A stretch of 45,951 bases of DNA, taken from Deltaproteobacteria bacterium (GTDB taxonomy: Bacteria > Desulfobacterota > WTBG01 > CAIYCZ01 > CAIRTM01). The translations under genes and the position numbers were made by a program. This document shows, piece after piece, positions 1 through 45,951 of this stretch (positions within the stretch are counted from its first letter, which is position 1; every line of letters begins with the position of its first letter). The notes beneath the pieces are model-generated. The model saw nothing but the letters and a program-made list of their open reading frames with translations. It was not told the DNA's origin and searched no databases. The stretch lies in the NCBI GenBank assembly GCA_016932595.1, contig JAFGCP010000305.1:1-45951 (forward strand). Reading direction: 5' to 3'.

Positions 1-111
1 CGGCACCATAAGCGCCCTGACCCTGTAGCCACGTTTCAAAAGCTCCTGCACCACCAGCCTGCCCGCCCTGCCCGTAGCGCCTGCAACCACTACTGTTTTT
101 TCTTCTGCCAT
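1..111 (-). CDS. NAD(P)-binding Rossmann protein (NmrA/atypical-SDR-like); only the N-terminal 37 codons, gene runs off the left edge
   Basis: Minus-strand ATG at 111..109, with GGGAG 5 nt upstream. Translation is MAEEKTVVVAGATGRAGRLVVQELLKRGYRVRALMVP, which contains a GxxGxxG dinucleotide-binding loop. Confidence 0.6.
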   Translation of the reverse strand, partial: MAEEKTVVVAGATGRAGRLVVQELLKRGYRVRALMVP

Positions 112-250
112 ACGTGTCTCCCTGAGGATTGTTTTTACGTATTCTTCGTAATCCCATAAAGATTTTTTTTCTATTTAAACTCAGCAGGGCTGGCTGTGCC
201 AACCATTGTATACAGCGGGAGTAGCACCTCACATTTTAAAGGCAAAATTA

Positions 251-1978
251 CTACATTCCCAATTCTTTCCTGAACTCCTCAACTGTCGCTCCGATTACGG
301 TATCACGCGATTTGCCCCGGGCATAATCCTCAGTGCCCGATACGGCGGCCTGACGAAAGGGTGAGGGCACCAGCTCAAGCATGCCTTTTGCCTCGTTATC
401 CCACGCCATGGTGAAGGTAAGGCTTGAAATCGGCACTTCTTCATCATCCTCTGCTGCCGGGGCCGATGCTGAGTCGTCGCCAAACACAGCGGCAAATTTT
501 GCCTTGAACTTGGTGGGCGTAAACTTGTCGGACACTTCCCTGAAAATAGAAAGCGTCACGTTCGTGCCGCGCTCTTTCGCTATCTGCTCGGCCACGGAAT
601 GCAGCTTTTTAAGCGCTGTGGCGCGCACGAAATGCGGTATCATCTCGCCCACCTTTATCATGGCCTGTTCTGCCGCGATATCCCAGGGCACCGAGCCCGT
701 GGAGATGGAGCCCATCATATCACCCTTGGTCTCAAGGAATATGCCCATGTAGACTTCGTTCACCAAGCCCTCGACAAGGTACTTGGCGCCCATAAACCCC
801 ATGAACGGGCAGTTCTCCGAGCTCAAATACCCGATAGTGGGAATATCCGAAAAAATAAAATTTTTGAATCCCTCATCCATGCTCACTTTCTTATCATAGA
901 AGTTGCCATAGATGACCATGGGGCCTTTTTCAACGAACTTGTCGCGCTTCTGCTCAATGGTGGGGCATATGAGAACATCATCGCACAAGGCCTCGATGCG
1001 CTTTGCTGCATCGTGGTTGCTCACCGCCGTCATGACAATGCCAACGCCCACCTCTTTATTCAAAAACTCGCTGATGCCCACGGCATAGGTGTTGGCATTT
1101 TCAAGCGACAAAGCCGCCGTCATCTCGAAGGTTACGGTAAAGACCATATTTGATGAAATGAACTCAAAAGCATTGGCCATGGTCTCTTTAAGATACGGGC
1201 CGGCATCAACCTTGAAAAAGTCTGCAATCTGCTCCACCCATGCCGCAGAATTCCCGAACCCGATGGGGATAATATCCGCCATATACGGAATGCCGAAGCG
1301 CTTCTCCATTTCCTGCGCAACCCGCACGCCGCTGTCATAGGGATAGATACAAAGATTGAGCTCTGCCTGAGCAGCATTTTTTATCTGGCCAATGGTTGCA
1401 CCTGCCGTGTAGACGCAGTTGACCGTAACGCCAATACCTGCGAGCATGCGCGTCAGCTCATACACATCGGCGCGCCAGTTAAAGGTTGAAAATGTCGGGC
1501 CGATGATATTGACCGACCTCGAAACTTTTTTGGCTGTCGGGTCGACAAGATCGAGAATGCGGATAAAAGCTGTCTCCTTGCCCTCCACCAGAGAGCCTCC
1601 GATGGGCGGGTGAATAATAACCGTATCTTTAAAACCAGCCTTCTTGACCACGCCTTCCACATCGTCGCGCGTCACCTCCACCGTGGGAGCGGTGACAATG
1701 AGGATCGCGCCGGGCTTTTTTGCCGCGATCTTCTGAAGTGTCGTCTCCATGCGGTCTTCTGCGCCCTGCATGATATTGGCGTACGAGAGGTTGGTCGAAT
1801 ACAGCTCGCAGGTCCAGTCATTGACCAGGGCATTCACGTGCTGGTTTATGTAACAGCCAGGAGGAGAATGAAAGATGGTGTCAGCGCCCTTGATGCCCAG
1901 GCATGCCCAAAGCGCACCCTCAAAAGCCGAGGGCGTGTGAAGCTCCTGCATCTTAAAATCTTTTTGTGTCTCATTCAT
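251..1978 (-). CDS. Nitrogenase component-1-type oxidoreductase, NifN/NifK/BchB-like subunit, with two C-terminal BchB-type (PCP_red-like) domains
   Basis: ORF 251..1990. The likely start is Met5 at 1978, with GGAGG 5 nt upstream and 1 nt after the upstream gene's TGA. The HSPPGCY motif resembles NifK HGSQGC. The tail carries two copies of the W..eA...L...P.F(V)R...E..A pattern seen at the BchB/ChlB C-terminus (aa ~434-490 and ~526-579), separated by an acidic linker. Confidence 0.85.
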   Translation of the reverse strand: MNETQKDFKMQELHTPSAFEGALWACLGIKGADTIFHSPPGCYINQHVNALVNDWTCELYSTNLSYANIMQGAEDRMETTLQKIAAKKPGAILIVTAPTVEVTRDDVEGVVKKAGFKDTVIIHPPIGGSLVEGKETAFIRILDLVDPTAKKVSRSVNIIGPTFSTFNWRADVYELTRMLAGIGVTVNCVYTAGATIGQIKNAAQAELNLCIYPYDSGVRVAQEMEKRFGIPYMADIIPIGFGNSAAWVEQIADFFKVDAGPYLKETMANAFEFISSNMVFTVTFEMTAALSLENANTYAVGISEFLNKEVGVGIVMTAVSNHDAAKRIEALCDDVLICPTIEQKRDKFVEKGPMVIYGNFYDKKVSMDEGFKNFIFSDIPTIGYLSSENCPFMGFMGAKYLVEGLVNEVYMGIFLETKGDMMGSISTGSVPWDIAAEQAMIKVGEMIPHFVRATALKKLHSVAEQIAKERGTNVTLSIFREVSDKFTPTKFKAKFAAVFGDDSASAPAAEDDEEVPISSLTFTMAWDNEAKGMLELVPSPFRQAAVSGTEDYARGKSRDTVIGATVEEFRKELGM

Positions 1979-1979
1979 G

Positions 1980-3215
1980 TCAGCCTCCATATTTCCGCAT
2001 CAGCCCCTGCCAGGTTTCATAGACGGGCTTGTGCATGTTTTTAAAAAAATGAGCGCCAAGATCAATTGCATAATCGTAGCCGTACTCACAGAGGTACAGC
2101 ATGTTGATGAAGGTGGGAACGAGGCGTGCTACACACTCGGGCTGCGCCTGAAACTCGACCGACACTGCCGTTGGCTTAATCCGGTCGACCACCTCGCCGA
2201 TCATGTCGAAATCCTCTTCTATAAAGGTAACGCCATAGCGCTCCTGCATAAGTTTTTTCTCCTGCTGGTAGAATTTATTCTTCATGGAAGGAACCACAAA
2301 AACCTCAGCCCCGAACTCGGCAAAAATCTTGCCGACAGACACTTCGTTTGCCGGACCCGACACCATAAGCATGCGCACTTTCTCTTTAGCAAACCGTTCA
2401 CGAATCTTTTCAAGCTCCGGCTTCACGCGCTTTTCCTCTTCATTAACCAGATCATGGAGCTTCTGATTCTTCAGCCGGTCAGCAACAGCGCGCAGAAAAT
2501 TTGAGGTGCCCTGAATGCCTGCAGGAATCTCGATAAACTCAACGTCGCCGCCGAAGTTTTCGCTGAGGTGCTTGCAGGTAAGCCAGGGGGTTATGTGAAT
2601 CGGGTAATACTTCTCAGCGCAAACGATTTTACTCATGCTGTCAATATGGGGCGTAGGAAAAACAAAGTACGGAATTTCGGCCTTCTTGAAATACATCTCA
2701 AGTGACGCAAGGTTGCCGGCGTCCTGGCCGGTGCGACCTACGATGCCGATGGAGCCGGGCGCCTTCTCCTGCTTTTCGAAGGTGTCAATGACGGCTACCC
2801 ATGCGGCATCAGAGCCAAGGGGCATGGAGCGCGGATAGTTGAAGCCCGTGAGGCAGGTGCTCACCTTCAGGTCCGGTATTTCCTGCTTGAGCTCGATGAT
2901 CACCCCTTCGATATCCTCACCGATGAGCTGGGGAATGCAGGTATTGATGATGACGATGACTTTAGGGTGATATTTCTCATAGAGGTTCTTGACCTGCAGC
3001 TTCAGTCCAGCCTCGCCGCCGAAAATAACGTCGCTTTTGTTGACAAGGGTACCGGCGGTTACAAGCTGCGCCGGGCGGCATGACATGGAGCCAACCTGGT
3101 TCTGATACGAGCATGGTTGCGGCCCGTGCAGAAGCGGTATGACGCCTTCAATTTTGCCAAGGCTTGCCAGAGCCTGAATCGTGGAGCAGCAGTGCTCATA
3201 ATGTTTGAGGGGCAT
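1980..3215 (-). CDS. Nitrogenase component-1-type oxidoreductase, NifE/NifD/BchN-like subunit
   Basis: ORF 1980..3245. The likely start is Met11 at 3215, with AAGGAGG 8 nt upstream. Three Cys motifs (HCCST, HGPQPC, NTCIPQLIGEDIEG) are spaced about 26 and 58 residues apart, like NifD C62/C88/C154, NifE C37/C62/C124 and the BchN triad. Confidence 0.85.
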   Translation of the reverse strand: MPLKHYEHCCSTIQALASLGKIEGVIPLLHGPQPCSYQNQVGSMSCRPAQLVTAGTLVNKSDVIFGGEAGLKLQVKNLYEKYHPKVIVIINTCIPQLIGEDIEGVIIELKQEIPDLKVSTCLTGFNYPRSMPLGSDAAWVAVIDTFEKQEKAPGSIGIVGRTGQDAGNLASLEMYFKKAEIPYFVFPTPHIDSMSKIVCAEKYYPIHITPWLTCKHLSENFGGDVEFIEIPAGIQGTSNFLRAVADRLKNQKLHDLVNEEEKRVKPELEKIRERFAKEKVRMLMVSGPANEVSVGKIFAEFGAEVFVVPSMKNKFYQQEKKLMQERYGVTFIEEDFDMIGEVVDRIKPTAVSVEFQAQPECVARLVPTFINMLYLCEYGYDYAIDLGAHFFKNMHKPVYETWQGLMRKYGG

Positions 3216-3317
3216 GGGAAAAACCTCCTTTTGAATGACCTGCATCTGTGGGGTTCGCTGTGCGCACCGTTGTATCCTGCGACTGCAGCCAATCCTGAAA
3301 ATTGCAATTTGAAATCT

Positions 3318-4169
3318 TTAATGTTTTCTCCCTGCTGCCTGGGCCCACCAGGCATGGAGCTCTTCAAAGGTGAACGACGCGGGCACGGAAAGCTCCTTGT
3401 TATTCAAAATCGATTCGGCAAGACGGCGGAAGGCCTCGCACTCTGCCGTATCAGGCGCATGCTGGAAAAGAGTGAGTCCCTTGCCCGAGCACTCTTTTAT
3501 TTTTTCGCTGTAGGGGATAAACCCGACAAGATGGCTCCCGAGTTTGCGGGAAAATTCATCCAGGATGGTCTGCTCGTCCTTCAGCTCCCGGCCATTGCCG
3601 ATGATGCCGCCGAGCCTGACGCCCGAACGGGAATTGAAGCGCGACACGGCCTTGCAGATATTGGAGGCGGCAAACAACACCTCGAGCTCGCCGCTGCTCA
3701 CGATATAGACCTCGTCGGCATGGCCTTCGCGGATGGGCATGGAGAAACCGCCGCACACCACGTCGCCCAGCACGTCGTAGAGAACCACATCGAGTTTCAG
3801 AACCTCCATCACGTTGAGATGCTTGAGCGCCTCTATGGCCTCCACCACCCCCTTGCCCCCGCAGCCAAGCCCGGGGTCAGGCCCGCCGCTTTCCGCGCAG
3901 AAAATCTTTCCGGAGCAGGTATCGTTAAGCGGGCTTTCAAACACCACCTCGTCCATGGCAAGTGATTTCACCTCAAAGTTCTTCTTCCGCAAAATCCCCA
4001 GCACTGTCTGGGGCATTTTGCCTTTCAGCAGCAGACGCGTGCTGTCATGCTTGGGATCGCAACCCACATGCAGCACCCGCAGACCTTTGGCCGCAAGGGC
4101 AAATGTTATATGGGATGACACCATGGACTTTCCGATACCGCCCTTACCGTAAATAGCTATCTGGCGCAT
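3318..4169 (-). CDS. NifH/BchL-family Fe-protein-like ATPase, paralog 1
   Basis: Walker A is YGKGGIGKS and switch I is GCDPKHDST. The 4Fe-4S Cys motifs are GLGCGGKG and DVLGDVVCGGFSMPIREG. AGAGG lies 6 nt upstream of the ATG. Confidence 0.95.
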   Translation of the reverse strand: MRQIAIYGKGGIGKSMVSSHITFALAAKGLRVLHVGCDPKHDSTRLLLKGKMPQTVLGILRKKNFEVKSLAMDEVVFESPLNDTCSGKIFCAESGGPDPGLGCGGKGVVEAIEALKHLNVMEVLKLDVVLYDVLGDVVCGGFSMPIREGHADEVYIVSSGELEVLFAASNICKAVSRFNSRSGVRLGGIIGNGRELKDEQTILDEFSRKLGSHLVGFIPYSEKIKECSGKGLTLFQHAPDTAECEAFRRLAESILNNKELSVPASFTFEELHAWWAQAAGRKH

Positions 4170-4341
4170 GAGAGACCTCTTTTATTTATTGTGACGAATT
4201 CCTTACGTACCCTTGAGTTATGTTGGGTTAAGCCCGACAGAAACCGTTGGGTTTCGTACCTCAACCAAACCATCAAATTATTTATATAAGGGGCATGTTT
4301 CAAACCTGCCCCTGCAATCACAAGGGCGAACCCAACAAAGC

Positions 4342-5181
4342 TTAGTTTATATACGGCAGCCACCAGTCATAGAGCTCTTCAAACTCAAGAGTATTCGGGA
4401 TAACAAGATTTTTATTGTGAAACACCTTCTGCCCGATCTCGCGGTAGAGATTCGCCTCCGGCGAATTCGGCGCGCATTGAAACACGGTCTCGCCGTCACC
4501 GCCGCACTGCTTAACGGTCTGACTGTAGGGAATGACGCCCACGATCCGGGTGCCGATCTTTGCGGCAAAGTCCGTCACCATCTGCAGCTCATTTTTCACG
4601 CGCCGCAAATTAACGATGAGCCCGCCGAGCTTTGAGCCGGCGCGAGTTTCAAAGCGCTTGATGGCCTTTGACACATTGCTCACCTGATAGAGCGCCTCGA
4701 ACTCGCCGCTGGTCACCACATAGGTTTCCTGCGCAAAGCCCTGACGTATGGGCAGGGAAAAACCGCCGCAGACGACATCGCCCAGGATGTCGTATATAAC
4801 GATATCGATATCAAGTGCCTTGAATATACTGAGTTTTTTTATCGTGTCGATGGCTTCAACTACGCCCTTGCCGCCGCATCCCACGCCGGGCTCAGGGCCG
4901 CCGCTCTCGGCGCAGTAGATTTTGCCGCCATTTTCAAACTGCAGGGGCGATGTGGCAATAATATCTTCAGGGGAAAGGTCGTCGTACATGAAATCATTTT
5001 TACGCAGCACGTCAAGAATCGTCGGCGGGAAGTCAGGTAGCAGAAGATAGGTGCTGTCGTTTTTCGGGCTGCACCCCATCTGCAGCACTTTCATGCCCTT
5101 CTCTGCAAAGGAGTAGGAAAGATGTGATGCTACCGTAGATTTACCAATACCTCCTTTGCCATAAAGTGCAATCTGCCGCAT
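4342..5181 (-). CDS. NifH/BchL-family Fe-protein-like ATPase, paralog 2 (switch I Asp replaced by Ser)
   Basis: Walker A is YGKGGIGKS. The Cys motifs are GVGCGGKG and DILGDVVCGGFSLPIRQG. Switch I reads GCSPKNDST, with the Ser codon at 5068..5070. The AAGGAGG Shine-Dalgarno site overlaps the marR stop codon. Confidence 0.95.
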   Translation of the reverse strand: MRQIALYGKGGIGKSTVASHLSYSFAEKGMKVLQMGCSPKNDSTYLLLPDFPPTILDVLRKNDFMYDDLSPEDIIATSPLQFENGGKIYCAESGGPEPGVGCGGKGVVEAIDTIKKLSIFKALDIDIVIYDILGDVVCGGFSLPIRQGFAQETYVVTSGEFEALYQVSNVSKAIKRFETRAGSKLGGLIVNLRRVKNELQMVTDFAAKIGTRIVGVIPYSQTVKQCGGDGETVFQCAPNSPEANLYREIGQKVFHNKNLVIPNTLEFEELYDWWLPYIN

Positions 5182-5192
5182 AGGTTTCCTCC

Positions 5193-5672
5193 TTACTCCT
5201 TGTTATGGACGGCGACATTTTTCATAATTGCATTGACGACACGCAGCGACTTCAACAGCCGCACACGTTGCTTTTCATCAAGGCATCCAAAAATATTCAT
5301 CAGCTCCTGCTCGCGTGTATTTAAAATACCGCCGTGTGCCTTTTTCCCGCTATCTGTCAGCCGTACTTTAACGACCCGGCGGTCTGCAGTATCGCGAACG
5401 CGCTCCACAAAGCCTTCCTCAACAAGTTTGTCGACGACCTCGGTCATGCTGGGCATTTTCACATTGGCGATTTTGCACAGCTCTCCCATGCTGTAGTGCC
5501 GGTCTTCGTGAAACGCCGTCATAGCCTTAAGCTGAGAGTTGTTGACCGGAAAACCCATCAGCCCTTTGCTGCTCATCACCATATGCTGAAAAAGGTCCGA
5601 AAAAAGATTTCTGACCTCGATTAAATGCATTTCTATTTCGGTAAGTTCACTGAGCTGCTTGCTGTGTTTCAT
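5193..5672 (-). CDS. MarR-family transcriptional regulator, first gene of the nitrogenase-like operon
   Basis: Winged-helix MarR signature: YSMGELCKIANVKMPSMTEVVDKLVEEGFVERVRDTADRRVVKVRLTDSGKK. It lies 11 nt upstream of the next gene. Confidence 0.9.
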   Translation of the reverse strand: MKHSKQLSELTEIEMHLIEVRNLFSDLFQHMVMSSKGLMGFPVNNSQLKAMTAFHEDRHYSMGELCKIANVKMPSMTEVVDKLVEEGFVERVRDTADRRVVKVRLTDSGKKAHGGILNTREQELMNIFGCLDEKQRVRLLKSLRVVNAIMKNVAVHNKE

Positions 5673-5755
5673 GGCACATATCCTTTTGCAATGATGATCC
5701 GGCTGCCAACTACGATGCTATAAATTTCAGCAAAAAATATTTCAGATAAAAAAAA

Positions 5756-5797
5756 TTCACTAGTGAAGTATATAGACTCTGAATTTCTCTTTGTCAA
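5756..5797 (-). promoter_or_regulatory. Sigma70-type promoter plus palindromic candidate operator for the marR/nitrogenase-like operon
   Basis: On the minus strand, TTGACA (5797..5792) is followed by a 17-nt spacer and TATATA (5774..5769). The perfect 12-bp palindrome TTCACTAGTGAA (5756..5767) abuts the -10 box. Confidence 0.5.
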
Positions 5798-5884
5798 GTC
5801 AGGAATTTTTGTATTTTTAAACTTTAAAAGCTGCAGGATGATCCAAATGACGTAACGTGCTGATTAAACATGCTGCATCCGGAA

Positions 5885-5932
5885 ATAAAAAAACAGGCTT
5901 TACCCGCAACACTGTTGCGGTCTGGCCTGTTG
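5885..5932 (-). terminator. Rho-independent terminator downstream of the second marR
   Basis: The minus-strand RNA reads AACAGGC-CAGA-CCGCAAC-AGU-GUUGCGG-GUAAA-GCCUGUU followed by U7. This is a nested GC-rich hairpin with a U tract. Confidence 0.7.
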
Positions 5933-6031
5933 TGTCTGTGCGCGGAAACGGTGTGCGTAACAATCGTGTATTCGACGCGAAACGGCTAGCAGGGGGGGGG
6001 CAAGAAGCATGCAGCTTCCCATATATGCCGG

Positions 6032-6502
6032 CTAAGGCTGTGTTGTCTTCTTTAAAATACCTGAAACCTTTCGCAAAGCCGTGAGCAGTTCATCCTGATC
6101 CTTCTGTGAAAGTTTGCCAAAGAGATTACCCATCTCCTCGCGGCGACGGCCTATGAATTTATCGTGAATCTTTTTGCCTGCATCAGTCAGCGCCACTTTG
6201 ACCACGCGGCGATCCTTTGTGTCGCGCACCCGTTTGAGCAAGCCCTCGGACTCGAGCCGATCGACCATCTCTGTCATGCTTGGCATCTTCACCAGGGCGT
6301 TCCTGCTTAACTCCGTCATACTGTACTCGCGGTCTTCGTGAAACGCGGTTAGCGCCTTCATCTGCGACAGAGTCACGGACATATCGCTGATACGGCGGCT
6401 GCCCTTGACCATTTTGTTGAAAATCTGCACGAAAAGGTTGCGCACCTCTATCATATGTTCTTCAATCTCAGTGACTTTTTCCATAAAAACCTTACTATCC
6501 AT
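6032..6502 (-). CDS. MarR-family transcriptional regulator, paralog of 5193..5672
   Basis: ORF 6032..6514. The likely start is Met5 at 6502, preceded by GAGG, and this gives the same N-terminal length as the paralog. The signature is YSMTELSRNALVKMPSMTEMVDRLESEGLLKRVRDTKDRRVVKVALTDAGKK. Confidence 0.9.
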   Translation of the reverse strand: MDSKVFMEKVTEIEEHMIEVRNLFVQIFNKMVKGSRRISDMSVTLSQMKALTAFHEDREYSMTELSRNALVKMPSMTEMVDRLESEGLLKRVRDTKDRRVVKVALTDAGKKIHDKFIGRRREEMGNLFGKLSQKDQDELLTALRKVSGILKKTTQP

Positions 6503-6516
6503 GCAGCACCTCATTT

Positions 6517-6570
6517 TAGGATTTTTAATATTTAATATCCTAATATATTAATTACATATCTTTATGTCAA
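6517..6570 (-). promoter_or_regulatory. Sigma70-type promoter plus inverted-repeat candidate operator for the second marR
   Basis: On the minus strand, TTGACA (6570..6565) is followed by a 17-nt spacer and TATATT (6547..6542). The inverted repeat TAGGAT-N14-ATCCTA (6517..6542) starts at the -10 box. Confidence 0.5.
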
Positions 6571-6967
6571 GTTTTATTTTATATTTTCAATCAATTTTCA
6601 ATAAATATTTTTGAAACCATTTTGAACATACGCTATATAGCTAAACGAACGGTGCTAGAACCTGTGTAATAGCAGAACCTGCCGAGTTTTTTTAGTTTTA
6701 ATAACATGGCTGGCGGAAGATGACATTTGTTTTTGATAGTGTTCTCTTGCAGGAGAGGCTTCAGCCACGAAACAATCGCACCTGAAGCTGCTGCTGCAAT
6801 GAAAACAATGCCCTCCAATTTAAAATGTCATGGCCCCGGGACCATTCATTGCTGCGATTCTTGTGCAATCGGCTCGTCCTGCGATTCTGGAAATACTAAA
6901 GTTTATTTGAAATTTTATTAAGCAAGGGGTTCCCGGGATACAGAGTGATTGGCGGCAGCTATTATTT

Positions 6968-8689
6968 TTGATGAAACAGGCGCACAACCTGTTTCTACTC
7001 TTCAATCAAAACAACACTCCTTCGAAACATATGAAAATAATCTACGCATCCGATATTCATGAGTCTTATAAAAACCTGCAAAAACTCTTTCGTATGACAG
7101 AGGCCGACCTCTATATAATCGCAGGAGACCTCCTTTACAGCGCCTTCCCTTCATGGGAACTTGCCGAACGCTTCACTGAGATGCAGCAACGCGTCTATTC
7201 CTGGGGCTTAAGCCGCGGCATAAAGGGAACACGCTTTACTATGGCCCGGCATATGCTTGAAACGCCGGAGACTCCTTTAATTGAACAGGCCCTCGCAAAA
7301 GAATTTCTTCGCATCACCGATCTTGCACAAGCAAGCATGCTTCAAAAATACGGCCGCATGGCAAAAATTTTTACCGCATCCGGCAAGACCGATATAATAA
7401 CCATCCCCGGCAACTACGATATGGATCTTAAAGAAACCGCCCTCGCATCATGGAACCTGCATCTGCAAACACGGATCATAAACGGGATTACCTTCGCCGG
7501 CTACGGTGGATCACCGGTATTCACGCCCGGCATACCCGACAACCTTCGGATTACCTACAATGAACTCAGGCAGAACGGGCGGCTCATATCTGAACCCTAT
7601 GAATTTTTCACAAAAACCAGCCCTGATGTTATCCTGCTGCACCAGCCTGCCTACGGTTACCTGGATACAATTGCCACCTACGGCAGCATCGGCAGTATTG
7701 GCGTTCGAGATTTTATCGACCACAGCAGCGTGCGCCTCGTGCTCAGCGGCCATATGCATGAAGACTGGGGTGCGATTTTCAAGCAGGGTAAAGTTTTCTT
7801 GAACCCTTCAAATTTCGGCCGCGTCGTAGAAATTCACCGTATTAAAAAAGGCGGCTACTTTACCGAATTTACCATGGACGGCACTACCTTCACAGGGGGC
7901 ATGCTGCGCCAGATCGACGGCGGAAAGGCATACGATATTGAGCAGTGCATTATGCGTGACGACAAATTCCGGCTGCTGGTGATAGACCTCAAGCGATACC
8001 GCTATCTCTCAAACATAAAAAAACGCCAGAAGCATATACGCGCCATACGCCTGTTTAATGCGCTGCGTGGGTTCTTTCAGAAACATGAAACCGAGGCAAC
8101 CCGCACACGCATAGAAGCACTAAAGGAATTCTGCCGCAAACTTCATAAGGAAGGCCATGAGATAGCATTCCACCTGCTTGGTTCTCTTAATTTCGGCATG
8201 GCGACCGACACATCGGATCTTGACACCGTGCTCTACTTCCGCGACCCGGCGATTACCGTTCCCGATGATGTCTCCTACCCTGTGCCCGACTACGTACGCT
8301 CACGCCTGGGAGAGCTGAAAGACAGCGGCATTGATCTTTCCATCTGCGACTGCTTAAATCTTGCGCGCATCGAGGAAGCGATCATCGCGCAGGATGTGGA
8401 CAACACGCTTCTGCAGCGCTTTATTTTTTATTATGGCACCTGCCGCTGCGTAAACGCGGAGCCCATCAAGGAGGTGGAAAACCTGCTCACCAACATGCAG
8501 CCGTTCCGCTTTGAGGTTGAAGGAGAGCTGGCCGAGGTCTTCCGCATGATGATCAGCAGCTTTCGCCACTCCTTCTCATTCAAAAAATACCAGATGCGCC
8601 TGCATGAAAAAGGCCTGACCGTGCCGCCATACATTGAAGAAAAAATCTGGGAGTATCTTGAATACCGGGATGAAAAGCAACAAAAATAA
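6968..8689 (+). CDS. Fusion protein: calcineurin-like metallophosphoesterase (N-terminal) plus Pol-beta-superfamily nucleotidyltransferase (C-terminal)
   Basis: The phosphoesterase motifs are SDIH, AGDLL, PGNYD, LLHQP and SGHMH. The nucleotidyltransferase motif is LLGSLNFGMATDTSDLDTVLY (G[SG]...DxD). The biological start may be the ATG at 7031 (MKIIYASDIH). Neither candidate start has an obvious Shine-Dalgarno site. Confidence 0.8.
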   Translation: MMKQAHNLFLLFNQNNTPSKHMKIIYASDIHESYKNLQKLFRMTEADLYIIAGDLLYSAFPSWELAERFTEMQQRVYSWGLSRGIKGTRFTMARHMLETPETPLIEQALAKEFLRITDLAQASMLQKYGRMAKIFTASGKTDIITIPGNYDMDLKETALASWNLHLQTRIINGITFAGYGGSPVFTPGIPDNLRITYNELRQNGRLISEPYEFFTKTSPDVILLHQPAYGYLDTIATYGSIGSIGVRDFIDHSSVRLVLSGHMHEDWGAIFKQGKVFLNPSNFGRVVEIHRIKKGGYFTEFTMDGTTFTGGMLRQIDGGKAYDIEQCIMRDDKFRLLVIDLKRYRYLSNIKKRQKHIRAIRLFNALRGFFQKHETEATRTRIEALKEFCRKLHKEGHEIAFHLLGSLNFGMATDTSDLDTVLYFRDPAITVPDDVSYPVPDYVRSRLGELKDSGIDLSICDCLNLARIEEAIIAQDVDNTLLQRFIFYYGTCRCVNAEPIKEVENLLTNMQPFRFEVEGELAEVFRMMISSFRHSFSFKKYQMRLHEKGLTVPPYIEEKIWEYLEYRDEKQQK

Positions 8690-8693
8690 CCCC

Positions 8694-8724
8694 CCTGCCC
8701 GGAACGGGGAGAATTTTTCTTTTC
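8694..8724 (+). terminator. Candidate intrinsic terminator after the fusion gene
   Basis: A short GC hairpin (CCCG-GAA-CGGG, with flanking pairs) is followed by TTTTTCTTTT. It sits between convergent genes. Confidence 0.45.
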
Positions 8725-8737
8725 ATCAGTCCTCTAT

Positions 8738-9292
8738 CTATTGTGCATCTCTTTTCCATATAACATTGCGCAAGCCTTCGCGGTAGCACAGTCGGCGGAT
8801 TTTATGGGGAATTATTGTGACAATATTGAAATTATAGGAGTCTGCAGCCTCACTAAGGCCCTGCTCTTCAAGTTGTTTCAAATACCGTGAATACGCGCGA
8901 ATTTCACGAAAACGATTACTATCTTCATTTTTTCTAAAAACATTGGCGATGCCCCAAACCTGCATTCCTGAGGCCCCGAAAAAATCAACTCCGGGGTTGT
9001 AGGGATCGGCGATACTATAGGATACTTTTTCGTTTGCGTGCATGTTGGCTATTTTGCCCCCACCCTCGCAGAACATATGCACGGTGAGGCCGTTATTAAA
9101 ATACTCAACTGGCGTGCACCGGGGCTCATTGTCCTTGCAGGTTGCCAAATGCAGCACGTTGTGGCTGCTGAGATAGTTGATGGCCATTTCAATGAACTCT
9201 TCTTCCGTCATGGCCGCACGCATATTGATTCCGGCCATTTCAAAGGCCTTCAGCTCTTTGGCGTTTGGTTGCGGGACGATTACTTTTCCCAT
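8738..9292 (-). CDS. Pyridoxamine 5'-phosphate oxidase-like (split-barrel flavin-binding) family protein
   Basis: 184 aa. The segment LHLATCKDNEPRCTPVEYFNNGLTVHMFCEGGGKIANM resembles the PNPOx-like fold family. AGGAGG lies 8 nt upstream of the ATG. Confidence 0.5.
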   Translation of the reverse strand: MGKVIVPQPNAKELKAFEMAGINMRAAMTEEEFIEMAINYLSSHNVLHLATCKDNEPRCTPVEYFNNGLTVHMFCEGGGKIANMHANEKVSYSIADPYNPGVDFFGASGMQVWGIANVFRKNEDSNRFREIRAYSRYLKQLEEQGLSEAADSYNFNIVTIIPHKIRRLCYREGLRNVIWKRDAQ

Positions 9293-9424
9293 GACAGCAT
9301 CCTCCTGTAAAAAATTTGATTATTGATGATTGTGCGCCTCGATTGTTTGTTCATAATTTTAATAAAACCGGCTATATGGCTAGAGCATTTTTCTTTATTG
9401 TGTAGCCAAATTCTCCATACATGC

Positions 9425-9496
9425 CATTCCCGTTCGTGGTGAGCTTGTCGAACCATGAACGGGAATGCGGCCCTTCGACAGGCTCAGGGCGAACGC
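9425..9496. repeat. Palindromic intergenic repeat element of the VSLSNHE / PFDRLRAN type
   Basis: A perfect 11-bp inverted repeat pairs CATTCCCGTTC (9425..9435) with GAACGGGAATG (9457..9467). Imperfect ~21-nt inverted arms pair GTTCGTGGTGAGCTTGTCGAA with TTCGACAGGCTCAGGGCGAAC. Translation gives the spurious peptide strings typical of this widespread repeat. Confidence 0.6.
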
Positions 9497-9828
9497 ATAG
9501 GAGTTTCGTTTTTGAAAGATATTTTTTTTGCAGGCTACAGTATTTAGAAAAATGCCCTAAACAGAAAAAACGCCGGAAATTCTTCATCCTTTAGACCTGT
9601 GAACGAACAGCCGGTATGTACAATAAATGCCACTGCATGAACAGTATAGCCATAAACAGGCCAAACCCTTTGAAAAGATACAGCCGGAAATTTTGGCGCG
9701 TATGCGCATTGATTACAAATCATATCTAAAAAAACATGCTCAGAACGCGGGGCAGGGAAAGCAGCCGTTGCAAAAACGCTGCCCATGATATTTTTGGCTG
9801 TTCCATAGATGCGAAAAGTCTCAATAGC

Positions 9829-9868
9829 GGACCAGCAGTGCATGGGCCGCCCGGTGCACCGCTGGTCC
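9829..9868 (-). terminator. Strong GC-rich stem-loop immediately after the LMW-PTP stop codon (candidate terminator, weak U tract)
   Basis: GGACCAGC-A-GTGCA ... TGCAC-C-GCTGGTCC forms 13 paired positions. Only a short T run follows on the minus strand. Confidence 0.4.
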
Positions 9869-9869
9869 T

Positions 9870-10364
9870 CTAAACGGAGTCAGAACCCTTCTGTAGCAGA
9901 GCAATGATATGGGGGGCGCTGCGTTCAACAATCGGCCCCAATTCTTTAACTACTGCCAGATATTCTTCCGGAGAAACCATTGCAACATCGGGTATATCAT
10001 AGCGCTGCATAATCATCTCGCTTAACATGTAAACACGCGCTGCGTACTGTGGAAATTCGACTTGCAGAGCTTCTTTATGAAAGCTTGTCATGCACAAAAC
10101 AAGATCGGATTCAGCCAATAAATCGCTTGTTATTGAGCGGGAGCGATGATGCCTCAGATCAATGCCCGCAGCAAGCAAATGGGGCAAAACCGACGAAACA
10201 ACACATTCGCCATCCTGCGCCCAGGTTCCGCAGGACTCAACATGCCAGGAACCGGTTATCCGATGCTGCTGCAGCCATTTTTTAAATAAAAATACCGCAA
10301 TCGGGGAACGACATAAATTGGCCGTACACACAAACATTACTGTTGGCATATAACCGGTCCACAA
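9870..10364 (-). CDS. Low-molecular-weight protein-tyrosine phosphatase (Wzb-like)
   Basis: The CX5R(S/T) P-loop is VMFVCTANLCRSP near the N-terminus. The protein is ~160 aa and lies directly downstream of the BY-kinase gene. Confidence 0.85.
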   Translation of the reverse strand: MWTGYMPTVMFVCTANLCRSPIAVFLFKKWLQQHRITGSWHVESCGTWAQDGECVVSSVLPHLLAAGIDLRHHRSRSITSDLLAESDLVLCMTSFHKEALQVEFPQYAARVYMLSEMIMQRYDIPDVAMVSPEEYLAVVKELGPIVERSAPHIIALLQKGSDSV

Positions 10365-10419
10365 AAAAAATTTTCCGAAACCATCTTCAGATTCGTCATG
10401 TCAGCGGCACAGGTATAGG

Positions 10420-12114
10420 CTATACACTGGGTAACGTTTTTTTTTCCTTTTCTTTTACAAACATTCGGTTAAACTGCTTTTTGACTAAGCACTGCATATA
10501 CGCAACCGGATTCTTGAGTAATCCGGGCTGAAAGTTATTCTCCTCATTATATTTGGAATTGTAATAATAGCTGCTGTAATGGTAATGATAATAGGTGCTT
10601 CTATCACGAGGCGCCTTGTTGAAAACAACCCCTATAATATAGGCACCTGCGCGCTCCAGCTGCTCTTTGGCGTGCAGCAGATCTGCAAACCGCGTCTTGC
10701 CCACCTCAACGACCAGAACCACCCCATCAACCCTATGGGCCAGCATGGATGCATCCGTCATTGCCGCAATAGGCGGGGAGTCTAACAGGATAATATCGCT
10801 CGTTTCTGCAATGAAGTCCAGCAACTGCCCCATTTTATTCGACCCCAGCAACTCAGCCGGATTGGGAGGAAGGTTGCCGGCGTTCAGTAAACTCAGGTTG
10901 GGAGCATCCGTTGGCCGCAATACATTTTCAAAATTAATTGTCTCCTGCAGCAGAAGCGCTGAGAGGCCATGCCTGTTTGATTTATCGAAATGCTTGTGCA
11001 GAGACGGGCGATGCATATCGCAATCAAGCAGGGCAACCGTTTTGCCGGCCTGGGCGAAAACAGTGGCAAGGTTTGCAGCCACAAAGGATTTTCCCTCCTG
11101 GGCATTGATGCTCGTTACGAGAATCCTGCGCATAGGCCTTTCAATGCCGGCATACAGTATATTGGACCGAAGAAATCGAAACGCCTCGGTTATGGGCGCA
11201 CGAGGCTTTTTATGCGCGATCGGTTTGTCCTCTGCCTCCTTGCTTGACAGGAGAACAGCTACCCCAATCAGAGGAAGTTGCAGACCCGTGGTGATCTGTT
11301 CAGCATTTTTAATGGAATCGTCCAGGTAATCAATGATAAAAATCAAAGCAACACCAAGCAGCAAACCGAAAATAACGCCCAAAACCACACTTCGGGCAAT
11401 GCGGGGGCGAACCGGAAACAGGGGCACACTTGCCCTGTCTACAACAATCACATTGTTCAAAATTTGGGCTTCAACCAGGCGTTGACTTTCATAACTTTGC
11501 ACCAGGCTGGATCGGCTTTGCCGCAAACGGACCAAATCAGATTCAAGGGAGGACCGCTTGTTTAATGCCGAGGGATCGTTATTGCCAAACAATGTGGCAA
11601 TCTGAGACTCCATCTGCTCGATCTGTTTATCAAGGGCGGCAATTTCCTTGGCAAGGCTTTTTTTGGATTCAACAAAACGGCTCGACTGAGTAGAGTTATT
11701 GTATGCGATAAACACTTCCGGGATAAGGTTACAAAGGGCTGCCGCACGCACCGGATCCGTATCATCGACGCTCAACCTGATTAATTGCGTATCCTTCACC
11801 AATTGCACCTGAAGCATCCAGACGAGTGCTTGGGCGTTAAACGGACACTTCAAACGGGCAACAACCTCAGAGAGTATCGCTTCTGACTGCAGCAATTGAA
11901 CATAGGTGCGCGCCAGCCGCTCACTGACTTGGAGCGAAGCTAAATCAACGCCCTTCGCACCCGAGGCTTCACTGATCAAAACTGTACTGACGGCCTGAAA
12001 CACAGGCTCCTGCATGGAGCTTCTCAGATATGCAAACCCGCCGCTGAAAGCTATACAAAAAAATAACAGCCACCACCATCGCAATAAAAGAGAGAAATAC
12101 CCTCGAAGCTCCAC
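10420..12114 (-). CDS. Polysaccharide co-polymerase / tyrosine autokinase (Wzc/GumC/EpsG-like BY-kinase)
   Basis: There is an N-terminal TM segment, a Wzz-like coiled region and a second TM segment. The ATPase motifs are Walker A (NAQEGKS), A' (LLDCDMHRP) and B (IILLDSPP). The Tyr cluster is STYYHYHYSSYYYNSKY. Confidence 0.9.
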   Translation of the reverse strand: MELRGYFSLLLRWWWLLFFCIAFSGGFAYLRSSMQEPVFQAVSTVLISEASGAKGVDLASLQVSERLARTYVQLLQSEAILSEVVARLKCPFNAQALVWMLQVQLVKDTQLIRLSVDDTDPVRAAALCNLIPEVFIAYNNSTQSSRFVESKKSLAKEIAALDKQIEQMESQIATLFGNNDPSALNKRSSLESDLVRLRQSRSSLVQSYESQRLVEAQILNNVIVVDRASVPLFPVRPRIARSVVLGVIFGLLLGVALIFIIDYLDDSIKNAEQITTGLQLPLIGVAVLLSSKEAEDKPIAHKKPRAPITEAFRFLRSNILYAGIERPMRRILVTSINAQEGKSFVAANLATVFAQAGKTVALLDCDMHRPSLHKHFDKSNRHGLSALLLQETINFENVLRPTDAPNLSLLNAGNLPPNPAELLGSNKMGQLLDFIAETSDIILLDSPPIAAMTDASMLAHRVDGVVLVVEVGKTRFADLLHAKEQLERAGAYIIGVVFNKAPRDRSTYYHYHYSSYYYNSKYNEENNFQPGLLKNPVAYMQCLVKKQFNRMFVKEKEKKTLPSV

Positions 12115-12330
12115 CCCCCACTCCTTTCAAATATACAGGAAAGCAACTGTTCTATCTGCACCATAAATGCTTCAGCAGCATACCTATCTTGGCAAACAAA
12201 TAAAACAATTATTAAATCAACAATTGCATTTTTATATTATATCAACACAAACAACTTTGGTCAAATCCAATCTTTTTTACAATAAACTGCTATTGGATTC
12301 ATGCTCCACCTTGCTCGGACCCTTTTGCGA

Positions 12331-12534
12331 TCAGTGTTGTACTCCTTCTCTCCTGGCGACCTTAAAAAAGGTCAGCAGAATAATCTTCATATCAAGCAGC
12401 ATAGAGCGGTTCCTCAAATACTACTCATCGAATGGCGCCTTCACCGGCATCGGAAATTCATCCCGACCATTAATCTGCGCCCAACCCGGCAAAACGGGAT
12501 TCAGCCTATGAATCTCTTTCCGACAAATCCGGTT
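12331..12534 (-). pseudogene. 3' fragment of a bacterial sugar transferase (initiating phosphoglycosyl transferase, WbaP/PglC/EpsL family) with an in-frame TAG
   Basis: The minus-strand translation is NRICRKEIHRLNPVLPGWAQINGRDEFPMPVKAPFDE*YLRNRSMLLDMKIILLTFFKVARREGVQH. It matches the family C-terminal signature PGxTGWAQxNGR...D.eY..n.S..lD.kI. The in-frame TAG is at 12421..12423. The N-terminal two thirds are absent, and the intact GT2 gene ends at 12554. Confidence 0.7.
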
Positions 12535-12553
12535 TCACCGGCAGCAAACACGT

Positions 12554-13303
12554 TCATGCAGGCCTCTGAAAGAGTTGGGCCACTTTGCGAAAATATTTTG
12601 AGTACACTTTCAGCATGTTCGTTGAAATACCATTTTCGGCACAAGCCCGCAAAATCTCCCGGTTCAGTATCCAGTTGCTCCGCAGTCCACGCGTACTGAG
12701 CCCACCGGTACGCATCCGTACAATGACCTCAGGTAAATAGGCGTACCTCACCCGGTGGCGGGCCAAAAAGCGGGCAGTCAATTCGTAATCCGCCGCAATC
12801 CGGTAATCGGTTCGAAACAGGCCAAAACGCTCATATATCTCCCGACGGACAAAAAATGTCGGGTGGGGTGGCATCCACCCCCATGCAAACTTCTCCGGCG
12901 TGAAGCCCGCACCCGCATAGTAGCGCACCACCTGATCCAGATTGTTCGGCTTCACATACACCAGATCCGCAAACAGGGCCTCGGCGCCGCTTTCCCGGAA
13001 CATGCGCAGAACCTTCTCAAGCACCTGCGGGCCGGCATAAAAATCATCAGAATTGAGTATTCCCACGATATCGCCGGTTGCAAGCCTGATACCCTTATTC
13101 ATTGCCTCATAGATGCCGTGATCCGGCTCGGAGAGAATACGGGCAGTGGGAGAAAGTCTGCGCACGATCTCAAGGGTGTTATCAGTGGACGCACCATCAA
13201 TAATAATATGCTCGGAGGGAGATGTCTGTTCATCAACACTGCGCAGGCAGTCCGAGATAGTCGCGGAGGAATTGAAGGTGGCTGTGATGATGGAAATATC
13301 CAC
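12554..13303 (-). CDS. Family-2 glycosyltransferase (WcaA-like)
   Basis: Motifs are ISIITATFNS....IIIDGASTDNT and ILNSDD. A GTG start lies 1 nt after the upstream stop codon. Confidence 0.85.
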   Translation of the reverse strand: MDISIITATFNSSATISDCLRSVDEQTSPSEHIIIDGASTDNTLEIVRRLSPTARILSEPDHGIYEAMNKGIRLATGDIVGILNSDDFYAGPQVLEKVLRMFRESGAEALFADLVYVKPNNLDQVVRYYAGAGFTPEKFAWGWMPPHPTFFVRREIYERFGLFRTDYRIAADYELTARFLARHRVRYAYLPEVIVRMRTGGLSTRGLRSNWILNREILRACAENGISTNMLKVYSKYFRKVAQLFQRPA

Positions 13304-13304
13304 C

Positions 13305-15062
13305 CTAGTTTTCCCTGCGCTCCATAAACCAGTTCCCCATCACCAGTACATCCATCCTGGTGCGCAAAAAACAGTCGAGGGCTTCCTCCGGTTTACAGAC
13401 CACCGGCTCATTTTCATTAAATGATGTATTGAGGACCGTCGGCACCCCGGTGATGGCCTCAAAGGACTTGATCAAATGATAATAACGGGGGTTCTGTAAT
13501 TCGGTTACACTCTGCAAGCGGCCCGAACCGTTGACATGGGTAACCGCCGGAATCAGCTGCCGCTTATCCTCACGAATCTGATACACTTGCAGCATAAAGG
13601 GAACATCATAATCGGTTTCAAACCATTCCTCAACTGCTTCACGGATTATCGAAGGAGCAAAAGGCCGAAACGATTCACGACGCTTGATCTTCAGGTTCAG
13701 GATATCCTTCATGTCGGCGCGACGAGGATCGCAGACGATAGAACGGTTGCCCAGCGCTCGCGGCCCCCACTCCAAGCGCCCCTGAAACCAGCCGATCACC
13801 TTGCCTTCAGCAACCCGTAGCGCCGTCCGGCGGCACAGCTCTGCTTCGTCCAAAATCTCCTCAACTGAGCAATTCACCGCCTGTATCTTTTGAGCATTCA
13901 CAGTCAACAGTTCGCCGATCTCCGCATTGCTGAACTCCGGTCCGAGATAGGCATGATCCATTACAAAAGAACGCGGATTGCCCAGTTCCTGGTTCCAGAC
14001 ATAAAACGCAGCGCCGATTGCACCGCCGCCGTCTCCGGCCGCCGACTGGATATAAATCTCCCGGAAGGGGCTCCTGTCAAAAACCTTGCCATTGGCAACT
14101 GAATTCATGGCGCAGCCGCCGGATAGGCAAAGATTCGGGGACTTCGTTTCCATATGGACATGCTGCAGCAAATGAAAAAAAGCCTCTTCGTACATCGCCT
14201 GAAGAGAAGCGGCCAGATCCTTGTGATACTGGCTCAGCGGCTCATCTCTGCCCCGTGGCGGCCCCAGCAGCTCAGCCAGCTTCGCCGAATAGACGGTGCC
14301 GATCTTCGGCTCGCCATCCTCCCATACCATGGAGACCCCTTCGGAATGATGAATAAAATAATCCAGATCCAGCTCAAAAAGCCCTTTTGGCTTCAGCAGA
14401 ACGATCCGCCGCATTTTCTCCAGCTGAGACACTGAACCATAGGGCGCCAAGCCCATGACTTTATATTCGTCGCCGTAATGGGGAAAACCCAGAAACTGGG
14501 TCATGGCCAGATAGAACAGGCCCAGCGAGTGCGGGAATGACACCTCATCGTGAACGGTGATGGATGCCCCGCTCCCCATGCCCCACATGGTGCTGAGAAA
14601 ATCACCGAAACCGTCTACTGAAACAACGGCGGCCGAATCAAAAGACGAGACAAAAAAAGAGCTGGCCAAGTGCGCCAGATGGTGCTCCACATCATGGATG
14701 CGGGCACGGCAGCTGTCCGCTTTTACCCCCAGCCCTTGACACAGCAGTGCCCGAATATCTTTAACCTTTCCGGCATTCCTGAGCCGGTCTTTGATCGCTT
14801 CAAGGCTGGGGCGCTTGGTGAACGCAAAAAGCGCCTTCTGCAGGAGGTGGGCGCTTGGTTTGCGGTTAATGGCGATATGGTCAACCTGGTCGATAGATAT
14901 CCCGCCTGCCGACAGGCAATAGCGCACTGCCTGGGTCGGAAGCCCAGCCCAGTGCTTGATGCGCCTGAAACGTTCCTCTTCGGCAGCTGCCACCAGCTGG
15001 CCGTTGATAAGGAGACAGGCTGACGAGTCTCCGTGATATGCATTAAGTCCAAGTATAATCAT
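13305..15062 (-). CDS. Carbamoyltransferase (NodU/CmcH family)
   Basis: The N-terminus ILGLNAYHGDSSACLLINGQLVAAAEEERFRRIKH and the 585-aa length are typical of the family. Stop and start codons are tightly packed with the neighbouring genes. Confidence 0.85.
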   Translation of the reverse strand: MIILGLNAYHGDSSACLLINGQLVAAAEEERFRRIKHWAGLPTQAVRYCLSAGGISIDQVDHIAINRKPSAHLLQKALFAFTKRPSLEAIKDRLRNAGKVKDIRALLCQGLGVKADSCRARIHDVEHHLAHLASSFFVSSFDSAAVVSVDGFGDFLSTMWGMGSGASITVHDEVSFPHSLGLFYLAMTQFLGFPHYGDEYKVMGLAPYGSVSQLEKMRRIVLLKPKGLFELDLDYFIHHSEGVSMVWEDGEPKIGTVYSAKLAELLGPPRGRDEPLSQYHKDLAASLQAMYEEAFFHLLQHVHMETKSPNLCLSGGCAMNSVANGKVFDRSPFREIYIQSAAGDGGGAIGAAFYVWNQELGNPRSFVMDHAYLGPEFSNAEIGELLTVNAQKIQAVNCSVEEILDEAELCRRTALRVAEGKVIGWFQGRLEWGPRALGNRSIVCDPRRADMKDILNLKIKRRESFRPFAPSIIREAVEEWFETDYDVPFMLQVYQIREDKRQLIPAVTHVNGSGRLQSVTELQNPRYYHLIKSFEAITGVPTVLNTSFNENEPVVCKPEEALDCFLRTRMDVLVMGNWFMERREN

Positions 15063-15071
15063 GAATATCTC

Positions 15072-15332
15072 CTAAAATTGAAAATAGATAAATTGATTAA
15101 CCGGTTTCAAAAATATAAAATAAAGATAAATCATCGTGCTCAACGCGGCTACCTCCGATACGCGGAAAACGACTGGGTGGCTGAATATTGCAAGACGCGC
15201 TTGTTTGATGGCATACGCTGCCAGCATGGCGGCCATAATAAGAAAAACGATAAGATAAAAATTCTCATAAAACAAAAGATGCATATGTGAACCAGAATGA
15301 ATACGGTTGCCGGGCAAAGTAGAGATCTGCAC
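15072..15332 (-). CDS. Small hydrophobic protein (about two TM segments), unknown function
   Basis: A GTG start is preceded by GAGGAGGAGG at a 10-nt spacing. The stop codon overlaps the Shine-Dalgarno site of the carbamoyltransferase gene. I recognise no family. Confidence 0.35.
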   Translation of the reverse strand: MQISTLPGNRIHSGSHMHLLFYENFYLIVFLIMAAMLAAYAIKQARLAIFSHPVVFRVSEVAALSTMIYLYFIFLKPVNQFIYFQF

Positions 15333-15509
15333 TAAAGCAGCACCTCCTCCTCAGGATGGCGGTTTTTGACATCAGCGAACCAATCCTTTTTATCTCCTGC
15401 ACTCTTGTCCAACCCGACAGCTGAAGCAAACAGCCGTTTACGTTTCTACAAGCTATGCCGGCTGATGCAGATCGGTTACCGGCAAAAGGCAACGCCCCTT
15501 TTCCCCCGA

Positions 15510-16730
15510 TTACTCCTTTAAATACGGCTGAATTATCTGCTTTCCTGTAATTGCGCCCCAAAACAAAGCAAGATTATCTTGTAACACCTGATCATCCGCT
15601 GCAGTAAGCTCTGCATACTCTCTTGCACGACGCCTATACTCAGCCCGCGCCTCATTATCCAAAGCCGCCTGTGCTTCTATAACAGCGCAAAAACGCTCCT
15701 GCGCTTCCAAGGGCAGATCCCACCCCACACCAAGAGACTCCAGGTTTCGCCATGGCGTCTTATCGCTGATCAAAACGGGTAAGCCCGCGGCAAGTGCTTC
15801 AAATATGACATGCCCATAATTTTCTCCCCTTGTCGGTAAAAAAAACAGCTCGTTCATGGAGAGAGTTTGAAGAACTTTATCGTGCGAAATTCTTCCATGA
15901 TAATGAACGACCACATGCGCAGGCAAATCTTTTATAAGCCTTTGACAGTGCTGCCAGTAAAGGATATCTTCAGCCACGCCATAAATATTAAAAATGACAG
16001 GAGCCTTGACTTGAGCAAGCACCCGCAAGGCATAATCAAGGTTCTTCATTTCACATATACGGGACAGAAAACAAACACGTAAAGCACCGCCCTGAGGTGA
16101 TTGCCCTCCATTTGGGATGCCCGATATTGAGACTCTGTCGCCCGGCATGTCAGGAGCAAGGACGATTGCAAGAACGATTCTCTTGGCTATTTCTCCCATG
16201 GCCCGGCGGATATCTGCGGCCTCATACTGGCTGGAAGCCTGCCAGGTAATGTCTTTATAAAGATTAACCGTATTTACAACGCCCAGATAGGGTTTCTTTT
16301 TCCAAGCCTTTAGCGCCAGCGCCCCTCGGGCAAGTGCTCCGCGAGGTGCAAGAATCGTCGGTCGCCTGGGGATAATCCCCAGCAACCGTGCCAGAAGCGG
16401 CATTTGAGTAAAAAACGGATCAAAGAAGCTGTTCAAATACAGCACATCATACGGAATCCCCCTGAGAAGACGCACCCAAAACAGCAGCGACCGCTTATCT
16501 GGCGAGCAGTACAACACTTTAGCCCTGCCGACCTGATTCCAGTCATCAACGACCACATCCGGATATGACCCCTTATCTTTAAAGTCTCTATCGGCTGTGA
16601 CGATGCGGAAATCGAAATCATCGCTGAGAACCGACACCATGTTCGCAACCGTTTGAACCGGGCCGCCTGCTTTAAACCCGGGCAGGTACCAGGGTATGGA
16701 AGTCAGTATTATTGGTTTAGGCATTGTCAC
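15510..16730 (-). CDS. Family-4 (GT-B fold) glycosyltransferase
   Basis: The C-terminal signature is FFLPTRGENYGHVIFEALAAGLPVLISD (the EX7E region). Confidence 0.8.
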   Translation of the reverse strand: MTMPKPIILTSIPWYLPGFKAGGPVQTVANMVSVLSDDFDFRIVTADRDFKDKGSYPDVVVDDWNQVGRAKVLYCSPDKRSLLFWVRLLRGIPYDVLYLNSFFDPFFTQMPLLARLLGIIPRRPTILAPRGALARGALALKAWKKKPYLGVVNTVNLYKDITWQASSQYEAADIRRAMGEIAKRIVLAIVLAPDMPGDRVSISGIPNGGQSPQGGALRVCFLSRICEMKNLDYALRVLAQVKAPVIFNIYGVAEDILYWQHCQRLIKDLPAHVVVHYHGRISHDKVLQTLSMNELFFLPTRGENYGHVIFEALAAGLPVLISDKTPWRNLESLGVGWDLPLEAQERFCAVIEAQAALDNEARAEYRRRAREYAELTAADDQVLQDNLALFWGAITGKQIIQPYLKE

Positions 16731-16860
16731 AGCTCAACATTCAGACCTCGTGGGCCGGCACTTTTCTCTGAATAGCAATAGGCGCCTGCGAAATCCTTGC
16801 CTGCTAAACTCAACCGGATTTCCAGCATCCCTGCTGCGCGTTTCGATCTTTTCATGCAGG

Positions 16861-17457
16861 TCACTCACAACATTCTTTCTCCACAAATTCACAAAGCACA
16901 TGATAGGCCAATTGCTGGACTTGCTGAATGTCGTACGACCTCTCCGCAGGAACACTAAAACATACATCGCAAAGCGGGCCAAGTTTACCGCCGCCCCTAC
17001 CGGTAAAACCAAGAACCGCTGCGCCAATACTTTTGGCCTTTCTGGCAGCTTCAAGGAGATTCGGGCTGTTGCCGCTGGTGCTCAGACACCACAAGACGTC
17101 GCCCGGCCGAACGTAAGCCCCAACCTGACGTGAAAATATCTGGTCAAAACCATAGTCGTTTCCGACAGCTGTGAGCACGGACGAGTCGACGCTCAGTGCT
17201 ATACAACGCAGCGCCCGCCGATCGCGCAGAAAACGGCCTGCCAGTTCGCCGGATATATGCTGCGCATCGGCGGCTGAGCCTCCGTTCCCGCAAACAAAAA
17301 CGGTCCCGCCGCTACTCAAACAATCAACCAGCATATGAGCGGCAACACCCAGAGCATCCCTCGCGGCAGAATCCAATTGAGAAAGGACCCCTATAAACCC
17401 ATGTATCCTTAGATCAATCAGGGCGTTAAATGCCTGTCTCTCCGTCTTCTTGTGCAT
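16861..17457 (-). CDS. gmhA: D-sedoheptulose-7-phosphate isomerase (SIS domain)
   Basis: The motif is VFVCGNGGSAADAQHISGELAGRF...SGNSPN. The protein is ~198 aa and lies next to hldE. Confidence 0.85.
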   Translation of the reverse strand: MHKKTERQAFNALIDLRIHGFIGVLSQLDSAARDALGVAAHMLVDCLSSGGTVFVCGNGGSAADAQHISGELAGRFLRDRRALRCIALSVDSSVLTAVGNDYGFDQIFSRQVGAYVRPGDVLWCLSTSGNSPNLLEAARKAKSIGAAVLGFTGRGGGKLGPLCDVCFSVPAERSYDIQQVQQLAYHVLCEFVEKECCE

Positions 17458-17675
17458 ATCCCTTTTCCCTCTGTATCATAAAAAATATTATGGCCGCAAT
17501 GCACATATCTGCCGCAGAAAGCTCTGAGTCTGCAGTGCAAGGACTTCAGGATGCGGCATACACAGCCTATCGACGTTGACCGGGCTGTCCTGGCCAAAAA
17601 AAACGGCTTTCTAAAACTGCTCAAACTGACAACTTTACTTGATACGGACAGATTTATGCTCTCTGCCGGGGCGCA

Positions 17676-19169
17676 TCATAACTGCTGTCTTGCCTCCCGG
17701 GAAAGGCTCTTCTCAACGCTTGTTGCCGCGGTACTTTCCTCCACGAAAGGAGCTATTAGCACTTTACCGCCGCACGACTCGACGAATTCACGTCCCACTA
17801 CATTACTGTCAGCCCCGGGCTCAGCTCCCTTAATAAGGACATCGGGCCGAATTGCTTTTACCAGATCAAAAACACTGGAATCATCAATCAGGACAATATA
17901 GTCGACAGCTTGAAGCGCGGCCAGCACGGCGGCTCTGTCGTTTTGCGTGTTGATTGGATATGGAGGGCCTTTTAATTGCCGAACCGAAAAATCGCTGTTC
18001 AGCCCGATGACAACCACTGCCCCCTGTTCCCTGCAAAAATTCAGATAACTGATATGCCCCCCCTGCAGCACATCATAACACCCGCTCGTAAAAACGATGG
18101 TTTCACTATGGCTGCGGTGCCATGCCAGAACCTGCAGCAGCAAATCCAAAGGCAGCACCTTGCCGGCTTTGCCCATGCTCAGCAAAACCCGTTCGTGGAC
18201 GATCTCGTCAATCGTAACAGTTGCGGTGCCAAACTTTCCGACAGCAATCCCGGCTGCCAAATTGGCAAGCTGCGCAGCTGCCAGCCAGCCCCAATGCGCA
18301 GCCAGCCCAACAGCTAATGCCGCCAGCACCACATCGCCTGCCCCGGTCACATCGTACACGCTTTTCGCCCGCGTAGGCACCAGCGCCGCCACATCAGCTG
18401 CCTTCACAAAGGCCCCGTCCCGGTCCAGCGTAATGATCACGGCGCCAAAATCAAATGCATGCAGAAAAAACTCCGCGGCCCGGCCAGCATCCTCCTTCGT
18501 ATCGATAGCGAAGCCAGCCGCCCGGGAGGCTTCAAACCGGTTCGGCGTGATCAGGCTTGCGCCACGGTACTGATCATAGTCGGCAGCAGCGTATGGATCC
18601 ACAAGCGTCGGCTTGTTCGCCTCGCGCGCCAGCACGATGAATGCCTGTGAAAGAGCCTTTGCAAGAACCCCCTTTCCGTAGTCCTGAAGGCATACCACAT
18701 CGGCTTCAGCAAGGCGATTCCTGTATGCGGCCACCAGCGCCTCCATGACCGGCGCCACAAGCGGCACATCACTCTCATCGTCGACTCGCATCAATTGCTG
18801 CTGGTGACGGTGCTGTGCGAGGCCCACTAGCCGCTGCTTGGTGATAGTCGATCGATCCTCCATACGAAGCAGCCCCGTGGTATCCGCCCCCATAGCCTGC
18901 AGCATCGCCACCAGCCGGTCGCCCCGGCTATCATCGCCGAGCACGCCAAGGCATACCGGTTTCGCACCAAGTGCCGACAGTGCCGCCGCTACCGATGCGG
19001 CGCCTCCGCAGCGATACTCCCTCTTGACAACTTTCAGAACCGGCACGGGAGCCTCCGGACTAATCCGCTCGGCGTTTCCATAAACATAGGCATCCAGCAT
19101 AAAATCGCCCACGAGGAGCACTTTCGGCGTGCCAAGGCTTATAATCTTATTGACCGTGATCTCGTCCAT
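17676..19169 (-). CDS. hldE: Bifunctional D-beta-D-heptose-7-phosphate kinase / heptose-1-phosphate adenylyltransferase
   Basis: The N-terminal half is pfkB/ribokinase-like (VYDVTGAGDV). The C-terminal half is a cytidylyltransferase-like domain (FTSGCYDVLQGGHISYL). The protein is ~497 aa. Confidence 0.85.
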   Translation of the reverse strand: MDEITVNKIISLGTPKVLLVGDFMLDAYVYGNAERISPEAPVPVLKVVKREYRCGGAASVAAALSALGAKPVCLGVLGDDSRGDRLVAMLQAMGADTTGLLRMEDRSTITKQRLVGLAQHRHQQQLMRVDDESDVPLVAPVMEALVAAYRNRLAEADVVCLQDYGKGVLAKALSQAFIVLAREANKPTLVDPYAAADYDQYRGASLITPNRFEASRAAGFAIDTKEDAGRAAEFFLHAFDFGAVIITLDRDGAFVKAADVAALVPTRAKSVYDVTGAGDVVLAALAVGLAAHWGWLAAAQLANLAAGIAVGKFGTATVTIDEIVHERVLLSMGKAGKVLPLDLLLQVLAWHRSHSETIVFTSGCYDVLQGGHISYLNFCREQGAVVVIGLNSDFSVRQLKGPPYPINTQNDRAAVLAALQAVDYIVLIDDSSVFDLVKAIRPDVLIKGAEPGADSNVVGREFVESCGGKVLIAPFVEESTAATSVEKSLSREARQQL

Positions 19170-19199
19170 ATATTAATTCCGCGAATCGTTTGCGCTTAT

Positions 19200-20276
19200 T
19201 TAGACTTTTCTCCCAGCTTCTTCTTCAATAATCGTCCGGCAGGCTTGGAACACCGGTTCAACAGAAATGGAAAGAATGCATTTCATATGTTGAGCAGCAC
19301 ACTCCTCAAGCATGCATCCCTCACAAGGGAGCGGGGTCCGAAAAACAATATGGCCGCTGCCGTAAGGCTCCCACAGGCCCGGATAGTCGCGAGAGGAATA
19401 CACGCCGACACAGCGGACTCCTGCTGCCGCTGCCATGTGTATGGTGCCCGTGTCATTTCCGACAAAAAGACTGCACCGCGAGAGCGCCTCTATAGCCGCC
19501 CGTATCCCCAGTGCCCCGCAGGCCACGTAACCGCGCTTCCAGTGCCCGACAAGCTTATGCCCGTCGGCCAGGCTTTCCGGCCCCCCGAATACCACAGGCC
19601 AGACATCACAGGTCTCGATAAGACGATCGACCAAACGCTCATATCTTTCAAGCGGCCATATTTTAACGGCCATTTTACCGCCGATGCCGACGCCGATCCA
19701 CTTTCGCCCCCTGGACGACGGAAGCTCCGCCAGCCAGCGCTCAACCTCATCGCATTCATGTGCGCCGATACGCAAATGCCTTTTGCCGTCGCCGTCAAGC
19801 GATACTTCCATGCCGGAAGCGGCAAGTCTGCTCAAAAAAATATCGGTTACATGCGGCATACGAGGCAGTACAGACCCGGATGAAATCTCATACGGATTTG
19901 CCCCTCCCTGCAAACAAAAAAACCGCTTGATGCCAGCCAATTTAAAATAAAGCTTATCGCGAAACAGCCTCCGACCGCCATGAGTAATGCGTATCAGGTA
20001 GATGAGACCGTCAAACTTCTCATGCCGTAAGCGAAGCAACAGTCGAACAAGCGACAGTTGGCTGCCGGCACTATAAAGAATGTAGTCATCAATCAGACCG
20101 GAACCATTAAGGATATCGTTCGCCTGAACCAGTCGCCGCCCCGGCTGATCATCTGTCATCATCGTGATATACGCCTGCGGATAATTCATGCGAACTACAC
20201 GAAGAGCCGGTATGGCTACCAGAGTGTCGCCAAGCGATCCGATATGATAAATGAGTATTTTCTGCATATTGTCCAT
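19200..20276 (-). CDS. Family-9 glycosyltransferase (heptosyltransferase-like)
   Basis: The N-terminal motif is ILIYHIGSLGDTLVAIPALRVV and the C-terminal motif is VGNDTGTIHMAAA. Confidence 0.8.
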   Translation of the reverse strand: MDNMQKILIYHIGSLGDTLVAIPALRVVRMNYPQAYITMMTDDQPGRRLVQANDILNGSGLIDDYILYSAGSQLSLVRLLLRLRHEKFDGLIYLIRITHGGRRLFRDKLYFKLAGIKRFFCLQGGANPYEISSGSVLPRMPHVTDIFLSRLAASGMEVSLDGDGKRHLRIGAHECDEVERWLAELPSSRGRKWIGVGIGGKMAVKIWPLERYERLVDRLIETCDVWPVVFGGPESLADGHKLVGHWKRGYVACGALGIRAAIEALSRCSLFVGNDTGTIHMAAAAGVRCVGVYSSRDYPGLWEPYGSGHIVFRTPLPCEGCMLEECAAQHMKCILSISVEPVFQACRTIIEEEAGRKV

Positions 20277-20590
20277 GTTCGTCGCACTTGATAAAATAAA
20301 GCGGAGTCACGACCGTTTTCGCTGATACTACCCAACCATAGCAGCGGCAAATGATAGCCCCCCGTGTAGTGTTGGCCGTTGCCAGCCAGCCCGTCCATTA
20401 TGAACCCCTGCACATAAAGCTCAGGCTACACCTGATATTGCCGAAGCTGTTCACAACCGTTTAATTGTCTCAATCACCAGCTGCTGATTGAGAGCTCCTC
20501 TGTGGATCTGTGCAACATGACTCCGGTTATGGTTGCCTACAGAAGGAACCAAATCGTAAAAGCGCCGTTTTCAGCGAAAAAACACACTTC

Positions 20591-20637
20591 AAATAAAAAG
20601 CACCCTCCAGACCTGGTGCAATCATTGCTTGCACCAG
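20591..20637 (-). terminator. Candidate terminator after the polymerase-like gene (two overlapping hairpins)
   Basis: On the minus strand, CTGGTGCAA-N7-TTGCACCAG overlaps GCACC-N10-GGTGC, and TTTTTATTT follows. Confidence 0.35.
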
Positions 20638-20646
20638 CACGCCAGC

Positions 20647-22167
20647 CTACACCTTGCCGCGAAGGATTACTCTATTAATAAAAAACAATACCGCTATCGG
20701 GATAATATATCCTCTAAGATTAGCAAGCCAATGTCCGAATGCTCCCTCAACAGTAATGCCGAGTATTATGCAAAATGGGGTCAAAGGATGGCTGTGCAAG
20801 CGGTCTGGCGTGAGTAGCCAGACACAGAACAGGGGCCAGAAAATACCGAGTATCCCAAACGATAAAACACCGCCGAACCATCCGAAATTACCAACACATT
20901 CAAAGGGAATGGTCATTGATATGTTTGTGACGGTTTGATATCTACTCGTGACACCGATGTCTGCACCAACCGTCCGCGCAAAAAAATTCCCGATATTCAT
21001 GTTTCGTTTTTCTGGCAGGATGGCTCGCGGAACAACTATCTCTAAACCCCACAGTATTGTTTCACCACCCCACTCCCCTTCCAAAAGGCTATTCCGCCGC
21101 GTCATCTCTGCAGCCAGCGGAGCGATGCCTCGAAAAAGCACTGAAACATCTATCTCCCGGTCAATGTTCGGCAGAAACAGTTCGGGATTTTGAAGCACAT
21201 CACGAAACACTTCAGTTCGCTCCCATGAAGTCTGTACTTTAGAAAGTGCGGCTTTATGCCTGCCATAACTCACATAAGGCGCAATGACTAATACAAAAAG
21301 CGTAACGGCAACAATGATGACCGCCCAGGGAGGGTGCTGAAACCGTGACATATAGGCAATAACATAGTAGGCGCACAAAAAGGCGATTGGGCCTTTCCAA
21401 CCGCCATACAGAGCGAATAAAAATGTCTGAAATACTGTATAGACCAGCAGGATTTTGACAATGAAAGGAATAGTTTTCCATGGCTCAGTCAGATAAACCA
21501 TGAGTGAGGATTTCAGCAGGGGGTTTATCAGAGCCACAGCCGCAATCACGCCGATCCACCAAATCGTCGTCTTGGAGCCTCCTAAAATGGACGTTTCCTC
21601 ACGTCCTATGATCCCCATGTTTGCCAAAAATAAAAGCATCCAATCAGCAATAAATGTTACGGCCATATAGATAACAAGAGCTTTGGTGGAAAAATTGTCT
21701 CCGGCGGGCAGTAGAAACCGGGCAGACCAACCCGTTCCGGAAAACCACCGAAGTGTTGCCCTCGCAAAAACGGCATAGATGATCACACCAAACGACAAAA
21801 GCCACAGCGATTCCATGGCAGCCACCTGCACTTCCAGTGCCTGCTTATTAAAACCGGCTAATACTTTAAAGGCTGAGATGGCAGCCGGGCCAATGCCCAG
21901 CCACCAGTAAAACATTAACACAAAGGCCTGAATCGGGTTGATCAGCGGTCGATCTGCAAGAAACGATAGCGCTATAAAGACGCTGAAGCCCAGCACAACC
22001 TGCCCCAGTATATAGGTCTCCGGGGCTCCTGTTATAAGTCCGATCACCACAGCAACAAACACGGGCCCCGCTACCGATAACCGAAACCAGCCAGAGAGAA
22101 ACCAATCGCAATACACCGAAGGCCTGCGGTACCGTGTTCTGCCGTTAACTGTCGTTATAGAATGCAT
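20647..22167 (-). CDS. Polytopic membrane protein, putative Wzy-type repeat-unit polymerase
   Basis: It has more than 10 hydrophobic segments and sits inside the glycosyltransferase block. The ORF extends to 22239, but the Met at 22167 avoids a 56-nt overlap with the upstream gene. I recognise no diagnostic motif. Confidence 0.5.
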   Translation of the reverse strand: MHSITTVNGRTRYRRPSVYCDWFLSGWFRLSVAGPVFVAVVIGLITGAPETYILGQVVLGFSVFIALSFLADRPLINPIQAFVLMFYWWLGIGPAAISAFKVLAGFNKQALEVQVAAMESLWLLSFGVIIYAVFARATLRWFSGTGWSARFLLPAGDNFSTKALVIYMAVTFIADWMLLFLANMGIIGREETSILGGSKTTIWWIGVIAAVALINPLLKSSLMVYLTEPWKTIPFIVKILLVYTVFQTFLFALYGGWKGPIAFLCAYYVIAYMSRFQHPPWAVIIVAVTLFVLVIAPYVSYGRHKAALSKVQTSWERTEVFRDVLQNPELFLPNIDREIDVSVLFRGIAPLAAEMTRRNSLLEGEWGGETILWGLEIVVPRAILPEKRNMNIGNFFARTVGADIGVTSRYQTVTNISMTIPFECVGNFGWFGGVLSFGILGIFWPLFCVWLLTPDRLHSHPLTPFCIILGITVEGAFGHWLANLRGYIIPIAVLFFINRVILRGKV

Positions 22168-22183
22168 GCTCTTAACATCGCTT

Positions 22184-23137
22184 TCAGTTGGCTTTTTTCC
22201 CTTCAGGTTCAATTGTTGCAAGAAACATCTTCCAGCCAAGGCGCATCTTGAAAATCGCTGATGAACGCTTGTCAGGCGGACTGACCGCTGCCATGATTAC
22301 TCTACGCATCAGATTTACTGCATAAACGAAAAAGGTCAAAAAACGGAAAACACAGTATCGTACAAATCCTGAGTTTTTCCAAAAATAGTACCTGTTCTGG
22401 CGTAGACATTGCAGCTTAAATGAAATCTCCTGTTCAGGCAATCGTGCTTTGGGAGACCCTCCCAGAAAATGCGTCACTACCGCTGCAGGAACCAACCATG
22501 TCTCCCATCCCGAACGGGAGACGGCCAACCCCCAGTCTGCATCTTCATTATAAAAATGATATGTCTCGTCAAAAAGCCCCACCTCAGGGAACACAACCCT
22601 GCGAATCATCAAGACAGCCCCGGTAAGCCAACCGTCGCTGATACGATGGCTCTGAGAATAAGGAAAGACATCAGGATGATACTTATCGCGCACCAGCCAA
22701 CTAATTCGGGCACGGTTCGATACAAGACGATGAAAAAACATAGGGTGGATATCGATGGACCGCTGGACGGTCTTGTCGGCATTCAACAAAAGCGGACCGC
22801 AAACGGCAGCTCGGGGGTGCTCCTGCATGAAGTCGTGCATCAGGCCGATGGCGTTATTCTCCAGAACAGTGTCGGAGTTGAGCAACAAAACGTATTCGCC
22901 CCCGGCCATCAGGATAGCCTGGTTATTGGCTTTAGCAAAGCCCTGGTTCTCGCTATTCTTGATTAGGCGAACCGTGGGGAACTCCTGCGCCACCATCTCG
23001 CAGCTGCCATCGCCTGATGCGTTATCAACGACGAAAACATCGTAGTCGATGCCAATGGTCTTCTCCTGCACGCTGGCAAGACAGTTGCGCAGAAGTGCAC
23101 AGGTATTATAACTTACGATAATAACGGATACGCCCAT
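22184..23137 (-). CDS. Family-2 glycosyltransferase
   Basis: The motif is VSVIIVSYNTCALLRNCLASV...VVDNASGDGS...LLNSD. The ORF extends to a GTG at 23191, but the ATG at 23137 gives the canonical GT2 N-terminus. Confidence 0.8.
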   Translation of the reverse strand: MGVSVIIVSYNTCALLRNCLASVQEKTIGIDYDVFVVDNASGDGSCEMVAQEFPTVRLIKNSENQGFAKANNQAILMAGGEYVLLLNSDTVLENNAIGLMHDFMQEHPRAAVCGPLLLNADKTVQRSIDIHPMFFHRLVSNRARISWLVRDKYHPDVFPYSQSHRISDGWLTGAVLMIRRVVFPEVGLFDETYHFYNEDADWGLAVSRSGWETWLVPAAVVTHFLGGSPKARLPEQEISFKLQCLRQNRYYFWKNSGFVRYCVFRFLTFFVYAVNLMRRVIMAAVSPPDKRSSAIFKMRLGWKMFLATIEPEGKKAN

Positions 23138-23305
23138 AATGCTTTTGATGTTCCTTGAACAAAATATTTCCTGCATGCCATGCTTGAACACAGATCGGTT
23201 GCCTAGAAATATCCATATGACAACCTCGCGAAGTCAGCCCGCTTCTGTGTTTCGCAGCCAATCAAGACAAGCCGCCATACAGGCTATGGAGCCGTCTTTT
23301 ATTTT

Positions 23306-23340
23306 AATAAAAAAACAATGCCAGCCAGCCATACATTGTT
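23306..23340 (-). terminator. Candidate intrinsic terminator (AT-rich stem)
   Basis: On the minus strand, AACAATG-N13-CATTGTT is followed by TTTTTTATT. It lies ~100 nt downstream of the stop codon at 23440. Confidence 0.35.
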
Positions 23341-23439
23341 TTATACCCTCAGCACATAAAAACATTTTACTCTTTTTGCATATAATTACCATTTAATATA
23401 AAAGCTCCAGAAACCGCCGGGAACGGACAGCGAAAATTG

Positions 23440-24642
23440 TCAGCCTCGCAGCAGCGTCATCTCCTCAATACGTGCCAGCGCTTCTTGCGCTTTTAATTCA
23501 TAGCATAGATCCGAGCGAAAAACCCTCACCGCGTTCTGCCTGCACTGCCTCAGCCGGGCGCTATCAAACATAAAACTCTCCAGCACTGCTGTCAGCGCCT
23601 CCGGAGTGTCGTCGGAGGCGTAGTCACCAACACCGTAATGATCAATCAAATCAACGAGACTGGGATTGCTGGATGCGACCACAGGAAGACCGACCGAGAC
23701 ATACTCAAAAAACTTGGCGGGTGCGCAATACCGCTGGTTGAATGATTTCTCCACAGAGACAGGGTAGTACACCAGCCCTGCATCAGCTTCTGCGATGCAG
23801 GATAGGAGCTGGAATCGAGGAACCGATGATAGTATGCGGGTCATGCGCCGGCCCAGCACCGCCTCCACCCTGCTGCGAAAATGCGCCACTGCCTGGTCCT
23901 CCGCATTGCAGAATGCAAGAAAACAAACCGGATTGGAAAGACAACTCAATGCCGATATGACCGCCTCCATACCCGTTCCAGCATGAATACCACCGGCGTA
24001 AACCAGCACCGGTACACCAGTCGGGAACACAGCGCCAGCAAGTGCCGCAAGTGACCCTCTGGGCGCTGGTGGTGGCACCTCGGAATGTGGCAGGGTGTTT
24101 GGTATCACCAGCGGCTGCTTGGTAAGTCGATAGCGATATTGTCTGGCAGCGGCCCGGTGGGATTCTACATCCAACACAAGGTCTGGCCTGTCGGCATATC
24201 GCTCATATCTTTTCAGGACACGAGTAAACCTTGGTTGTTCCTCAACCGTAAGGTACTCCATACAATAATTAACAAAAGGACGTGTTGGAAAAAGATATTT
24301 AACTAACACCCCGACAAGAAAAAACGCCTCCCCTTCAAAGACCAGAACATCACTGGAAAAAAGAAAGCGAAGCGCCAAATCCATATGGCAAAGCCAAGAC
24401 CGAAGGCGGGGGATTCGCCAGTAAGCTCGCGAGAAAAACGAATGCACACAAAAGGGCCTACCTGCAACCTCCGACAGCATGCCTAGGGGTATAGGTGCGA
24501 ATAGCTCAACAGAAACCCCACGGTCAGCCAGAGCCTGGCATAAATAAATTATAGCCCCATAAGCGCGTAGAGGATTATGTGATGACACCACACACACGCG
24601 CCTTCGGGAAAGCCCCTTATTGCCGCTAAAAAAATGAAGCAT
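23440..24642 (-). CDS. GT-B fold glycosyltransferase (family 1/4-like)
   Basis: The C-terminal region PAKFFEYVSVGLPVVASSNPSLVDLI resembles the GT1/GT4 donor-binding region. Confidence 0.6.
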   Translation of the reverse strand: MLHFFSGNKGLSRRRVCVVSSHNPLRAYGAIIYLCQALADRGVSVELFAPIPLGMLSEVAGRPFCVHSFFSRAYWRIPRLRSWLCHMDLALRFLFSSDVLVFEGEAFFLVGVLVKYLFPTRPFVNYCMEYLTVEEQPRFTRVLKRYERYADRPDLVLDVESHRAAARQYRYRLTKQPLVIPNTLPHSEVPPPAPRGSLAALAGAVFPTGVPVLVYAGGIHAGTGMEAVISALSCLSNPVCFLAFCNAEDQAVAHFRSRVEAVLGRRMTRILSSVPRFQLLSCIAEADAGLVYYPVSVEKSFNQRYCAPAKFFEYVSVGLPVVASSNPSLVDLIDHYGVGDYASDDTPEALTAVLESFMFDSARLRQCRQNAVRVFRSDLCYELKAQEALARIEEMTLLRG

Positions 24643-24677
24643 CAGTCAATCTATCTCCGGGTTGCACGTCTGTTCCC

Positions 24678-25676
24678 CTACGGTGAGATGCTGCGAATCG
24701 GATGCAGGCCAACCCTGTGAACCATTCTAGCAAGACCAAACCGCAGCCAGGCAGGGGTGGCGCGCATCATGGGCTGCAGGGCGAGCACATTTACAACGAA
24801 GCGCCAATCAAAAAACAACCTCCATCCGCACAACCTGCGTAAAACCTTATCGCGTCCATACCAGTTTCTTGTGGAAACACCACTGCCGCCCAAGAAAAGA
24901 GCAACCGAACGGAAAAAGGGCAGGAGCTCCTTAATGTCCAGTTTGTCTTGTCTGATCTCAAAGCAGCGAATCAGCAGATTCGAAAACAGATCAACAAGAC
25001 AGTAATTCGGCGCATTCTCATCAGTCGCGACAACAAGGGGAATGCTGTCATAGAGAAAGGTTCCGCGCTTTCCAGCCATAGCATCCAAAAGCACAGCAAG
25101 ATGCATAAACGCCAGCCCTTCGAACTTAAAAAAAGAACCGGGGTCAGGAACAGTCCTCCTGAAAGTTATGGTAGACATAAATGTCACGTGATGGCCAACA
25201 TAGGCCAACAATGCTTCAATTCGGTCGAATGAGGCAGACTCTTTAGGCAGCGCCTGGAAAAAAGTATCAGTACGACAGTAGCGAATGTGATAATTCGATA
25301 TGACGGCATCAGGCTTCCCTGTGGCAAGAAGAGCTACTAAATGATCAAAAGCGTCCGCATCTGGCAGATCGTCATCAGCCGTGAAGTGGATGTACTCTCC
25401 TGTTGCCATGGACATGCAGTCAAGCACATTCCGGCTAAAGCCCCTATTCGTCTCATTGAGCCGCAGTCGAATCTGCGGATAAACTTTCTGGACTTGCATG
25501 AGATATTCGCCAGTGCCATCGGAAGACCCGTTATCGCTTATTGCTAGCTCAACCTGGTCTTTCCCAATGCACCAGGGAAGGATCACCGCAAGTGTCTTCT
25601 CCAGATTCCTGATCCGGTTGTACGTAGGCATACAGATGGTCAGCAGCGGTAGGGGCATCTTGTCCGAGCAAGTCAT
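24678..25676 (-). CDS. Family-2 glycosyltransferase
   Basis: The motif is LLTICMPTYNRIRNLEKTL...AISDNGSSDGT...FTADDD. Confidence 0.8.
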   Translation of the reverse strand: MTCSDKMPLPLLTICMPTYNRIRNLEKTLAVILPWCIGKDQVELAISDNGSSDGTGEYLMQVQKVYPQIRLRLNETNRGFSRNVLDCMSMATGEYIHFTADDDLPDADAFDHLVALLATGKPDAVISNYHIRYCRTDTFFQALPKESASFDRIEALLAYVGHHVTFMSTITFRRTVPDPGSFFKFEGLAFMHLAVLLDAMAGKRGTFLYDSIPLVVATDENAPNYCLVDLFSNLLIRCFEIRQDKLDIKELLPFFRSVALFLGGSGVSTRNWYGRDKVLRRLCGWRLFFDWRFVVNVLALQPMMRATPAWLRFGLARMVHRVGLHPIRSISP

Positions 25677-26019
25677 CGTAAAACCTCCGTGTTAGTTACC
25701 TCGGCATCTTGATACGCTAAAAATTCCATCACCCATTTTGCAGTAATTGTGACCAAAGGTTTCCACCATATCAAAAAATGCTGTCATCTATAAAGCCTCA
25801 ACGGTTGCGCCCAAGCACAAAAACATGCATTCTTTTTCCCCATCAAGAAACAACAGACTGCGGCTTACACTTTCAAGGCCTGCAGTCCTCGGTCACATCC
25901 GTCTAACATTCTTTTTTATTTCCTCTGCGGGCCATTACTCTTGCACCTTGAAAATCCATACCCACAGCGCTTCGGCATGAACCATTCTAGGTTAACGTAT
26001 TAACAGAAACAATAAATTT

Positions 26020-26305
26020 TAAAAATTAGACTTTGTTCTAAATTTACGTGATAGCCTCAGTCCAGGCATAAGCAGCATAAATAGCTATCAGATTCATCAA
26101 GGGCATATGTCGGTTATGGACAAAACATTTAAAGTGCTCGTTGATCGGAGCTAACTATCTATAAAAGCTTATTTTAACAAACATTTAAAGACTTCTTTAA
26201 AACTATGGGTAACCAATTCTCGTACTGAGATCAACGGCCAGAAAAAAAGTATTTTTTGGACTCATTTGCCTGCATCACGTAAATTTAGAACAAAATTAAA
26301 AATTA
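26020..26305. mobile_element. MITE-like element or IS remnant with 21-bp perfect terminal inverted repeats and a flanking 9-bp direct repeat
   Basis: TTTGTTCTAAATTTACGTGAT at 26032..26052 has its exact reverse complement at 26274..26294. TAAAAATTA occurs at 26020..26028 and 26297..26305. The ~220-bp interior has no long ORF. The element lies in a 900-bp non-coding gap in the glycan locus. Confidence 0.5.
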
Positions 26306-26583
26306 TATCATAAATAATCATAAAAGCAACAGAAATTGAATTATTTTATTCAACATATCGGCGCGAGATGCTGCTCGGTTCTTGGGCATTAACAGCTCCG
26401 GCTATGGACATCGCTACAGATTTATTTTTAAAAAGGGCTCATGCAGGTTCTGCATTACACAAGGCCTCATCAAAACGAAAACGCATCGCGAACACTATTT
26501 TTGAAGAACACTGCTATTCAAACAAACTTCCTGCATACAAATATTGGCGATACCGCTGGGCAATTCTTGTGCCTCACTTTGAA

Positions 26584-27777
26584 CTAAAACTTTCCCTGCT
26601 CTGTTGGTCGCACCTTCACACCAGATAAAATTTGTGCACATACACCTATAATCCGACCGCAGGCCCGTCCATCACCATAAGGATTGACAGCATTAGCCAT
26701 CGCTTCATAGGCAACACGATCGGTCAGCAAAACGGAGACATTCTCCACTATGCTCTCAACATCAGTACCGACCAGCTTGGCCGTACCCATTGCGACCGCC
26801 TCGGGGCGTTCGGTCGTATCGCGCATCACTAGGACTGGTTTTCCCAAGCTCGGGGCTTCCTCCTGAACACCTCCCGAATCGGTCAGAATCAGCATGGCTC
26901 GGTCCATTATACGAATAAAGGGCAAATAGCTGAGAGGCTCTATAAGGTGAATATTTTTTACTGCTAATAAAGCAGCACCAATCGCAGACTGATTGAGAAT
27001 ACGATAGACCGGTTCGCGAACGCTGGGGTTCAAATGAACCGGGTAAACAAAATGCGTTTCTGGAAAGCGCCGGGCGAGTTCAGCAATTGCATGGCAGATG
27101 TTTTCAAAACCCTTACCGAAATTTTCGCGGCGGTGACCGGTTATCAGGACCAACGGGTTGTCCAAGGCGCTGTTCATCAAAAAAGAAGGCAAACTCGGAA
27201 TATCCGGCGAATTACATTTAACTTTTTCAACCGCGGTCAGCAGCGCATCGATGACAGTATTGCCGGTAACAAAAATACGATCCGAGAGTATGCCATCCTT
27301 AAGCAAATTATCGCGCGACATCATTGTCGGCACAAAATGAAGTTCTGCCAGACGTGTGACCAAAACGCGGTTCATCTCTTCCGGAAAAGGTGAATATCTG
27401 TTCCACGTGCGCAGACCGGCTTCAACATGTGCAACGGGAATTTTATGATAAAAAGCGGACAAAGCAGCGCAAAAAGCCGTTGTCGTATCACCCTGAACGA
27501 TCACCATGTCCGGCTTATGTTCAGCCAGATAAGCGTCAATAGAGGCAATTGCGCGAGAGGTCAGTCCACCCAGGGTCTGGCGTTGTTGCATCAGAGAAAG
27601 ATCAACATCCGGCACAACTTCGAAAACCACCAGCACCTGATCAAGCATCTCGCGGTGTTGGCCGGTAACGCAAACATGCGGCTTCATGGCCGGATGAGCC
27701 TGCATGGCGGTAATCAACGGACAAAGCTTGATTGCCTCGGGGCGGGTTCCAAAAATAAATGAAATTTTTTTTTTCAT
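26584..27777 (-). CDS. wecB: UDP-N-acetylglucosamine 2-epimerase (non-hydrolysing)
   Basis: Motifs are KISFIFGTRPEAIKLCPLI, HVEAGLRT and DSGGVQEEAPSLGKPVLVMRDTTERPE. Confidence 0.9.
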   Translation of the reverse strand: MKKKISFIFGTRPEAIKLCPLITAMQAHPAMKPHVCVTGQHREMLDQVLVVFEVVPDVDLSLMQQRQTLGGLTSRAIASIDAYLAEHKPDMVIVQGDTTTAFCAALSAFYHKIPVAHVEAGLRTWNRYSPFPEEMNRVLVTRLAELHFVPTMMSRDNLLKDGILSDRIFVTGNTVIDALLTAVEKVKCNSPDIPSLPSFLMNSALDNPLVLITGHRRENFGKGFENICHAIAELARRFPETHFVYPVHLNPSVREPVYRILNQSAIGAALLAVKNIHLIEPLSYLPFIRIMDRAMLILTDSGGVQEEAPSLGKPVLVMRDTTERPEAVAMGTAKLVGTDVESIVENVSVLLTDRVAYEAMANAVNPYGDGRACGRIIGVCAQILSGVKVRPTEQGKF

Positions 27778-27930
27778 AATTCCAGATTAAGCAATATAAG
27801 TTTAGGATGCTCCATAGGCACAAGACATACACCATCCAAGGGCATCCCGAGAGTACTACTGATTTTCAAAGCTTCTGCAATTGCATTGAGGAGCGTATCC
27901 TGCGTTCAAACTTTTGGGTTGTGGAAAATC

Positions 27931-29325
27931 TCATAAGCATTGCTTCGCATTTTCTCTATCGGGGCTATGCCAATGGGAACGGCAATAAATAAATATGATG
28001 CTTGCCCAGATGAGGCTCCCGCATATGCACAGTGCATACATGGCGGAAACAGAAAAGGCAGATGAATGCGGAAAACAAAAAAGGCCGACAGCCATAGCCA
28101 CACCAATGAAAATCGAATTCGCCAGAAATGGTTCGCGCTTATGCGCCCTGAGATAGAATGCCTCGGCAAATACAATCTGGTTCATGACCGTTACCGCGCA
28201 GAGCATGAAAAGAACGGGCCATTCAGGCACTCGTCCTGAAAAACGAGGGATCCATTCCCCCAAATGCGGCACCAAAAGGAGCGCCATGATGGAAGCAAGC
28301 GCCGCAATCCCTACTGCCAGTGGCGTTACCTTCCAGAAAAGCTTATCCATTGACTTCCATTCTTTTCGTGAAGCCATGTGCCCCCATATCGCAGATTTCG
28401 TAGATGTCCAGTTCATTGCAAGCGTATTAATAAAGCCCGAAATACTCATGGCCAAGCCAAAGCGGCCGGCCTCTTCCGGCCCTAACTGGCGAAAGACGAC
28501 CGGCATCATCGCGCTGAAAATAAACCAGCCTGAAACCCAGCTCAAAGCAATACGCCATTGATAGGGGAACACGTCATGCATCCAATCGATACGAACATCT
28601 TTGCCGTAATGTCCCGTGCTTCGAATGACGGCATACAGCAAATGCCAGGCAAATGCAAAATTGATGCTCAGCGCAACAGCGCCGGCCAGAGGTGCTGCAT
28701 ACAAACGCAATCCGGCCGTTAATCCCACAATGGTCAAAAGAATCTGCATGGCGCCGCCCCACAAGTTTACACGAATGGATTCGGCGACAAAACCCATTCC
28801 CTCTATCATTGAACTGAGGCTGCGCACGAATACGCCGCCGGCTGTGCTCAGGACCATGATTGTCCATGGGCCGAGCCATGTGGCTGATGCCCCACCCGCT
28901 GAAGTAGAAAAAAACCAAAAGCCCGCGGGAAAAAGAAAAGCGCCTACCAGAAGGGATAATACACTGTACCAGTTTCGAATAAAACGAATAGTCGCAGAAA
29001 AACGATCGAGATGCAAAGGCTGCCCTGATATCCCTGACTTCAAATCAATCTTCAGATGCGCAGCCTCATGGGCTACCATCTGAACAGCTACGGCGCCAAA
29101 CCCCATTTCAAGAAAAACCTGCAGAGCCAGTATGCTGCCAAAGGTATAATAAAAGCCCTGCTCGACCGGGGTCAAGCGCGTAAGAATCAGCGGAATGGTA
29201 ATAAGGCTTCCGGCAGTTGAAAAAGCCCTCGCAAGAATAGAATAAAAAACAGCGCGATCAACGCCGGCAAAGCGGCGAAAACGATGAAAAAGTTTCAAAA
29301 TAGATACAACAGAAGGAAGGGCCAT
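27931..29325 (-). CDS. Polytopic membrane protein, putative oligosaccharide flippase (Wzx/MOP-like)
   Basis: 464 aa with ~12 hydrophobic segments, in a polysaccharide-cluster context. No diagnostic motif is visible by eye. Confidence 0.5.
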   Translation of the reverse strand: MALPSVVSILKLFHRFRRFAGVDRAVFYSILARAFSTAGSLITIPLILTRLTPVEQGFYYTFGSILALQVFLEMGFGAVAVQMVAHEAAHLKIDLKSGISGQPLHLDRFSATIRFIRNWYSVLSLLVGAFLFPAGFWFFSTSAGGASATWLGPWTIMVLSTAGGVFVRSLSSMIEGMGFVAESIRVNLWGGAMQILLTIVGLTAGLRLYAAPLAGAVALSINFAFAWHLLYAVIRSTGHYGKDVRIDWMHDVFPYQWRIALSWVSGWFIFSAMMPVVFRQLGPEEAGRFGLAMSISGFINTLAMNWTSTKSAIWGHMASRKEWKSMDKLFWKVTPLAVGIAALASIMALLLVPHLGEWIPRFSGRVPEWPVLFMLCAVTVMNQIVFAEAFYLRAHKREPFLANSIFIGVAMAVGLFCFPHSSAFSVSAMYALCICGSLIWASIIFIYCRSHWHSPDRENAKQCL

Positions 29326-29636
29326 TCAATAATCTCTGCATATTTACAGCTATGCTGCCGCCCAAGGATAAAAGTTTTTTAATCAAAGTAACGGTAAAAA
29401 ATGCAGAGGGGATCTACGGACAAAAACCAATAACCTTCTGATAAACTTATTCCGCTTAATGATCTGCCTGATGCTGCATGTTACACGACCTCAATGTCCA
29501 AGGGATATATCGTTCCTTTGTCGTGACCGTGTCAGATGTTTAAAAAATTTTCATATCTATCGGCTTCTAAAATCTCTTATGTCACCAATATATTTTCAAT
29601 CGTTTCAAACGGCATACTTATGCATAAAAACTTTAT

Positions 29637-30572
29637 CTACAAGGAAGTATATAAATTTATTATATCAACATGTTTATCTTCATGCAAAAAGAAAAAATTG
29701 GTCTCTACTGTACTCTCATCCATTATTTTAAATGGGAATAGATGTTGTCCATCCGTTGTAAAACAACTGTACCCAAGCTCTGACAATAACGAAATTATTT
29801 TGTTGGGGTGATAATCATATTTAGCAGCCCATTTTCGAAGCATTTCAGTTGCGATAACAGGCTGTTGAGTCTGCAACGTTTCTAGCGCACCCTGAAAAAC
29901 AAACAGTTCCGCTCCTTCAACATCGCATTTAATGAAGTCTACTGTTGCGCCCATCTCCTTCGCGAACGAGTCCAGGGTGCGGAGCTGGCTGGTCACTGTT
30001 TCCAAATCTGTGCGGCCTGTCAGGTTGGCCATTGAGGCATTCCCTGAGCCCTCCGGATAGTAATAAAACGGAACCTCGCCAGCTTCCTTTGAGAACCCGA
30101 AATTTTGCGGAAAAACATTTGTCAGTCCGTTTAGGCCGACATTCTTTTCGAGATAGGAATAGGTTCTTGGTATTGGTTCGAAAGCATAAATTTTCGAGTT
30201 TCTGCGGGAGACGGCCAAATTAATTGAATACCAGCCGATATTCGCGCCGACATCGAAAACGGTCGCTTCATCATCTACGAGCTTTTCGATCATCTGCGAT
30301 TCGTCCTTCTCGTGGTCATAAAAATTAAGGATATGGATCGGCGCAATGCGGTAGTCTCCGGGGATACAGGCAAGCCTGATTCCGCGGTCTCTCGTCGTAA
30401 CCACGACCTGCCCGGCTTCGATTTCGATTTTTCTTATATTAGTCAATGCCAGACTTTCAGAATACTCAAAAAGGGTCGAGTGCCATTTCCGATACATCTC
30501 TTTGATGTATTCTGGTTTTTCCATATCACCCTCAAAGTACCCTCTGCGCTCTTGCTCGATTGCGTTTGACAT
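29637..30572 (-). CDS. FkbM-family SAM-dependent methyltransferase
   Basis: The motifs are VFDVGANIGWYSINLA...IYAFEP...IKCDVEGAE. The ATG at 30572 has GGAGG ~8 nt upstream. The longer ORF to 30641 would overlap the upstream gene. Confidence 0.8.
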   Translation of the reverse strand: MSNAIEQERRGYFEGDMEKPEYIKEMYRKWHSTLFEYSESLALTNIRKIEIEAGQVVVTTRDRGIRLACIPGDYRIAPIHILNFYDHEKDESQMIEKLVDDEATVFDVGANIGWYSINLAVSRRNSKIYAFEPIPRTYSYLEKNVGLNGLTNVFPQNFGFSKEAGEVPFYYYPEGSGNASMANLTGRTDLETVTSQLRTLDSFAKEMGATVDFIKCDVEGAELFVFQGALETLQTQQPVIATEMLRKWAAKYDYHPNKIISLLSELGYSCFTTDGQHLFPFKIMDESTVETNFFFLHEDKHVDIINLYTSL

Positions 30573-30594
30573 ACATAGACCTCCGCACGTAGGA

Positions 30595-31671
30595 TTAAAA
30601 AAAAGACAAAAGGGTTCGCCGAAAACCCTCCCGAACACCAATGACGGGCTCCCAGCTTAATTGTTTAACTTTTTCAATCGAGGGACAGGATCGCATCACC
30701 GGGCTTCTAAGATAGGCATTGCCGATGGAATGATTTCCACATTGCACGCCAATTCCCCTTTCGGGAAACAATGTCGCAATTAGTTCTGCCAACTCACGGA
30801 CCGATACCGCTGCGCTCGGATTGCCAACATTGTATGCTTCACCTTTTCCTCCCGTCAACAGCACGGTCAGAAATGCAATCGTAGCATCGGAAATGTAACA
30901 AAAGGCCCGGCTGGCTCCCCCGTCACTTTTCATGACAATATCTCGACCGGCCACCACGTCAGCAACAAAATCAGCAAAAACTCTCCCGTCATCTAGCGCT
31001 ACGCCGGGACCATAGGTATGAAATGGTCTTACCACACTTGTGTAGACACCGTACTGATGAGCCCATGAGACGCACATAGTTTCACCGATCCGCTTGCTCT
31101 CGCCGTAACAGGAGCGAATGTTCATCGGATCGAGGGCGCCATAATCGCTTTCCGAGATACAGGCTTTTTCTGTTGGCTGTTGTCCGTAGACACTGCCACT
31201 GCTAAAAAAGAGAAACCTCTTAGCCTCTGTTTTCCTGGCATGATCGAGCAAGCAGGCTGTGCCAAGGGCATTTGGAAGCAACGTGCCGACCGGGTCAGTA
31301 CCGTAATACTTTGGGCTCGCCTGGCTTGCGGCGTGGATGATGTAATCCGCCCGCGGAAAATCTGCGGGTAAAGGTTCCGCAACATTATGCCGGAAATACT
31401 CAAACCCCGGCTCGCCAACCCAGTCCTTCAGCCGCCTGCTGATGCTTGATTCACCGCGAGCTACACAAATGACCTTTGCCATCAACCCAAATCGGATATT
31501 GGCGGCTAACAGCGCCTTCACCAAATATGCAGCCAGAAAGCCGCCGCCGCCTGTTACAAGAATCCTCTGCTTGCGAAAACGTTCCCACGGCAACTGCGAG
31601 TCAACAATTTCTAGGATATCGTCACTGATGACTGGATTCGTCTCGGGTAGTTGATCAACTTTAGGATTCAT
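30595..31671 (-). CDS. NAD-dependent epimerase/dehydratase-family (extended SDR) sugar-nucleotide enzyme
   Basis: The Rossmann motif is ILVTGGGGFLAAYLV and the catalytic motif is YGESK (YxxxK). Confidence 0.8.
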   Translation of the reverse strand: MNPKVDQLPETNPVISDDILEIVDSQLPWERFRKQRILVTGGGGFLAAYLVKALLAANIRFGLMAKVICVARGESSISRRLKDWVGEPGFEYFRHNVAEPLPADFPRADYIIHAASQASPKYYGTDPVGTLLPNALGTACLLDHARKTEAKRFLFFSSGSVYGQQPTEKACISESDYGALDPMNIRSCYGESKRIGETMCVSWAHQYGVYTSVVRPFHTYGPGVALDDGRVFADFVADVVAGRDIVMKSDGGASRAFCYISDATIAFLTVLLTGGKGEAYNVGNPSAAVSVRELAELIATLFPERGIGVQCGNHSIGNAYLRSPVMRSCPSIEKVKQLSWEPVIGVREGFRRTLLSFF

Positions 31672-31730
31672 ATATTCACAAAATTCCTTATCAAATGCGA
31701 AAAACCTAAACCTAATATTGCGCTTTACCC

Positions 31731-33560
31731 TTACGATTCATCAATCAACGGGATGAACATGTTGGCCCTCAATTCCTCGCGGGAAAGAAACGGCGCCATA
31801 TCCTCCAGCGGCGCCGAGACCATGCGGCCGTCGTCGAGGCGCTTGTTCGCGGTCTTTGGTTGGGTTGCCTGGGCCGTGGTAACATAAACCTCGCAGATGA
31901 CATGACTCTCGGCGGATACCAATTGTTTCAGTACCGGGCCCAGATCCTCGTTGTTGCGGCAGGACAAATACGAAAAGCCATAGGCAAGAGCGATTTTTTC
32001 CAAATCCGGAAAGCTCAAATCGCCGCTTTCGTCACCGACACCGACCAACGAGTGGCCCTTGAAGAAAGCATGTTGGGTTTGCCGGATCGAGTGATAGCCT
32101 TCGTTGTTGATGACGATGATGCGGATTGGCAGCTTGTTGTGCTTGATCGTCTGGAGTTCCTGAATGTTCATCTGAAAGCCACCTTCACCGGTCACCAGCG
32201 TCACCGGTCGGTTGTTGTTTGCCACGCAAACGCCGATGGCCGCAGGTAAACAGTAGCCCATCGGCGAGGTGGCATGATTCACGATGAAACGCTGCCCCTT
32301 CTTTATAATCATCGCCTGTCGTCCGACGACACGCGACATGCCGGAAGTCGTTACGAGGATGTCGTTGTTCTGCAGCAACTTGGATAATTCGTGATAGAAA
32401 ACATAAATATTGGCCTTGCCGTCGGACGTTCGGTACTGATCCGGCGTGACCACGGGGTATGTCGCGACCCACGACCTGCACTGTTGGATCCAATCGGCAT
32501 GCCGGTGATCGGATGGGCTCCTCGCATTGAGAGATTCGGTCAACCTGGCAATCAGGTCACCAGCATCAGCCCAGATAGGAAGATCGATCTTGAGATAGCT
32601 TCGCTGAAGCTCATGCCGGTCGATATCGCAGACAATTTTGTAGGCGCCCCGGGCCCAGGTTTCAATGTTGTATCCGGTGTGTTTCATGCTCAGGCGATTG
32701 CCGATAGAAAGCAGCAGATCGCTGTTCTGAACAGCAAAGTTGCCTGCCCTGTCGCCGGTCATACCCGCGCGTCCGGCATACAGTGGATGCTCGTTAGGAA
32801 CGAAGTCGACGCTGCTCATACCGGTGACAACAGGTATGTCCAACCGCTCCAGCATCTGCAGGAAGGCGTCGTAGGCCCCGGCCAGACGAATACCCATGCC
32901 GACATATAACACCGGGCGCTTTGCTTTATAAACCCTGTCAAGAATATCCGCGGCCAAAGCCGGTGCGACAGGGGACGGAATATCTTGAGCGCACTCTTGC
33001 GGATCAAAGCCTACCAGCGTGTCAGGGTCGATCCGTGCGTTTTGAATATCCATCGGGATGTCAAGCCAGGTCGGGCCTGGTCGCCCTGACGTGGCAAGAA
33101 AAATCGCTTTTTCAAGATGATATTTGACCCGATGCGGCTCGATGATCATTTCACAGTACTTGGTCATGCTGGCAGCAGCTCGACAAATATCGAATTCCTG
33201 TTCACCGACAGTTCTCAGAGGTAGCCCGGAGCCGCGCACGGTCAGGGAATAGCGAACCTGACCCGAAAAAATCAGCATGGGAATCGACCCCATATATCCG
33301 CACAATGCGCCGGTAAGGGCATTCGTGCCGCCGGGCCCGGACGTAACGCAGACCGCAGCCAGTTTGTTGGTTACGCGGGCATAGCTCTCGGCCGCGATGG
33401 CGGCCGCCTGCTCATGATGATGGTAGAGAACAGAGAGGCCTTTATGATGGCCGAATGAGTCATTAAGATACATCGCACCACCACCCACCACCGTAAAAAT
33501 GTTTTTGATGCCTTTTTCGTTCAAATAGCTTGCAATGTAATCAGAAACCAGAATATTCAC
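31731..33560 (-). CDS. Thiamine-diphosphate-dependent enzyme, acetolactate-synthase-like (YerE-like candidate)
   Basis: The N-terminal Pyr domain is HEQAAAIAAESYARVTNKLAAVCVTSGPGGTNALTG. The C-terminal PP domain is TGEGGFQMNIQELQT...INNEGY. The best start is a GTG at 33560 with GGAGGG 7 nt upstream. The ORF reads through to 33677 and ATGs occur at 33602 and 33596. Confidence 0.8.
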   Translation of the reverse strand: MNILVSDYIASYLNEKGIKNIFTVVGGGAMYLNDSFGHHKGLSVLYHHHEQAAAIAAESYARVTNKLAAVCVTSGPGGTNALTGALCGYMGSIPMLIFSGQVRYSLTVRGSGLPLRTVGEQEFDICRAAASMTKYCEMIIEPHRVKYHLEKAIFLATSGRPGPTWLDIPMDIQNARIDPDTLVGFDPQECAQDIPSPVAPALAADILDRVYKAKRPVLYVGMGIRLAGAYDAFLQMLERLDIPVVTGMSSVDFVPNEHPLYAGRAGMTGDRAGNFAVQNSDLLLSIGNRLSMKHTGYNIETWARGAYKIVCDIDRHELQRSYLKIDLPIWADAGDLIARLTESLNARSPSDHRHADWIQQCRSWVATYPVVTPDQYRTSDGKANIYVFYHELSKLLQNNDILVTTSGMSRVVGRQAMIIKKGQRFIVNHATSPMGYCLPAAIGVCVANNNRPVTLVTGEGGFQMNIQELQTIKHNKLPIRIIVINNEGYHSIRQTQHAFFKGHSLVGVGDESGDLSFPDLEKIALAYGFSYLSCRNNEDLGPVLKQLVSAESHVICEVYVTTAQATQPKTANKRLDDGRMVSAPLEDMAPFLSREELRANMFIPLIDES

Positions 33561-33602
33561 GTCAAAGCCCTCCTTTTTTTGACTCAGGGGTTCCATCAGC
33601 AT

Positions 33603-33899
33603 GCAGAGAAACCTGTGTGGGTACGCGGGAAACGAACCTCCGCGTGCGAGACGCGCCCCGTGATATCCTTTGTTCACCCGGGACCGAGGTTACACAGGCC
33701 CTGCCCGGCAAGTTTTTACCCCTGCCATATGCTTTGGCAGCCATTACGGCTGCCTGCTCATGGTAAGCACGGTACAATGCAGACAAAAGGTATAACCGAA
33801 GTCATTATTTAAGTGCGGGGCGCCTCCGCCCGTGACGGTCAACATAAGACCTGTTCCATTTTATGAAGAAAATCAGCAAATGCAGTTTGAAACTTTCAT
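33603..33899 (-). pseudogene. Multiply frameshifted 5' fragment (~100 codons) of a second ThDP-dependent enzyme gene
   Basis: Pieces lie in three minus-strand frames: MKVSN (ATG at 33899), AFADFLHKMEQV, MLTVTGGGAPHLNNDFGY and LYRAYHEQAAVMAAKAYGRGKNLPGRACVTSVPG. They are collinear with the N-terminus of the intact neighbour (VSDYIASYLNEKGIKNIFTVVGGGAMYLNDSFG...HEQAAAIAAESYARV...CVTSGPG). Confidence 0.65.
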
Positions 33900-33999
33900 T
33901 TTCACATGTCGTTTTTTCGACGTGTCTACCATAAACAGGAACCATAAGGTATATGCGACTGTTGTTTTAGGATTTTATTTTTCGTGAACGTATTTCCAT

Positions 34000-34788
34000 T
34001 TACCATATTTTCCAAGGTGCTTTATTATTATCCCACATTTGATTCAGCATCTCATACTCGCGATACGTATCCATGCCGATCCAGAAACCTGAATGCTTAA
34101 AGGCCATCATTTGTTTTTCAGCCGAAATTTTTTCCATCAGTTCTCGCTCAAGGTAGCCATCTCTACCCAAATCCAGATAATCGAAAACACGGCGGTTAAA
34201 AACCAAAAAGCCCCCATTGATCCATTCAGTTTCCGCTTTTTCACGAAACTGCTCTACACGATTCTCCTTCGTCAATTCAAGAATGCCAAATCTTGACGGG
34301 GGACGGGCGGCCGTAAGAGTTGCAAGCTTGCCGTGGCTTTGGTGAAATGCAACGAGCTTGCCAATGTCAATATTTGCCAGACCATCACCATAGGTAACCA
34401 TGAATGTTTCGGCATCAATAAACTTTTCAATACGCTTGACCCGGCCGCCCGTCAGGGTATGCAAACCGGTATCAACCAAGGTGATTTCGAAATTTTGTTC
34501 CTTATGATCGCTTAAATAACATGTTTTGCTGTTGCCACGCCCCAAAGAGACCGTCACATCATTGCTCATTGCCTCATAGTTAAGGAAATACTCTTTGATA
34601 ACATTACCCTTATAACCCAGACACAGGATGAATTTCCTATATCCATAATGCGCATAAATTTTCATAATGTGCCAAACAATGGGTTTGCCGCCAATTTCGA
34701 CCATCGGTTTGGGTTTGTATTCCGTTTCCTCACGTAAACGTGTTCCCATGCCGCCACAGAGAATTACAACGGGCATATTTTTCGTCAT
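34000..34788 (-). CDS. rfbF: Glucose-1-phosphate cytidylyltransferase
   Basis: The N-terminus is VVILCGGMGTRLREETEYKPKPMVEIGGKPIVWHIMKIYAHYGYRKFILCLGYKG. The protein is ~260 aa. Confidence 0.9.
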   Translation of the reverse strand: MTKNMPVVILCGGMGTRLREETEYKPKPMVEIGGKPIVWHIMKIYAHYGYRKFILCLGYKGNVIKEYFLNYEAMSNDVTVSLGRGNSKTCYLSDHKEQNFEITLVDTGLHTLTGGRVKRIEKFIDAETFMVTYGDGLANIDIGKLVAFHQSHGKLATLTAARPPSRFGILELTKENRVEQFREKAETEWINGGFLVFNRRVFDYLDLGRDGYLERELMEKISAEKQMMAFKHSGFWIGMDTYREYEMLNQMWDNNKAPWKIW

Positions 34789-35870
34789 TATTTTACCTCT
34801 CTTTTTTTTTCAAATTCATGTATCTGATTGATCGTTGCTGCTCGCAAATGCTGTTTTTTGTTATCCCAGGCTTTATACCACTCTACGGTCCAGTCTATCG
34901 CAGAGGCACTGTCCAGTGTTGGGTGCCAGTGAAGCTCATTCATGGCCTTATCAATAGAGAGCTTCAGAAGATGGGCTTCATGAGGGGCCTTGTTTTGAGA
35001 TGGCGGAATTTCTATATTGCCGCCCCCCCAGGCTTTAATAAATTTTTCCGCCAATTCAAGCACTCTAATCTGTCCACCTTCAACTGGCCCGAAATTCCAT
35101 GAGCCCGAAAAGTGTCCGGGATTCTCAGCGAGCCGTTGTGCCAGGATAAGATAGCCAGACAGGGGATCAAGGACATGCTGCCAGGGCCGCGTGGCGTGCG
35201 GATTTCTAATAATAATCGGCTTGCCTTTGGACAGGGCCCGAATGCAATCGGGAATTATTCTGTCCTTTGCCCAGTCGCCGCCGCCGATGACATTGCCGGC
35301 CCGGGCAGTAGCAAAACCGAGAGGCGAACCATGACCGTTTTTGTCGAAATAGGAGCGAAGATACGCGGCACAAACGATTTCCGTGGCTCCCTTGCTGGCG
35401 CTATAGGGGTCATGCCCGCCCATGGGGTCGTTTTCCCGGTACCCCCAGACCCATTCCCGATTTTCATAACACTTATCGGAAGTGACGACAACGGCGGATT
35501 TCACCGATGGACAATGCCGGATAGCCTCCAGCACATTGACCGTGCCCCCGATATTGGTATCAAAAGTGGTTTTCGAATCTTCATAGGAATCCCTCACCAG
35601 CGGTTGGGCTGCCAGATGAAAGACAATTTCCGGGTTCGCCTTATCAAAGGCCTGTGTGACGGCTTGCAGATCACGAATATCTCCTTCGATATGGTGGACC
35701 ATATTTTTTAATTCAATAAGATCAAAATGGTTCGGTTCGGTATTGGGAGGCAGGGCAAACCCGGTGACATGGGCCCTGAGTTCATGCAGCCAAAGAGCAA
35801 GCCAGGACCCCTTGAACCCGGTGTGCCCGGTGACGAGGACGGATTTCCCTTTATAAAAACCATCAAACAT
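34788..35870 (-). CDS. rfbG: CDP-glucose 4,6-dehydratase
   Basis: Motifs are VLVTGHTGFKGSWLALWL and YSASK. The protein is 360 aa and its stop overlaps the rfbF start by 1 nt. Confidence 0.9.
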   Translation of the reverse strand: MFDGFYKGKSVLVTGHTGFKGSWLALWLHELRAHVTGFALPPNTEPNHFDLIELKNMVHHIEGDIRDLQAVTQAFDKANPEIVFHLAAQPLVRDSYEDSKTTFDTNIGGTVNVLEAIRHCPSVKSAVVVTSDKCYENREWVWGYRENDPMGGHDPYSASKGATEIVCAAYLRSYFDKNGHGSPLGFATARAGNVIGGGDWAKDRIIPDCIRALSKGKPIIIRNPHATRPWQHVLDPLSGYLILAQRLAENPGHFSGSWNFGPVEGGQIRVLELAEKFIKAWGGGNIEIPPSQNKAPHEAHLLKLSIDKAMNELHWHPTLDSASAIDWTVEWYKAWDNKKQHLRAATINQIHEFEKKREVK

Positions 35871-35892
35871 TTTTATTTTCCCTTGGATTGCT

Positions 35893-37242
35893 TCACTTCT
35901 TTTTCAATGCCGTATTGCAGATAAACTGCTCTATACTATCCATAGTGTAGTCAATCTGTTCTTTATCCAAGCCAGGGTACGTGCCCAAAAAAAAGCTGTC
36001 ATTCATGACGCAGTCAGTGTTTGGCAGTTCCCCGATTTGGCGGTGGGCGATGTTCAGATATGCCGGTTGCCGCAGGAGATTACCGCCGAAGAGGTTGCGC
36101 GTTTCGATCAGGTGCGTATTCAGATGGTTTGTTAATTCGGTCCGGCTAAAACCAGCCTCCGCTCGTACCGTTACCGGAAAGGCAAACCAGGCCGGGTCGG
36201 CGCCTTCCGTAGCCTTGGGGAGCAGGAAATATTTTTCGTATTTCCCGAAACTTTCCTTCCATAGCTGAAAATTCCGGCGGCGGGCAGCGCAAAACGAATC
36301 CAGTTTCTTCAACTGCTCGACACCGATAGCGGCCTGAACGTCCGTGGCTTTTAGGTTATAGCCGATATGGGAATAGACATATTTATGATCATACCCAGGG
36401 GGCAGGTTCCCATATTGCCCAGAAAACCGGCGGCCGCAGGTGTTGTTTTCCCCCGGGCCGCAATAACAATCACGGCCCCAATCTTTCAGGGAACGAATAA
36501 TCCGCGCAAGGGTTTCGTCAGAGGTTAACACAGCACCACCCTCACCAAGGGTGATGTGATGGGCCGGATAAAAACTAAAAGTGGCAATCTGGCCAAAAGA
36601 ACCGACGAACGAACCAAAGGGTTCGCCGCCCGCTCCCCTTCTATAGGTGCTGCCCAAAGCGTCGCAACAATCCTCTATCAGAAAGAGACCATGTTTTTCA
36701 GCTATGCCCAGGACCTCATCCAGATTGAAGGGATTGCCAAGGGTATGCGCTATGAAGATTGCTTTAGTTTTTGGCGATAGAGCCTTTTCTATCTGATTGA
36801 CCTGGATATTATAGGTCGGAATATCAACATCTACAAACACAGGTATGAGATTGTTCAAAATGATCGGGTTTACCGTCGTGGGAAACCCGGCGGCCACCGT
36901 GATCACTTCATCGCCGGGCTTCAAGCGGCGATCGCCCAGGAGCGGGGAGGTGAGAGCGGTCAGAGCCAGAAGATTAGCAGAAGAGCCGGAGTTGGTCAGA
37001 AGGGCGTATTCAACGCCGACCTTGGCAGCCAGTTCGCTCTGAAACTCCTCGGCAAACCGGCCCTCCGTAAGCCAGAAATCAAGGGAGGCCTCAACGGCGG
37101 CCTGGAGTTCCTTTTCATCAAAAACACGCCCCGCATAACGAACAGGCGTCGTGCCGGGAACGAAGCTCTGCTTCGCATTGCGTACTTTATGAAATTGCGC
37201 TACAAGTCCAGCGACCTTTTGTCTCAATTCTGCTTCGGTCAT
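35893..37242 (-). CDS. rfbH: CDP-6-deoxy-L-threo-D-glycero-4-hexulose 3-dehydrase (E1; DegT/DnrJ/EryC1 fold)
   Basis: It has the DegT-family fold. His replaces the Schiff-base Lys (SFYPAHHITLGEGG). The Fe-S motif is CYCGPGENNTC (C-x-C-x7-C), with an upstream Cys in EDCC. Confidence 0.85.
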   Translation of the reverse strand: MTEAELRQKVAGLVAQFHKVRNAKQSFVPGTTPVRYAGRVFDEKELQAAVEASLDFWLTEGRFAEEFQSELAAKVGVEYALLTNSGSSANLLALTALTSPLLGDRRLKPGDEVITVAAGFPTTVNPIILNNLIPVFVDVDIPTYNIQVNQIEKALSPKTKAIFIAHTLGNPFNLDEVLGIAEKHGLFLIEDCCDALGSTYRRGAGGEPFGSFVGSFGQIATFSFYPAHHITLGEGGAVLTSDETLARIIRSLKDWGRDCYCGPGENNTCGRRFSGQYGNLPPGYDHKYVYSHIGYNLKATDVQAAIGVEQLKKLDSFCAARRRNFQLWKESFGKYEKYFLLPKATEGADPAWFAFPVTVRAEAGFSRTELTNHLNTHLIETRNLFGGNLLRQPAYLNIAHRQIGELPNTDCVMNDSFFLGTYPGLDKEQIDYTMDSIEQFICNTALKKK

Positions 37243-37243
37243 A

Positions 37244-37975
37244 TTATTCCCACTCGTCTATTTTTATTTTTTCCGGATTGATGCCTTTTTCTTTCAGCCC
37301 CGCTTTCAATGAGTTGATCATGTTGACTGGACCGGAAAGGTAGAAAGTTGCACTCGCAGGATCATTCGCAGCTTCCCAGATTTTATCAAATGATAAACTG
37401 CCCTTATTTATAGAAAAGAGCATTTTGTTATCATATATTTCTTCAGAAAAAGCAAAGAGTTTAAATCCGCTGAGCCGTGACATTGCCTCTATGAGCATGT
37501 CCGTAAAAAGAAAAAGATCTGGTTTTTTTACGCCATAGACGAGCTTTAAGACCATTCCGGAAGATCGCCACAATTCATTCAAAATAAATGCGCTGAATGG
37601 TGTAATTCCGGTGCCGCCTGCAACCAGGATAATTTCTTCATCAGGGCTCGCGGCAAGGCCGAAATGGCCGTAGGGAAGGCGAATCCATACCTCTTTACCT
37701 ACAGCGAGTTCCTCGCGCATGCGCTTTGTAAACGCCCCTTTGACCCCATAGGCAATGGTTATATCGGGGTCAAGGGGCATCGACGCGATTGAAAAAACAC
37801 GCGATTCCGGCCAAAAACCAACCGTAGGATCAAAAGGATCAAGAGCCAGATGCAGAAACTGGCCCGGCTTAAAATTAGGCAGACGGCGAGATGGGGTCAT
37901 AGTGATGGTTGATACTGCATCATCATGATTGATGATAGAGGAAACAATGCATTTCAGTTTGATGGGGTTAGCCAT
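37244..37975 (-). CDS. FNR-type FAD/NAD(P)H oxidoreductase (E3/AscD-like but lacking the 2Fe-2S ferredoxin domain)
   Basis: The flavin motif is RVFSIAS and the nucleotide-binding motif is GGTGITPF. The protein is only 243 aa and has no Cys cluster. Its stop codon lies 1 nt from the rfbH start. Confidence 0.75.
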   Translation of the reverse strand: MANPIKLKCIVSSIINHDDAVSTITMTPSRRLPNFKPGQFLHLALDPFDPTVGFWPESRVFSIASMPLDPDITIAYGVKGAFTKRMREELAVGKEVWIRLPYGHFGLAASPDEEIILVAGGTGITPFSAFILNELWRSSGMVLKLVYGVKKPDLFLFTDMLIEAMSRLSGFKLFAFSEEIYDNKMLFSINKGSLSFDKIWEAANDPASATFYLSGPVNMINSLKAGLKEKGINPEKIKIDEWE

Positions 37976-38433
37976 GATTTAAAGTCCCTATAAAAAAAAC
38001 AAGGCGGCGGTTTTATTATTTCGGGGACATTGCCAATTGCCGAAAGCAAATCACCTTTTTCGCCGGGGCTCGATCCTGTTTTAGGATAAAATATAAACCT
38101 TGCAATATGCTTGTTTTCATCAGGTCAATGGTTCGTTGCAAACTACAATCACCACAGATGATGCAAGGACACATAAACTCCTGGAATAAGGCTAAAAGTG
38201 TTCTCTTGCATTCAACACATGGTCATTTATGAAGCAAAAAAAAACGCAAATCATCTCAAACATATAACTGATTGAATGTATCTCAAAAAAAGCAAAGCCT
38301 CTATGTCGCCGGTATCAGAGCCCCATTTATTTTCTCCAACCGACTGAATTTCTTTCTATTCTTAAAGATAATAGAAATTAATTTTATGAATCCCTGGTTT
38401 TAAACAGAAAACCTTTTTAAGAATGGCGAAACA

Positions 38434-39165
38434 TCACATCTTTTCCAGCTGAGGCTTAAGCTTATTCCATCTCATACGAATATCCTTTTCCGAAAGCGAT
38501 GTATTTGCTATCCGAACTTCAGCGATGCTGCCGCTGAACGGTCGATTTTCCATGATCCAATTTCCTATCTGGAGCGGCAATGAACTGTTTTTCAACTTAT
38601 TCATAGGAGTAAACTTGCCAACAAGACTGCCGTCAACATAGATATGCTGTGTATTCATGTTGTTACCCACCACGACAAGATAATGCCAGGATCCATCTTG
38701 AAGCTTGAACAGGTCACTCTTGGAAAACTTTTCTCCATCACCAAAAGACATACGAAAATTGCCTTGATCCTTTCCATCCTGCTGGACGACAAAACCTTCT
38801 GATCCTGCCGCCGAGTGATTTCCCAAAATTGCGGCATAAGCAATCTGCCGTCCTGAGGGTTTCACGAGCACCTCTATGGTGTATGTCTCGTGCAACACCA
38901 CAGGCTCAAGCTTTACCCCTTTTCCAATATATCCTTTTTCAAATGCTATATGAAGCAAATCCCCTCTCTTGTGGGGCAGGAGATGCCTCGTTTTTTCTTT
39001 GGGATATACCGTGGTTGATAAAGCTTCAATGCTTGAGACTTGCTTTTGTTCTGCTACGGCCTGTCGGGGGGAATGCGTCGTATTCGGTTCTTCTGCTTCG
39101 CAATAAGCGAAGCTGCCAAATAAGACTACCAAAAGACCAGCCAAAAACATACAGTACTTATTCAT
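38434..39165 (-). CDS. Secreted LamG/concanavalin-A-like lectin-fold protein
   Basis: The signal peptide is MNKYCMFLAGLLVVLFGSFAYCEA, starting at the Met at 39165 with GGGAG 7 nt upstream. The LamG-like pattern is WHYLVVVG...IYVDGSLVG...LQIGN...FSGSIAEVRI. Confidence 0.65.
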   Translation of the reverse strand: MNKYCMFLAGLLVVLFGSFAYCEAEEPNTTHSPRQAVAEQKQVSSIEALSTTVYPKEKTRHLLPHKRGDLLHIAFEKGYIGKGVKLEPVVLHETYTIEVLVKPSGRQIAYAAILGNHSAAGSEGFVVQQDGKDQGNFRMSFGDGEKFSKSDLFKLQDGSWHYLVVVGNNMNTQHIYVDGSLVGKFTPMNKLKNSSLPLQIGNWIMENRPFSGSIAEVRIANTSLSEKDIRMRWNKLKPQLEKM

Positions 39166-39277
39166 CCTCAAACTCCCTACAATTATAAAATGGTCTTTCC
39201 TGCCAAAAAATTTCAACAGCCAATGCCAGCGCTTACGCAGGTTAGGTCTCGCTGAAAAAAAAGGACTCTTAGCGATT

Positions 39278-40255
39278 TCAAATCCCTGCTAGCAATAGCC
39301 GATCTTCCTCAACCATCATTCTGACCACATCCTGCATTTTATGCTTTGCCTGCCACCCCAATTGCAAACGCGCCTTCTGTGTATTGGCCTGGCTCACCAT
39401 AATGTCCAGAGGGCGCAGCAAAGCCTGCTCTCTCAGCACATGATCTCTCCAGTCAAGATCCAGGCGGCGAAATACCGCTGCCACAAACTCCTCCAAAGTA
39501 TTGGTTTCGCCTGTTGCCACAACATAATCTTCCGGTTCAGGTTGCTGCAGCATAAGCCAAATAGCCTCCATATATTCCGGTGCCCAACCCCAATCACGAG
39601 CAATGGATGTGTTCCCCAGATAAAGTTTCTCATCGCTGCCCGCGGCAATACGGCAGGCAGCCTTGACGATTTTACGGGTAACGAAGCGCTCTGGGCGAAG
39701 CGGCGATTCGTGGTTAAAGAGCAAGCCCGTACAGGCAAAAAGATTATATGCTTCGCGGTAATTAGCAACCTCCCAGAAAGCTGTTGCCTTGGCAACGGCA
39801 TAGGGACTGCGCGGCCGAAATGAAGTCTGCTCATCGGCAGGAACACCTCCTGTGTTTCCAAAGCATTCGCTGGATCCGGCATTATACAATTTTATCGGCC
39901 GGCCAAGAAAGCGTATAGCCTCAAGCAGATTCAGCGCACCCACACTGATGCTCTCCAGGGTTTCAACCGGCTGATCAAATGAAAGGCCAACAGAACTTTG
40001 CCCGGCAAGGTTATATACTTCATCGGGCTGGACCCTGGTCAATATCTGCAAAACGCTGCGAAAATCATTGAGCGCCATGGAATGGACAGTAATCCGCTCT
40101 CTTATACCAAGCAGGTTCAGATTGCCGAAGCTTGACATCTGTGCGTCACGGGAGGTGCCATGAACATCGTATCCCTTGCCAAGCAGAAGCCGTGCCAGAT
40201 AGGCGCCATCCTGACCTGATATGCCGCATATGAGGGTTTTTTTCATATCAGGCAA
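39278..40255 (-). CDS. gmd: GDP-mannose 4,6-dehydratase
   Basis: The motif is TLICGISGQDGAYLARLLLGKGYDVHGTSR...YAVAK...LFNHESPLR. Confidence 0.9.
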   Translation of the reverse strand: MPDMKKTLICGISGQDGAYLARLLLGKGYDVHGTSRDAQMSSFGNLNLLGIRERITVHSMALNDFRSVLQILTRVQPDEVYNLAGQSSVGLSFDQPVETLESISVGALNLLEAIRFLGRPIKLYNAGSSECFGNTGGVPADEQTSFRPRSPYAVAKATAFWEVANYREAYNLFACTGLLFNHESPLRPERFVTRKIVKAACRIAAGSDEKLYLGNTSIARDWGWAPEYMEAIWLMLQQPEPEDYVVATGETNTLEEFVAAVFRRLDLDWRDHVLREQALLRPLDIMVSQANTQKARLQLGWQAKHKMQDVVRMMVEEDRLLLAGI

Positions 40256-40285
40256 TTCTCCTTGTCACCTGCCAAAAACTGTTCC

Positions 40286-40312
40286 ATTATAGCAAAAAAA
40301 AACGGTTTGCAA
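40286..40312 (-). promoter_or_regulatory. Extended -10 sigma70-type promoter candidate upstream of gmd
   Basis: On the minus strand, TTGCAA (40312..40307) is followed by a 15-nt spacer and TGCTATAAT, with TATAAT at 40291..40286. It lies ~30 nt upstream of the gmd ATG. Confidence 0.4.
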
Positions 40313-40389
40313 TTTTGAAATGGGCCATCCTAAAATTTTCTGTCATCCTGCGTCCGGATTGTTTTTTCTTACTAATCGACAGCGAACAA

Positions 40390-42912
40390 TCAACGATACT
40401 CCATAAACGGTACGGCAACCATCAATCCGAGTTCACGGGGATCCGGTTCTCTCTGAACTACGCGCCTGCCGTTCCATGTCCGGTCAATATTTATTGTCAC
40501 AAGCCTGCCCTCAGAACCAACCCCGCCCACAGCGCATTCAACCCACTTGCCTGTTTTAAAAAAAACGACGAGAGGCTTTTTTCCGTTCAAGCTGACATGC
40601 GCCCGCAACTGAAAATTCTTCGAATTGGGATGCCCGTTGCGGATATATATACTAATGACTTCGGGCGGCAATTCTAAAGCGCAGCTTACACCGTTCATCC
40701 AGCGAAACACAGTATCCACGCCCTCAGGCCAGCCGGGTATCGCCTCTGAAGCCGGCTCCTTCCAATACAGCCCGGCAACCCAACCCCTGTTGCTCAGGTC
40801 TACCGCGGCAAGCGGCGTTCGCACCGCAATTGAAAGCTGCCGAGTATCTTGAATTTGGGAATTCGAAGATCCAGGACTCCAGGTCCCAGAGGCAATGATT
40901 TCAAGTTCATGCTCGCGCGGATTGCCGGAAGCATAGAAATAACGGGTTTTCCATCCGGCCTGCCTGCATGTATCTCGCGCTACGATGGTACCGTCAAGGC
41001 TGAAATTGATACGCTGCGCCCCCTGTTCAATATACCTAGTCGGCACCAAATAGTCTATACGGTAGAGTCCATCGCCTTCAAACCTCATTATGGAATTTTT
41101 GCCCGACCAGCGGATATCACCCTGTTTGTCTTGCTCTTTTTTATAAAACCCTTCATAAACAGTATCGTCACTCTGTTCACGGCCATAGTTTGCATAACCA
41201 TACTTTGCAGCAAAATCCTTGGAGGACCGCGCTTCGGCATAGGCAACTCCCGCGCAGACAACAAGTACGCAACAGCTCCGGGCAAGCCAGAGGGAAATCT
41301 TCTGCACCCGCGCAGGAACAGCCACAACAGGCAAAGCCATTAAATATCCAATATTTAAAAAAACAAGCATCCAGACGGTGGAAATATAGGGGGGGTCCTG
41401 CGTCAGTCCATACTGATGAAAACTGTACAGAGCAAGCAGAACGGGTATAGCGGCCGTGATACCGGAGCGAAAATATCCGGACATTCCCACAATAAACCCA
41501 TAAGCGGCCAGAAGCAGCCACAGCACACAACCGGCAAGGCCAACGCCGATCAGCAATTGCAAATAAAAGTTATGGGGGGTATCAAATAGCTTATCAGTAT
41601 ATCTGTTTTTTGAAAAAAGCGACTCGGGAATTTGCTCCATAATGCCGGTATGCACTCGATAGCTCTCCCATCCAAGGCCAAACATGGGCCGTTCCTGCCA
41701 CAGCGCCAGAGCCTCTTGGGCAATGGCTATTCTCTCCACGGGCATAAACAGAGTGGCATATCTGTTTTTTAATTCATTCTGCCTGATTGTATGCATCCGC
41801 AAGTCTCTACTCAGCTGACTATCCTGCGAATGTATGGTCAGCTCAGCCTCGATATTTTTTTGAAACTTATCAAATACAACCACCACCAAAAATAAACTCA
41901 CAGCTATGGTTAAAGGAATGGATAGGGCGACCCTGGTGGCAAGCCGAAATTTTTTGTGCAGTTTTTCATCTTCGGCGGCATCTTTTGAAAGATAGAAAAA
42001 GAGCCAGCAGAAAAAAAGCGTCACCGGATAGGCCAGCCAGCCCGAACGCGCCCCGGTAAGTATTATGGCAATCTCAAACAGCATCATCACCCCGAAAAGC
42101 AGGGCCTTTAATTTCCACCCGCGTTTCGATATGAATCCGAAGAGGATATAGGGGATGGTCATGGTCAAATATTCGGCAAACCATCCAGGATTGCCCGTGA
42201 CCGATTGCAGCCGTAAATCCAACTGCTGCCTGAACCAGAGCAAACTAATCATGTTAAAATATTCAAGCAGCCCGACAAGCGAAGCCCACAGGCCGCCACA
42301 CAGTGCTCCAATGAATACAAACCGGTAGCACTTATCATAGTCCTCCCGCAGTGATAGCGCGGAAACAAAAGCCATAAAAAGCAGCAGCCTCCAAACAGCT
42401 GCCACGGAATAAAGTGGATCATACGGCAGTGCGTTAAAAACAGTTATGGCAGAGGACATAAAAGACCGCCGCATAAGCTGAAAGAAGTTCTGTTCGGGCA
42501 ACAGCTGCAGCGACAAACAGCAAATGGCTGCAAATAAAAAGAAAAACCAGGCAACAACAGGGTTAAGCCTGTTGCGGAAAGAGTTATTTTTAATGGTGGT
42601 CAGCAACAGTGCGACAGCCAGCATTGCGGTGAAAAATTCGAAAATAGCCGTGTGAACGCGCCAGGAATGGTTGATATAAAAAGGAAAGCTCGCGCCGTAG
42701 AGAAAAAGAATGTACTTAATAAGCCGCTGCTGTTTTATGCAGACAGTTGCACCGACGAATGCGCCGCCGAGCAACAGATAAAAAGCCGCAGATGATGCGA
42801 CTTTAAACTCCATATCGGCGATGCGAAAAACTATAGTACAACTCAAAAAAACAAGGGCCGTTATATACAAAAGCCAGCGGACAATCAAAAAGCATCCTTT
42901 CTTTTTAAGCAA
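40390..42912 (-). CDS. O-antigen-ligase/polymerase-family (Wzy_C-type) membrane protein with a large C-terminal extracytoplasmic domain
   Basis: The ~560-aa polytopic region carries LTGARSGWLA and FDTPHNFYLQLLIGVGLAG, which match the ligase-family SR...HN.yL motif pair. A ~280-aa soluble tail follows. Confidence 0.75.
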   Translation of the reverse strand: MLKKKGCFLIVRWLLYITALVFLSCTIVFRIADMEFKVASSAAFYLLLGGAFVGATVCIKQQRLIKYILFLYGASFPFYINHSWRVHTAIFEFFTAMLAVALLLTTIKNNSFRNRLNPVVAWFFFLFAAICCLSLQLLPEQNFFQLMRRSFMSSAITVFNALPYDPLYSVAAVWRLLLFMAFVSALSLREDYDKCYRFVFIGALCGGLWASLVGLLEYFNMISLLWFRQQLDLRLQSVTGNPGWFAEYLTMTIPYILFGFISKRGWKLKALLFGVMMLFEIAIILTGARSGWLAYPVTLFFCWLFFYLSKDAAEDEKLHKKFRLATRVALSIPLTIAVSLFLVVVVFDKFQKNIEAELTIHSQDSQLSRDLRMHTIRQNELKNRYATLFMPVERIAIAQEALALWQERPMFGLGWESYRVHTGIMEQIPESLFSKNRYTDKLFDTPHNFYLQLLIGVGLAGCVLWLLLAAYGFIVGMSGYFRSGITAAIPVLLALYSFHQYGLTQDPPYISTVWMLVFLNIGYLMALPVVAVPARVQKISLWLARSCCVLVVCAGVAYAEARSSKDFAAKYGYANYGREQSDDTVYEGFYKKEQDKQGDIRWSGKNSIMRFEGDGLYRIDYLVPTRYIEQGAQRINFSLDGTIVARDTCRQAGWKTRYFYASGNPREHELEIIASGTWSPGSSNSQIQDTRQLSIAVRTPLAAVDLSNRGWVAGLYWKEPASEAIPGWPEGVDTVFRWMNGVSCALELPPEVISIYIRNGHPNSKNFQLRAHVSLNGKKPLVVFFKTGKWVECAVGGVGSEGRLVTINIDRTWNGRRVVQREPDPRELGLMVAVPFMEYR

Positions 42913-43061
42913 GCAGGCAGGTTAAAGATTTATGCCGGTAGAGGTATAGACCTTTTAAAACATTTTCACCTGAGCCTTGAGTGAGGAGCATTAATAATTA
43001 TTTTTCCGCTCCACGGCAGAACGGGAAGAATGCAGGAATATCCGGGAGGCACCTCCAACAG

Positions 43062-45002
43062 CTACTCGTTTTGCACCACCTTGAGCCTTCTCCCGGGGGA
43101 GGCTTCCGCGGGAGGAACATAAAAAACGATATACTTCCCCAGAGTGTTTCTAATCAGCTCAGGCTCTCCGCTTACGATCATGTTTTCAAAATTTTTGATC
43201 ATCTCCTCGATATCTGTCAAGGTAAACACCGAGTGCTGGCGAGCCATGAAAATTTTTTCATGATAGGTCTTATCTGTGCCCTCTTCAGCAGTCAGCAGCT
43301 CTTCAAAAAGTTTTTCCCCCGGCCTCAGCCCTGTATAGATAATATCAATATCAACATACGGCTCGAGATTATTCAGCTTAATAAGATCCTCAGCAAGCGT
43401 TGAAATCTTAACCGGTTCGCCCATATCAAGAACAAATACTTCACCGCCCTTGCCCATTGTCGCCGCCTGCAATACCAGTGCAACAGCTTCGGGTATGGTC
43501 ATAAAATATCGCGTCATTTCAGGATGCGTAACGGTTACCGGACCGCCTTTTTTGATCTGTTCGATAAACATTGGTATAACACTTCCCCGGCTTCCCAGCA
43601 CATTGCCAAACCTGACGGATATGAATTTGGTTCTGTTCTGGCTGTTCAGGGCGATGCCTGCGTATTCAGCCATCCGCTTAGAAGCACCCATAATACTTGT
43701 GGGGTTTACCGCCTTATCGGTCGATATATTGATAAATTTTTCTACATTGGCTTCCATGCACAGTTTTTCGAAATGCCAGGTGCCGATAATATTGGTTTTG
43801 ACCGCCTCTTCGGGAAAATACTCCATCAGGTGAATATGCTTGTAAGCGGCTGCATGAAATACAATATCGATGCGGTAAGCGCTTAGAAGGCGTTTCAATT
43901 TAACCACATCCCGCAGATCACCGATCATGGGAATTATTTCGGTATCTGATGTGGTTTTAAACTCGGCAAGCTCCAGCAGCAGATTGTTCAGCTCAGTCTC
44001 GTCAATTTCAAATACAATAATGGCTTTAGGATTAAAAAGCCTGAGCTGCCGCACGATCTCGGAGCCGATCGATCCGCCAGCGCCGGTAACAAGAACTGTT
44101 TTGTTGTTTAAAAGTTTGCCAAGAGAACTGGCTTCAATTTTTACAGCCTCTCTGCACAAAAGGTCTTCCACATTGATATCCCGAAGCTCTTTTACGGAAA
44201 CCGCTTCATGGGGTAGCCGATTGATGCTCGGGACTATCTTGATTTCCATAATCCCGGACTGCCTGAGCATATCATACAGCAGGCTTATCTGGCTGTGCGA
44301 AAGAGAACTGATGGTAATAATGGCAGCCCGCACATTTTTGTTTTTTACAACCCGCGGTATGTCCTTCAGAGAACCCAGAACCCGTACGCTCTGTATCGTT
44401 GTCTGTATGAGCTTCACATTATCATCAACAAATCCTATAGGCTTATAAATAATTTTTTCATTTCTGAACATTTCACGAACAATGCGCTCACCTGTGCCAC
44501 CAGCGCCGATTATAAGCGTTGGCTTTCCTGCATTTCGGGAACGATAGGATAATTCAATAATAAGCCGTCGGGATACACGAAATATAATAATAAAAAACCC
44601 GGAAAGAATATACGCGCTGAAAGGTATTGAACGGGGAAGGGCATATGCTATATAGTACTCCTGCACAGTGGTGTTTGCGGCAAACAAGAGGAGCATGCTT
44701 GCAAACAGTGCGCGGAGCACAATAAAGCATTCATGAAGACCGAAATAACGCCAGCTAAAGCTGTATACTCCCCCCATGTACATGGCCACGCACGGAGGTA
44801 TGATATATACCGGCAGCCAGAAAAAGGCAATGTTCCTGATATCATCCGCCAGAAGAAAATCAAAACGTAACATCAGAGCCAAATTGAGACAAACACTTAT
44901 AACCAGAATATCGGTAAAGAGATATAGAAAAGCGCGTATTAGTGCCGCGCGCATACGAATCGCCTTCCTGATTTTTAATTTAGTCATGATTGCATTTTTC
45001 AT
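43062..45002 (-). CDS. Membrane-anchored nucleotide-sugar 4,6-dehydratase (CapD/WbpM/PglF family)
   Basis: There are four N-terminal TM segments and two Rossmann motifs (LIIGAGGTGERI, VLVTGAGGSIGSEIVRQL). A further family motif is MGASKRMAE. Confidence 0.9.
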   Translation of the reverse strand: MKNAIMTKLKIRKAIRMRAALIRAFLYLFTDILVISVCLNLALMLRFDFLLADDIRNIAFFWLPVYIIPPCVAMYMGGVYSFSWRYFGLHECFIVLRALFASMLLLFAANTTVQEYYIAYALPRSIPFSAYILSGFFIIIFRVSRRLIIELSYRSRNAGKPTLIIGAGGTGERIVREMFRNEKIIYKPIGFVDDNVKLIQTTIQSVRVLGSLKDIPRVVKNKNVRAAIITISSLSHSQISLLYDMLRQSGIMEIKIVPSINRLPHEAVSVKELRDINVEDLLCREAVKIEASSLGKLLNNKTVLVTGAGGSIGSEIVRQLRLFNPKAIIVFEIDETELNNLLLELAEFKTTSDTEIIPMIGDLRDVVKLKRLLSAYRIDIVFHAAAYKHIHLMEYFPEEAVKTNIIGTWHFEKLCMEANVEKFINISTDKAVNPTSIMGASKRMAEYAGIALNSQNRTKFISVRFGNVLGSRGSVIPMFIEQIKKGGPVTVTHPEMTRYFMTIPEAVALVLQAATMGKGGEVFVLDMGEPVKISTLAEDLIKLNNLEPYVDIDIIYTGLRPGEKLFEELLTAEEGTDKTYHEKIFMARQHSVFTLTDIEEMIKNFENMIVSGEPELIRNTLGKYIVFYVPPAEASPGRRLKVVQNE

Positions 45003-45611
45003 TACGCATCCCGTATTAAAAAAAAATAAAAAGCCAACTGTTCACGACCTAATGCTTTCGACTTTTGGTATGTCAAGCAGCATACAGTTGTTGTCTTTTA
45101 TTTTACTTAGCTTGTTCTGTATCCCTTCAACTGAGCCGGTTTTGTTTATGTTACCCTGACAAGCATTTTAAATATGTACAAAATTTATTTCTATCTAATT
45201 ATATTTCCTTCCTGTATGAATGTCAAATATTTCAAAAAAACTATTTTTTTCAAATTAATTTAAACCAACTATGCAAGGAAACACCCCCCATTATGAAACA
45301 TGCAATGGCTTTAAAACATACTATTGTACATATTATATTTTAATTTAAAACTTAAAAAAAACTCTTCTTAAATTTTAACGCAACTAACAGAGTTCTTCAA
45401 TAACAAAAAAGATTCTATGAATTACTAGTAAAAAACTCGTTCTATATTTTTTTAAATTTTGCAAAATTTACAGTACTGTGCAATGAAAATTTTAAGGATG
45501 GGATACTGTATACTAAATAATTGAAATATTATTGTATTAATTTTTACCTCGTTAAGCCCTAAAACGTCTGTTACTGAAACAGCAAGGAACAAAATTTAAA
45601 AAATTAAAAAC

Positions 45612-45640
45612 TTGACAACAATCAAACAAATGTCTATAGA
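45612..45640 (+). promoter_or_regulatory. Sigma70-type promoter candidate for the right-edge gene
   Basis: TTGACA (45612..45617) is followed by a 17-nt spacer and TATAGA (45635..45640). It lies ~60 nt upstream of the ATG at 45703. Confidence 0.4.
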
Positions 45641-45702
45641 TATAAATAGATATGACTGAATCTAGAGCAACAAATCTCTATTCTTAATACACGGAGCAGC
45701 CT

Positions 45703-45951
45703 ATGAAACAGGCAACAGGATCACTTTTTAGCATACTTATGGCGTTTGTCCTGATTTTCAGTATGGCTGGAAAAGCAGCGGCGCAGGAAGCCGCGGCAAA
45801 TGATGCATCTGAATCTGAAATGCTGCTCATAGATGATGCTGCTCAGCAGGATGGGGACTTCAAGGCCTTTGCATCAACCTGCACACTGAAAGTTTTTCCG
45901 GAATCAATTAAGAGCAGGCGCATTGGACGTTTTGGCATGTTTATCGTAAGC
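45703..45951 (+). CDS. Secreted protein of unknown function, N-terminal 83 codons only (runs off the right edge)
   Basis: The ATG has GGAG 6 nt upstream. The signal-peptide-like N-terminus is MKQATGSLFSILMAFVLIFSMAGKAAAQEA. This ORF is not in the supplied ORF track. Confidence 0.55.
   Translation, partial: MKQATGSLFSILMAFVLIFSMAGKAAAQEAAANDASESEMLLIDDAAQQDGDFKAFASTCTLKVFPESIKSRRIGRFGMFIVS

Follow-up and report, generated by a model that had tools for sequence, protein, structure and literature searches.

On its minus strand, the analyzed stretch (the window; 45,951 nucleotides of contig JAFGCP010000305.1) carries a genuine, densely packed five-gene operon for an uncharacterized enzyme related to nitrogenase and to the dark chlorophyll reductases. 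Judged from its sequence, the operon would on balance encode a ligand-induced, ATP-driven, DPOR/COR-like reductase of the nitrogenase-like (NFL) superfamily, the substrate most likely being a cyclic or linear tetrapyrrole. We infer this substrate class from gene context, as the neighbours in related bacteria suggest that a haem-, chlorophyll- or bile-pigment-like molecule is reduced in oxygen-free sediments.

ORF calling and Pfam searches returned marR, Ha, Hb, N (alpha-type subunit), and B (beta-type subunit) in the order and at the positions given in the initial annotation, in which Ha and Hb were listed as nifH-like 2 and nifH-like 1, respectively (Table 1). The marR stop lies within AAGGAGtaAGGAGG, 11 nt ahead of the Ha ATG, and a partial NAD(P)-binding gene (NmrA-like) begins at position 111, 139 nt past the B stop, both as previously described. 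The 1-nt spacing claimed for N and B holds when B starts at Met5 (ATG at 1978), but the longest B ORF overlaps N by 11 nt; Met5 is invariant among orthologs and is the probable translation start. Full-length orthologs of the NmrA-like gene in loci L001 and L006 matched PF13460 (E = 2.7e-38). The operon extends beyond the window edge, which had been overlooked.

Table 1. Features of the reductase operon and its surroundings in the window
Feature	Position	Strand	Evidence or remark
-35 hexamer TTGACA	5792..5797	-	Perfect match; read from sequence
-10 hexamer TATATA	5769..5774	-	4/6 match to TATAAT; 17-nt spacer from -35
Palindrome TTCACTAGTGAA, putative MarR operator	5756..5767		Perfect, 12 bp; overlaps predicted transcription start
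marR (proximal), first operon gene	5193..5672	-	Pfam MarR E = 8.3e-11
Ha, Fe-protein paralog with degenerate switch I	4342..5181	-	Fer4_NifH E = 3.6e-85
Hb, canonical Fe-protein paralog	3318..4169	-	Fer4_NifH E = 6.8e-92
N, alpha-type catalytic subunit (NifE/NifD/BchN-like)	1980..3245	-	Oxidored_nitro E = 2.2e-47
B, beta-type catalytic subunit (BchB/BchZ-like)	251..1978 (longest ORF 251-1990)	-	Oxidored_nitro E = 3.4e-57 and PCP_red
PCP_red repeats of B	~551-691 and ~275-403	-	Pfam, two matched stretches
NmrA-like/NAD_binding_10 reductase gene, 5' end only	1..111	-	Sequence; PF13460 in orthologs
Second marR paralog	6032..6514	-	Pfam; 54% identical to proximal MarR
Metallophosphoesterase-domain protein	6968..8689	+	Pfam; conserved in L006 and L007
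PNPOx-like split-barrel flavoprotein	8738..9292	-	Pfam PNPOx_N; tblastn in L006, L007, and L030

A consensus promoter had been proposed ahead of marR. Its -35 hexamer is perfect, and most orthologous loci have a TTGACA ahead of marR, but the -10 hexamer matches at only four of six positions and lacks the final T; because its sixth position is A, the promoter was not listed by the consensus scan. The palindrome TTCACTAGTGAA follows directly after the -10 and occurs once in the window. Its TTCA-N4-TGAA half-sites recur at the identical position in L006, L007, L008, and L010, and the exact 12-mer is also present in L033. A marR gene lies ahead of the reductase genes in approximately 20 loci. As the -35, -10, and palindrome are conserved and marR is translationally packed against Ha, the proposed MarR control is supported, and the proximal MarR is likely an autoregulatory repressor of the operon.

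The four enzyme proteins scored under every curated cut-off for Nif, DPOR, COR, and CfbCD. The scores against the NCBIfam equivalog cut-offs were 159 vs 490 (BchB), 118 vs 529 (BchZ), 83 vs 505 (NifE), 300 vs 394 (NifH), and 296 vs 402 (CfbC), and identity to BchB, BchZ, and NifD/K/E/N was at most 23%. The operon's protein family resolves into separate clades of its own (bootstrap support, 100%). The beta-type subunit family is sharply bounded (at least 396 bits inside, at most 131 bits outside), and the family comprises more than 130 sequence clusters and is thus no singleton; its members are all from uncultured organisms and are restricted to Thermodesulfobacteriota, Spirochaetota, and Gammaproteobacteria. 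Neighbours were counted over 33 distinct loci, taking the genes up to 10 kb from B, and none of these operons lay inside a nif, bch, or cfb cluster. The proteins do not nest in a characterized clade and the operons do not lie within such clusters, so the initial placement outside the characterized branches stood on both counts.

A cryptic or alternative nitrogenase fixing N2, or a misannotated DPOR/COR of an unrecognized phototroph, is accordingly very improbable. Automatic annotations do label B as 'light-independent protochlorophyllide reductase B subunit' or as 'nitrogenase component 1', and the H proteins reach their 300 bits on the NifH model, but every score falls under the equivalog cut-off. 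N conserves none of the FeMo-cofactor ligands (Cys275/His442 equivalents), B has one of the three beta-subunit cysteines, the other two not being found, and no nifB, nifEN, nifV, bch, cfb, or radical-SAM gene was found in the whole window, in line with the absence of nif, bch, and cfb genes noted earlier. For DPOR/COR, the low identity to BchB/BchZ is joined by the lack of bch, puf, and chl genes in any of the 33 loci. Both identities are effectively refuted by the sequence evidence.

In N, Cys20, Cys45, and Cys103 occupy the positions of NifD Cys62/88/154, align with the canonical alpha cysteines of NifE, NifK, and MarD, and are invariant in 30 orthologs, as is Cys56. Cys46 of B aligns with the Asp36 ligand of BchB/ChlB, and no fewer than 90% of 46 sequences retain this cysteine. 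Three cysteines from N and one from B, with the FeMo-cofactor ligands absent, predict a simple inter-subunit [4Fe-4S] cluster in the N-B core, as in DPOR and COR. Gammaproteobacterial B has Tyr in place of Cys46 and lacks the second PCP_red repeat; cluster ligation is therefore not uniform across the family. All characterized NFL enzymes with only a simple catalytic-component [4Fe-4S] cluster (DPOR, COR, and CfbCD) reduce tetrapyrroles (PMC13474568).

Among known subunits, B is nearest to BchB/BchZ. The tandem BchB-type C-terminal domains described for it were recovered as two PCP_red stretches (residues ~434-480 and ~525-575), both aligning to the C-terminal region of BchB/ChlB; elsewhere, PCP_red is known from the B subunit of protochlorophyllide reductase. 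An AlphaFold model of B (pLDDT 85) superposes best on BchB/ChlB, with a TM-score (normalized to target) of 0.80-0.83 and an rmsd of ~3.1-3.3 A. The invariant Glu289 of B aligns with the 'SID' Asp of ChlB in the T. elongatus alignment, near the position of BchB Asp274, an equivalence that varies with the choice of BchB alignment; Glu289 is a candidate proton donor.

The Fe-protein hallmarks had been reported as intact. This holds for Walker A and the cluster cysteines, but switch I is intact in Hb only, in which GCDPKHDSTRLL is invariant; Ha reads GCSPKNDSTY, whereas every reference Fe protein has GCDPK. D39S was found in 15 of 18 Ha sequences, while gammaproteobacterial Ha retains Asp39 and shows K41M in two of three shown. 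The Ha and Hb clades have bootstrap supports of 100% and 98.5%, and their duplication is older than the split of Thermodesulfobacteriota/Spirochaetota from the gammaproteobacterial members; on this sequence evidence, Ha and Hb are ancient, co-retained paralogs. The degenerate switch I of Ha suggests that the two work as an asymmetric heterodimer. It is less probable, though a live alternative, that Ha2 and Hb2 are separate homodimers serving different N-B cores or reduction steps, in the way that DPOR uses BchL and COR uses BchX. Cys97, Cys132, Lys10, and Lys15 are retained in both paralogs, and in seven MAGs a single Ha-Hb-N-B locus is accompanied by one or two loci with N-B only (~51% identical to it). 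However, Ha and Hb always occur side by side and are kept together, even in the complete Chromatiales chromosome L034, where one Ha-Hb-N-B locus was found by a scan with two peptide patterns that may miss divergent N-B copies. Moreover, otherwise universal switch I residues are changed only in Ha while Hb is invariant, which is typical of a degenerate/canonical pair.

The guess of a tetrapyrrole-like substrate gained independent support from the neighbours of related loci. A gene resembling bilin reductases (FDBR-like; PF05996) occurs in 4 of the 33 loci, a CbiX/ferrochelatase-like gene (top NCBIfam match CfbA) in four, among them the window's two nearest relatives, L006 and L007 (91-93% identity), a B12-binding radical SAM gene in three to four, and an NmrA-like gene in five; PNPOx-like genes also recur. 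Neighbours in the Omnitrophota sister clade include TP_methylase and radical-SAM genes. A reciprocal test placed the FDBR-like family in the same syntenic slot: L001 reads MarR-Ha-Hb-N-B-NmrA-FDBR, L002 reads MarR-N-B-DUF1302..., and L047 reads MarR-NmrA-FDBR-DUF1302-DUF1329-BNR-MMPL. Characterized FDBRs are very distant from the FDBR-like protein, which scores 54 bits in Pfam and has HY2 as its best match among solved structures (E = 0.03). The matches of the NmrA-like protein to ChuY and BLVRB are weak (30 and 23 bits), its top match being an unknown plant protein. Haem oxygenase, ChuW-like, and uroporphyrinogen-pathway genes were not seen beside the operon.

No neighbour gene is universal. 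Downstream, DUF1302/DUF1329/BNR/MMPL (seven loci) and AFOR (five loci) genes are the commonest, with SDR and alpha/beta-hydrolase genes also present. Many loci have only AFOR, SDR, hydrolase, or DUF1302/DUF1329/MMPL genes and are thus compatible with any hydrophobic substrate. The same enzyme type might therefore act on a sediment-derived hydrophobic or aromatic compound, for example in a dearomatizing or C=C-reducing step of inducible catabolism, which we regard as rather unlikely. Aromatic acids are typical MarR ligands, the second MarR of the window is closest to HpaR (top NCBIfam match; 48.6 bits, under cut-off), and the recently characterized NFL enzymes Mar and Isr use small non-tetrapyrrole substrates. 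Mar and Isr, however, are Group IV enzymes whose clusters are of the P-/L-type or whose ligand patterns differ, and their NifB or radical-SAM partners are absent here; the BchB/BchZ affinity of B, its PCP_red, and the recurrence of four unrelated tetrapyrrole-associated gene families argue for a tetrapyrrole.

A biosynthetic step to a novel tetrapyrrole-derived cofactor, comparable to that of CfbCD in F430 synthesis, instead of inducible salvage or catabolism, is unlikely. It would fit the CfbA/CbiX-like chelatase gene directly after B in L007 and after the NmrA-like gene in L006, the B12-radical-SAM genes adjoining N-B paralogs, and the three radical-SAM genes and TP_methylase at an Omnitrophota sister-clade locus. 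Such a role is part of the Group VI proposal, and the published description of this uncharacterized NFL group, compared by description only, fits the family in several respects. However, the repressor, the outer-membrane/MMPL transport set recurring behind the same MarR as the reductase genes, and the patchy, cassette-like, single-slot occurrence are more typical of substrate-induced functions. A complete precursor pathway was not found nearby, and cfbCD expression is apparently constitutive (PMC13474568).

For the favoured inducible tetrapyrrole reductase, we propose a three-component, low-potential NFL system working like DPOR/COR. An Fe protein, most likely the asymmetric Ha-Hb heterodimer with one bridging [4Fe-4S] cluster, would be reduced by ferredoxin or flavodoxin, bind MgATP, and dock on an (N-B)2 core. 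Single electrons would pass to the inter-subunit [4Fe-4S] cluster held by C20, C45, and C103 of N and C46 of B, and then to an organic substrate lying between N, B, and the PCP_red helices at the C terminus of B, with E289 possibly donating protons. The substrate would most likely be a porphyrinoid macrocycle or bilin undergoing C=C reduction. MarR would repress the operon at the TTCA-N4-TGAA operator over the transcription start until the substrate or a related ligand relieves repression. The downstream NmrA-like NAD(P)H reductase and, in relatives, the FDBR-like, chelatase-like, and DUF1302/DUF1329/BNR/MMPL transport genes may serve the same compound series.

Beyond the operon, the second marR, overlooked in the initial annotation, has its own promoter (6570-6542; 11/12 match) and a terminator-like hairpin (5907-5893), and is kept in L006 and L007. 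The PNPOx-like gene possibly belongs to the recurrent neighbourhood, as L002, L004, and L046 have further PNPOx-like genes close to NFL or FDBR-like genes. The same may apply, by a weak association, to the metallophosphoesterase gene; the FDBR-like genes of L004 and L048 have Metallophos genes beside them. The window from 9.8 to 45 kb consists of polysaccharide biosynthesis genes.

The window operon encodes a nitrogenase-like (NFL) reductase whose substrate class is now open to testing and whose Fe protein may be a heterodimer of a novel kind. The ORF listing and Pfam matches bore out the five-gene minus-strand arrangement proposed in the initial annotation, in which marR is followed by two NifH-like Fe-protein paralogs (Ha and Hb) and by the alpha-type (N) and beta-type (B) Oxidored_nitro catalytic subunits. 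The proposed spacings were also right: the marR stop lies 11 nt ahead of the Ha ATG, within AAGGAGtaAGGAGG, the gene after B begins at 111 (139 nt past the B stop), and N and B are 1 nt apart if B starts at Met5 (ATG 1978), which is the Met kept in orthologs. The Ha-Hb spacer (4170-4341) is unusually long at 172 nt, and Ha and Hb overlap or abut in several relatives; it holds a GC-rich hairpin, and its overall fold was no more stable than that of shuffled sequence (z = -0.89). An Rfam scan of 1-7000 for riboswitches or leaders gave no match at E <= 0.1.

Positions of the annotated features in the window
Feature	Position	Strand	Remark
B, Oxidored_nitro with C-terminal PCP_red matched twice	251-1990 (longest ORF)	-	ORF listing and Pfam
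N, Oxidored_nitro	1980-3245	-	ORF listing and Pfam
Hb, NifH-like	3318-4169	-	ORF listing and Pfam
Ha, NifH-like	4342-5181	-	ORF listing and Pfam
marR	5193-5672	-	ORF listing and Pfam; first operon gene
Terminator-like hairpin of the second marR unit	5907-5893	-	sequence
Second marR paralog	6032-6514	-	upstream, own transcription unit, 54% identical to the operon MarR
Promoter of the second marR	6570-6542	-	strong, near-consensus, 11/12
Metallophosphoesterase protein, 573 aa	6968-8689	+	N-terminal calcineurin-like domain
Polysaccharide/LPS biosynthesis cluster	9870-45002	-	unrelated to the NFL operon

The consensus promoter claimed for the operon held for its -35 element, a perfect TTGACA (5797-5792), and not for its -10 element, TATATA, which matches at only four of six positions; the two are separated by a 17-nt spacer. 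A scan for consensus promoters did not report the operon promoter, and its intragenic matches were at chance level. A perfect palindrome, TTCACTAGTGAA, lies directly after the promoter at 5756-5767. The five closest loci keep the -35 element, the -10 element, and, right behind the latter, an inverted repeat TTCA-N4-TGAA, with varying flanks. An exact search for the 12-mer in the other loci found it in L033 only; what is kept is the half-sites, not the 12-mer. As in MarR-regulated operons, marR adjoins the target genes, being the first gene and packed against Ha, and the palindromic putative operator overlaps the promoter. MarR proteins as a rule repress their own genes until a ligand releases them, and the operon MarR would likely do the same. 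The same pair of marR genes was found in L006 and L007, the loci closest to the window.

The operon combines NifH-type Fe proteins (Walker A, Cys97, Cys132) with Oxidored_nitro subunits, which places it in the NFL superfamily. All of its enzyme proteins scored far below the cut-off of every curated NCBIfam equivalog model. B reached 158.9 bits with the BchB model (cut-off 490) and 117.5 bits with BchZ (529), and N reached 83 bits with NifE (505) and 54.7 bits with BchN (420). Ha and Hb scored 300 bits with NifH (394), 296 bits with CfbC (402), 207-220 bits with BchL (345), and 175-187 bits with BchX (331); the CfbD model gave 18-40 bits (268). The closest solved structures by sequence were ChlB/BchB for B (69 bits), NifEN, NifK, and MarD for N (<=75 bits), and MarH (PDB 9fmg, chain D; 242 bits) followed by NifH for Ha, with BchL far behind at 156 bits. 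In an exhaustive HMMER search of 1.84 billion representative proteins, only three full-length representatives matched B at >=396 bits, below which the scores dropped to <=131 bits and <=30% identity. The AlphaFold model of B (pLDDT 85) superposed best on BchB/ChlB, with a target-length-normalised TM-score of 0.80-0.83.

Neighbour-joining trees were built with R. litoralis BchLNB and BchXYZ, N. vulgaris NifHDKE, C. taiwanensis NifEN, and the Sporomusa NFL system as references. The B and N families were each recovered with 100% bootstrap and had <=23% identity to any reference, and the sister of each was a single-H system of the Omnitrophota type (100% bootstrap each). At 15-25% identity, neighbour joining gave no resolution of the deep branching order among the NFL groups. 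Judged from these scores and trees, the operon proteins belong to no characterised branch, Group VI having been compared by description only. N2 fixation and an ordinary DPOR or COR were effectively excluded as identities of the operon. The nearest BchB-like protein outside the family (P0135, locus L044) comes from a locus that has only one H gene and whose neighbours give no clue to function. The names of cluster members gave no further information on the nearest outgroup representatives.

In alignments with NifE, NifK, and MarD, Cys20, Cys45, and Cys103 of N fall on the three canonical Cys of the alpha subunit; these residues and an extra Cys56 are invariant among 30 orthologs. Cys46 of B (HSPPGCY) occupies the position of the cluster ligand Asp36 of ChlB/BchB and is kept in at least 90% of 46 sequences, while the remaining two beta-subunit Cys positions are not Cys. 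N has no conserved equivalents of NifD Cys275 and His442. From this pattern, the N-B core is predicted to have a single inter-subunit [4Fe-4S] cluster ligated by four Cys. NFL clusters are divided into the simple [4Fe-4S] class of DPOR, COR, and CfbCD and the P-cluster/L-cluster class of Mar and nitrogenase (PMC13474568), and the predicted cluster would belong to the former. True nitrogenases have six P-cluster Cys instead of the 3+1 found here and are accompanied by nifB and nifEN; as the initial annotation had claimed, the window carries no nifB, nifEN, bch, or cfb gene, and it also contains no radical-SAM gene. In one of two alignments, an invariant Glu289 of B fell opposite the ChlB Asp equivalent to the proton donor Asp274 of BchB; because the other alignment did not place it there, equivalence to this proton donor is suggestive only. 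Gammaproteobacterial B proteins lack both Cys46 and the second PCP_red repeat.

Among the characterised systems (Nfa, CfbCD, Mar, Isr, DPOR, and COR, with IV-D, IV-E, and VI uncharacterised; 2026 review, PMC13474568), DPOR (BchL/ChlL, BchN/ChlN, BchB/ChlB; Group V) shares the three-component architecture with the operon, and BchB was the best match of B by HMM, by sequence search of solved structures, and by fold. Both have a PCP_red domain at the C-terminus of the B subunit, and the two PCP_red stretches of B align with the C-terminus of BchB. Both also have an alpha-type subunit giving three Cys to the inter-subunit cluster, and an acidic residue near the BchB Asp274 position. However, identity is only about 21-23%, the scores are far under the equivalog cut-offs, PCP_red is duplicated in tandem, and the fourth ligand is Cys and not the Asp of the (Cys)3-Asp ligation of DPOR. 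The Fe proteins are two paralogs that are nearer to NifH, CfbC, and MarH (41-47%) than to BchL (31-38%), N is nearer to NifE/NifD than to BchN, and the operon lacks bch/chl context and occurs in non-phototrophic hosts.

BchZ of COR (BchX, BchY, BchZ; Group V) was the top tblastn match of B, with about 24% identity over 80% of the length, whereas Ha and Hb are only 32-33% identical to BchX and the operon has no photosynthesis gene context. COR is also thought to have Cys, not Asp, as the fourth ligand. Its ligands are stated as unknown in the review (PMC13474568). CfbCD resembles the operon in its simple [4Fe-4S] cluster and tetrapyrrole substrate, in the 41-47% identity of Ha and Hb to two proteins annotated as CfbC by NCBI, and in that a CfbA-like chelatase gene adjoins the operon in the closest relatives. 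It differs in having a single homomeric catalytic subunit (CfbD) where N and B are distinct, and the bacterial hosts of the operon have neither mcr nor cfb genes. Mar (MarBHDK; IV-C) and Isr (IsrHDK; IV-F) are ATP-dependent NFL reductases acting on non-N2 substrates, and MarH is the solved structure closest to Ha by sequence. Mar depends on MarB and carries ligands for both a P-cluster and an L-cluster, while B has one Cys instead of three and there are no L-cluster ligands; the operon lacks a NifB-like gene and sulfur-metabolism context. Mar, Nfa, and Isr (IV-C, IV-A, and IV-F) are marked by P-cluster-type Cys in both subunits, L-cluster ligands, and a NifB-like partner (a radical-SAM partner for Isr), from which the beta subunit with one of three Cys and the window without NifB or radical-SAM genes differ.

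Group VI, as described by Meheust et al. (2020), is an uncharacterised group from Elusimicrobia, Gracilibacteria, and Myxococcales with a NifH sister to Group V, radical-SAM-rich neighbourhoods, <=4 P-cluster Cys, and no NifB, for which tetrapyrrole cofactor synthesis was proposed. Compared with this description, the present family likewise has no more than four of six P-cluster Cys, no NifB in the window and fetched loci, and Fe proteins with about 40% identity to NifH. Genes for tetrapyrrole and radical-SAM proteins are found in the paralog loci and in the sister clade, and the window has no radical-SAM gene. In contrast, Ha and Hb lie apart from BchL/BchX, on the side of NifH, CfbC, and Sporomusa NflH (neighbour joining), and the Group VI descriptions mention no fixed Ha-Hb pair, MarR control, or tandem PCP_red. 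On this comparison by description only, the family may be a relative, or even a member, of Group VI. Among the papers searched, none connects NFL systems to FDBR-like genes, a fixed pair of paralogous Fe proteins, tandem PCP_red, or control by MarR, and the literature searches found no tie between NFL enzymes and bilin reductases, the anaerobic degradation of haem, or Desulfobacterota.

Ha and Hb are 51% identical to each other, 41-42% identical to NifH, and 31-38% identical to BchL/BchX. Across loci, they form separate clades (100% bootstrap for Ha and 98.5% for Hb, neighbour joining), which together with an unplaced single-H protein (P0278) make up one clade (92%); this clade and the sister single-H Omnitrophota proteins (99%) lie on the NifH/CfbC side, apart from BchL/BchX. 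The orthologous clades indicate that the duplication is old and lineage-specific, with both copies retained side by side. Residues are numbered by the A. vinelandii NifH sequence, with the annotated N. vulgaris NifH as a second check on the motif columns. Walker A, Lys10, Cys97, Asp125, Asp129, and Cys132 are present in both proteins. Switch I of Hb is canonical and invariant (GCDPKHDSTRLL), and GCDPK occurs in every aligned reference Fe protein (NifH, BchL, BchX, NCBI-annotated CfbC, and Sporomusa NflH). In Ha, Asp39 is replaced by Ser in 15 of 18 sequences, that of the window among them, and Arg46 varies; gammaproteobacterial Ha proteins retain Asp39, and Lys41 is replaced by Met in two of the three shown.

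A canonical Hb with a degenerate Ha is the pattern expected of an asymmetric heterodimer, which to our knowledge has not been described for NifH-type proteins. Alternatively, the two proteins may form two homodimers, as would suit the seven MAGs that carry, besides an Ha-Hb-N-B locus, one or two N-B-only loci with about 51% identity to it, although the one complete Chromatiales chromosome showed a single Ha-Hb-N-B locus only. If the pair is heterodimeric, such a co-conserved canonical and degenerate Fe protein would be new for this ATPase family and would bear on how two-site ATP hydrolysis is coupled to electron transfer.

In metagenomes, B is represented by more than 130 sequence clusters, none with an informative name. 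The source habitats are anoxic lake water and sediment as well as Danish soils and sediments. The genome scan, with one genome per species, yielded 33 distinct loci, all from MAGs or SAGs, in Thermodesulfobacteriota ("delta proteobacterium"), one Spirochaetota, and several Gammaproteobacteria/Chromatiales; none of the 33 contained bch or puf genes. The order MarR-Ha-Hb-N-B recurs in about 15 of them. According to L006 (93% identity) and L007 (91%), the operon runs on beyond the window edge. Past that point, L006 has an NmrA-like gene and then a CbiX/ferrochelatase-like gene, and L007 lacks the NmrA-like gene and has a membrane-anchored chelatase-like gene directly after B. The best curated match of the chelatase-like protein was the F430 nickelochelatase CfbA (43 bits, below cut-off). 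Many frameshifts break the NmrA-like and chelatase-like genes at 11700-13900 of L006 (a long-read MAG), which looks like an assembly artefact rather than pseudogenisation; because of them, this locus was consulted through tblastn only.

Within 10 kb of B, we counted a DUF1302/DUF1329/BNR/MMPL transport set (7 loci), NmrA/NAD_binding_10 genes (5), aldehyde:ferredoxin oxidoreductase (AFOR; 5), chelatase-like genes (4), DUF169 (4), B12-binding radical SAM genes (3-4, in N-B paralog loci), and, in four loci with four different arrangements, a gene for a ferredoxin-dependent bilin-reductase-like (FDBR-like, PF05996) protein. No neighbour gene was universal. Proteins of the FDBR-like type, 240 residues long, make up a compact unnamed family (134 sequence clusters, all annotated as hypothetical). 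In the reciprocal test, the FDBR-like gene in L047 was found in the order MarR-NmrA-FDBR-DUF1302-DUF1329-BNR-MMPL-peptidase M17, and the same syntenic slot is taken by MarR-N-B-DUF1302... in L002 and MarR-Ha-Hb-N-B-NmrA-FDBR in L001. The NFL, NmrA-like, and FDBR-like genes are therefore interchangeable or combinable modules that have one MarR-controlled cassette and one transport system in common. PNPOx-like and metallophosphoesterase genes, both beside the window operon, recur near these modules.

The FDBR-like family also occurs without NFL genes (L046, L047, and L048; Thermodesulfobacteriota and a Schekmanbacteria-like contig), where its genes adjoin PNPOx-like, DUF169, SDR, and O-methyltransferase genes. 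Papers on pre-PcyA describe other FDBR gene clusters, without NFL genes, and do not discuss this lineage from anaerobes. In L020, L022, and L026, tandem N-B pairs without H genes flank a divergent 290-aa protein (f32), which had no Pfam match, and a MarR gene. Next come genes for a CbiX-like protein, an FAD-dependent oxidoreductase, and a TPR protein. The nearest sister system (L045, 4936-15580 of GCA_018400015.1) consists of a single H gene, N, and B (502 aa), and it lies amid three radical-SAM/SPASM genes and one for a TP_methylase. It is probably from Omnitrophota, as its H protein is 73% identical to that of Candidatus Gygaella obscura. Its context resembles the published description of Group VI.

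Nitrogenase-like enzymes perform some of the hardest biological reductions, and all characterised ones known to us with a simple [4Fe-4S] catalytic component reduce tetrapyrroles. Bilin or haem enzymes are known from three of the accessory families, namely the FDBRs, the NAD_binding_10 family (BLVRB and ChuY), and the PNPOx-type split-barrel proteins (HugZ-type haem oxygenases and F420-dependent biliverdin reductases). With the BchB-type PCP_red domain, the chelatase-like and B12-radical-SAM genes, these accessory families, and the [4Fe-4S] precedent, a tetrapyrrole is the best supported substrate, and we lean towards reading the operon as an inducible, ATP-driven reductase of a macrocyclic or linear tetrapyrrole. 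The tetrapyrrole-like substrate guessed in the initial annotation is thus supported and gains strength from neighbour genes outside the window, through a link that is circumstantial. In PDB sequence searches, the FDBR-like and NmrA-like proteins were remote from characterised members, and these and the PNPOx-like neighbours gave remote or generic matches only; for this reason, we claim no specific activity for them. The commonest neighbours (transport genes, AFOR, and SDR) would suit any hydrophobic substrate, and the action of the enzyme on a non-tetrapyrrole organic substrate, which they would also fit, is improbable in our judgement.

A bolder form of the tetrapyrrole reading, which we consider rather unlikely as a whole, is that this would be the first NFL enzyme with an obligate asymmetric Ha-Hb dimer, working in a hitherto unknown anaerobic pathway of bilin or porphyrinoid import and reduction. 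The FDBR-like, NmrA-like, and PNPOx-like reductases would be its joint partners in this pathway, and the substrates would be breakdown products of haem, chlorophyll, or phycobilin in sulfate-reducing sediment bacteria. The functions of uncharacterised NFL clades are the main open problem in the field, to which gene context has been of little help so far (2026 review, PMC13474568). The present clade is unusual in that several clues from its context converge under one repressor, namely a bilin-reductase-like gene, a chelatase, B12-radical-SAM genes, two other reductase families, and a dedicated transport set, and this convergence makes a concrete substrate screen possible. The mix of an Ha and Hb nearer to NifH/CfbC than to BchL/BchX, a NifE-like N, and a BchB/BchZ-like B is also relevant to the origin of chlorophyll reductases.

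In the rest of the window, the metallophosphoesterase gene is divergent from the marR genes and kept in L006 and L007, and the C-terminal part of its product weakly matches a nucleotidyltransferase palm (PF22600); in L004 and L048, metallophosphoesterase genes lie beside the FDBR-like gene as well. The polysaccharide/LPS cluster encodes a LMW phosphatase, Wzz/BY-kinase, GT2, GT4, and GT9 glycosyltransferases, a carbamoyltransferase, and heptose-pathway enzymes, together with UDP-GlcNAc 2-epimerase, DegT, a TPP enzyme, a Wzy-type ligase, and Polysacc_synt_2.

Follow-up and report, generated by a model that had tools for sequence, protein, structure and literature searches.

Organization of the Locus

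The window analyzed here is a stretch of 45,951 nucleotides (contig JAFGCP010000305.1) from a Deltaproteobacteria bacterium. At its beginning, a regulator gene, two NifH-like genes, and the genes of two catalytic subunits, called here D-like and B-like, lie on the minus strand. The two subunit ORFs of the initial annotation, of 579 and 421 aa, are confirmed and lie at 251..1990 and 1980..3245 of that strand. The features are as follows.

5193..5672 (-), MarR-family regulator, operon head (Pfam MarR)
4342..5181 (-), NifH-like ATPase copy 1, 279 aa (Fer4_NifH, 286 bits)
3318..4169 (-), NifH-like ATPase copy 2, 283 aa (Fer4_NifH, 308 bits)
1980..3215 (-), D-like (BchN/NifE-type) catalytic subunit gene, 411 aa from the probable start; longest ORF 1980..3245, 421 aa (Pfam; Shine-Dalgarno motif)
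3186..3191 (-), Cys19-Cys20 codons, motif HCC; Cys20 is the predicted first alpha-type ligand, and Cys19 is family-specific
3111..3113 (-), Cys45 codon, motif HGPQPC; predicted second alpha-type ligand, aligned with NifD Cys88
3072..3080 (-), Cys56-Arg57-Pro58 codons; invariant, with no counterpart in the reference proteins
2937..2939 (-), Cys103 codon, motif NTCIPQLIGEDIEG; predicted third alpha-type ligand, aligned with NifD Cys154
2595..2597 (-), His217 codon, sharing a column with NifD Cys275 and the NifE Cys
251..1990 (-), B-like (BchB/BchZ-type) catalytic subunit gene, 579 aa (ORF; Pfam)
1853..1855 (-), Cys46 codon, motif HSPPGC; predicted fourth, trans-subunit [4Fe-4S] ligand (alignment)
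1685..1687 (-), Pro102 codon, motif TAPTVEV, at the NifK Cys153/BchB Cys95 position; Pro is invariant in 40/40 sequences
482..694 (-), tail 1 (residues 433-503), native PCP_red module of the long BchZ-type form, four helices
419..481 (-), acidic low-complexity linker (residues 504-524, includes DDSASAPAAEDDEE); pLDDT <50 at residues 506-516
254..418 (-), tail 2 (residues 525-579), compact PCP_red module of a portable subtype, three helices
1..111 (-), NmrA/NAD_binding_10-type reductase gene, first 37 codons, truncated by the contig end (ORF)

Both subunit ORFs match the Pfam family Oxidored_nitro. The D-like protein is probably 411 aa long, starting at Met11 of the 421-aa ORF, because an AAGGAGG motif is found 7 nt upstream of the ATG at 3215 and the homologues begin with MPLK. 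Its residues are numbered here by the 421-aa ORF; true numbers are the ORF numbers minus 10. The two NifH-like proteins are 51.8% identical to each other and 43-45% identical to NifH. Their tandem arrangement is kept across the loci of the D-B family, and a MarR gene stands upstream of the H-H-D-B genes in 18 loci.

Ligand Positions and Fold of the Two Subunits

Ligand columns were taken from MAFFT L-INS-i alignments with named references, BchN/Y and NifD/E for the D-like subunit and BchB/Z and NifK/N for the B-like subunit, and from PDB phmmer and profile alignments. Three Cys residues of the D-like subunit, each present in 28/28 sequences, fall on known ligand columns. Cys20 aligns with NifD Cys62 and with the Cys that serves as first ligand in BchN, BchY, and NifE; Cys45 with NifD Cys88, MarD Cys91, and the corresponding Cys in BchN, BchY, and NifE; and Cys103 with NifD Cys154 and MarD Cys158 (MarD numbering from PMC12552129). 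The initial annotation, working by eye, had named Cys19/20, Cys45, and Cys103 as the alpha-type ligands, and the computed alignment puts Cys20, Cys45, and Cys103 in those columns. Its B-like assignments are likewise borne out: Cys46 shares a column with BchB Asp36, the BchZ and NifN Cys, and NifK Cys95; the NifK Cys153 position is Pro102; and the NifK Cys70 column, for which no equivalent had been seen, is Ser21.

Cys is thus found at 4/6 of the P-cluster ligand positions (NifD 62, 88, and 154; NifK 70, 95, and 153). NifE and NifN show the same 3+1 ligand columns as the D-like/B-like pair, and the ligands of COR are three BchY Cys residues plus a BchZ Cys at the BchB Asp position (PMC13474568). 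We suggest, from these columns, that a [4Fe-4S] cluster would lie at the D/B interface, held by an all-Cys 3+1 set as in BchYZ and NifEN.

Two conserved elements of the D-like subunit had been overlooked. The Cys56-Arg57-Pro58 triplet is invariant (28/28), and in the MAFFT L-INS-i alignment, the reference proteins have Ile/Phe, Tyr, or Ser in the Cys56 column. The second element, His217, is His in 25/28 sequences and Gln in 3/28. Its MAFFT L-INS-i column holds NifD Cys275, the NifE Cys, a His in BchY, and a Gln in BchN; HMMER alignments to MarD put His217 two residues after Cys270. Since BchY and BchN have His and Gln in this column and NifB is absent, we read His217 as a probable cavity residue rather than a cofactor ligand. 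The initial annotation had expected no additional Cys or His at the P-cluster or cofactor positions; this holds for the P-cluster columns, with Ser21 and Pro102, but not for the NifD Cys275 column, where His217 stands, as a His does in BchY. The NifD His442 column is Ile380.

Cys19 is present in 23/28 D-like sequences and covaries with Cys46 of the B-like subunit, there being 21 Cys/Cys pairs, 5 Gly/Tyr pairs, and none mixed. In the tree, this covariation reflects a single evolutionary event. Cys214 is a further conserved residue of the B-like subunit. The BchB Asp274 column is Phe/Thr in the B-like family, in a region where the alignment is weak.

The AF2 models have a pLDDT of 80.9 for the D-like and 83.4 for the B-like subunit, falling below 50 in the ligand loops of both, including D-like residues 44-73, the loop with Cys56. 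By VIA-align, residues 11-427 of the B-like model superpose on BchB 1-420 with a Z of 42.7 and an rmsd of 2.6 Å, as compared with Z 33-36 for NifN, MarK, and NifK. The D-like model is closest to BchN/ChlN (Z 30-31.4), with NifE and MarD at about 28. The B-like family and BchZ share one starred clade of the tree (98); for the D-like family, the grouping with BchN+BchY is weak (68).

Two C-Terminal Modules

In the B-like subunit, the Oxidored_nitro core (residues 21-413) leads into a long helix (398-422), after which come tail 1, the acidic linker, whose length differs among homologues, and tail 2. That the tail should match PCP_red had been put forward as a check, and two matches were found, one per tail. 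In the 579-aa protein, the two stretches reach 38.8 bits together (Pfam). The two tails alone give 43.7 bits; tested singly, tail 1 scores 23.4 bits (E 6e-5) and tail 2 24.2 bits (E 3e-5), each below the cut-off of 32.5 bits. Profile-profile comparison of the tails by hhalign gives a probability of 91.9% (E 7e-7).

The tails differ in architecture. Tail 1 aligns without gaps with the BchZ tail (z 6.9, 0/1000 shuffles), whereas its alignment with the BchB tail needs two 4-residue gaps (z 4.3). Two 4-residue indels also separate tail 1 from tail 2, which is the same difference as that between BchZ-type and BchB-type tails. Tail 1 is found in 120/120 homologues, and tail 2 in 106/108 of those with Cys46 and 0/11 of those with Tyr46. 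An HMM of tail 1 finds only tail 1, whereas that of tail 2 also matches an MFS transporter (52.6 bits) and a DUF169 protein (50.7 bits) of the same genome at their C-termini. The earlier description of two copies of the BchB/ChlB tail is therefore correct in that both modules match PCP_red and are homologous; it does not hold in that their architectures are unequal and tail 2 is a distinct, portable subtype. The ancestral C-terminal module is probably tail 1, of the BchZ/BchB type, and tail 2 is probably a later acquisition. Since a transporter and a DUF169 protein of the same genome also carry the portable module as a fusion, tail 2 probably binds a shared pigment or docks a shared partner for substrate hand-over, rather than forming a second lid.

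Gene Neighborhood

Downstream of the B subunit gene, an NmrA-like gene is followed by a true FDBR gene (Fe_bilin_red, 53-54 bits) in the source genome (G000) and in locus L008, the join of contigs C400 and C337 being a synteny-based inference rather than sequence, with C400 breaking within a duplicated gene. The NmrA-type fragment at 1..111 shares 74% identity with the N-terminal part of the gene after the B subunit in L008, and the C-terminus of an NmrA-like gene is found with a bilin-reductase gene on contigs C337 and C295. In loci L003 and L004, a CbiX/ferrochelatase-like gene stands there instead. Genes for CbiX-like, B12-radical-SAM, DUF169, and FDBR proteins adjoin paralogous D-B pairs.

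The source genome has a single D-B pair and 18 bilin-reductase genes. FDBR genes occur in 21/22 enzyme-carrying genomes of the class. They also occur in 11 related genomes without the enzyme, so the link between enzyme and FDBR at the genome level is lineage-bound. Neither bch/photosynthesis genes nor other Oxidored_nitro genes were found in genomes G000, G001, and G002. The portable tail 2 module and the pigment-handling neighbor genes indicate that the substrate is probably a tetrapyrrole or a tetrapyrrole-derived product.

Alternative Readings

The NifE-like features of the D subunit invite the reading of an N2-fixing nitrogenase or a NifEN-type cofactor maturase, which can practically be dismissed. 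NifE is indeed the best NCBIfam match of the D-like subunit, and the 3+1 Cys pattern is that of NifEN. But the match (TIGR01283) scores 82.5 bits against a cut-off of 505.1, the columns of His442 and Cys275 are Ile and His, and the B subunit is BchB-like with PCP_red tails. The NifB model (TIGR01290) gives no match above its cut-off in G000 (76% complete), in the complete chromosome of G001, or in G003-G005, and no NifD or NifK genes are found in G000, G001, and G002. N2 reduction is excluded because NifB is missing from the source genome and from four related genomes, including a complete chromosome. The original statement that the system is not N2-reducing agrees with this and with the count of P-cluster Cys residues and Ile380; the nitrogenase or maturase identity is refuted as far as sequence analysis reaches. 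A different doubt concerns the cluster. For the 3+1 all-Cys set of the initial annotation, the ligand columns are as in COR and NifEN, but the invariant Cys56 and the covarying Cys19 permit other ligand sets. One or both of these residues might take part in something other than a plain 3+1 cubane, with Cys56 as the fourth ligand (all four then coming from D), a redox exchange between Cys19 and Cys46, or a five- or six-Cys cluster. Of 120 homologues, 108 have Cys and 11 have Tyr at position 46, and the Tyr46 subclade, which is gammaproteobacterial, has Gly for D-like Cys19 and a single tail. As this subclade is apparently intact and Cys56 is invariant, the fourth ligand could differ from Cys46. 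The joint loss of Cys19 and Cys46, the six conserved Cys residues that D and B together have in their N-terminal parts, and the low confidence of the modeled Cys45-Cys56 loop point the same way. We nevertheless consider such a cluster unlikely, given that Cys19 and Cys56 have no counterpart among the ligand positions of NifD/E and BchN/Y, that Cys56 would lie, judging from the alignment, about 13 residues past NifD Cys88 towards the active-site cavity, that NifB and other cofactor-assembly genes are absent, and that the covariation amounts to one event. Cys46 is kept in every long-form B-like homologue.

The remaining alternatives concern the tails and the substrate. It is doubtful that the tails arose as a tandem duplication of the BchB lid, giving two equivalent modules over the substrate pocket. 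Their common match to PCP_red, their mutual homology, and the retention of both in the 106 long homologues would fit such an origin, but the indels between them and the unequal reach of their HMMs do not, and BchB, BchZ, and the nearest outgroups (P0122 and P0123) have one tail each. The lid role itself is putative for DPOR; the solved Rhodobacter BchB chains stop near residue 420-430, and the in-trans Pchlide contact seen by cryo-EM is made by helix 398-420, ahead of the PCP_red part (PMC12022308). A substrate other than a tetrapyrrole seems to us improbable. It might be some other compound that is hard to reduce, for example an organosulfur one, as with Mar and Isr, or an imported aromatic or hydrophobic molecule sensed by the MarR protein. 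Such a substrate would account for the MarR-type control, for the DUF1302/DUF1329/BNR/MMPL genes found directly downstream of B in five loci (DUF1302 and DUF1329 being outer-membrane genes), for Fe proteins that score nearer NifH/CfbC than BchL/BchX, and for the apparent lack of conservation, in a weakly aligned region, of the BchB proton donor Asp274. It accords poorly with the closest structural matches of both catalytic subunits, which are DPOR subunits, and with the two PCP_red modules. The neighbors are FDBR, BLVRB/ChuY-type NAD(P)H reductase, and CbiX-like chelatase genes, without sulfur-metabolism genes, and the P-cluster/L-cluster ligand set is missing, unlike in Mar.

Proposed Function

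We propose, with a probability of about 0.6, that the D-B pair is the catalytic pair of an uncharacterized COR/DPOR-like, nitrogenase-like reductase with a 3+1 cluster and, likely, a tetrapyrrole substrate. The two unequal NifH-like proteins would supply electrons in an ATP-dependent manner to a single [4Fe-4S] cluster between D and B, held by Cys20, Cys45, and Cys103 of D and Cys46 of B. From there, the electrons would pass to an organic substrate in the inter-subunit cavity, with neither a P-cluster nor a FeMo-co-type cofactor. Cys56-Arg57-Pro58 and His217 are candidate cavity residues that may serve in proton delivery, carboxylate binding, or metal contact, and tail 2 probably takes the pigment or docks a partner, handing the substrate over. 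A non-photosynthetic sediment bacterium thus has a previously unstudied enzyme related to the ATP-driven reductases of the chlorophyll ring.

It is tempting, though quite speculative, to regard the enzyme as catalyzing the ATP-driven first reaction of an anaerobic pathway for the uptake and dismantling or salvage of environmental tetrapyrroles, for example sediment pigments derived from chlorophyll or haem. If so, electrons would be forced into a stable macrocycle, as benzoyl-CoA reductase does with benzene rings. The bilin-reductase paralogues, the BLVRB/ChuY-type reductase, chelatase-like proteins, alpha/beta hydrolases, and outer-membrane uptake modules would handle later steps, and the pigment would be relayed between the importer, the DUF169 protein, and the reductase by the portable PCP_red module that all three carry.

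Comparison with Known Systems

NifEN shares the all-Cys 3+1 pattern, and NifE is the best HMM match of the D-like subunit. It differs in that the NifE cofactor-site Cys column is His217 here, the B-like partner resembles BchB rather than NifN, and there is no NifB, no nif context, and no nitrogenase to serve. CfbCD of F430 synthesis was ruled out by the presence of two different catalytic subunits, as against the homomeric CfbD; with TIGR03282, the scores of 40.5 and 18.5 bits fall short of the 268.4-bit cut-off, and with the CfbC model the score is 296 against 402 bits.

Group VI NFL (NflHDK) was reportedly described by Meheust et al. in 2020. This group is defined by Cys at no more than 4/6 P-cluster positions, no FeMo-co ligands, and no NifB (PMC13474568), and the D-B family shows all three features. 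Compared by description only, Group VI, from Elusimicrobia and Myxococcales, is also alike in being uncharacterized, in a putative tetrapyrrole role suggested by gene context, and in the B12-radical-SAM genes near some loci. The hosts differ, those of the D-B family being Thermodesulfobacteriota and Gammaproteobacteria MAGs; no overlap was found between the listed Group VI genomes and our loci, and we found nothing published on tandem NifH genes, PCP_red tails, or FDBR neighbors for Group VI. FDBRs (pre-PcyA) have been reported in heterotrophic bacteria, sometimes adjoining a B12-binding protein (Rockwell et al. 2023, PMC10151467). The clusters there differ in carrying haem oxygenase, V4R, and globin (BBAG) genes, and a nitrogenase-like enzyme is mentioned 0 times in that paper.

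The closest systems belong to NFL Group V. DPOR (BchL-BchNB/ChlL-ChlNB) gives the best structural match (Z 42.7 for BchB, 31.4 for BchN) and likewise has three Cys ligands in the N-type subunit and a PCP_red tail on the B-type subunit. Sequence identity is only 19-22%, BchB Asp36 and Cys95 are replaced by Cys46 and Pro102, the weakly aligned Asp274 column is Phe/Thr, and the DPOR models TIGR01278 and TIGR01279 score 158.9 and 54.7 bits against cut-offs of 490.35 and 419.95. COR (BchX-BchYZ) matches in its ligand set, with three Cys in Y/D and one in Z/B at the BchB Asp position. Among plasmids, the best tblastn match of the B-like subunit is BchZ, with an alignment that covers 80% of the query, tail included, at 23-25% identity; tail 1 is gapless against its tail, and BchZ falls in the starred clade (98) of the B-like family. 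The system described here differs from COR in a TIGR02014 (BchZ model) score of 117.5 against a cut-off of 529 bits, in having two distinct Fe-protein genes rather than one, in the second PCP_red module, and in the extra conserved residues Cys19, Cys56, and His217 of D and Cys214 of B.

Operon and Gene Starts

The source genome, G000, is a MAG from sediment, and the window opens its contig C400. In the window, a single minus-strand operon contains the following genes:

5193–5672, minus strand: MarR (Pfam)
4342–5181, minus strand: NifH-like 1 (Pfam)
3318–4169, minus strand: NifH-like 2 (Pfam)
1980–3245, minus strand: ORF of the D-like (BchN/NifE-type) catalytic subunit, matching Oxidored_nitro
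251–1990, minus strand: the B-like (BchB/BchZ-type) catalytic subunit, matching Oxidored_nitro plus two stretches of PCP_red

An AAGGAGG motif lies 7 nt upstream of an ATG at 3215 in the D-like gene, and the homologues have the N-terminus MPLK. From this spacing and these starts, the D-like protein probably begins at ATG 3215 and has 411 residues. The ORF numbering used here is the true numbering plus 10. The two Fe proteins share 52% identity, against 43–45% with NifH, and their tandem order is conserved. In the 140-nt spacer 3′ of the B gene, a motif resembling a sigma-54 site was rejected, as the GG-N10-GC spacing is not matched by eye. Elsewhere in the window, the 573-aa ORF at 6968–8689 (plus strand) carries a calcineurin-like phosphoesterase domain and gives a weak nucleotidyltransferase-like match; it has no relation to the operon.

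Predicted Cluster Ligands

To place the ligand columns, family members were aligned by MAFFT L-INS-i with reference genes from plasmids, as follows: BchX/Y/Z and BchL/N/B of Sulfitobacter guttiformis, NifE/N of Cupriavidus taiwanensis, and NifH/D/K/E of Rhizobium leguminosarum. D-like Cys20, Cys45, and Cys103 occupy the columns of NifD Cys62, Cys88, and Cys154, which are also those of the three ligand Cys residues of BchN, BchY, and NifE. By HMMER, the same residues match Cys66, Cys91, and Cys158 of MarD from methylthio-alkane reductase (Mar), whose structure is solved (ligand numbers from PMC12552129). Cys46 of the B-like subunit, in the motif HSPPGC, shares a column with BchB Asp36, NifK Cys95, and the Cys of BchZ and NifN. 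The Cys pattern that the initial annotation drew by eye is thus real in computed alignments. The [4Fe-4S] cluster of COR has been assigned to the same Cys arrangement by mutagenesis and EPR (reviewed in PMC13474568), and an all-Cys 3+1 [4Fe-4S] cluster is our best reading of the D–B pair.

The remaining NifK ligand columns hold Ser21 (Cys70 of NifK) and an invariant Pro102 (NifK Cys153, BchB Cys95), so that four of the six P-cluster positions have Cys in the D–B pair. The column of NifD His442 is Ile380. NifB was not found in G000, which is 76% complete, or in four relatives that include a complete chromosome, and these genomes have no other nitrogenase-type genes. These observations bear out the earlier claim that the enzyme does not reduce N2. 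Roles like those of NifEN and CfbCD were also considered and rejected: the NifE cofactor-site Cys column holds His217 and the nif context is missing, and the two catalytic subunits differ, unlike the homomeric CfbD.

Extra conserved Cys or His at cofactor positions would speak against the cluster proposed in the initial annotation, and His217 of the D-like subunit (25 of 28 sequences) formally touches on this point: MAFFT places it in the column of NifD Cys275 and the NifE Cys, and HMMER two residues off MarD Cys270. However, the same column is His in BchY and Gln in BchN, and with NifB absent we read His217 as a putative cavity residue common to tetrapyrrole reductases.

Two further Cys residues of the B-like subunit are conserved. 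Cys214 (window 1349–1351, minus strand; motif LNLCxYP) is present in 40 of 40 sequences and also in P0122 and P0123, distant relatives that are the nearest outgroup proteins; Cys336 (window 983–985, minus strand) is kept in 37 of 40. Neither has a counterpart in BchB, BchZ, NifN, or NifK.

Covariation of Cys19 and Cys46

Invariant in all 28 D-like sequences are Cys20, Cys45, and Cys103 and also Cys56-Arg57-Pro58, of which Cys56 is without counterpart in any reference protein in the MAFFT alignment. Cys19, in the HCC motif, is specific to the family and follows Cys46 of the B-like subunit without exception: 21 pairs are Cys/Cys, five are Gly/Tyr, and none is mixed. The Gly/Tyr pairs are found in gammaproteobacterial MAGs, where the B subunit is short (508–527 aa) and has one tail only. 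Since this subclade nests within the double-tail clade in the trees of both subunits (SH-aLRT 96–100), Cys19, Cys46, and tail 2 were lost together in one event; being a single event, the co-loss is suggestive rather than statistical.

The co-loss, together with the invariance of Cys56, leaves room for a ligand role of Cys19 or Cys56, and we keep open a ligand set that involves one of these residues rather than a plain 3+1 arrangement. The 3+1 cluster is nevertheless the preferred reading.

The Two PCP_red Tails

Tail 1 (B-like residues 433–503) and tail 2 (residues 525–579) are separated by an acidic linker. Each alone matches PCP_red, with E values of 6e-5 and 3e-5, respectively, and the double tail is therefore real. 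In a profile–profile comparison the two align across 45 columns, interrupted by two gaps of 4 residues (91.9% probability, E 7e-7). Direct pairwise comparison is weak, the score being reached in 10–11 of 500–1000 shuffles.

The tail of BchZ aligns to tail 1 without gaps (z 6.9), and the tail of BchB aligns to it with the same two gaps (z 4.3). Tail 1, the native tail, is therefore of the long, BchZ-type form. Tail 2 has a compact spacing. As a single sequence, it does not significantly match the tails of BchB and BchZ (z about 1.9), and hence its homology is visible only by profiles. A single tail is found in BchB, in BchZ, and in the outgroup proteins P0122 (42% identical) and P0123 (37%). 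Among 120 homologues, tail 2 is present in 106 of the 108 of Cys46 type and in none of the 11 of Tyr46 type; the two Cys46-type proteins without it fall below 555 aa, one being annotated as partial.

In G000, the tail 1 HMM finds the B-like protein alone, whereas that of tail 2 also matches the C-termini of an MFS transporter (52.6 bits) and a DUF169 protein (50.7 bits). Pfam confirms the MFS_1+PCP_red and DUF169+PCP_red architectures and adds NIR_SIR/4Fe-4S proteins with an N-terminal PCP_red. From these matches, tail 2 is a portable module that was joined to a subunit already equipped with a native tail. Thus, of the proposal that the B-like subunit carries two copies of the BchB tail, the homology of both to PCP_red stands, but tail 2 belongs to a portable subtype and is no simple tandem copy. 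The fusions of these three types in G000 lie at C54:6414–7973 (plus), C253:1817–2794 (minus), C333:2773–3651 (plus), and C296:1–554 (minus); the MFS and DUF169 modules share the subtype of tail 2.

The initial annotation gave the module a putative role as a cap over the DPOR substrate pocket. In the DPOR cryo-EM structure, helix 398–420 makes the in-trans Pchlide contact (PMC12022308). Its equivalent in the AF2 model of the B-like subunit is helix 398–422, upstream of both tails; the solved Rhodobacter BchB chains end at residue 419–430. Tail 2 probably serves in hand-over of the substrate or to a partner. A literature search for PF08369/PCP_red returned nothing relevant.

Fold and Family Limits

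The AF2 models have mean pLDDT values of 83.4 (B-like) and 80.9 (D-like), with low-confidence ligand loops in both. The B-like core superimposes on BchB with Z 42.7 and an rmsd of 2.6 Å over 405 residues; NifN, MarK, and NifK give Z 33–36. BchN was missing from the Foldseek top 50 for the D-like model, and re-ranking by VIA-align put BchN/ChlN first (Z 30–31.4; NifE and MarD about 28); the Foldseek order is not relied on. Every curated model scored far below its cut-off. The family is sharply delimited: of 1.84 billion representative proteins, only 16 score below 1e-30, and all ten of the nearest outgroup representatives tested are uncharacterised nitrogenase-like (NFL) proteins by NCBIfam.

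Gene Neighbourhood

Across 36 related loci, drawn from MAGs of Thermodesulfobacteriota, Spirochaetota, and Gammaproteobacteria, the core order MarR-H-H-D-B is conserved. Many genomes carry an extra one or two D–B pairs without Fe-protein genes. The genomes of loci L017, L019, L020, L022, L023, and L031 have up to three D–B pairs and only one tandem Fe-protein pair, which hints that a single reductase may supply several catalytic components, as BchL and BchX do separately for DPOR and COR. The paralogous pairs adjoin genes for CbiX-like chelatases, B12-radical-SAM, DUF169, and ferredoxin-dependent bilin reductase (FDBR) proteins. Six tandem FAD-dependent oxidoreductase paralogues on contig C15 of G000 (about 6.7–15.2 kb) resemble a gene adjoining such pairs in L017, L019, and L037.

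3′ of the B gene, at the window end (1–111), are the opening 37 codons of a reductase gene of the NmrA/NAD_binding_10 family, to which BLVRB and the anaerobilin reductase ChuY belong. The NmrA-like C-terminus is found on contigs C337 and C295, followed in each by a true FDBR gene (Fe_bilin_red 53 bits; PDB matches HY2 and PUBS). C337 shares synteny with the stretch 3′ of the B gene in L003, a 93% orthologue, and in L008 the B, NmrA, and FDBR genes are contiguous. In L003 and L004, a CbiX/ferrochelatase-like gene takes that place, and five loci have DUF1302/DUF1329/BNR/MMPL outer-membrane genes downstream of B.

The contig break falls inside the NmrA-like gene, of which there are two near-identical copies: the N-termini are on C400 (the window's contig) and C399, and the C-termini, with FDBR genes, on C337 and C295. 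The copy on C399 is preceded by a DUF1302/DUF1329/BNR/MMPL module. C258 and C341 share a repeated module of two FDBR-like genes, a YCF48-like BNR protein, an MMPL/RND protein, DUF1302, DUF1329, an alpha/beta hydrolase, and a 485-aa ferrochelatase-like protein.

Bilin Reductases Across Genomes

In G000, which is non-photosynthetic, 18 FDBR genes exceed the Pfam cut-off. Outside the window they are on these contigs:

C454, C191, C141, C337, C5, C295, C258, C148, C341, C286, C313, C234, C420, C128, C39, and C349

In the same class, 32 of 42 genomes have FDBR genes (5–19 each), including 21 of the 22 with the enzyme and 11 without it; among 14 control genomes, only Synechococcus has them. The genome-level link between enzyme and FDBRs is real but lineage-bound rather than exclusive. 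No nitrogenase-like enzyme is part of the FDBR clusters published for non-photosynthetic bacteria (PMC10151467), and our literature search for bilin reductases with nitrogenase-like enzymes found no paper linking the two.

Proposed Function and Comparison with Known Systems

Our best reading is that the enzyme uses ATP to reduce a tetrapyrrole-type substrate in the manner of COR and DPOR, through an all-Cys 3+1 [4Fe-4S] cluster; cluster type, substrate, and tail function are all inferred. If the substrate is an external tetrapyrrole, the enzyme would bear on chlorophyll and haem turnover in anoxic sediments, for which we know of no established pathway. The clade is common in uncultured sulfate-reducer-like sediment bacteria and is the sole such system in its genomes. 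A 2026 review singles out the uncharacterised clades as the leading unsolved question in this field.

Three features are open to test: a COR-type cluster with Cys ligands only, for which a Cys-to-Tyr variant exists in nature; a second, portable pigment-reductase module common to the B-like subunit and a transporter; and a physical link to bilin reductases in non-photosynthetic organisms of anoxic habitats. The only nitrogenase-like enzymes with known reactions are DPOR, COR, CfbCD, Mar, and Isr.

Follow-up and report, generated by a model that had tools for sequence, protein, structure and literature searches.

The window analyzed here, a stretch of 45,951 nucleotides from a Deltaproteobacteria bacterium, contains two diverged NifH-like genes, H2 and H1, next to the genes for a pair of nitrogenase-type catalytic subunits, D and K. 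Comparative evidence points to the products of the two genes forming a heterodimer rather than homodimers. The explanation we favor, with slightly better than even confidence and on the basis of sequence comparisons, is an unequal Fe protein in which H1 and H2 would provide one competent and one degenerate ATP site, and which would act as electron donor to the adjacent D/K reductase. An asymmetric heterodimer had already been put forward in an original prediction made from the DNA letters. In its favor are now an invariant H1 beside a variable H2, a single D/K set in each operon, purifying selection on both genes and natural fusions of comparable chains, from which we infer that H1 and H2 assemble, that hydrolysis at the H2 site may be defective and that the dimer would dock on D/K.

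In a 2026 Chem Rev review, all Fe proteins are described as homodimers (PMC13474568), which agrees with the premise of the original prediction. The literature searched, this review included, yielded no account of a natural Fe protein that is heterodimeric or fused. H1 and H2 share with the homodimeric NifH, MarH, CfbC, BchL and BchX the PF00142 fold with its deviant Walker A motif and switches I and II, two cysteines per subunit for the bridging [4Fe-4S] cluster, and a location next to a NifD/K-like gene pair. Unlike these, they come from a pair of diverged genes (52% identity) and not from a single gene, and H2 is without the switch I aspartate. It is an old open question why two ATP are used per electron, and another whether both sites of the Fe-protein dimer act equally; both have been approached so far through mutants and through linked dimers made by engineering. 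An Fe protein that is asymmetric by nature, if this is what H1 and H2 form, would be a ready-made test of the hydrolysis of two ATP per electron, with an invariant subunit, a second subunit with several independent replacements of its catalytic residues, and single-chain versions in a parallel lineage.

The operon and its two Fe-protein genes

H2 and H1 are the second and third genes of a five-gene operon on the minus strand, in the order MarR-H2-H1-D-K; every feature given below with coordinates lies on this strand. The operon begins with a MarR-family regulator (5193..5672; PF01047 MarR, E 8e-11) whose stop codon lies 11 nt ahead of the H2 start, and a MarR gene is found immediately 5' of H2 in loci of the delta/spirochaete type. 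H2 (4342..5181) encodes 279 aa and H1 (3318..4169) 283 aa, confirming as open reading frames the two NifH-like paralogs that had been proposed at 3318-5181. Their description as "back to back" does not hold: the two are arranged in tandem on one strand, H2 upstream of H1 with 172 nt between them. This spacer (4170..4341) is long for the H2-H1 family, and a terminator was sought in it with no convincing result. In the window's own subclade the spacer measures 172-401 nt, a length that gives no sign of tight translational coupling; it is 12-16 nt in eight other loci, and in L024 the two genes overlap. The catalytic subunit genes follow, D (1980..3245; PF00148, E 2e-47) being NifD/NifE/BchN-like and K (251..1990; PF00148, E 3e-57, and PF08369) NifK/BchB-like. 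A promoter and terminator scan of positions 1-7000 gave counts no higher than shuffled controls, and an Rfam scan of the entire window gave zero matches.

H2 and H1 match the Fer4_NifH family (PF00142) from end to end (E 3.6e-85 and 6.8e-92) and score 286 and 308 bits against a gathering cut-off of 25. They are identical at 142 of 275 positions (52%, BLASTP), in line with the earlier estimate of roughly half. Both contain the deviant Walker A motif, or P-loop, GKGGIGKS. In H2 it is intact at 5137..5160 and includes the signature Lys9, the P-loop Lys14 and Ser15, and in H1 the P-loop Ser is followed by Met (GKSM). By alignment, the [4Fe-4S] ligands Cys97 and Cys132 of NifH correspond to Cys102 (4876..4878) and Cys138 (4768..4770) in H2, the latter within the switch II sequence DILGDVVCGGF, and to Cys103 (3861..3863) and Cys139 (3753..3755) in H1; the retention of both cysteines in both paralogs had been rightly foreseen. 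Switch II (D.LGDVVCGGF) is kept by H1 and H2, and the two ligands together with DxxGDVVCGGF are found in both paralogs across all orthologue clusters bar one outlier sequence. K10, K15, S16, D43, C97, D125, D129 and C132 are retained in both. For this mapping we used what we take to be the A. vinelandii (Av) NifH sequence, and its numbering was verified by the fit of K10, K15, D39, K41, D43, C97, R100, D125, D129 and C132.

The two subunits differ at switch I. H1 has the canonical sequence GCDPKHDSTR, with Asp38 (GAT, 4056..4058) as the equivalent of NifH Asp39. H2 reads GCSPKNDST at aa 36-44, with Ser38 (AGC, 5068..5070) in the place of A. vinelandii NifH Asp39. The motif Asp39-Pro-Lys41-x-Asp43 is present in H1 and absent from H2. 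Translation bore out both motifs and the serine codon as originally read, and alignment the equivalence of Ser38 to Asp39. In NifH (D39N), Soj, MinD and Get3, replacing the corresponding Asp is known to compromise hydrolysis while ATP binding persists; the role given here to Asp39 is drawn from such general knowledge and from PDB entry titles, and a literature search on this residue found nothing relevant. The D39N NifH structure (PDB 1XD8) is among the PDB matches listed. Elsewhere, H1 and H2 diverge most steeply at Av 47-75, the loop that joins switch I to the docking face, at Av 159-173 and at the C-terminus.

Conservation of H1 and variation of H2

The order H2-H1-D-K is found at 17 of the 17 genome loci that were identified through K and have sufficient upstream flank, and the same order occurs in L022 (Spirochaetota), L024 and L031. 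Overall, it is present in all of the approximately 20 related loci with enough flank, from Thermodesulfobacteriota, Spirochaetota and Gammaproteobacteria, so the tandem arrangement stood wherever it could be followed. Each operon contains a single D/K set. Both H1 and H2 are under strong purifying selection, with a dN/dS (omega) of 0.04-0.15 for H2 and likewise for H1. In a neighbor-joining tree built with few reference sequences, H1 and H2 form sister clades, each with a delta/spirochaete and a gamma subclade, which places the duplication before that split. A single locus, L020/L021, is decayed.

Against this common background, switch I is fixed in H1 and variable in H2. GCDPKHDSTR is invariant in 107 of 107 H1 protein clusters. 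Among the H2 clusters, 84 have Asp39 replaced by Ser, 16 have Lys41 replaced by Gln, 11 have Lys41 replaced by Met together with Gly12 by Ser, and eight have an unaltered site, the variants being sorted by clade. Serine is fixed in all 84 H2 clusters of the Thermodesulfobacteriota/Spirochaetota clade, including every H2 orthologue at 67-96% identity, and in the 10 Ser-type loci compared it is encoded by AGC nine times and by AGT once. The predicted conservation of the Asp-to-Ser change is therefore true within one clade, while elsewhere H2 has Asp or other changes. Asp in both copies, which had been named as evidence against the prediction, occurs in a minority of operons (L012/L025, L020 and L031), with the canonical H2 sequence GCDPKSDST in L012/L025 and GCDPKNDST in L031. 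As the pair exists in these operons without the change, catalytic asymmetry cannot be what first led to the duplication.

Fused chains and the proposed asymmetric dimer

A second NifH-like lineage has been duplicated separately and shows the same order, a Ser-type followed by an Asp-type unit. In one case these are two genes, with P0142 (GCSPKADSV) followed by an Asp-type gene 52 nt downstream. About 100 clusters are instead single chains of 570-640 aa, typically about 585 aa, in which both units are joined. An AlphaFold2 model of one of them, P0121 (pLDDT 90.6, pTM 0.87), consists of two NifH-like halves with a disordered linker (280-307). Across 96 such chains, the N-half has Ser39 in 95 and Lys10 in all 96 and has lost Asp43, whereas Asp39, Lys41 and Asp43 are present in 96/96 C-halves. 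Lys10 is kept in only 38 of the 96 C-halves, with Thr in 47 and Asn in 11. Both cluster cysteines are kept in both halves. Judged from the residues, this is what one would expect if one composite site were consensus and the other degenerate, and the lysine lost from the Asp-type half would be the one that acts in trans on the Ser-type site. The fusions adjoin Oxidored_nitro (D/K) pairs, beside which they are the sole Fe protein, and some of their loci include a NifB-like gene.

The P0121-family fusions are similar to H2-H1 in their Ser-type-first order, in the cluster cysteines of both units and in the adjoining Oxidored_nitro pair. They differ in stemming from a separate duplication, in consisting of one polypeptide and in the NifB-like gene at some loci, and their degeneracy goes further, with Lys10 changed to Thr or Asn in the C-half and Asp43 lost from the N-half. 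We considered and rejected a shared origin for the window pair and the two halves of the fusions. BLAST showed no differential similarity, H2 scoring 167 bits with the N-half and 174 with the C-half and H1 158 and 169, and H1 and H2 are sisters in the neighbor-joining tree, which suggests that the Asp39-to-Ser change arose independently in the two lineages. The fusions are a different lineage, and the support that they lend to the H1·H2 model is that of an analogy.

The proposed H1·H2 dimer would hold a single bridging [4Fe-4S] cluster, with two cysteines from each subunit. As both P-loops are intact, we propose that H1 and H2 alike bind MgATP. The ATP-bound dimer would dock on the pseudo-twofold axis of D/K and pass its electron to an inter-subunit [4Fe-4S] cluster of the DPOR/COR type, held by three Cys from D and one from K. 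Hydrolysis would take place mainly or only at the composite site made of the H1 pocket with Asp38 and the trans-acting signature lysine of H2. At the other site, formed by the H2 pocket with Ser38 and the lysine of H1, nucleotide would be bound and hydrolysis would be slow or absent. The consequence would be that fewer than two ATP are hydrolyzed for each electron, or that the dimer carries its own timer for complex release. Ser can still hydrogen-bond water, however, so the H2 site may hydrolyze ATP less well without being inactive.

Parts of this scheme have counterparts elsewhere. Asymmetric P-loop dimers are known in ArsA, the pseudo-dimeric ATPase of an arsenite pump, and in ABC transporters with a degenerate site. 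In these, two homologous units that bind nucleotide are set face to face, with one site consensus and the other non-equivalent or degenerate, and in the ABC transporters the degeneracy is shared out between both partners. The fused NifH family resembles the latter in this split, a likeness of working and not of family; ArsA and ABC transporters are without a bridging [4Fe-4S] cluster or electron transfer. In NifH itself, asymmetric nucleotide occupancy is reportedly seen in PDB 4WZA. An engineered linked BchL dimer is active with linkers of at least 20 aa and needs ATP binding at both sites; it became inactive when binding was knocked out at one of them (Corless et al., 2020; PMC7948495). It is a precedent for a working single-chain or non-identical Fe-protein dimer with separately addressable ATP sites (PMC7948495). 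This dimer is artificial and had binding knocked out, whereas H2 keeps its binding residues with only the catalytic Asp changed, and the need of BchL for ATP at both sites fits with their retention.

H1 and H2 could instead form two homodimers, with H1-H1 as the working reductase and H2-H2 as a poor hydrolyzer that serves in cluster or cofactor maturation of D/K or as a regulatory lock. NifH has extra roles in the maturation of the P-cluster and FeMo-co, which are generally known to be independent of turnover; the preserved cluster cysteines and P-loop of H2 would agree with such a role, and the spacer of 172-401 nt in the window's subclade would permit separate expression levels. The precedent of the characterized Fe proteins, all homodimers according to the review (PMC13474568), is on the same side. 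Even so, we regard this arrangement as unlikely. Ser-type and Asp-type units are covalently joined 1:1 in the parallel lineage as the sole Fe protein beside D/K, and the loss of Lys10 from the Asp-type half is sensible only if the two halves pair together. The strict co-occurrence and fixed order of H2 and H1 at about 20 loci also speak against it, and a Ser/Ser homodimer should remain stuck to its partner, in the manner of D39N NifH. That H2 is a redundant duplicate drifting to loss of function is effectively refuted: its catalytic-site residues do vary and one related locus (L020/L021) is decayed, but its dN/dS is as low as that of H1, it is kept in three phyla with P-loop, switch II and cysteines intact, and Ser is found in 84/84 clusters of its clade. 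A pseudogene was rejected on the same grounds.

A heterodimer in which both sites hydrolyze ATP, with each subunit tuned structurally to face D or K on their pseudo-symmetric docking surface and Ser38 tolerated or fine-tuning, would account for the fully canonical H2 sites in L012/L025 and L031, as these suggest that the pair predates any change at the site. It would also agree with the top divergence of H1 and H2 at Av 47-75, toward the docking face, at 159-173 and at the C-terminus, and with the Lys10 that H1 of the window lineage retains, unlike many fusions, a counterpoint to the unequal dimer. We consider it quite improbable nonetheless, as three different substitutions affect the catalytic site of H2 while that of H1 is untouched, the Asp-to-Ser change recurs in the fused lineage, in which the trans Lys10 and Asp43 are lost too, and the equivalent Asp is generally known to be required for hydrolysis in related ATPases. 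If the unequal H1·H2 dimer is correct, it may belong to a natural class of heterodimeric or single-chain pseudo-dimeric Fe proteins in which one ATP site is catalytic and the other degenerate. This wider proposal is tentative, and we give it somewhat less than even credence: the class would have arisen at least twice via Asp39 to Ser and would hydrolyze about one ATP per electron, not two, while the second nucleotide would be a ligand that serves structure or timing.

Family placement and gene neighborhood

Neither H protein reaches the NCBIfam equivalog cut-off of any of the four Fe-protein families compared. H2 and H1 score 299.5 and 300.1 bits with the NifH model TIGR01287 (cut-off 394.35), 296 with CfbC NF033200 (402), 207-220 with BchL TIGR01281 (345) and 175-187 with BchX TIGR02016 (331), the fit being closer for NifH and CfbC than for BchL. 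Their best PDB matches are 9fmg_D ("Nitrogenase iron protein", 242 bits), which we take to be the methylthio-alkane reductase Fe protein MarH, and NifH (about 221 bits). D has the invariant cysteines Cys20, Cys45, Cys56 and Cys103, including three at the ligand positions of BchN; its best PDB match is NifEN and it is below every NCBIfam equivalog cut-off. K combines an Oxidored_nitro domain (PF00148, 194.6 bits) with a C-terminal PCP_red domain at aa 530-572 (PF08369, 38.8 bits versus a cut-off of 32.5), and its best PDB matches are BchB chains. Its Cys46, conserved as Cys in 15 of 21 sequences, is found at the position of BchB Asp36, where BchZ presumably has Cys as well. Despite these likenesses to DPOR/COR (BchNB, BchYZ), both subunits fall well short of the equivalog cut-offs for BchB, BchN and BchZ (K scoring 158.9 versus 490 for BchB and 117.5 versus 529 for BchZ). 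The hosts also differ from those of DPOR/COR, being mostly non-phototrophic Thermodesulfobacteriota.

Group VI nitrogenase-like systems, the NflH/NflD clade that is sister to group V, are without NifB, have at most four of six P-cluster Cys positions occupied and have a radical-SAM-rich neighborhood (Meheust 2020; North & Shafaat 2026). The cysteine count here (three ligand-like in D, one in K) and the lack of NifB are compatible with group VI and not specific to it. No nifB, nifE or nifN gene was found in the window. NifB-like and radical-SAM genes were not found there either, nor in the sequence flanking L022-L025 and L031, and the window and the related loci examined do not share the radical-SAM-rich neighborhood. 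None of the assemblies in Table S2 of the group VI paper coincides with the related loci compared here. In sediment, freshwater and wastewater metagenomes, many genes of this kind carry the label "nitrogenase iron protein NifH" or "AAA family ATPase", and the NCBI names of the P0121 fusion family include "ArsA-related P-loop ATPase" and "AAA family ATPase". H1/H2-type genes should not count as nitrogen-fixation markers.

A tetrapyrrole or bilin substrate for the H2-H1-D-K enzyme is a weak lead, and a link between nitrogenase-like enzymes and bilin reductase was not found in the literature searched (full text, the 2026 review and two pre-PcyA papers). FDBR as a conserved neighbor is likewise a lead, occurring at two distinct loci only. 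As to expression of the operon, a metatranscriptome of the same study (X21) gave only cross-hits at the conserved switch II motif; X14, labeled RNA-Seq, holds contigs 90-95% identical to parts of K, D, H1 and H2, with RNA and DNA indistinguishable. Upstream of the operon is a second MarR-family gene (6032..6514; PF01047, E 2e-11), also found in the closest relatives L001 and L002. On the 3' side of K, the window end truncates the start of an NmrA-like/NAD(P)-binding gene (1..110; MAEEKTVVVAGATGRAGR...), which by tblastn matches the NmrA-like gene after K in L006/L023, and NmrA-like neighbors also occur in L001, L012/L025, L014 and L031.

Conservation of the tandem H2-H1 pair

The five genes of the minus-strand operon are annotated in the window in the order MarR-H2-H1-D-K: a MarR-family regulator (5193-5672), the NifH-like paralogs H2 (4342-5181, 279 aa) and H1 (3318-4169, 283 aa), the NifD/NifE/BchN-like protein D (1980-3245) and the NifK/BchB-like protein K (251-1990) with its C-terminal PCP_red domain. 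With a second MarR-family gene at 6032-6514, two paralogous regulators stand in tandem upstream of H2. A MarR gene lies directly 5' of H2 in all delta/spirochaete-type loci, and gamma-type loci are without it.

As the original prediction had it, the two H genes are paralogs about half identical to one another: both match PF00142 over their full length (E 3.6e-85 for H2 and 6.8e-92 for H1) and share 52% identity. The switch I motifs were also read correctly, GCDPKHDST in H1 and GCSPKNDST in H2, with Ser38 encoded by AGC at 5068-5070. Alignment places this serine at Asp39 of Azotobacter vinelandii (Av) NifH, a reference whose numbering was verified at K10, K15, D39, K41, D43, C97, R100, D125, D129 and C132. 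GKGGIGKS, switch II and, as predicted, both 4Fe-4S cysteines are common to the two proteins. Neither reaches an NCBIfam equivalog cut-off, be it that of nifH (300 bits against 394), CfbC (296 against 402), BchL (207-220 against 345) or BchX (175-187 against 331). H1 and H2 are nitrogenase-like proteins, not nitrogenase.

When K was used as the query with one genome per species, 19 loci were found, 17 of them with enough upstream flank, and the order H2, H1, D, K is kept in all 17. It recurs in L022 (Spirochaetota), L024 and L031. The tandem arrangement, which the original prediction proposed to check in orthologous operons, is conserved. The hosts belong to the Thermodesulfobacteriota, the Spirochaetota and the Gammaproteobacteria/Chromatiales, and each operon holds a single D/K set. 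The two H genes are 12-16 nt apart in eight loci and overlap in L024; the window's own subclade has a longer gap, 172 nt in the window (4170-4341), reaching about 400 nt in L003 and L005, and neither a terminator nor an Rfam element was found in this spacer. In a neighbor-joining tree H1 and H2 are sister clades that each contain both a delta/spirochaete and a gamma branch, which places the duplication before the split of these branches. Against their orthologs, H1 and H2 alike have dN/dS values of 0.04-0.15. A decayed version of the locus occurs in a marine gammaproteobacterial MAG (L020/L021, 4293-6257), where H2 has stayed intact, H1 continues into a short remnant of Oxidored_nitro (368 aa), and an amidase gene takes the place of the absent D and K.

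Sequence asymmetry of the ATP sites in separate genes and in fusions

The switch I motif of H1 is GCDPKHDSTR in 107/107 full-length clusters (60-97% identity). H2 is altered in several ways. Ser replaces Asp39 in the largest subclade (GCSPK(N/H)DST, 84 clusters), Gln replaces Lys41 in a second (GCDPQ(A/S)DST, 16 clusters), and a third combines Gly12 to Ser with Lys41 to Met (GKGSIGKS with GCDPM.DST, 11 clusters). The site is apparently intact in the remaining eight clusters (GCDPK.DST). Arg46, invariant in H1, also varies in H2. The serine is thus conserved in the 84 clusters, but other H2 subclades are altered elsewhere or keep Asp. Asp in both copies, which had been named as evidence against the idea, does occur in a minority of operons, as in L031, a complete MarR-H2-H1-D-K operon; the pair must therefore be older than the changes to H2's ATP site, which differ between lineages, so that Ser is not the reason for the pair's existence. 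The variation strengthens the wider idea that, of the two sites, that of H2 is dispensable. H1 is itself peculiar in one fixed respect: the residue after the P-loop Ser is Met (GKSM) in 104/107 clusters (Met16 in the window, 4122-4124), where NifH, H2 and almost all other relatives carry Thr (GKST).

Proteins with two NifH-like stretches topped an exhaustive HMMER scan by H2. A follow-up search gave about 100 clusters of such fusions, 570-640 aa long (P0121-P0124, P0128 and P0271-P0365; loci L027, L029 and L030), from Chloroflexota, Dehalococcoidia, Binatia, Myxococcales, KSB1 and Thermodesulfobacteriota. Their NCBI names include 'ArsA-related P-loop ATPase'. Oxidored_nitro (NifD/K-like) pairs adjoin the fusion genes, and some loci have a NifB-like gene. 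In the same lineage an unfused version exists, a Ser-type gene followed 52 nt on by an Asp-type gene. An AlphaFold2 model of P0121 (97-sequence alignment; pLDDT 90.6, pTM 0.87) has two NifH-like halves, which match solved Fe proteins with TM 0.9-0.95, and a disordered linker (280-307) between them.

In the 96 chains that could be split into halves, position 39 (Av numbering) is Ser in 95/96 N-halves and Asp in 96/96 C-halves. Asp43 is kept in 38/96 N-halves and in every C-half, and Lys10 in every N-half and 38/96 C-halves (Thr in 47, Asn in 11), the lysine thus being gone from the C-half in about 60% of fusions. Lys41 (95/96 and 96/96) and the ligands Cys97 and Cys132 (96/96 in both halves) are retained almost throughout. 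The signature lysine of this ATPase class reaches into the partner's nucleotide site. Because it acts in trans, its loss from the C-half falls on the site that also lacks its own Asp, and the second composite site keeps a full set of residues. Such a pattern of loss fits only a face-to-face pairing of the two halves. The H1 and H2 of the window show no differential similarity to N- or C-halves, which together with the tree suggests separate origins of the Ser change in these lineages.

Position 159 is a second convergent asymmetry. Tyr is kept in the Ser-type units of both lineages (H2, Tyr165 at 4687-4689 in the window; 95/96 fusion N-halves) and replaced in the Asp-type units, by Phe in H1 (Phe166, 3672-3674) and by Thr, Val or Leu in fusion C-halves. 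It may be another residue acting across the dimer.

Other architectures were also seen among P0125, P0127, P0134, P0363, P0366 and P0369, namely two canonical Asp-type NifH domains per chain, and chains of 948-1081 aa in which H-H is fused with an Oxidored_nitro domain. H-D fusions of about 700 aa are numerous as well (hits of ~700-730 aa, such as P0266).

Proposed pairing of H1 and H2

We lean toward a reading of these sequences in which H1 and H2 form a heterodimer bridging one [4Fe-4S] cluster, with one competent and one degenerate ATP site. ATP would be bound at both sites and hydrolysis concentrated at the H1-pocket site. Formation of the dimer, the size of the defect with Ser and which subunit would face D and which K are points that we infer. 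Poor hydrolysis by Asp39Asn NifH and by the corresponding variants of Soj, MinD and Get3 fits the H1·H2 reading. The Asp39Asn variant has been solved (1XD8, PDB listing), as has NifH in a complex whose two sites hold unlike nucleotides (4WZA, PDB listing), which fits the reading too. So does an engineered linked BchL dimer, which is active provided that ATP can bind at each of its sites (PMC7948495). That the paralogs instead form two separate homodimers, with H2-H2 as an accessory, is doubtful; the natural fusions speak against it, although by analogy only. A heterodimer in which both sites still hydrolyze and the specialization is for docking appears quite unlikely.

The premise that characterized Fe proteins are homodimers agrees with a 2026 Chem Rev review of nitrogenase-like systems (PMC13474568), in which those of Nif, Vnf, DPOR, CfbCD, MAR and ISR are each so described and Asp39 is not mentioned. 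Unlike these, the window encodes two diverged H genes whose products would pair. Full-text literature searches returned no description of a natural heterodimeric or fused Fe protein. The component parts are familiar; the asymmetry between subunits, its recurrence in evolution and its naturally fused forms appear to be undescribed.

Partner proteins and genomic surroundings

K resembles DPOR/COR components: it carries a PCP_red domain and its best matches are BchB chains, from which it differs in having Cys at the Asp36 position (15/21 sequences). In D, three Cys are retained at ligand positions like those of BchN, in addition to an invariant Cys56. The window has no NifB or radical-SAM gene, the polysaccharide cluster at about 9.8-45 kb included. 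From the Cys pattern and the lack of NifB, a single inter-subunit [4Fe-4S] cluster of the DPOR/COR type is likely.

An NmrA-like/NAD_binding_10 gene adjoins the operon in delta and gamma lineages (L001, ~9890-10485; L014, 3037-3888; L023, 14993-15679; L025, 8828-9679; L031, 3508-4425); in the window only the start of this NmrA-like NAD(P)-binding gene is present, downstream of K (1-110, minus strand). BLVRB-type biliverdin reductases and the anaerobilin reductase ChuY are members of this fold family. In two distinct loci, both Thermodesulfobacteriota-type, the operon is followed by a ferredoxin-dependent bilin reductase gene (PF05996), which comes directly after K in L024 (14980-15702) and is separated from K by the NmrA-like gene in L023 (15743-16465). 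The two neighbors are a weak lead toward tetrapyrrole or bilin chemistry, and PF05996 hints at a role for the enzyme in bilin or tetrapyrrole metabolism of non-phototrophs. No literature linking PF05996 to an H2-H1-D-K operon was found, and papers on pre-PcyA bilin reductases mention no nitrogenase-like neighbor.

The nearest genome loci come from 'delta proteobacterium'/Thermodesulfobacteriota MAGs (K 91-93% identical), and a sediment metagenome contains sequence near-identical to the window. Contigs of X14, a mud-metagenome run labeled RNA-Seq, match K, D, H1 and H2 in part (window 912-4773) at 90-95% identity and may represent transcription of a related operon, RNA and DNA being indistinguishable in this run. 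An Rfam scan of the window gave zero matches. Between the operon and the polysaccharide cluster lie a 573-aa protein in which a calcineurin-like phosphoesterase domain at the N-terminus precedes a long C-terminal part without assignment (6968-8689, plus strand) and, adjoining it, a PNPOx-like (PF01243) protein (8738-9292, minus strand). A long polysaccharide/O-antigen cluster on the minus strand fills the remainder (~9870-45002), encoding a low-molecular-weight phosphotyrosine phosphatase, a Wzz/tyrosine-kinase protein, glycosyltransferases, a carbamoyltransferase, an HldE-like kinase/cytidylyltransferase, sugar epimerases/dehydratases, a DegT aminotransferase and a Wzy_C ligase.
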